A stretch of DNA of 24,801 nucleotides, taken from assembly GCA_037445915.1 (NCBI GenBank), contig JBBIJQ010000013.1, positions 18,062-42,862 on the forward strand, given 5' to 3'. This DNA comes from Planctomycetales bacterium (lineage in GTDB: Bacteria > 4484-113). The position numbers and the translations under genes were made by a program. A model generated the notes under the pieces. That model was not told where the DNA came from, made no database searches, and was given only the letters and a program-made list of their open reading frames with translations. The first letter of the stretch is position 1. Each line of letters starts with the position of its first letter. Positions 1-24,801 of this stretch are shown here, one piece after another.

Positions 1-1
1 C

Positions 2-460
2 GCCAATAGCGGCTGTTGCGGCGACGACTGTAAGATGAAGCAGGGCGGCGCGTGCGACGGAAAGTGCGCTAGCTGCAAAGACGGCTGCAAGATGATGGGC
101 AAAGACGCCAAGGGCGGCTGCAAGATGATGGCCGGTAAGGACGTCGGCATGGGCGGCTGCAAGATGATGGGTAAAGACGCCAAGGGCTGCGGAATGACGT
201 GCGGCATGATGAGCGGAATGCCCGGAATGGAAGGAATAAAGGATATGCACTGGATGATGGGCCCCATGATGGGAATGATGCCCCCGATGGAGATGGAAAT
301 CACCGGCAAGTGCCCCAAGTGCGGCGAGATGATGAACTTTACCGTGAAGTGCAAGATGAAAATGCCGGCGATGGGCGACAAGGGAATGATGGGCATGATG
401 CCCCCACCCCCGCCCGTTGCGCCAAAGCAGGAAGGCTGCAAAGACTGCAAAAAGAAGTAG
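2..460 (+). CDS. Met/Cys/Gly/Lys-rich low-complexity protein, 5'-truncated by the window edge; putative metal-binding protein
   Basis: The frame is open from nt 2 (ANSGCCGDDCK) into the 35..460 ORF. By my count there are 31 Met and 16 Cys in 152 codons, with CxxCxxxC, CPKC and CKDC motifs and three GCKMM(A)GKD repeats. A terminator hairpin follows. Confidence 0.75.
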   Translation, partial: ANSGCCGDDCKMKQGGACDGKCASCKDGCKMMGKDAKGGCKMMAGKDVGMGGCKMMGKDAKGCGMTCGMMSGMPGMEGIKDMHWMMGPMMGMMPPMEMEITGKCPKCGEMMNFTVKCKMKMPAMGDKGMMGMMPPPPPVAPKQEGCKDCKKK

Positions 461-503
461 CTGACACCAGGCCAACGGCCTGTTTCAGATACTCGACTCC
501 TTG

Positions 504-538
504 ACGGCGCACTTGCCGCAATGCAGGTGCGCCGTTTT
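504..538 (+). terminator. Rho-independent terminator
   Basis: ACGGCGCACTTGC-CGCAAT-GCAGGTGCGCCGT forms a 13-bp stem with one G-U pair, followed by TTT, about 43 nt after the stop at 460. Confidence 0.75.
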
Positions 539-592
539 GGCGCGCGGAGTGCGTAATCGCCGAAGGCGTGTGGGTTAGGTAGGAGCCAAAGA

Positions 593-620
593 GGGGTTAG
601 GGACTTGGGATTGAGGGTTA
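593..620 (+). repeat. Degenerate G-rich heptamer tandem repeat
   Basis: GGGGTTA GGGACTT GGGATTG AGGGTTA has 7-nt periodicity. Confidence 0.4.
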
Positions 621-717
621 ATTAGGAGAGGAAGGCGGCAGAAGCGCAGGATGATCCAGGCGCACAAGCGAGACCTTCCTTCAAATTATCTTCAGCGGGC
701 AAGCGCATGTGCCAACT

Positions 718-817
718 TCCAGATTCCAGATTTCGGAATCCAGATTCCAGACGGCGGGGGGTAAGCCAGCCTGCGGCTGGCGAGCCCCTGGACCTTCAAC
801 AGATTCCAGATTTCGGA
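718..817 (+). repeat. TCCAGAT heptamer tracts flanking a GC-rich palindrome
   Basis: TCCAGAT TCCAGAT TTCGGAA TCCAGAT TCCAGAC at 718-752; hairpin GCCAGCC-TGC-GGCTGGC at 765-781; exact 18-nt copy CAGATTCCAGATTTCGGA at 720-737 and 800-817. Confidence 0.75.
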
Positions 818-876
818 GCGGCTCTGAAGATCCGCCTGCCCGCCTACAGGTATCAGATATGCTGGTATGCCTAATC

Positions 877-885
877 TGGTAAAAT
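877..885 (+). promoter_or_regulatory. Extended -10 promoter element for phoH
   Basis: TGGTAAAAT (TGn-TAnAAT) lies 14 nt upstream of ATG 900. Confidence 0.5.
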
Positions 886-899
886 AAGGGTTCTGGCTG

Positions 900-1919
900 A
901 TGAATCCTGAAGAAACCGAAAACCGGCGACAGGACGGCAAGGGACGCGAAGACACGCTTGCGAGCGAAACCATCGGCCTGCGCGACCGCGAGGAGATGCA
1001 AGCGCTGCTGGGGGACTTTGACGTTCACCTGCGCACGCTGCGCAACGGCCTCGGCGTTAAGCTTTACACTAAGGGGCAGGCTGTCCACGTCGTTGGCGCG
1101 CCTGAAGACGTCATCCGCGCAGTGAGCGTCATTCGCGACCTCGTCCGCGTTATCCGCAAGGAAGGCGCGCTTTCCGAGAGCGACATCCGCGAGCGCCTTG
1201 ACGAGTATTCGCCGCACACGCAGGAGGCAGGCGCACCGCAGGGAAACGAGACTTTGCCGATGGTCCCGCAGGTAACGCCGCGCACGGCAGGGCAGTTGGA
1301 ATACTTGCAGGCCATCGCCGAAAGCGACGTGGTTCTTTGCTTCGGCCCCGCCGGGACTGGCAAGACATACTTGTCTGTCGCGGCAGCCATTTCCCACTTC
1401 AAGCGCGGGCTTGTAAACCGCATTGTCCTCACGCGCCCGGCGGTGGAAGCTGGGGAGTCACTTGGCTTTTTGCCGGGGACGCTGGTGGAAAAGGTTAACC
1501 CCTACCTCGTGCCCTTGTTTGACGCGCTAAACGACATCCTTGGCTTTGACCGCGCGCGCAAGCTGATTGAGCGAGGCGTCGTGGAAGTCGCGCCGCTGGC
1601 GTTTATGCGCGGGCGCAGCTTGAACCACAGTTTCATCATCCTTGACGAAGCGCAAAACACAACTTACCAGCAAATGAAGATGTTCCTCACGCGAATGGGC
1701 AGGCACAGCCGCGCCATCGTTACAGGCGACATCACGCAAATTGACTTGGAGAAGCGCGAGAACTCGGGCTTCATTTTCGCGCTGAAGATACTCAAGGATT
1801 TGGGCCCGGCGGTGCGCACGGTTGAGCTTAAGGAAGCGGACGTCGTGCGCAACCCTATCGTCCAGCGCATCATCAACGCATACGTGCGGTATGAAGATAG
1901 GGGGCCGGCGGGGGGATAA
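900..1919 (+). CDS. phoH: PhoH-family ATPase (YbeZ/PhoH-like, N-terminal KH-like region)
   Basis: PRTAGQ, GPAGTGKTYL (Walker A), LTRPAVEAGESLGFLPG, APLAFMRGRSL, ILDEAQN, TGDITQIDL, DVVRNPIV. Confidence 0.95.
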   Translation: MNPEETENRRQDGKGREDTLASETIGLRDREEMQALLGDFDVHLRTLRNGLGVKLYTKGQAVHVVGAPEDVIRAVSVIRDLVRVIRKEGALSESDIRERLDEYSPHTQEAGAPQGNETLPMVPQVTPRTAGQLEYLQAIAESDVVLCFGPAGTGKTYLSVAAAISHFKRGLVNRIVLTRPAVEAGESLGFLPGTLVEKVNPYLVPLFDALNDILGFDRARKLIERGVVEVAPLAFMRGRSLNHSFIILDEAQNTTYQQMKMFLTRMGRHSRAIVTGDITQIDLEKRENSGFIFALKILKDLGPAVRTVELKEADVVRNPIVQRIINAYVRYEDRGPAGG

Positions 1920-1924
1920 GCTTT

Positions 1925-3988
1925 ATGTCCAACAAACACACAACCTATCCCCGCCCATTCCCAGCGCTGTCCACGTTTCCAATTTACCTAAGGGCATTTT
2001 GGGGATTGGCCATTTACGTTGGGATGATAGCGCTGCTTTTCGCGCATATCGCAGTCTGGCCGGTTCGCCTGAGCGTCGGGCAGGTGGTTCCATTTGACAT
2101 CATCTCGCCGATGGACGCCAGCTACATTGACAGTGCGGAACTGGCGAAGCTCAAGGCGAGCGGCAAGGCCAGTATCATTGACACTCGGATCGCAGACCAG
2201 GCACAGATCAAGCTTGCCTCTTTCTTTTTAGACGCGCGAAAGGCAAGGCTTGAGGAAGGCGACCCGACGCAGCAAGTGGAGAAACTTGCAGCCAATTACC
2301 CCCTGCCTAGCAGCCTTATCGCGCTGCTGCTAACCTTACCGGATGACGAGCTGAGCCAGACCGAGGACTATGCGCGGGAAACGCTTGCAGATTACATGAA
2401 GACCGCGCTTTCCACTTCGGAGATTGAACAGTTTCGGGAAGCAAGTTTAGACACACCGTCAATCACAACGCGCGACCGCGTGCCAGTCTATTTCCTGCAA
2501 AAGAACATTATTGAGGCTCCCGACGTGCCCGCGATGCAGGATTTCATCAACCGCCTGGTATCCCACCGCATAATTACCGGCGAAGTTATCCTCGGCGCAG
2601 GCGGGGTAGTTGAACAGGTAACGCTAGACAAACTGGCAGCGGTTGAGGACGGCATGGTTAAGCAGCGGCTCTACCGCTTCTACGGTATCGCCCTTCTCCT
2701 TGCTGTGCTTATGCTTGTTTGGTATGTCCACATCAAGCTTTACAAGAAGCGCTTCCTGAACAATCCTTCGCTATGGGCGCAGCTTGGGCTGATTTTCATG
2801 ATTTCTCTTACCCTGTCAATGCTAATCGGCCGGCTTCCCTTCCGCTACATCCACTACTGCGTCCCGCTTGGATTGGCGGTGGCAGTGATAATCATCGTTA
2901 CGATGTATGACGCAATTTTAGCCTCATACATAGGCCTGGGACTGGCAGTGGTTACAGCGCTCGCGCTGAATTACAACTCCAATTTGCTTATTTACATGCT
3001 GATATGCACGACCTACCCCGTCGTTTTCCTGAACAAGCGCTCTAGAGTGCGGGACTTGGCGTTGTTCGGCATCAATCTTGGCGCGCTAAACCTTTTGCTT
3101 GCGATGGCCGTCATACTTTTATCGGTTGAAACTTTCTCATGGTGGGTCGTCTTTTACTCGGTCATCACTGGCGTTATCGCTGCGGTCATCGCGCTTGGGG
3201 TCAGCCCGCTGCTGGAGATGCTTTCCACCCAGCTTACGCCCGGCAAACTTCAAGCGCTACTCAACCCTGAGCTGCCCTTACTCAAGAGGATGTTTGAGGA
3301 AGCCCCAGGGACTTACTTCCATTCAATGATGATGTCGTCAATGGCCGAGGAAGCTTGCAGCGAAATCGGCGCGGACGGGCTGCTAGCCAAAGTCGGGTGT
3401 ATGTACCACGACATAGGCAAGCTAAAGCGCCCGGGATTCTACACTGAAAATATCAGCAACCCCGCGAAAAACCCTCACCGCCACCTTCCACCGGAAAGCA
3501 GCTTTAACATTGTAGTCCAGCATGTTCAGCACGGGGTTGAGATGGGGCGCAAAGCCGGTCTGCCTGCGGAAGTGCTTGCGTTCATCTCCGAGCACCACGG
3601 GACGACGACGACTAAATACTTTCTTGAAGAAGCGCGCAAGCGCTCTTTGCTTGACGGTAACCAAGTTGACATTAACCACTTCAGATATGCCGGCCCTGAC
3701 CCGCGAAGCAAGGAAACGGGCGTGGCAATGCTTGCCGACACTTGCGAAGCCAAGATAAGGGCTACCAACGGCTTTACCGAAGAGGATGTGAGCAACATAG
3801 TCAACGCGGTTGTCCAAGAGAAGATGAACCTGGGCCACCTGGACAATTCAGGGTTGACAGTAGGAGACTTGCGCCGGGTGAGATTAGCTTTCACGCGGGT
3901 TTTAGTCAACCTGCACCACTCGCGCTTGAAATACCCGGAACAGACCGAAGGGGAAGAAGCCCGACAAACCCCTTTGAATCCCACATAG
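1925..3988 (+). CDS. pgpH: 7TM-HD (HDIG) membrane phosphohydrolase, PgpH-like cyclic-di-AMP phosphodiesterase
   Basis: N-terminal TM helix, extracytoplasmic region, multi-TM block, then EAPGTYFHS, YHDIGKLKRPGFYTEN, EHHGT, FRYAGPDPRSKE, MLADTCEA and RLKYP. Its position directly after phoH matches Firmicutes phoH-pgpH clusters. Confidence 0.85.
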   Translation: MSNKHTTYPRPFPALSTFPIYLRAFWGLAIYVGMIALLFAHIAVWPVRLSVGQVVPFDIISPMDASYIDSAELAKLKASGKASIIDTRIADQAQIKLASFFLDARKARLEEGDPTQQVEKLAANYPLPSSLIALLLTLPDDELSQTEDYARETLADYMKTALSTSEIEQFREASLDTPSITTRDRVPVYFLQKNIIEAPDVPAMQDFINRLVSHRIITGEVILGAGGVVEQVTLDKLAAVEDGMVKQRLYRFYGIALLLAVLMLVWYVHIKLYKKRFLNNPSLWAQLGLIFMISLTLSMLIGRLPFRYIHYCVPLGLAVAVIIIVTMYDAILASYIGLGLAVVTALALNYNSNLLIYMLICTTYPVVFLNKRSRVRDLALFGINLGALNLLLAMAVILLSVETFSWWVVFYSVITGVIAAVIALGVSPLLEMLSTQLTPGKLQALLNPELPLLKRMFEEAPGTYFHSMMMSSMAEEACSEIGADGLLAKVGCMYHDIGKLKRPGFYTENISNPAKNPHRHLPPESSFNIVVQHVQHGVEMGRKAGLPAEVLAFISEHHGTTTTKYFLEEARKRSLLDGNQVDINHFRYAGPDPRSKETGVAMLADTCEAKIRATNGFTEEDVSNIVNAVVQEKMNLGHLDNSGLTVGDLRRVRLAFTRVLVNLHHSRLKYPEQTEGEEARQTPLNPT

Positions 3989-4005
3989 CCACTGCCCTAC
4001 ACGCT

Positions 4006-5064
4006 ATGCAAAGGACAACAGAAAGCCGGAACTACCAGCAAGGCGGCAGGCCACCGCTGCTGTCACCGTTCAATGTTCTGATTATGGCCATCTTGCTGCT
4101 GCTACTGGGTTACGCCCTTTTTTGGATGTCGCGCGGCGACCCGCATGCGGCTAGGGAAGACAACCCGGTTGCAGTTCCTATAAAGCCGACACCATCGCTG
4201 GACGAATGGTCAGCCAAATCAGTGCGCGCCATCGGGCTGGCGCATGTTGGGGCTGCGCTTGCCAAAGTTTCGTTGCCTGCCGAGCGCCTTGCTGAGTACC
4301 ATACTCTTGACGAAGTCTTCGGGCGCACGCCGAACCCTGTCGTGCCTATAGCGCGGCGCCTTGAAACGTTCCAGCGCGGAACATATCCAGGGCTGTCTTC
4401 CAAGCTAGAAAACGTCATGGGCGAGCCCCTTAACAGCCCCCTGCGGGCATACGCGGAGATGACTAGCGCAGAGAAACTTCTGTTCTACTCCGACTGGGCA
4501 GGAACGCCGACGAGGGATTTGCCGGTGTACTACGAGATGATTAACCGCATGAACTCCGCGGACCTGCCTGAGATTTCCGGATACGGGATGCTAGACGCAG
4601 TTTGGAATGAGAGCGATGTCGTGGCGCTCGCGGCCATTTACAGGCGAACCGGCAGGGAAAAGGCCAAGCTGATAGACGCATTGTCGGAGGAGTGGCTTCC
4701 AATGTTTCTAAACCCGATTTCGCTGCGCCTATTTGAGCCCTGGCACAAGGAATGGGCTGCGGGACAGGGCTACATCTTTGAAATCACGGAACCGAAGGAA
4801 AGAATAAAGCTCGTGGACGCAGTGATAGAAATACAGATTGGGCAAGGCACGCCCCATCTGCAGCCGCGCTCAAATGAAATGCCGTGGAGCAGGCCCGCGC
4901 CCCAGCCTGCGGAAATCGCCGATACGATGGACTATTACAAGTTCTTTTACTACCGCGTTTACGGTGAGAATCCCGGCACTGTGCTTGCCGAAGGGGTTTT
5001 ACAGGTTGAGAGCTACCAGGCTAAGCTGGGCAGGTGGGAATCCAAAGCTGTCAAGCAGGAATAA
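4006..5064 (+). CDS. Hypothetical membrane-anchored protein (about 352 aa)
   Basis: Long ORF filling the gap after pgpH. I chose ATG 4006 to avoid overlapping pgpH (start uncertain). It has a single hydrophobic segment, VLIMAILLLLLGYALFWM. Confidence 0.65.
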   Translation: MQRTTESRNYQQGGRPPLLSPFNVLIMAILLLLLGYALFWMSRGDPHAAREDNPVAVPIKPTPSLDEWSAKSVRAIGLAHVGAALAKVSLPAERLAEYHTLDEVFGRTPNPVVPIARRLETFQRGTYPGLSSKLENVMGEPLNSPLRAYAEMTSAEKLLFYSDWAGTPTRDLPVYYEMINRMNSADLPEISGYGMLDAVWNESDVVALAAIYRRTGREKAKLIDALSEEWLPMFLNPISLRLFEPWHKEWAAGQGYIFEITEPKERIKLVDAVIEIQIGQGTPHLQPRSNEMPWSRPAPQPAEIADTMDYYKFFYYRVYGENPGTVLAEGVLQVESYQAKLGRWESKAVKQE

Positions 5065-5070
5065 CGGCGG

Positions 5071-6711
5071 TCAGAGTGGAATAACTATATGCCCCGGCGG
5101 CGGAAACTCGCAAGCCTGCCTTACTTCATTGATGAGGGGCTGTCCAAACAACGCCAGCGCTGCCAGCGAGCATATGCTGCGTTCTTGCGGCACACCGCCG
5201 GGAGACAGTGAGGCATAAAGCTCCGAAACTTGCAGGTCAAGCTGTTCATCCCGTCGCTTAACGCTCTGTTCAACTTTCTTTCTTACAGTAGCGAGGTGTT
5301 TGCGAAAGTTAGCTTCAAGTGTCTCCAGCACTCCCACAATTCCGGGGTCCAGCTTCGCCGATTCCTCGGAAAGCAACTGCGCCTGCCTAGAAAAGTCGGC
5401 TTCCATTTCATCCAAGCGCGATGTTATGCCCTGTGGCACCGCCTGCTTCGCCAGCCTGCGCAGAAGCTCGTTCTTCGGCTGCAAAAAAAAGGCGGGCAAC
5501 TCTAGCCCATAACGCTCCATCAGCCTGCGCTGCCGGCTATTGGTTATCGTAAATGTTGGGCGAGGCACAAGCAATGGCTCAGGCAGGCCGTACATCGCAA
5601 AGAGCGGATATAGCTGCGCCCAGTAGGCAACTTCGCCCGCGCCGCCGAGAAATGCCACAGTGGGGAACAGCGCTTGTTGATACAGCGGCCTTGTCAGCGC
5701 GCCAAACGAAATGCGCCACGGCTCGCGCTCAACCAGCGATGAAAGCTCTTCAATCCGCCATTCCCGGCTGCTGCCCTTAGTGGTGAAGCCTGCACCCGCG
5801 CACACGAGCTTCTCCCGCACACCTTCTTCGCTCAGCAGGAACAGGTTCGTGTCTTCGGGCTGTGCTGAGACCTGGAGTGTGCCGCCTGCTTTCTGTATCG
5901 CTGCATTGCGGGCATTAATTTCGCGCCATTCTTCTCCCTGGCGCTTTAGCGATTCAGTGAAAAGCGGTAGCGCAATCTCTTTCGCTTCTTCATCTTCCGA
6001 GTCAAACACGAGCAGGCCTTCACTGGCAAGGAAGAATGACATCAGCCTACAGAAAGCCTCAGTGAGGGTTGCGCCCACAACATATGACGCGCTGAACGCT
6101 GCGCGCGCTTCATCCGCGTAAGGGCTGGGCGGCAAGTGTTCAAAAAACGCGCCCGAGCTTGACACGGCGCTTGCGTCCAGCTTGATTCTGTTTACAGGCT
6201 TCCCTTCCGTTCCGGCAGGCTGCTCAATGGAAACTCTCTCAAACGCGCCACGCCGGTTAGTGAAGCCCACATGCCTGATTTCCTCAAAGTCGTGGTCCAT
6301 TCCGCTTGCCCAGAACAGCGGGACAAAGCGGTATCCAGGCAGCGCGGCTTCAAGCCTATCGCGCAGGGCAAGCAGCGCAACCGCCTTTATCAGTGTGTAA
6401 GTGGGGCCCAGGCAGACGCCGACTTGCTGTCCCGCGACAAGGAAGTAGCCATCGGTTGCAGCCGCGTCTAGCGATTTTTCCACCGCAGGCTCGGCAGGGC
6501 GAGGTTGCTGGCGGCGCAGCATTTCAGCTATTCGCTTGCGTTGGCCCCGCGAGCACCCTGCGCTTATCGCAATGCTCGCAGCCTTGTGCTTTACGCATTC
6601 GGCAATCGGGCGGATTGGCGGGTAGAAAAGGTCGGCAGATTTTTCGCCAAGGTAATGCGAAAGCGCCACTGGCTTAACGCCAAATTCGCTGAAACTATAA
6701 ACCGTTCTCAT
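5071..6711 (-). CDS. bshC: Bacillithiol biosynthesis cysteine-adding enzyme BshC
   Basis: GQQVGVCLGPTYTLIKA, VPLFWASGMDHDFEEI, RPLYQQALFPTVAFLGGAGEVAYWAQL, a C-terminal coiled coil and PGGVPQER. ATG 6711 follows GGAAAGGGA and gives 546 aa. Confidence 0.9.
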   Translation of the reverse strand: MRTVYSFSEFGVKPVALSHYLGEKSADLFYPPIRPIAECVKHKAASIAISAGCSRGQRKRIAEMLRRQQPRPAEPAVEKSLDAAATDGYFLVAGQQVGVCLGPTYTLIKAVALLALRDRLEAALPGYRFVPLFWASGMDHDFEEIRHVGFTNRRGAFERVSIEQPAGTEGKPVNRIKLDASAVSSSGAFFEHLPPSPYADEARAAFSASYVVGATLTEAFCRLMSFFLASEGLLVFDSEDEEAKEIALPLFTESLKRQGEEWREINARNAAIQKAGGTLQVSAQPEDTNLFLLSEEGVREKLVCAGAGFTTKGSSREWRIEELSSLVEREPWRISFGALTRPLYQQALFPTVAFLGGAGEVAYWAQLYPLFAMYGLPEPLLVPRPTFTITNSRQRRLMERYGLELPAFFLQPKNELLRRLAKQAVPQGITSRLDEMEADFSRQAQLLSEESAKLDPGIVGVLETLEANFRKHLATVRKKVEQSVKRRDEQLDLQVSELYASLSPGGVPQERSICSLAALALFGQPLINEVRQACEFPPPGHIVIPL

Positions 6712-7303
6712 TCCCTTTCCAAGGCTGCACAAGGCTGGTCTTATACCCTAGCGCATCTAGTATGCGCCCTACAATGAGACCTATATGCCCTTCCACCCCT
6801 TCCGGTTTGCTGTAAAAAGTCAACACCGGCGGAATTATGGCCGCCCCGTAACCGGCGAGCTTCGCCAAGTTGTCCAAGTGAAGCTGCGACATCGGCATTT
6901 CGCGGGGCACGAGCACTAACTTGCGGCACTCTTTCAGCGCAACATCAGCGGCGCGGGTGATGAGAGTGTCGCTGATGCCAGCCGCTATGCGGCCAGCCGT
7001 GCCCATTGAACAAGGGCATATCACCATAGACTTCCAGGGGTTGCTGCCAGAAGCGAGCGGGGAAAACATGTCTTGGGCGCTATGCACCGTCAGAGCTGGG
7101 CTAATAACGCCAAGCGCGCTTGCGACAGCATCAGCCTGCGGGAGAATGCCAGTCTCAAACGCGAAAACGCGCGCGCCGGTTACGGAGAATATTAGGTGGC
7201 ACTGCGCGCCAAGGCGAAGCAGCTCCTGGAGCAGGCGGACAGCGACAGGCGCGCCGCTGGCGCCTGTTACGGCGCATACGACGGCAGTTTCAAAATTGGG
7301 CAT
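6695..7303 (-). CDS. ubiX: UbiX-family flavin prenyltransferase
   Basis: AVTGASGA, SPLASGS, CPCSMGT, RAADVALKECRKLVLVPREMP, IIPPVLTFY. Confidence 0.93.
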   Translation of the reverse strand: MPNFETAVVCAVTGASGAPVAVRLLQELLRLGAQCHLIFSVTGARVFAFETGILPQADAVASALGVISPALTVHSAQDMFSPLASGSNPWKSMVICPCSMGTAGRIAAGISDTLITRAADVALKECRKLVLVPREMPMSQLHLDNLAKLAGYGAAIIPPVLTFYSKPEGVEGHIGLIVGRILDALGYKTSLVQPWKGNENGL

Positions 7304-7306
7304 TCG

Positions 7307-10183
7307 CTATGACTTTCCGACCAGGGTGCGGAAGTCGGGGTCGTTGTGCAGCCGTTCAAACTCAGGCGCGTTTGCGATTAGCTGCACGATCTCAGGGTCA
7401 ATGGACACAGTCTTCTTCAGGATGTTAATCGCTTCCTGGTTCTCGCGCAGCAACACATGCAGGTGCGCGTAGCCCATGAGGAGGTGCGTTGCCTGCGGGA
7501 AGCGGGCCAGGCCTTCGCCGTAAGCCTTACGGGCGCGGTCGTATTCCTTTAGCTGCACCAGGGAAAAAGCCTTGTTCTCATACGCCGGCAAGTAGTCTTT
7601 GTCCAGTGCGATTGCCAAGTCAAAGTGCTCCACCGCTTTTGCGAATTGCTCAAGCTGGGCTAGAATGACGCCCTTGTTCAGGAACGCCTTCTTGTGTGAC
7701 GGGTCTTGTTTGATGCACTGGTCAAACGAGTTTATCGCCTTTAGTTGCTCGCCGAGATCAACCTCCGCCAGCGCCTTTTGATACCAAACCTCTGGCATCT
7801 GCGAGGTAAGCCTGAGGATGCGCTCGGTGGTGTCAGACGCACCCTGCGCATCGCCGCAGAGGTTTTGCGCGGTGGCTTTGTGGAGAAGGTAGTCGGTGTT
7901 CGTCGGGTCAACCTTCAGAGCGTGGTCGTAGGCTTTGACCGCGTCCTTCCAGTTCTGGAGTTCGTCTTCAGCCAGGCCAAGCTGGTACCATGCTTTGGCG
8001 TCTTCTGGGTTTTCAGAAAGGTACTTAGTAAGCCACTCCGCCTTGCCCTCGTTGTCGTTGACTTCGCCCAGAAGAAGCGCCTTGCGGTACCAGACCAGGT
8101 CAAAGTTCGGGTTAATGGAGATGCTCTTGTCAAAGCAGCTAAGGGCTTCGGGGCGCATATGCTTCGCCCAGAGCACCAAGCCCTTGTTGTACCAAACGCG
8201 CGGGTCATCCGGCACGCGCTCAAGATACTTGTTTATGTAAACCAGCGCATCGTCATAGCGCTTGAGGCCATACAGCGTAAGCGCGTAGTTTGACCACGAC
8301 TCTATGTCGTCCGGGGCAACCTCAAGGAAATACTCGTAGGTTTCGCGGGCGCGATCATAGCTGCGGGTCATAACCTCAGCGATACCACGGTTCTTAAACG
8401 CGTAGTCGTCCTCTTCGTTTAGCTCAATCGCCTTATCAAAGTACGCCATCGCGCGGTAGTCCTGTCCGATCTTGCCGAGGAGGATGCCGTTGTTATACCA
8501 GGCCTTAAACAGCCTGGGGTTGGATTCGCGAGAGTTGATGAAGCAGCGGTGCGCTTGGAGCTTGCGCCCTTCTTCGTAAAGCACCATACCCAGGTTATAC
8601 CAGGCGCTGGAGTTGCCGGCGGCGAGTTCAAGACACTTCTCGTACGCCTCGCGCTCTTTTACGATATCGCCTAGCTTGTTGTAGGCGATGCCTATGTTGT
8701 ACCAAAGGGCTTCCTGATCGGACTTAATCGTCAGCGCCTTCTCGTAGGAAGCGGCTTCTTCAGCCCAATTCTCGGCTTCGCGGTATATCAGCCCCTTAAG
8801 CACGTAGTAACCGTAGTCCTTGTCATTGAGGGAAACCGCTTTGTCCACCGAACGGAGCGCCAAGCCGGTCTGGCCTGTCTTGTAGTAGCCCCAAGCCATA
8901 CCGAAATGCGCAATCGGGTTGTCGGGGAACAGCTCAACGATTTTCTTGAACTTAGTGTCAGCGTCTTCAAAGCTGCCCTTCTTCAGGTCGTTGTAAGTAT
9001 GGTTGACGAGCTTGCGCTCGGCTTCCTTCGCCGCACGCTCCTTTTCCTCTTTCTTCTTGAACAGGCCCTTAGTATCCTTTTGCCACTGCTCCATGATGAC
9101 TTCGTAGTTGGCAACCAGGAAGCCTTCATCAAGTATGTCGCGGTGAACCAGGTCCTTGAGTTCAGGAGTCGTCGGGCCCTCGCGCCTCCGGATATCGCCG
9201 TAAGGCAGCACGTTGAAGCGCTGGAAGGAGAACGCCAGTTCCTCCTCCATAGTAGGGAGCTTGAGGTCGGTGGCTATCTGCTCAAACAGGTAATCGCTCT
9301 CGTCAATCTCAAAGAGCTTGAAGTCCTTGCCCTTATCCATGCCGACTGCGAGCAGGTCGGTGATGGCCTCGGGAACCTGCTTGATGTTCCCCTTATAAGC
9401 CCAGAGGAGCCCGCCGCTCAAGAAATCAGGGTAGTCGTGGGCAAGCTCCATCAGCGTGTTCATCACGGAATACTCAGTTCCTGAGTAGCCGACGACGAAC
9501 AGACGCGAGTTGGCAAGCGAGTTGCGCATAAACGCCTTGAAGTCGTCATGGTGCTTTGCCATTCCCTCGCGGATGTAGCGCACGTCATACTTGTCATAGT
9601 CGCCGTGAACCTTAACGATATAACGCCCCTCATCCAGGCTGACGAGCTTCAACTCCTCAATAGAACGGACGGTGATACAGCTCGTGCCGCGCAGGATGTA
9701 GTAGGCATCCTCCGCCAGCGTGTCCCAGTTGGTTGTGTAGAGAATGGGGTGCAGCTTGCCGGCCTTCACGCCGATGACATAAAGCAAGTGAGTCGGCGAA
9801 GGCTGCTTGCCCTTCAACATGTCTTTGAAGAGCTGAGTGCGCAGGTACACACTCGGATACTCTTTTTCCAGAACGCTGATGTACTTATAGTTGGGGTTGA
9901 ACCACTTTTGGCGGATAACCCATTCGCGAAGCTCGTCGGCGGAAACCTGCCCGCGCTTGGCTGGGTTGGCCTTTTCAAACACCCGCACAGTGATGCTGTC
10001 CACTATGTCAAGAGCCTGTGGAACGCCAGCGGACACCGATACGCCTGCGCCGAAAAACATCTGGTAATCCCGGATGTTCGCCATCAGCTTGGCGTATGCG
10101 TCCTCAAACGGGATGATACATTCTGCCAGGACCTCCTTACGGTCCCGTTGGTCCACAGTCTTGATGCGTCTTCTGATAGACAT
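7307..10183 (-). CDS. SIR2-like (SIR2_2, Zn-less sirtuin) domain fused to a long TPR array (about 958 aa)
   Basis: FFGAGVSVSAGVP, LYTTNWDTLAEDA, IVKVHGD and LFVVGYSG are followed by a charged helical linker and about 16 34-aa TPRs (e.g. AWYNLGMVL...A...P), ending in APEFERLHNDPDFRTLV. ATG 10183 is preceded by GGAGGT. Confidence 0.88.
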   Translation of the reverse strand: MSIRRRIKTVDQRDRKEVLAECIIPFEDAYAKLMANIRDYQMFFGAGVSVSAGVPQALDIVDSITVRVFEKANPAKRGQVSADELREWVIRQKWFNPNYKYISVLEKEYPSVYLRTQLFKDMLKGKQPSPTHLLYVIGVKAGKLHPILYTTNWDTLAEDAYYILRGTSCITVRSIEELKLVSLDEGRYIVKVHGDYDKYDVRYIREGMAKHHDDFKAFMRNSLANSRLFVVGYSGTEYSVMNTLMELAHDYPDFLSGGLLWAYKGNIKQVPEAITDLLAVGMDKGKDFKLFEIDESDYLFEQIATDLKLPTMEEELAFSFQRFNVLPYGDIRRREGPTTPELKDLVHRDILDEGFLVANYEVIMEQWQKDTKGLFKKKEEKERAAKEAERKLVNHTYNDLKKGSFEDADTKFKKIVELFPDNPIAHFGMAWGYYKTGQTGLALRSVDKAVSLNDKDYGYYVLKGLIYREAENWAEEAASYEKALTIKSDQEALWYNIGIAYNKLGDIVKEREAYEKCLELAAGNSSAWYNLGMVLYEEGRKLQAHRCFINSRESNPRLFKAWYNNGILLGKIGQDYRAMAYFDKAIELNEEDDYAFKNRGIAEVMTRSYDRARETYEYFLEVAPDDIESWSNYALTLYGLKRYDDALVYINKYLERVPDDPRVWYNKGLVLWAKHMRPEALSCFDKSISINPNFDLVWYRKALLLGEVNDNEGKAEWLTKYLSENPEDAKAWYQLGLAEDELQNWKDAVKAYDHALKVDPTNTDYLLHKATAQNLCGDAQGASDTTERILRLTSQMPEVWYQKALAEVDLGEQLKAINSFDQCIKQDPSHKKAFLNKGVILAQLEQFAKAVEHFDLAIALDKDYLPAYENKAFSLVQLKEYDRARKAYGEGLARFPQATHLLMGYAHLHVLLRENQEAINILKKTVSIDPEIVQLIANAPEFERLHNDPDFRTLVGKS

Positions 10184-10229
10184 TTGCGGATGAAACCTCC
10201 ACCCGTATATTGCCGGAGAGTGAAGTGAG

Positions 10230-10258
10230 ATTATACACTCCCCCTTCATATGCGGCAA
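10230..10258 (-). promoter_or_regulatory. Sigma70-type promoter for the SIR2-TPR-ubiX-bshC operon
   Basis: On the minus strand: TTGCCG (10258-10253), 17-nt spacer, TATAAT (10235-10230). Confidence 0.65.
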
Positions 10259-10314
10259 TACTACTTACAGGAAGAACTCAAAAGCGCCTTGGGAGGCTTG
10301 TTAGGGCAGCCTTC

Positions 10315-10323
10315 TGGTAGAAT
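10315..10323 (+). promoter_or_regulatory. Extended -10 element, probable leaderless start of the phnD-like gene
   Basis: TGGTAGAAT, then 7 nt, then in-frame GTG 10331. Confidence 0.55.
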
Positions 10324-10330
10324 CTGTCCT

Positions 10331-11253
10331 GTGAGACTCCTGATAACAGCCGCTTTGCTAGTGACATTTTCGCTCTTCGCATCCTGTAACCAGCCAGCGC
10401 AGGAGGAAGCCGGCAAGCCCCAGCGCTTCTTGGCCAGCAGCAGAAAACAAGCTGAGCCCGGCAGCGCGAAAAAACCTATCGTCGTGGCTTTTGTGCCTTC
10501 CACCGAAGCCGAGAAGATAGTGGAAGGCGCTCTGCCGCTGATGAAGCTCCTGGAGGATAAGACCGGGCTGAGGTTCAAGGATTACATCGCCACCATGGGC
10601 ATGTGGATGTAGCCTGGCTGCCTACCCTAGCCTATGTCCTCGCACATGAACGCAACGGCGCCCTTGTGACTCTCAAGGCGGTGCGCAGAGGGTCTGACAG
10701 CTATTACGGCATCATCATCACGCGCAACGACTCAGGGGTAAGCGAGCTGGCTGACCTAAAGGGAAAGACATTCGCTTTTGTTGACGCAGCCAGCGCATCC
10801 GGCCACCTCTACCCGCGCGCGCTGCTATTGAAAAATGGCGTTGACCCCGATAAGGACTTGGATCGTTACTTGTTCGTAGGCGGGCATGACAGCGTCGTGA
10901 TGGCGGTATTCAAAGGCAATGTTGAGGCTGGGGCCATTTACGAGGACGCGCGCGACAAGTTCAAGGACACAATGCCTAAAATCCTCAGCGAAACCAAAAT
11001 TATCGCCAAGACTGACCCCATCCCCAGCGACACAGTAAGCTTTTCGTCCAAGCTCCCGCCGGAGCTAGTTGAGAAGATAACGCAAGCGCTGATTGACTTG
11101 ATGAACACGCCGGAAGGGAAAAAGGCCGTCTATGACATCTACCAGGTTGAAGGGCTTGTTGAAGCCAAAGACGAGGACTACAACACCGTGCGGGAGATGG
11201 CAAAGCTGCTCGGCCTTGACTTGGAAAAGTCTGTCCGCGAAGACGCAGGATAG
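10331..11253 (+). pseudogene. phnD: Phosphate/phosphite/phosphonate ABC substrate-binding lipoprotein (PhnD family), split across two frames near 10595
   Basis: First frame: signal peptide with lipobox LFASC, then IVVAFVPS...LEDKTGLRFKDYIAT, stop at 10610-10612. Second (-1) frame: HVDVAWLPTLAYV, DLKGKTFAFVDAASASGHLYP, GGHDSVVMAV, TDPIPSD. This could also be an assembly error. Confidence 0.75.
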
Positions 11254-11267
11254 CTCCGGCTGCGAGC

Positions 11268-12572
11268 CTATTCCGCGTAGGCGCAGTTCCCGTCAATGAA
11301 GGTCGCTTTCACGCGGTCGCGCGTGTCTAGAATGTGCCCGTCAACGACGCAGAAGTCAGCGTCCTTTCCAGCCTGAAGCGACCCCAGCCGCTTGCCTATG
11401 CCGAGTATGCGAGCCGCGCCGATAGTCAGCGCGTTTAGCGCGGCATCCTCCGGCAATCCTTCGCGCACTGCCAGCGCAGCGCAGATAGAAAGCTGCTGTA
11501 TCGGTATGACGGGATGGTCAGTGCAGATTGCAAAGGGAACGCCATGTTCATGCAGGACACGGCAGGTCTGCGTGGAACGCTCGCGCAGCTCGTATTTGAC
11601 GCGCGACGTTCCAATCGGGCCGATGACCGCAGCCACGCCGTATTGCTTGATTAAGTCGGGAACAAGATGCCCTTCTGTGCAATGGTCAAGCGTGAGGCCA
11701 AAGCCGATCTCGCGCGACAGGCGCAGCGCAGTGTGGATATCGTCGGCGCGATGGACATGGAAGCGCACGCTGATTTTACGCTCCAGCACCAGCGCGAGGT
11801 TCTCGTTGCGCACGTCAATGTCAAACGGCTTCTTGGCGCGCTCTTTCGCTGGCAACGCCTCCCACGCTTTCTTCTTCGCCAGATAGTTGCGAGCCGCGGC
11901 GAACGCGCGACGGATCTCGCCAGCATTGCCGAAGCGTGTTGAGGGCGCTTTGTTCTGCGAGCCGTAAACACGAAACGGGTTCTCGCCCAACGCCATCTTC
12001 ATGCTATGCCTGTGCACGAGCATCATCTCATCAACCGTTCGCCCGGCGGTCTTCACTACGACGTTCAGCCCGCCAATCAGGTTGCCGGAGCCAGGGAATA
12101 CGGCCGCTAAGGTCACACCGCCAGCGCGGGCGTCGGGAAAGCTTAGGTCTCGCGGGAAAATGCTGTCTTTGATGTCCAAATGGCCTGTGTTAGGGTCGGT
12201 CAACTCATTAACGTGCACGCCCAGCGGGCCAACGCCGTCTTCAAAGCATCCAAGGTGGCAGTGCGCGTCTATTAAACCGGGGAATATCGTGAGGCCTCTA
12301 GCGTCAATGCGGACATCTTTGTGAAACGCATCCGACACCGGCCGGTCATGTGCGCCTTTCTTCGCCGGGAAAAGGTCGGGAGTCCAGAATGGCGCGGTGG
12401 CGCACCACGACTGCCAATTCTCGTATAGCGCTGCAAAAGTCGCAACCTTGGCGCCCGGGGGCGCAGCCACGCCCTTGCCCACGGCCTTTATCTTCCCAGC
12501 GGCTATCGCGATAGCTGCGTTTTCAATGAAGCCTTTCTCGGTCCAGATGCGCGCGTTGGTGATGTATAGCAT
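11268..12572 (-). CDS. Metal-dependent amidohydrolase (Amidohydro_1 family)
   Basis: IDARGLTIFPGLIDAHCHLG, AGGVT, PGSGNLIGG, MKMALGENP, HVHRADDI, DHCTEG, TDHPV, GSLQAGKDADF. Confidence 0.9.
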   Translation of the reverse strand: MLYITNARIWTEKGFIENAAIAIAAGKIKAVGKGVAAPPGAKVATFAALYENWQSWCATAPFWTPDLFPAKKGAHDRPVSDAFHKDVRIDARGLTIFPGLIDAHCHLGCFEDGVGPLGVHVNELTDPNTGHLDIKDSIFPRDLSFPDARAGGVTLAAVFPGSGNLIGGLNVVVKTAGRTVDEMMLVHRHSMKMALGENPFRVYGSQNKAPSTRFGNAGEIRRAFAAARNYLAKKKAWEALPAKERAKKPFDIDVRNENLALVLERKISVRFHVHRADDIHTALRLSREIGFGLTLDHCTEGHLVPDLIKQYGVAAVIGPIGTSRVKYELRERSTQTCRVLHEHGVPFAICTDHPVIPIQQLSICAALAVREGLPEDAALNALTIGAARILGIGKRLGSLQAGKDADFCVVDGHILDTRDRVKATFIDGNCAYAE

Positions 12573-12579
12573 GGGGTAG

Positions 12580-12585
12580 ATTATA
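12580..12585 (-). promoter_or_regulatory. -10 element, probable leaderless start of the amidohydrolase
   Basis: Minus strand reads TATAAT-CTACCCC-ATG(12572), with no Shine-Dalgarno. Confidence 0.55.
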
Positions 12586-12905
12586 CAGCCAGACCGGCGC
12601 GCGCCGGCCAGCAGGCAGCAGCCTTGAATTACAATAGCTGAAGCTGAATCCCGACAGTGGAATTAGGCCGCCTCAGCGGCTGTTACGCGCCAATGACTAC
12701 GGGAGTGGAGAAAAGCCCCTCAATTAGCGCATGCTCAGCCGCAAGCTGATTGCATTTGGCTTATCACATTCGCGGTAATCGCAGCCCGCAGGAATTTGCC
12801 GGGCGCTACATAGCCGCATTCGCCTGCATGAGTAAGATTGAATCACCTGCCGACACTCCGACAGAAGCAAATTCATCGGGCGATTCCGCACTCAAGTTGG
12901 AAGCG

Positions 12906-13466
12906 TTAGCGGCTGAGCTTGCCGGGGATCTCCAGCGTCTCGTCCAGCTTCCAGTCGCAGATGCCGTCGTAGCTTGCGCTAACGAGCTTGCTGAAGAACT
13001 GGGTGTAAAGATGCTCCTTCTTCTCCTCATCGCCGTAGCAGGCAACAATCTCGCCGAGGAAGAATGTATGGTCGCCAGCAGGAAATTGCGAGTGAAGCTT
13101 GCACTCAAAGGCGGCTGCGCAATCGGCGAGCAGCGGAGCTTTCACTACTTTGGACGGCTGCGTTTTCAAGTTGTATTTCTCCACCTTGCTCACGTCTCGC
13201 CCGCTTATCTTTCCGCACTGCCACGCCTCCAGCGCGATTGACTTGTGTGGGAAGCAGAGCGTGAATTCCTTGCTCTGCTCAATGCACGTATGCGTGTAGC
13301 GCTCAGGGGCAATGGCAATGCCGAGAAGCTTAGGCTTTGCCGAAAGGTAGCACCACCAGCCAACTCCCATTACGTTGGGCACGCCTTTTGCATCCAGCGC
13401 AACCGCCAGCACGTATGAATACGGCGATCCCAGCAAGACCCCTTTAGTCCACTCAACTTCTTTCAT
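12906..13466 (-). CDS. Flavin reductase family FMN-binding protein (flavoredoxin-like)
   Basis: PNVMGVGW, RYTHTCIEQSKEFTL, CGKISGRDVSK, VKAPLLADCAAAFEC, GDHTFFLGEI. ATG 13466 lies 6 nt after GGAGG. Confidence 0.88.
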   Translation of the reverse strand: MKEVEWTKGVLLGSPYSYVLAVALDAKGVPNVMGVGWWCYLSAKPKLLGIAIAPERYTHTCIEQSKEFTLCFPHKSIALEAWQCGKISGRDVSKVEKYNLKTQPSKVVKAPLLADCAAAFECKLHSQFPAGDHTFFLGEIVACYGDEEKKEHLYTQFFSKLVSASYDGICDWKLDETLEIPGKLSR

Positions 13467-13511
13467 GATGCGCCTCCGGCCAATTTGCATGTTGAACACA
13501 TGTTACGGATA

Positions 13512-13586
13512 TCGGGGAGGGGAGATTTGAACTCCCGACCTCTTGGTCCCAAACCAAGCGCGCTAACCGGGCTGCGCCACTCCCCG
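13512..13586 (-). tRNA. tRNA-Pro (anticodon TGG), CCA not encoded
   Basis: Minus strand reads CGGGGAGTGGCGCAGCCCGGTTAGCGCGCTTGGTTTGGGACCAAGAGGTCGGGAGTTCAAATCTCCCCTCCCCGA. Acceptor stem CGGGGAG/CTCCCCG, anticodon arm CTTGG-TTTGGGA-CCAAG, T-loop TTCAAAT. It is followed by TAT. Confidence 0.96.
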
Positions 13587-13596
13587 ATGCGGAGGG

Positions 13597-13605
13597 ATTC
13601 TAGCA
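13597..13605 (-). promoter_or_regulatory. Extended -10 promoter of tRNA-Pro
   Basis: Minus-strand TGCTAGAAT lies 10 nt upstream of the tRNA 5' end. Confidence 0.55.
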
Positions 13606-13624
13606 CGGGGACGCAAAGACAAGC

Positions 13625-14695
13625 TTAGAGCTTGCCGCGCTGCGCGTATTTGATTGACACTTGCTGCGCCAGATTTTGCGCCACACGCGTGAACTCCTGA
13701 GCAACTTTGCCTTCCGGGTCGGATGCGACGACAGGCATTCCCGCGTCATCGGCAGCGCGCATCTTTGAATCAAGCGGTATTCCGCCAAGGAAGGCTATGC
13801 CCAGCCGCTTGCACATCTCTTCGCCGCCGCCCTTATCAAAGATGTGATGTTCCGTGCCGCAATTGTCGCAGATGAAATAGCTCATGTTCTCAACTACGCC
13901 AAGAACCTGTACGTCCATCTTGCGAAACAGCGAGACGACCTTGCCTGCGATGGAGCTTGCCATCGCCTGGGGCGTCGTGACTACCAAAGCGCCAGCAAGC
14001 GGGATGCTCTGCGTCAGCGAAAGCTGCGCATCGCCCGTGCCCGGCGGGAGGTCAACTATGAGGTAATCAAGCTCGCCCCACTGCACGTCTTGCATAAACT
14101 GCGTCAACAGCGAATGCACCATCGGCCCGCGCCATATCACGGCCTGGTCGGGGTCAACAAGAAATCCAAGCGACATCAGCTTAACGCCGAAGCGCTCAAT
14201 GGGGATGAGCTTCTTGTCATCGTTTAGCTCGGGAACTTCGTGGACTCCCAGGAGAATGGGCAAGCTCGGGCCGTAAACGTCAGCGTCAAGCAGCCCTACC
14301 CTCGCGCCTTCTTTCCCAAGCGCGATAGCCACGTTGGCGGCTATAGTGCTTTTGCCCACTCCGCCCTTGCCGCTTGCCACGGCTATCACGTTCTCCACGC
14401 CAGGTATTCGCTGCATGGGTGACGGGCCGCATACTTTGGATGATATTTCAACCTGCACCGATTTAACCCACGGCAGCTTCTTCACTGCCTCCTCCGCATC
14501 GTTCTTGAACATCGCCTTCAACGGGCAGGCGGGGGTCGTCAGCTCAATCGTAAAGCTCACTTCGCCGCCGTTGACAACGAGGTTCTTCACAAACCCCAGC
14601 GTAACGATGTCGGCGTTAAGGTCGGGGTCAATGATTTTGCTCAGCGCGCTGAGCACTTCTTGTGTTCTTGCGTCATCAGTCAATGAGTTCTCCAT
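13625..14695 (-). CDS. mrp: Mrp/ApbC/NBP35 Fe-S cluster carrier ATPase with N-terminal DUF59 domain
   Basis: IIDPDLNADIVTLG and LTTPACP (DUF59), ASGKGGVGKST, LDADVYGPS, WRGPM, DLPPGTGDAQL, VENMSYFICDNC. Confidence 0.95.
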   Translation of the reverse strand: MENSLTDDARTQEVLSALSKIIDPDLNADIVTLGFVKNLVVNGGEVSFTIELTTPACPLKAMFKNDAEEAVKKLPWVKSVQVEISSKVCGPSPMQRIPGVENVIAVASGKGGVGKSTIAANVAIALGKEGARVGLLDADVYGPSLPILLGVHEVPELNDDKKLIPIERFGVKLMSLGFLVDPDQAVIWRGPMVHSLLTQFMQDVQWGELDYLIVDLPPGTGDAQLSLTQSIPLAGALVVTTPQAMASSIAGKVVSLFRKMDVQVLGVVENMSYFICDNCGTEHHIFDKGGGEEMCKRLGIAFLGGIPLDSKMRAADDAGMPVVASDPEGKVAQEFTRVAQNLAQQVSIKYAQRGKL

Positions 14696-14742
14696 TTGGG
14701 CATATGAATTCGCAAAGAATAACTACCACGATAACGGCTAGC

Positions 14743-15765
14743 TTATTCTTTAGGCGGCTTCGCGGGCATTTCGCCGGCATGGCTAGCGACAAGCTTGTCG
14801 CGGCGCTGGATGGCTTTGGAACGCTCGCGGAATGTTCTTTCGTCAGTGAGCTCGTCCAGCGAACGCGCGCGGTTGGCTTCTAGGAAATAAAGCAAGGAAG
14901 CTTCAGTGAGCCACGGCGCGGTTGAAAGATCGCCGGGTGAATAATAGTTTGCGCGCATGAACGGGCGTTTCTTTATAGGATTAATGTACTGCAGGCCAAG
15001 CTTCGCCGCCATCTTCTCAAACTCCACGGGGATGCGCTTGTCCATCTCTGCGGGGGTGAGCCCCCGCTGGTCGGACATATACAGAAAGCGGCTATACATC
15101 GCCGGGAGCATAAGCTCCAGGTGCGTCGCACTCTCGGCGACGAGGAAGTCGGATTGCGGCCGCACCTTTTCAGTGACTTTCAAAGCAGATGCGCGGTAGT
15201 TGAACGGCGATGCAATCCAAAGCTCTGAGCACTGCCCATTCTCGTCAAAGATGAGCATTTGGAGGCTGTCGCCGTCCTGCCAGTAGATGAGGTCGCCGGG
15301 CGTGGCAAACTGGATGCGCGAAGGCTCAATCCGCCGCCCCTGCACCGAAGTCATGCCCATTCCCGGCGCGCCCCCGCTGCCTTGAATCGGCGGGGGGCCG
15401 GCGTTGCCATTCTGTTGCTGCTGGCCGGCATCCTCTTCCAACTGCGCAAACACCCCGCCATGCGGCAAGGCGTCACTCTTGGAGAAGTCCTGCTCGCGGG
15501 GAGTGAACGGGATTTGCTGGATTTGCAGCAAGGTATAGCTGTTGAAGACATCCACGACCCAAAACGGGCTGTTGCGCAGCTCCTGCAGATTCTTGGGGTA
15601 GCGCCCGATTTGCTTCAAATAAACGTGCGCCATGTAGTGGATGGTCTCAAGCTGCGCCTGGGATATCGCCCAAACGCCTGTCATAGCGGTCTGCGCCGGC
15701 GCGGGAATGCTCATCAGCGCAATCACTGCCGTTAGCACTGCTATCACTCTGATGTATGTGCTCAT
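14743..15765 (-). CDS. Secreted hypothetical protein (about 340 aa)
   Basis: Sec-type signal peptide MSTYIRVIAVLTAVIALMSIPAPA/Q and a Q/G/P-rich linker. ATG 15765 is preceded by TATAAT-CTACCT. Confidence 0.75.
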   Translation of the reverse strand: MSTYIRVIAVLTAVIALMSIPAPAQTAMTGVWAISQAQLETIHYMAHVYLKQIGRYPKNLQELRNSPFWVVDVFNSYTLLQIQQIPFTPREQDFSKSDALPHGGVFAQLEEDAGQQQQNGNAGPPPIQGSGGAPGMGMTSVQGRRIEPSRIQFATPGDLIYWQDGDSLQMLIFDENGQCSELWIASPFNYRASALKVTEKVRPQSDFLVAESATHLELMLPAMYSRFLYMSDQRGLTPAEMDKRIPVEFEKMAAKLGLQYINPIKKRPFMRANYYSPGDLSTAPWLTEASLLYFLEANRARSLDELTDERTFRERSKAIQRRDKLVASHAGEMPAKPPKE

Positions 15766-15771
15766 AGGTAG

Positions 15772-15777
15772 ATTATA
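15772..15777 (-). promoter_or_regulatory. -10 element, probable leaderless start
   Basis: Minus strand reads TATAAT-CTACCT-ATG(15765). Confidence 0.55.
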
Positions 15778-16003
15778 GCGCAAGGGGGAAAGGAGCGAGG
15801 GGTATCTAGCAGGTAGCATGGCAGCTTCCTGAGGAGTACGCTGGGCTGATAAGCGCGGCTAGAAACAGACAGGTAAGACGCCAGATATCATGCCCTCCGC
15901 TTCGCCCGTGCCAAACATTCGCGGTGGGTATGATGGGGGGAGGCGGCAGCGGTGCAAAGAGGGGGCAAGCTTACAGCATAGTCCAGAACCCGAGTGGGGC
16001 TGG

Positions 16004-16036
16004 GAAGCCCCTCCTCCGGGCGGAGTGGGGACTTCA
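16004..16036 (+). other. Imperfect GC-rich hairpin resembling an IS200/IS605-family end
   Basis: In GAAGCCCCTCCTCC-GGGC-GGAGTGGGGACTTCA, GAAG/CTTC, CCCC/GGGG and CTCC/GGAG pair. A related half-motif AAACCCTCGCCCTTCAGG lies at about 16070-16087. No tnpA or tnpB is present in the window. Confidence 0.3.
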
Positions 16037-16106
16037 GGACATACTACGGATTTCCTGGCGGTTGGGGATAAACCCTCGCCCTTCAGGCAGATTCCAGTCT
16101 CCAGTG

Positions 16107-16127
16107 CTGGGCTAGTGAGCCCAGTTT
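16107..16127 (+). terminator. Possible intrinsic terminator
   Basis: CTGGGCT-AGTG-AGCCCAG forms a perfect 7-bp stem followed by TTT. No + strand gene lies immediately upstream. Confidence 0.35.
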
Positions 16128-16160
16128 ACCTGATAGAACTCATTACAAATAACGCCATCC

Positions 16161-16169
16161 TGCTACAAT
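16161..16169 (+). promoter_or_regulatory. Extended -10 element, probable leaderless start of the NFACT gene
   Basis: TGCTACAAT, then 6 nt, then ATG 16176. Confidence 0.55.
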
Positions 16170-16175
16170 ATGCGC

Positions 16176-17579
16176 ATGAGCTTGAGCATCAATGAGTTTC
16201 GGGCGCTTGCGAAGCGGATCCAGGCGAAGCTTGCTGGCGCGAAGCTGGCGCGCATTCTTGAGGTTGCGCCAGGGTGCATATCTATGTGCTTTGACGCGCA
16301 AGACCTTGAGCCTGTGCTGGTCATCGCGGCTAACCCAAGGTTCTCCAGCATCTTCACTAGCCCGCTTGAACCGCCGCTGCTTGACATAAAGCAATCACAG
16401 CAGGCGATCAACGTATCCTTCGCCAAGGCGATGGAATACACGCTGGGCAAGGCGAGGCTTGTGAGCGCAGAGATGCCGCGCAAAGACGACCGCATCCTTC
16501 GGCTAAAGTTTATGAGCGAGGACAAATACGGCGACACCAAGATGCGCGTACTGCAAGTTGAGCTTACCGGCAGAATTGCGCACATTTTCCTGCTAACGGA
16601 AACCGAGAATGTGATTTCGTCGCTGCGCCGGCTGCACCGGCCGGGCACGAAGGAATACAAGACGTCCCCGCGCCCCATCGCCGCTGGCAAGCCTTTGCCG
16701 CCCCCGCCCCCGCCTCCCGACAGGCCCGATAGCGAGGATGCGCAGCCGTTTGAGGTCGCTAACGCGCGCGAGAGGGCCGCATTCAGCGAGTTCCAGGCCG
16801 CGCTGTCGCACGAAATTCCGCGCGCTGCCAGCGACACTACCAAGCTCAAGCAGGAAGCAATTGAGCGCGAGCTTGCGCTGGCGCACGAGGCCGTCACGGC
16901 ACTGGACATGCTCGGGCATTTCATGCTTGCGCCCGCGGACATCCGCGCGATGCTCGTGAACGTAGGGTGCGCCAAGCTCGCGGATGCGCTTGGGGAGCGC
17001 GGATACCTTGACGAGCCGATTGACTTCAATCAGCTAATGGCATACTTGCAGCGGCTTTCGGGCAATGCGAAGAGACTAGCTGCGCTGGCGGATGAGACTG
17101 CGCACGCGCCTGCTAAAGCAAAGCGGCAGCAAGTCGCGCCGACTATGAAGGACAAGCAAGACGGCGTTTCCGCGAAACTACAGCTATTCCAGCAAAAAGT
17201 GAAGCGGCTGCGGACGCTGGGGGGCTTTGACCTCATCGTCACTTACAGCGCCGAAGGAAACTACGCGGCTCTCAAGGCGTTTCCTTCGCCGGAGAACCTG
17301 TGGTTCCACGCGCGCGACTATTCCGGTGGGTATGTAATCATGCTTACAGGCAAGCGCGCGCCCGACCCGCATGACATTGAGCAGGCCGCGGTTGTCGCGG
17401 CAGCGAACAGCAAGGGGCGCGAAGAGGCGACGATTGACGTCTGTTACACGATGCTCAAATACCTGCGAAAGCCCAAGGACGCGAAGGCCGGGACAATTTT
17501 GAAGACGCAGGAGACGGTCATTGCGGTGAGGCCGTCGGCGTTCGCCAAGCTTCGCTCGCAGCTTGCGGTGGAGCAGTAG
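16176..17579 (+). CDS. rqcH: NFACT-family ribosome quality-control factor (Rqc2/RqcH/FbpA-like), shortened
   Basis: NFACT-N motifs LAGAKLARI, KDDRILRLKF and QVELTGR; NFACT-R (DUF814) motifs YSAEGN, LWFHARDYSGGYVI, AAVVAAANSK and VCYTMLKYLRKPKDAKAG. Confidence 0.75.
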   Translation: MSLSINEFRALAKRIQAKLAGAKLARILEVAPGCISMCFDAQDLEPVLVIAANPRFSSIFTSPLEPPLLDIKQSQQAINVSFAKAMEYTLGKARLVSAEMPRKDDRILRLKFMSEDKYGDTKMRVLQVELTGRIAHIFLLTETENVISSLRRLHRPGTKEYKTSPRPIAAGKPLPPPPPPPDRPDSEDAQPFEVANARERAAFSEFQAALSHEIPRAASDTTKLKQEAIERELALAHEAVTALDMLGHFMLAPADIRAMLVNVGCAKLADALGERGYLDEPIDFNQLMAYLQRLSGNAKRLAALADETAHAPAKAKRQQVAPTMKDKQDGVSAKLQLFQQKVKRLRTLGGFDLIVTYSAEGNYAALKAFPSPENLWFHARDYSGGYVIMLTGKRAPDPHDIEQAAVVAAANSKGREEATIDVCYTMLKYLRKPKDAKAGTILKTQETVIAVRPSAFAKLRSQLAVEQ

Positions 17580-18710
17580 CTAGAAGCCGGTCAAGTGATA
17601 GAAGGTTACCGGCTCGCGCCGCCCCCGCAGCTCAACCTGCTCCTGCTTGCTCACGTCCATATTCTTTATCTTGCGGTAGATTAGCTTGTAAGTAGACTCG
17701 GCTATCGCGATGTTGTTGTTCTTCTCGTGGCTGCAGATGCGGGCCGCGACGTTCACTACGTCGCCGATGGCGGTGTAGTTCATCATCATGTTCTCAACGC
17801 CGATGTTGCCGAAGACGACTTTGCCGGAGTTCAGCCCGATGCCAAGGTAAAACTCCTCCTGATGGTTGCGGTAACGGTTGATGTTGTAGGTGCGCAGGAA
17901 GCGCATAATCTCAACCGACGCTTGAAGCGCATTGCCCGCGTTCTTTGAGGGGGCCGTTTCGCTGGAGAACACAGCCATCAGGCCGTCGCCGATGAACTTG
18001 TCCACATTGCCGTCGTTTCGCGTTACGACGCGCGTGACTTCTGTGAATATGTCGTTGAGGGTTCCCAGCACGGCTTCCGGCACGTGGACCTCGGCAAAGA
18101 ATGTGTAATGGCGCAGGTCCAGGAACAAGACAGTCACATCGCGCACGATACCCTTTTGGATGTCCTCCATTTCCCCGCGCAAAGTGCGCGCGACAAGCTC
18201 GGCGGGAAGAAAGTACCAGATTTTTTGCACATCCAAGAACTTCTGGTAGTAGAAGTCCAGCTCGTCAATGAGGTGGCGGAGCTGAAGGATATTTGTTGAG
18301 GAAAGGCGCTCTGTCGCAGTCTTGAATATGCGGAAGAATACAGTCTTGTGGCGGCGGATGAAGTTCTGGAAGTTATCCTCGTCAATGCTCAAGATTGTCA
18401 CGTCTTCGCGCGCTCGCACGGTCGCCGTCGCAGGGCAGTTCAGGACGCTGCCAATTTCGCCAAAGTAATCGCCCGGCCCAAGCGTGTTGATGCGCACCAT
18501 GCGGTTGCCGATTTGCTTAAACACATCCACCAGCCCGCGCTCCAAAAAAAACACGCGGCGCATGAACTTGCCTTCGTGGATTACATAGTCGCCGACGGCC
18601 GGGGCTTCCTCATTGATGTGCTTAAGCAACCCTGCGATGTCTTCGTTTGACACGTCGTCAAACAGGTCAAACTGCCTGATGCGCTTAATGTCGTGAAGCC
18701 TTGGCGTCAT
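17580..18710 (-). CDS. Cyclic-nucleotide-binding domain fused to a class III adenylate cyclase
   Basis: N-terminus: GDYVIHEG, LERGLVDV, GDYFGEIG..PATATVRA. C-terminus: VTVLFLDLRHYT, VDKFIGDGLMAVF, GIGLNSG, GNIG, NYTAIGDVVNVAARI, LRGR. Confidence 0.9.
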   Translation of the reverse strand: MTPRLHDIKRIRQFDLFDDVSNEDIAGLLKHINEEAPAVGDYVIHEGKFMRRVFFLERGLVDVFKQIGNRMVRINTLGPGDYFGEIGSVLNCPATATVRAREDVTILSIDEDNFQNFIRRHKTVFFRIFKTATERLSSTNILQLRHLIDELDFYYQKFLDVQKIWYFLPAELVARTLRGEMEDIQKGIVRDVTVLFLDLRHYTFFAEVHVPEAVLGTLNDIFTEVTRVVTRNDGNVDKFIGDGLMAVFSSETAPSKNAGNALQASVEIMRFLRTYNINRYRNHQEEFYLGIGLNSGKVVFGNIGVENMMMNYTAIGDVVNVAARICSHEKNNNIAIAESTYKLIYRKIKNMDVSKQEQVELRGRREPVTFYHLTGF

Positions 18711-19813
18711 GAATTTGCACCTGTGGTAGTGGATTTGCGCGTGCTTGCGCCCGCCGGTTCATCGGCAAGCAGCGCGGCTATCAGCTTCTTTTGCGCAGCC
18801 TGGCGGGAACGGAACTCATCCGAAAGCTTGCAGAAACGGGCGGCGTCATAAGCGGACAGCGCGCGCTCAAGCAGGTCGGAAGCAGTCGCTTCGTGCAGCG
18901 CGTCTCGGACGAAGGCGGGCATTCCCGCCTCTTTGCAAAAACTGTGAATCTTCGGGTCATCGCCGATGCCGACAAACGGAACACCCGCTATCAGCGCGGC
19001 TATCAACCCGTGGTACCGCTCGCTTATCACAAGCGTAGAGCCAGGCAGCCGCCTCGCGAAGTCCGATGCGCCAAGGACGTCAACGCGCTCGTGCGGGAAC
19101 GGCGTGCGCACGCGCACTTCGCGTATGTAGTGCATGTCTGCGGGCTGTAGGCCGACGAGATTAACCTCGTGCGTGCGCGGGACGCTGCCGATAGTGAACT
19201 CCATCGCTTTTTCGGCAACGCCTTCGCGCAAAACGAACACGAATACTTTGCGCTGCCGCACCTCGCCTTTCGGCGCGAAGTCCTGGTCGCAGGCGAAAGC
19301 GGCGTCGCTGGAGAGGAACAGCTTACCGCTGGGAACGCTGCTGCGAACCCACTCCATCGTATCGTTGTCGCGAGCCGTGAACAGCGCAGTCTTCGCAAGC
19401 GTGCGGCGAGTTGCCGACACCATCTTCTCGCCGGTTATCGGGCCGATACCTTGGTTGAGCAGCATAGCCGGGCGCGCGCCCGTGAAGCGGCCGATGACAG
19501 ACAGGTAGAACTGCAATGAGCGGTCGCTTGTAGCGTTCTGGAGAAGGCTGCCGCCGGGGCAAATCAAGCATCGGTATGAATTGAGCGCGGGAGAAATCGG
19601 GAGCAGCGGGGAAATGGGCACAAATGAAAGCTGGGGGTAAATGTCTTGCAGTTCCTGGCGGTACACCTTGTCGGGCTGCTGCTTCATCGTCACCGCGAGT
19701 ATCAGCCCGGCGGAGGAGAGGATGTCGCGGTTGGCGCGCAGGAAGCTACGGAGGATTAGCTCATCCCCCCAGTTCCTTGCCCCGAAGTACCCCAAGATTA
19801 GTGCGCGGGCCAT
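18707..19813 (-). CDS. csaB: Polysaccharide pyruvyl transferase, CsaB-like
   Basis: LILGYFGARNWGDELIL, GGSLLQNATSDRSLQFYL, NQGIGPI, TARD, ERYHGLI, DDPKI. It follows DUF5693, as in Firmicutes cell-wall loci. Confidence 0.8.
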   Translation of the reverse strand: MARALILGYFGARNWGDELILRSFLRANRDILSSAGLILAVTMKQQPDKVYRQELQDIYPQLSFVPISPLLPISPALNSYRCLICPGGSLLQNATSDRSLQFYLSVIGRFTGARPAMLLNQGIGPITGEKMVSATRRTLAKTALFTARDNDTMEWVRSSVPSGKLFLSSDAAFACDQDFAPKGEVRQRKVFVFVLREGVAEKAMEFTIGSVPRTHEVNLVGLQPADMHYIREVRVRTPFPHERVDVLGASDFARRLPGSTLVISERYHGLIAALIAGVPFVGIGDDPKIHSFCKEAGMPAFVRDALHEATASDLLERALSAYDAARFCKLSDEFRSRQAAQKKLIAALLADEPAGASTRKSTTTGANS

Positions 19814-19815
19814 AT

Positions 19816-21816
19816 TTAAACCGGTTTGGGTTTCCTTTTACCTACCATCAAGTATAGCTTAGCGGCAATCAAAGCGGTTATGTATGCCCCAACCGCAAGC
19901 GCGAGCGATATCGCCAACCCAAGCAGCGCTCTCTCTATGCTCACCGCAATCGGCGTGTGGAGATGGGAGAAAGTGTTGACGACGCTGCAAAGCGCCATTG
20001 TTCCCGCCGCCAAAAGCAGCAGCAGGCTGCGGTGGCCCCAGGGCAGCAGCGTGAAGAAGGCTATCAGCGAGAAGTTGCCGATTAGCTCGGTCGTGCGCGG
20101 GCGCACGCCGAAGAGCTGCTCCAGCGTCCCGCGCACAGCCGTCTCAGGCGTCGTAACGAGCATTCCGAAATCATTGCCCGCCCGCAGCATCGCCACGCCG
20201 ATTGCCGCAACGAGAATTACTATCAGCGCGAAATCAAGGTAACTCACGGGGTAGGCAAGGACACGGTTCACGCGCAAGTATAAGTTGCGCGACCAGTCCG
20301 TCCATGCCAGCGACGGCAGGTTGTAGAAATACGCGAGCGCGATAATGACTGGCAGGCTTCGCGAGAGCAAGACGCCCCGGAACAGTTCCATCTTCACGAA
20401 CGCAGGAAGGCTGGTGAGGAGGCTGTAAACCGTCAGCCCGCCCAGCAGGGCGAAGATGAAGCATATGCCAAAAGCGACTATTCCTCCGCTTAAGGGCAGC
20501 GTTTTCACTTTACCGCAAAGTGGGTGGTGTATGTAGTACTTGGCGGCGAAGCCCAGCCCGACCAGCGGGAACGCGATCGCGGCAGTGAGCGCAGCCAGCG
20601 CGCGAAGCTCTGGGATGGCCGCTGCAGGGACAAGGAATATCATCGCCGAAAGCCTAGTTACAGTGCTGCTAACGAAGCGCGCCATCCTGCCGCCAGGAAA
20701 ATATAGCTGGATAAACCACATCAGCGACAGGAACGCGAGCAGCATCACCCCCCAGCGAAGGCCTGAAAGAGTCACGCCTGTAGGATTCTCAAGTTCAAGG
20801 GCTAGCGTAAAGCCCTCAGCGTCAATGCCCCGCTTCAACTGGCTTAGGAAGCGCGTATTTCCCGCAAGCACGGCATTGAGGAGGCTGTCGGCAGGCGGGA
20901 GGAATGCGGACGAGGTAATTGGGTGCACGTAGAGCACGCGCGGGTTGCGCTCGCGCAGGGCGCGCAGATACCTGTCCACAATCGCCTGAGGGGAGAGCTT
21001 CGGTATCTCTTCGGCAGGGACGGAATGAACCCAGAATATGCGCTGCGGCGAAACTTTGTAGGCGAGCGCCTTATCGCCGTTTTGCTTGGAAAACTCTACC
21101 AGGCCGATGTCGTTCTTTAGCTCTTTTGCCGTTGCATCAAGCTCCAGCGGAAAGCCCGGAACCTGGCTGCCGGAGAATATCGTAAGCTTTGACGCAGCGG
21201 GGTCCTTGGGAATCCACGCGTATTTCTGCGCAATCGCCATTGCATCAAGCAGCCCATTGCCGTTAGGGCGGAAGACGTACTTGTGCTCCGCAGGTAGCGG
21301 GAACTCCGGCCGCATGTAGAAGCCCAGCGCAAGCGAATTTATTTGCTCGTAGGAGATTGGGGGGAGTTCAACCTCAAAGACATAAGTATTGCCGCCTTCA
21401 CCTAGGGCTACTTCATCAACTAACGCCCGGTAGCCACCCGCCAGTTGCCAGCTAAGGCTTGTTGACACCCTCTCTTCCAGTTCCTTCGCCCCTCTATCCT
21501 TATCAAACTCAAATAGGCGATTCTTCGGAATATGGAAGGTGACTATTCCGGCCGACATCTCAGGCATTCTAGAGAACTCAAATCCCAGCTGCGAGATTGT
21601 TGATACAGTCGCTTCGGGGACGCCGATGGCGCAGGGAGACGGGAGGGAGAGGGCAACGCCCTGCTTCGCAAGCTGCGAGTATGACACGGCGTCAAACACG
21701 AGTATCACTTTGCGGTTGGCGGCGTCCCAACCAGCTCGTTGAATGAGGATGCCGAACATTCCAACCAGCCCGAATGCGAGCATCACATAGATGAGGGTCT
21801 TCCCAGGTATCTTCAT
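19816..21816 (-). CDS. DUF5693-family polytopic membrane protein
   Basis: GLVEFSKQNG, VHSVPAEE, RYLRALRERNPR, FRGV, RAGN, LEQLFGVRPRTTE and VNTFSHLHTP, with many TM segments in the C-terminal half. Confidence 0.8.
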   Translation of the reverse strand: MKIPGKTLIYVMLAFGLVGMFGILIQRAGWDAANRKVILVFDAVSYSQLAKQGVALSLPSPCAIGVPEATVSTISQLGFEFSRMPEMSAGIVTFHIPKNRLFEFDKDRGAKELEERVSTSLSWQLAGGYRALVDEVALGEGGNTYVFEVELPPISYEQINSLALGFYMRPEFPLPAEHKYVFRPNGNGLLDAMAIAQKYAWIPKDPAASKLTIFSGSQVPGFPLELDATAKELKNDIGLVEFSKQNGDKALAYKVSPQRIFWVHSVPAEEIPKLSPQAIVDRYLRALRERNPRVLYVHPITSSAFLPPADSLLNAVLAGNTRFLSQLKRGIDAEGFTLALELENPTGVTLSGLRWGVMLLAFLSLMWFIQLYFPGGRMARFVSSTVTRLSAMIFLVPAAAIPELRALAALTAAIAFPLVGLGFAAKYYIHHPLCGKVKTLPLSGGIVAFGICFIFALLGGLTVYSLLTSLPAFVKMELFRGVLLSRSLPVIIALAYFYNLPSLAWTDWSRNLYLRVNRVLAYPVSYLDFALIVILVAAIGVAMLRAGNDFGMLVTTPETAVRGTLEQLFGVRPRTTELIGNFSLIAFFTLLPWGHRSLLLLLAAGTMALCSVVNTFSHLHTPIAVSIERALLGLAISLALAVGAYITALIAAKLYLMVGKRKPKPV

Positions 21817-22241
21817 TTGGACGGCTTCCCCTGCGCGGAGGGCAAGCCCCTAACCATGAGCTGGCCGTTCGCTGCTGGAGTTAGCTTGGCGTCTTTGCCC
21901 GGCCCAACAAGCAAATGGTGGCCGATGGGAAGCTCCATCAGCCCCAGGCGCTGCCCCTGCGTCAAGTCGAACAGCAGGCACTCGCCTAGGTTGGCATCTT
22001 TCAACGTGATGGATTCTATCTTTTCCGCAGACACCGCGACTATCTCGCTGCCTGGAGGGAATGACAGCGCCGCGCCTGCAGCTACTTGCTGCACGCGCCA
22101 TCCTAGCTGCGAATCCACATAGCTTTTCGTGACTAGCGGGTCTTCTTTGCCGCCGGGCGCAGGCGGCTTGGCGAGCGCAAGCCCAGTAAGCAACGCCATA
22201 AGCAGCAGGGCTGATACGAGAATTCGTGCAGTTGCGTTCAT
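21813..22241 (-). CDS. Small exported hypothetical protein (PGxxEDPLVTKSYVD family)
   Basis: Signal peptide ending ALA/K, motif PGGKEDPLVTKSYVD, then LFDLTQG...HHLLV. It has ATGA overlaps with both neighbours. Confidence 0.8.
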   Translation of the reverse strand: MNATARILVSALLLMALLTGLALAKPPAPGGKEDPLVTKSYVDSQLGWRVQQVAAGAALSFPPGSEIVAVSAEKIESITLKDANLGECLLFDLTQGQRLGLMELPIGHHLLVGPGKDAKLTPAANGQLMVRGLPSAQGKPSK

Positions 22242-23032
22242 TGTTTCACCTCTTTAGCTTGCGCATCTTCGCTCCCGCCTTCCAGTGACGTTACGCCGGT
22301 GGTCTGCGCAAAGACTTGCAGCTTTCCGCCAAGAACATAAAACTTGTCTATAGTAAGGTCGCCCTGGAAGTCGCCAATGCGAATCTTCGGAGCCATTTGA
22401 ATGAACACGCTCTCAATGAGCTGGCCGCCCAGCTTCAGGTCTTCAAGCTTGAACTCCAGCGCTTCAAACGCAATCTCGCGCTTTCCAGCAAGCTTGAAGA
22501 AGCCCTTCACGCTCAAGTCAATTTCCTTGCCCAATACATTTGCCACCGCTTCCACATCCGCGTAAGGAAGCTGGTCGCCGGTGCCTTCCTCAAGCTTCAT
22601 CGTGAGCTTCTTCACCCCTACCCGCTTCACGCGCGCCAGCCATGCGTCAGCCAGCGCTTCCGGCGCGATGGCGAAGGAAACTTTAGCATGCTCCACTTCG
22701 CGCAGGATGGGGTCGCGCCCTAAGGCAAGGTTGACCACGTTGAAACTCAGGTTTTCTGCGTCAAGCTTCAGCGATGCAATGCGCGTGTTGCTGATGGACG
22801 CTTCAGCGGATTCAATATGAAATGCTTTCACCTTGCCCGAAAGCGATTCCACGTAGCTGCCGGGCGTTATTGTCACAGTTGAACTCGGAGGCAGCATAAA
22901 CTTGCGGCGCACAGCGTCGGCAAGGTCGTTTTGCATCAAGTTCAGCAGCAGCAGGTATGCGCCAAATGCAATAACAGCGGCGAGCAGAACTAGAGTAGTC
23001 AGGCAGCCGACTACTCTGCGGATACAGCCCAC
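22238..23032 (-). CDS. DUF2993/LmeA-like membrane-anchored, putative phospholipid-binding protein
   Basis: N-terminal TM helix followed by a beta-rich body (ESLSGKVKAFHIESAEASISNTRIASLKLDAENLSFN). The GTG start abuts the upstream stop and is preceded by GGAGGT. Confidence 0.6.
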   Translation of the reverse strand: MGCIRRVVGCLTTLVLLAAVIAFGAYLLLLNLMQNDLADAVRRKFMLPPSSTVTITPGSYVESLSGKVKAFHIESAEASISNTRIASLKLDAENLSFNVVNLALGRDPILREVEHAKVSFAIAPEALADAWLARVKRVGVKKLTMKLEEGTGDQLPYADVEAVANVLGKEIDLSVKGFFKLAGKREIAFEALEFKLEDLKLGGQLIESVFIQMAPKIRIGDFQGDLTIDKFYVLGGKLQVFAQTTGVTSLEGGSEDAQAKEVKQ

Positions 23033-24801
23033 CTAATTTACCTCCACTCTCCAATCGGTTATGTCGCCTGCGTCAGGCGGAGGATTAGGGGTATTTTCCG
23101 GCGCTTGCTCAAGTTGGAGGCGCGCCTCATCGGCCTCAAACCCAACCTGCTCCTGAACCACCACTGGATGGAGCAGCCAGTCATACGCGATGCCGTAGTC
23201 ATCGGGGTTGGAAGCGTAATCAACTCCGGTGTCGGCGACCATAAAGTCCACGAGGAAACTCGTCGGCACCGCCCCCGCCAGGTCTTTGAAAGTCGCTGGG
23301 TCAATGCGGATAGTGAAAGTGTTGCGCGTTATGCTCACGCCGCGATACCAAATCTCATTCTTCACCGGCGTAGGCAAGTCGTCAGTCCAGTAGTCAATGA
23401 CGCCTGTAAACTCGCCGGCAGCGGTGCCGTTGAGCAGACTCACTGAGTTGCCCTGCACTGTGTCGGAAGAGTTGGCGACTGCGCAATCAATACTAGCGTC
23501 GCCCGTGAACTCAATGAGCACCGCAGCGCGCGGGCTCTTGCCTACTTTAATGGTCTTCGCGTTGCCGAAGCCGCCGGTGGTTGATTGCACCAGCGTGCGC
23601 ACCTGGTTGCCGTCATTGTCGTCAGCGCTTTCAACAATGACCAGGTCGTTTAGCGCGTCTCCGTTAATGTCGCCGATGAGCGCGTCAGCAGGGGCATGCC
23701 CCACCGATAGGATTTCCGGGTTTGCATAGCCAGTGTCCCCTTCCGAGCGGAAGATGAAAACGGTATTCCCCATGTCGCCGTTGTAGGCGCACGCTACGGC
23801 GTAATCGTCGCGCGCATCTGAGTTTATCCTCCCTACCGCGAGGCCGACAGGCTGGCGGTCGGTAGCAAACTCATTAGCGATTGTGAATGTCCCGTCGCCG
23901 TTGCCGGTTAGCAGCATAAGGCTGTTGCCTTCATCGCCATCGTGGCTGTTCAGCACCGCCAGGTCGCTAACATCGTCGCCGTTTAAGTTGGTTGCCGCGA
24001 TGGATGTAGGCACTTTGCCAACCGGGGTGAATACAGGGTCAGCAAAGCCGGTCTCCGTCTTAAGCAGCACGGCGACGCGATTGCCCTCGGCGGTATCCAG
24101 GTAAAGCGTGGCCGCGAGGTCGTCAACTCCGTCGCCGTTGAAGTCTCCAACGCAGACGCCATATGGGGGCGAGGGCAGATCAATCTCCGTCTGGGCGGCG
24201 AACACGCCTTCGCCATCATTAAGGAGAAAGCTAAGCGACCTGCCGGTATCGGTGTCGCCGCTATTGGCGACGACTAGGTCTTGCTTGCCGTCGCCGCTGT
24301 AATCGTAGGCGATAAGGCTGGTTGGGGCATCGCCAACCGTGTAGTCAACGTGCTCTGCAAATGAGTGGTTGGAAAGCTGGAAAAGGATGCTAACCGAGTC
24401 GTCAAGGGCGTTGACAGTCGCTATGTCCACGAGAGCGTCGCCGTTCAGGGTTGCGCTGATGATGTCCACCGGGCCGCGCCCTGTCCGATTAAACGCGCCG
24501 ATATCCGCCTTGGTAAGCGACATCACGCTGTCAACGGTTTTTGTCTCGCCGTGAAAGGCTATGTAGCGTTCCCAGCGTTTCCCACGGTTGGGGCCGCTAA
24601 TCTCAGGGAGTGGGCGGTAATCCTCGCCGGTCTTGGGGCTGTTGCTGAAGTTGAAGACAAAGAAGTAGTAGTAGTTGGGGTTAAAGTCGGCCTTCGTCGT
24701 GAACGACAGCACAATTTCAATCGGCTGAACAGCGCCCCCGCCGCCCTTGTCCACCGCGCAGGTGGTGAGCAGCGCCAAAGCAGCCGCAGCCGCCAGGATG
24801 A
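23033..24801 (-). CDS. Lipoprotein with FG-GAP/VCBS beta-propeller repeats, 5'-truncated by the window edge
   Basis: The frame is open to the window end (ILAAAAALALLTTC, lipobox Cys). It has about 7 repeats of the type DFNGDGVDDLA, DYSGDGKQDL and DINGDALNDL. Confidence 0.85.
   Translation of the reverse strand, partial: ILAAAAALALLTTCAVDKGGGGAVQPIEIVLSFTTKADFNPNYYYFFVFNFSNSPKTGEDYRPLPEISGPNRGKRWERYIAFHGETKTVDSVMSLTKADIGAFNRTGRGPVDIISATLNGDALVDIATVNALDDSVSILFQLSNHSFAEHVDYTVGDAPTSLIAYDYSGDGKQDLVVANSGDTDTGRSLSFLLNDGEGVFAAQTEIDLPSPPYGVCVGDFNGDGVDDLAATLYLDTAEGNRVAVLLKTETGFADPVFTPVGKVPTSIAATNLNGDDVSDLAVLNSHDGDEGNSLMLLTGNGDGTFTIANEFATDRQPVGLAVGRINSDARDDYAVACAYNGDMGNTVFIFRSEGDTGYANPEILSVGHAPADALIGDINGDALNDLVIVESADDNDGNQVRTLVQSTTGGFGNAKTIKVGKSPRAAVLIEFTGDASIDCAVANSSDTVQGNSVSLLNGTAAGEFTGVIDYWTDDLPTPVKNEIWYRGVSITRNTFTIRIDPATFKDLAGAVPTSFLVDFMVADTGVDYASNPDDYGIAYDWLLHPVVVQEQVGFEADEARLQLEQAPENTPNPPPDAGDITDWRVEVN

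Follow-up and report, generated by a model that had tools for sequence, protein, structure and literature searches.

To our knowledge, all bacterial SIR2_2 enzymes whose role has been tested have so far proved to be antiphage NADases, and one study makes the case for an immune role of the entire clade (10.1101/2024.09.18.613514). In DSR2 a single chain carries a SIR2 head and an alpha-solenoid (PMC11850899), and binding of a ligand by the solenoid opens the NAD pocket. In GsSir2, the Sir2-APAZ protein of SPARSA, alanine mutants of N142 and H186 lose NADase activity (PMC10781750).

Here we examine SIR2-TPR, a gene in a 24,801-nt stretch of DNA (hereafter the window) from a Planctomycetales bacterium. 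A first-pass annotation had described the gene as a stand-alone fusion of a sirtuin domain with TPRs, and had offered two readings of it: an undescribed abortive-infection factor, or a sirtuin domesticated for cellular signalling. A literature search, with subscription journals mostly outside its scope, found no paper on the SIR2-TPR family, on a core bacterial SIR2-TPR gene or on the biology of the UBP7 lineage.

Gene structure

The SIR2-TPR coding sequence occupies positions 7307..10183 (-) and encodes 958 aa followed by a TAG stop (7307-7309) in a single intact gene. The same frame can be read from a TTG further upstream, which would give 983 aa (7307..10258, -). We rejected the TTG at 10258 as the start because homologues align from the ATG form and a promoter-like site lies inside the longer frame; this site, TTGCCG-17-TATAAT at 10230..10258 (-), was found by a consensus scan with 10/12 matches and is a consensus match only. 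The ATG at 10183, which has GGAGG 12 nt before it, is the better start. Thirty-nine full-length homologues (916-1016 aa) align from residue 1 and are collinear with the 958-aa form; given these homologues and one 2.9-kb open frame, the reading frame is far more than chance would produce. The fusion proposed at first pass is borne out as a SIR2_2 head joined to TPRs in one intact gene, with no NTPase.

An immune-type sirtuin head

The protein begins with a conserved basic tail (MSIRRRIK...; residues 1-24, 10112..10183, -), in which conservation of I3, R4 and R5 is 90% or higher and residues 1-9 have pLDDT below 50 in the full-length model. It is followed by a SIR2_2/immune-type sirtuin domain (residues 25-310, 9254..10111, -), delimited by Pfam, PADLOC, PDB profile and fold matches. 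All four motifs named in the first-pass annotation are present, TTNWD and KVHG exactly at the positions that it gave: the Rossmann NAD-binding motif GAGVS (residues 45-49, 10037..10051, -), with G45, G47 and S49 invariant in 40/40 sequences; TTNWD (residues 150-154, 9722..9736, -), which holds the predicted catalytic Asn152 and in which T150, T151, N152 and D154 are likewise invariant (40/40); KVHG (residues 191-194, 9602..9613, -), with the predicted catalytic His193 present in 39/40 sequences; and GYSG (residues 232-235, 9479..9490, -), with G232, Y233 and G235 invariant. Of the seven cysteines, the SIR2 part contains only two (C22 and C169), there is no CxxC pair anywhere in the 958 aa, and the small domain of the head is all-helical in the predicted structure, which agrees with the earlier description of a Zn-less head. 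The claim that the protein has no P-loop/STAND NTPase also holds: there is no Walker A motif in the protein, and no NTPase family appears in NCBIfam or among the best 25 of 30 Pfam families.

Profile searches of the kind the first-pass annotation had suggested recovered both parts of the fusion. Pfam SIR2_2 (PF13289) matches residues 147-253 at 31.3 bits (cut-off 24.5), and SIR2-TPR is its only match in the source genome; from about residue 390 to the C-terminus, the chain is covered by matches to many TPR families. A PADLOC search of the protein returned 12 families at E <= 0.01. The best of these is the SIR2 part of a short-pAgo partner model (E 1.5e-30), the Aga_SIR2 model aligns to residues 39-310, and SPARSA models cover the SIR2 part only; ThsA matches weakly (E 9.2e-5, residues 148-236), and no model of DSR1, DSR2 or SIR2-HerA matched at E <= 0.01. 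In a PDB profile search, the best solved relative is the SPARSA Sir2 (8jkz/8in8, E 1.9e-19, residues 23-307).

As a whole-model Foldseek search gave only TPR proteins among the matches listed, the SIR2 head was folded and searched separately, and its fold matches span residues 18-314. In Foldseek the predicted head matches SPARSA 8y80_E first (7.2e-12, TMq 0.62), followed by KomC, DSR2, ThsA and Avs5. VIA-align places the predicted head near the immune SIR2 group of ThsA, KomC, Avs5, PsSIR2 and FAM118B at Z 13.8-18.9 (ThsA 18.9, KomC 17.8, Avs5 15.6 with a range of 15.5-15.6, FAM118B 13.8), with canonical sirtuins at Z <= 12.7 and SirTM at Z 10.4. N152/H193 align with N142/H186 of GsSir2. Judging by sequence and the predicted structure, the head is an immune-type ('SIRim', SIR2_2) sirtuin; the NAD pocket and the Asn152/His193 dyad are intact, and we infer NADase activity.

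One lineage departs from this pattern. In f4, one of the four families considered here (f1-f4), a Tyr replaces His193 while the full-length gene is kept (G020, P0040), and the f4 branch is very long in the gene tree (1.37); in f4 at least, something beyond catalysis is retained. It might be postulated that the head throughout the family only binds NAD+ or ADP-ribose, and that the protein acts as a non-catalytic scaffold or NAD+ sensor through TPR-mediated assembly. The f4 gene is consistent with such a role, as are human FAM118B and FAM118A, each of which is described as very weakly active alone (PMC12700824). The invariance of the Asn and near-invariance of the His argue against it, however, as does the dN/dS of the SIR2 part, which is the lowest in the protein (0.022), and we regard a purely non-catalytic role as very unlikely.

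The connector and TPR arm

The head is followed by a conserved connector (residues 311-388, 9020..9253, -) in which E315, F320, F323, N324, Y328, D352, G354, F355 and I363 are invariant and which includes the charged helix. The charged stretch itself, KKKEEKERAAKEAERK (residues 376-391, 9011-9058, -), is present as the first-pass annotation had reported, but its description as a linker should not be taken to mean a loose one: the connector carries invariant residues, and in the predicted structure the stretch forms a long helix (378-401) continuous with TPR1. The pLDDT of the connector is 66-93 in the full-length model, compared with 39-69 in the model of the head alone.

The arm comprises 16 TPRs in an exact, unbroken 34-residue register (residues 389-932, 7388..9019, -), so that the earlier estimate of about 16 was right, and it ends in C-terminal cap helices (residues 933-958, 7310..7387, -; helices 930-955 in the model). 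The cap is recognised by NCBIfam NF047558 (TPR_END_plus), which matches residues 905-955 at 87.8 bits (cut-off 32). Repeat number is constant throughout the family. Repeats within the protein have a mean likeness of just 18%, orthologous repeats in different families reach up to 50-59% identity, and individual repeats carry their own invariant patches, such as L841, A842, L844, E845, Q846, A848, K849 and A850 in TPR14. By these sequence patterns the arm looks like a binder of a fixed partner. Asparagine occupies repeat position 6 in 9/16 repeats, including an unbroken run from TPR4 to TPR9, a feature that we take to be comparable to the asparagine ladder of OGT.

Among the matches listed by Foldseek, the nearest folds to the predicted arm are the TPR superhelices of OGT, SPY, Ctr9 and Ski3, with OGT/SPINDLY matches to 1w3b_A (TMt 0.69), 6eou (0.75) and 8dtf. 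This likeness raises the question of whether SIR2-TPR is a protein-modifying enzyme, in which the superhelix would recruit a polypeptide and the head would ADP-ribosylate or deacylate it; the position-6 asparagines would fit, and SirTM, a sirtuin-fold enzyme that ADP-ribosylates proteins (PMC12700824), is among the fold matches of the head at Z 10.4. Nevertheless, the head resembles NAD+ hydrolases (Z 13.8-18.9) more closely than it does deacylases and SirTM (Z 10.4-12.7) and has no Zn module, and a canonical sirtuin (PF02146) is already encoded by a separate gene on another contig of the source genome. O-GlcNAc transferase and SPINDLY do share with SIR2-TPR a long regular TPR superhelix on a catalytic domain, but the catalytic domains are not related and the domains come in the opposite order; the comparison is one of analogy only. 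We consider a protein-modifying role decidedly unlikely.

Distribution, inheritance and selection

We surveyed 24 related genomes, all MAGs (62-96% complete), which represent 13 genera of a single small phylum. SIR2-TPR is found in 24/24 of these, with one copy of the full-length type in each, and in 0/17 outgroup genomes, whereas Cas1, used as a control, is found in 7/24 of the same phylum genomes. Two of the copies are only putatively intact: in genome G012 the SIR2 part lies in an open frame of just 647 aa, and in G016 the contig ends. Across 185,579 species genomes, a scan yielded 21 full-length loci, every one in the same lineage, and only 4 clusters among 1.84 billion representative proteins matched at E <= 1e-30, the next match being at 1e-26. 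The family forms a single clade on a long stem with support of 100, and its gene tree follows taxonomy exactly, with the minimum number of changes for both families (3) and genera (11). From these patterns, SIR2-TPR is, as far as the sampled genomes indicate, a vertically inherited single-copy core gene of an uncultured candidate phylum.

Against a genome of the same genus, dN/dS is 0.046 overall, with values of 0.022 for the SIR2 part, 0.048 for the connector and 0.059 for the TPRs, although these estimates derive mainly from one pair whose dS of 0.89 is near saturation. The next genome gives a TPR dN/dS of 0.22, but its dS exceeds 1. Neighbouring genes in the same comparison have values of 0.061 (PhoH), 0.056 (amidohydrolase), 0.093 (Mrp), 0.123 (UbiX) and 0.14 (BshC), and purifying selection on SIR2-TPR thus appears to be as strong as on its housekeeping neighbours.

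These data bear on the reading in which SIR2-TPR is a fixed antiphage sensor for abortive infection, universal and chromosomal in this phylum, whose arm would capture a conserved phage protein and whose head would then deplete NAD+. Several observations are compatible with it. Sequence and fold alike place the head in the immune SIR2 class; a SIR2 head and a solenoid in one chain is the design of DSR2 (PMC11850899); distant SIR2_2+TPR fusions occur in many lineages and on a haloarchaeal virus; and a 12-fold enrichment of defence genes has been reported in the neighbourhoods of the wider clade (10.1101/2024.09.18.613514). Universal occurrence and exact agreement with taxonomy speak against such a sensor when set beside the distribution of Cas1, as do the low dN/dS of the TPRs, the fixed number of repeats and the lack of any DSR1/DSR2 model match. 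Moreover, no family members were found on mobile elements in IMG/VR, among PLSDB plasmids or in GenBank phage sequences, where the best matches are 23-30% identical. On balance, we view the antiphage reading as unlikely.

Genomic context

The immediate neighbours of SIR2-TPR are ubiX and a phnD-type gene. The flavin prenyltransferase gene ubiX (6695..7303, -; TIGR00421, 178.5 bits against 108.9) has its ATG 3 nt after the SIR2-TPR stop, and the next gene on the same strand is bshC of bacillithiol synthesis (5071..6732, -; TIGR03998, 341 bits against 265.8, and Pfam). UbiX scores above cut-off in 10/24 genomes, those of f1 and f4, and in 0/14 genomes of f2 and f3, and ubiX adjoins SIR2-TPR in 10/10 of the phylum genomes that have it. 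The 3-nt junction suggested ubiX as a functional requirement, a possibility we rejected: all 14 f2/f3 genomes keep SIR2-TPR with no ubiX above cut-off, and SIR2-TPR is therefore not dependent on it.

A survey of the neighbourhoods of homologues, as the first-pass annotation had proposed, revealed a housekeeping context in all four families, consisting of ubiX-bshC, of rsmD with a cinA-N-like gene, or of degT with queD. The cinA-N-like gene lies downstream of SIR2-TPR in 9/9 f2 loci with sequence there, an arrangement confined to f2; it scores 107 against an NCBIfam cut-off of 293, and Pfam matches nothing in the stretch of about 280 residues that precedes its CinA domain. This neighbour is a hint, at most, of a tie to NAD/ADP-ribose metabolism. 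Among the 19 other ORFs in the window, PADLOC matched none of those flanking SIR2-TPR; the only clear match is a PycC-like cyclase (E 4e-25) 7 kb away, and Mrp matches weakly (E 4.2e-6). The stable housekeeping context within each family, with the sole clear PADLOC match at this distance, is a further argument against an antiphage sensor.

A possible cellular switch

The best explanation for our results, to which we give roughly an even chance, is that SIR2-TPR is a domesticated, ligand-gated NAD+-consuming switch with a DSR2-like build. The protein would be a cytoplasmic one-chain enzyme in which the connector holds the SIR2_2 head on a superhelix of 16 TPRs. The TPR groove would bind an endogenous partner that is itself conserved, in all likelihood a protein or peptide, and its occupancy would be relayed through the connector to the head. 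The head would then cleave NAD+, and under some internal state this would reduce cellular NAD+ or make the cell grow more slowly; such gating would parallel that of DSR2, in which a solenoid ligand opens the NAD pocket. Both gating by the TPRs and the endogenous nature of the ligand are points that we infer. With one inherited copy in each phylum genome and a housekeeping-like character, SIR2-TPR has the look of a defence enzyme that was taken over for a task in the cell. That a SIRim sirtuin was permanently domesticated and fixed at the root of the phylum, its 16-TPR arm reading an endogenous protein or peptide and gating NAD+ consumption, is a proposal we advance tentatively, with a little less than even confidence.

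Of the two readings offered at first pass, the abortive-infection factor can no longer lead, given a single copy in every genome, vertical descent, purifying selection, a housekeeping context and no mobile copies; domestication for cellular signalling fits core-gene inheritance, selection and context better. Besides the limits of the genome sample and of the dN/dS estimates given above, it counts against domestication that the tested bacterial SIR2_2 enzymes are all antiphage, that f4 has replaced His193 with Tyr, and that sensors of conserved phage proteins can themselves be conserved.

If SIR2-TPR is indeed a domesticated switch, it would act as a metabolic or dormancy switch built into the cell rather than as a virus sensor. 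No earlier bacterial SIR2_2 enzyme would have had a housekeeping role, and the family would parallel in bacteria the FAM118 sirtuins kept lineage-wide by vertebrates. A purely immune view of the bacterial SIRim clade would then have a counter-example, and, if the head is active, the family would illustrate the taming of a suicide enzyme for regulated use in the cell. As a single chain predicted to be soluble, with known catalytic residues and conserved TPR patches from which a search for ligands could start, the protein offers a tractable test system, and the gene is a clean signature for a little-known uncultured phylum.

Comparison with known systems

The closest solved SIR2 domain, by sequence profile and by Foldseek, is that of the SPARSA Sir2-APAZ protein (GsSir2; PDB 8in8, 8jkz, 8jl0, 8y80), and the N142/H186 dyad and HGD loop of GsSir2 are conserved in SIR2-TPR. 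SIR2-TPR has no APAZ, however; the Aga_SIR2-PNTD1-PNTD2 match covers profile positions 7-286 of 558, and the C-terminus consists of TPRs. No short Argonaute adjoins the gene and no Piwi (PF02171) match was found in the 90%-complete source genome, and with both APAZ and a Piwi gene absent, membership of SPARSA was rejected.

Avs5/SIR2-STAND and other STAND-TPR sensors similarly join a SIR2 effector head to C-terminal sensor repeats in one protein, but SIR2-TPR has no STAND NTPase, and therefore NTP-driven oligomerisation cannot be its switch; membership of Avs was rejected on the absence of Walker A and NTPase families. Two further assignments were also rejected: Thoeris ThsA, as its PADLOC match is weak and no SLOG or Macro domain occurs among the best 25 of 30 Pfam families, and a canonical deacylase of the CobB type, as PF02146 is not among the best 25 of 30 Pfam families at E <= 0.01 and CxxC is absent.

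Vertebrate FAM118A/B are also SIR2_2 proteins fixed across a large clade, with tightly regulated NAD processing, and FAM118B matches the predicted head in fold (Z 13.8); they differ in being eukaryotic and filament-forming, in having no TPR arm and in being tied to immunity-type signalling (PMC12700824). Nothing points to direct descent, and FAM118 is a precedent for an immune-type sirtuin kept throughout a lineage.

In sequence and domain families the architecture is distinct, as the first-pass annotation had stated, but the design is not, since a SIR2 head on a solenoid is that of DSR2 and SIR2_2+TPR fusions are common in distant relatives. DSR2 (Bacillus subtilis; PDB 8wyb, 8yg1, 8zc9) is laid out in the same way, as one chain of some 1,000 aa in which a SIR2 domain at the N-terminus is followed by a connector and a long alpha-solenoid, with no NTPase, and the two heads match in fold (Foldseek E 5e-7 to 1e-5). 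DSR2 assembles as a tetramer by way of SIR2:SIR2 contacts and is switched on by a phage tail tube protein. There is no sequence match between them in PADLOC (E <= 0.01) or in the PDB profile search (E <= 0.1), and the arms differ, 16 canonical TPRs in SIR2-TPR standing against the HEAT-like repeats and helical-bundle middle domain of DSR2 (PMC11850899). DSR2 is an accessory defence gene, whereas SIR2-TPR is core, vertical and present in 24/24 genomes. The same kind of head and a DSR2-like one-chain design are thus found here with the distribution, descent, selection and context of a core gene, and by analogy DSR2 would be the best model for how SIR2-TPR works.

Gene model and architecture of SIR2-TPR

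The SIR2-TPR gene (7307–10183, minus strand) encodes a 16-TPR arm joined to a head whose immune-type NAD pocket is intact; it is one of the core genes of its phylum, descends vertically and is under strong constraint. It lies in a single open frame (7307–10258, minus strand), and a start at the ATG at 10183 yields a protein of 958 residues. We prefer this start because 39 full-length homologues of 916–1016 aa, found among 5.8 billion proteins, align from residue 1, because a promoter-like site (TTGCCG-17-TATAAT, 10258–10230, minus strand; 10 of 12 consensus matches) falls within the longer frame opened by a TTG, and because GGAGG stands 12 nt ahead of the ATG. At the other end, the ATG of ubiX lies 3 nt beyond the TAG stop (7309–7307), and a scan of this junction detected no terminator-like site between the two.

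All of the motif positions listed in the first-pass annotation were recovered when the sequence was read: GAGVS (10037–10051), TTNWD (9722–9736), KVHG (9602–9613), GYSG (9479–9490) and a charged run (9011–9058), each on the minus strand. The annotation was also right that zinc-finger CxxC pairs and an NTPase are missing, as the protein has no CxxC, only two cysteines in its head and no Walker A motif, and neither Pfam nor NCBIfam gives an NTPase match. Pfam SIR2_2 is matched at 31.3 bits (cut-off 24.5), together with many TPR families, and the estimate of about 16 TPRs proved right: 16 repeats span residues 389–932 in an unbroken 34-residue register, and a cap with a match to NCBIfam TPR_END_plus closes the array.

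The AlphaFold2 model of the full-length protein, based on a 40-sequence family alignment (pLDDT 89.6, pTM 0.79), contains a Rossmann-type head, a connector and 32 paired helices. The charged linker proposed earlier is present as a charged run, but it is not a loose linker; it belongs to a conserved connector (residues 311–388) with nine invariant residues, and is modelled as a helix (378–401) that leads into TPR1. The connector has block-mean pLDDT values of 66–93 in the full-length model versus 39–69 when the head is folded alone (pLDDT 74, pTM 0.70), a comparison that is not clean given alignments 40 and 15 sequences deep, respectively. Because the connector is confident only in the full-length model, these predictions suggest that it packs against the TPR arm. 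The N-terminal tail (residues 1–24, MSIRRRIK...; 10112–10183, minus strand) is conserved and basic, with disorder predicted; it may be a degron, or a peptide that docks, in cis or in trans, in a TPR groove.

The head belongs with immune-type sirtuins

All lines of evidence agree in placing the head with the immune-type sirtuins that lack zinc. The best PADLOC matches were to the SIR2 part of models for short-Argonaute partners (E 1.5e-30; residues 39–310 against profile positions 7–286 of 558), and ThsA was matched weakly, at E 9.2e-5; none of the PADLOC DSR or HerA-SIR2 models matched at E ≤ 0.01. A PDB search with the family profile ranked 8jkz, 8jl0 and 8in8 first (E 1.9e-19, residues 23–307), followed by KomC (5.6e-7) and ThsA (1.3e-3). 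The entries 8IN8 and 8JKZ are listed for two structure papers on SPARSA (Sir2-APAZ with a short Argonaute), one of them PMC10474274. In a residue-by-residue alignment, the TTN and HGD of SIR2-TPR coincide with the same motifs of the solved SPARSA chain; in GsSir2 these correspond to N142 and the loop 186-HGD-188, and NADase activity is lost when either N142 or H186 is replaced by alanine (PMC10781750).

Structure comparison gave a consistent picture. Foldseek with the head-only model returned the SPARSA Sir2 8y80_E as best match (E 7.2e-12, TMq 0.62, rmsd 3.9 over 305 columns), then KomC, DSR2, ThsA and Avs5. A fold search independent of Foldseek ranked ThsA (Z 18.9), KomC (17.8), Avs5 (15.6), PsSIR2 (15.4) and FAM118B (13.8) above canonical deacylases (Z ≤ 12.7), HerA-Sir2 (12.1) and SirTM (10.4). 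The genome that holds the window encodes a separate canonical sirtuin, and no Piwi gene was found in it. The closest fold neighbours of the TPR arm are the superhelices of Ctr9, O-GlcNAc transferase, SPINDLY and Ski3. One may postulate from such neighbours that the protein is an OGT-like modifier whose arm recruits a substrate; as the fold of the head is nearer to NAD+ hydrolases than to deacylases or SirTM, we consider this unlikely.

Distribution and genomic context

The SIR2 part has one full-length-type match per genome in 24 of 24 genomes of the candidate phylum and in none of 17 outgroup genomes; the 24 are related MAGs from one class, four families (f1–f4) and 13 genera, with completeness of 62–96%, and two of the copies are of uncertain integrity (one runs into a contig end, in genome G016, and one has an open frame of 647 aa, in G012). 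Cas1, the control defence gene, occurs in 7 of the 24 and varies within genera. The distribution thus departs from the abortive-infection factor that the first reading had favoured. In one genus, two genomes have a further, distant SIR2_2 gene (32% identity), and therefore the phylum also harbours ordinary accessory sirtuins.

A pattern scan of 185,579 species, one genome each, recovered 21 full-length loci, all in MAGs of the same lineage (titled "bacterium", "Planctomycetales bacterium" or "UBP7"), and six Dehalococcoidia loci with similarity confined to residues 148–242 (27–29%). Among 1.84 billion representative proteins, the head had 1,179 relatives at E ≤ 1e-3 and just four clusters at E ≤ 1e-30; all four consist of SIR2-TPR proteins of 957–1016 aa, and the next match stands at 1.1e-26. 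Members of the family were found in none of IMG/VR, PLSDB and GenBank phages. The matches in these collections were two distant loci on viral contigs (27–30%), 13 plasmid records (23.7–26.4% identity among the eight matches listed) and four phage records (23–26%), respectively. In the haloarchaeal virus MW344766 (phage-search match H12), the matched part of a gene annotated as "tetratricopeptide repeat protein" (13356–14141, minus strand) is 23% identical to the SIR2 head; distant cousins of SIR2-TPR therefore travel on viruses.

The neighbours of SIR2-TPR in the window are housekeeping genes: phoH, a 7TM-HD gene, bshC, ubiX, a phnD-type binding protein, an amidohydrolase, a flavin reductase and mrp. 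PADLOC returned nothing for 17 of the 19 other window ORFs. The exceptions were a weak mrp match (E 4.2e-6) and, 7 kb away, a PycC-like fusion in which a cNMP-binding domain is joined to a class III nucleotide cyclase (17580–18710, minus strand); it matches the Pycsar cyclase model PDLC00734 over nearly its whole length (E 4e-25) and may be an ordinary regulatory cyclase. The phnD-type gene is split by a frameshift or assembly error, with the N- and C-parts of one phosphonate-binding protein in different frames (10250–10612 and 10603–11253, plus strand; offset 353 nt, remainder 2) and a single frame in a same-genus genome. Two further conserved ORFs, 3742–5064 (plus strand, 440 aa) and 14743–15819 (minus strand, 358 aa), are 62% and 78% identical in the same-genus genome; Pfam and NCBIfam gave no match to either, even at E ≤ 1.

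Across the 21 public-genome loci, context is constant inside families and different between them. Nine loci (eight f1, one f4) have a co-oriented ubiX 7–54 nt downstream, often with bshC next; all ten f2 loci have a divergent rsmD 35–144 nt upstream, and all nine of those with downstream sequence have a cinA-N-like gene there; both f3 loci have degT upstream and a convergent queD downstream. UbiX exceeds its cut-off in 10 of the 24 phylum genomes (f1 and f4), each time 3–54 nt directly after SIR2-TPR, and in none of the 14 f2 and f3 genomes; ubiX is thus tied to this position, and SIR2-TPR is independent of ubiX. The downstream gene of the nine f2 loci has a CinA-N-type domain (MoCF_biosynth and FLAD1_M) at a matching position; at one locus (L013; 12502–14130, plus strand) this domain shares an open frame with about 300 upstream residues for which Pfam gives no match; the next gene, on the opposite strand, is RecX-like.

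Descent and selection

When 166 SIR2 domains are placed in a tree, the family forms a single clade (support 100) whose stem measures 0.76 changes per site. The sister group (support 99) comprises 33 proteins, mostly of 560–600 aa; these match pAgo-partner models over the SIR2 part only and have different C-terminal parts, Macro among them. A maximum-likelihood tree of 21 full-length members recovered each taxonomic family and genus as one clade, with f1 and f2, which belong to the same order, as sisters; label changes were at the minimum, three for families and 11 for genera. Head identity declines with rank: 95% within the genus, 73–83% within the family, 59–61% within the order and 43–47% within the class.

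Relative to a same-genus genome, dN/dS was 0.046 for the whole gene, 0.022 for the head, 0.048 for the connector and 0.059 for the TPR arm, and 0.056 for the amidohydrolase, 0.061 for PhoH, 0.093 for Mrp, 0.123 for UbiX and 0.14 for BshC, all from a single genome pair whose dS of 0.89 is near saturation. Against a more distant genome, with dS above 1, the TPR value was 0.22.

Conservation of the TPR arm and proposed role

The number of TPRs is constant across the family; insertions are limited to 11 residues in f2 and f3 and to 44 residues in a single f4 sequence. The repeats of SIR2-TPR share 18% identity with each other on average, and orthologous repeats reach 50–59% across families. Conservation is uneven and repeat-specific, highest in TPR10, 1, 14, 11, 7 and 6, with invariant patches outside the canonical structural positions (e.g., L841, A842, L844, E845, Q846, A848, K849 and A850). 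This pattern is as expected for a constant binding partner or intramolecular contact, not for a fast-changing target.

The most likely explanation is that the head would cleave NAD+, that a conserved endogenous protein or peptide would occupy the TPR groove, and that occupancy would be relayed to the active site via the conserved connector. We give this reading, an NAD+-cleaving head gated by an endogenous TPR ligand, an even chance. To our knowledge, every bacterial SIR2_2 enzyme tested is antiphage, which counts against it. Given the constant repeat number and the distribution, a fixed antiphage sensor seems rather improbable, though somewhat less so than the OGT-like modifier. Also counted against the endogenous-ligand reading are the sample of 24 related MAGs and the f4 lineage, which keeps the gene despite a Tyr for His193 on a very long branch. 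The f4 orthologue (locus L018 of genome G020, 6726–9776, minus strand; P0040) reads IVHLYGFF versus I/V-K-x-HGD elsewhere, so that the catalytic His is replaced by Tyr; it bears the 44-residue insertion in its TPR region, and its branch measures 1.37 changes per site. P0050, the representative of the sister cluster, retains the His. The replacement could be accommodated by an inert scaffold or NAD sensor; as the head has the lowest dN/dS of the protein, we regard that alternative as very unlikely.

Comparison with known systems

DSR2 is the closest system by design: its solenoid captures a ligand, which makes the protein more rigid and, with no direct contact, enlarges the NAD pocket (PMC11850899). 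SPARSA Sir2 is the closest by sequence and by fold of the head. SIR2-TPR is a member of neither, as the sequence match to DSR2 fails and the distribution is unlike that of a defence gene, and as the protein has neither an APAZ domain nor an Argonaute partner. It likewise falls outside Avs, having no NTPase, and outside ThsA, having no SLOG or Macro domain. We found no paper on the family in a literature search of limited coverage. The fusion of SIR2_2 with TPRs is not new as such, since it also occurs in several distant relatives, with or without HEAT repeats; the novelty lies in its evolutionary standing, that of a sirtuin of the immune type which has become fixed in single copy throughout a phylum.
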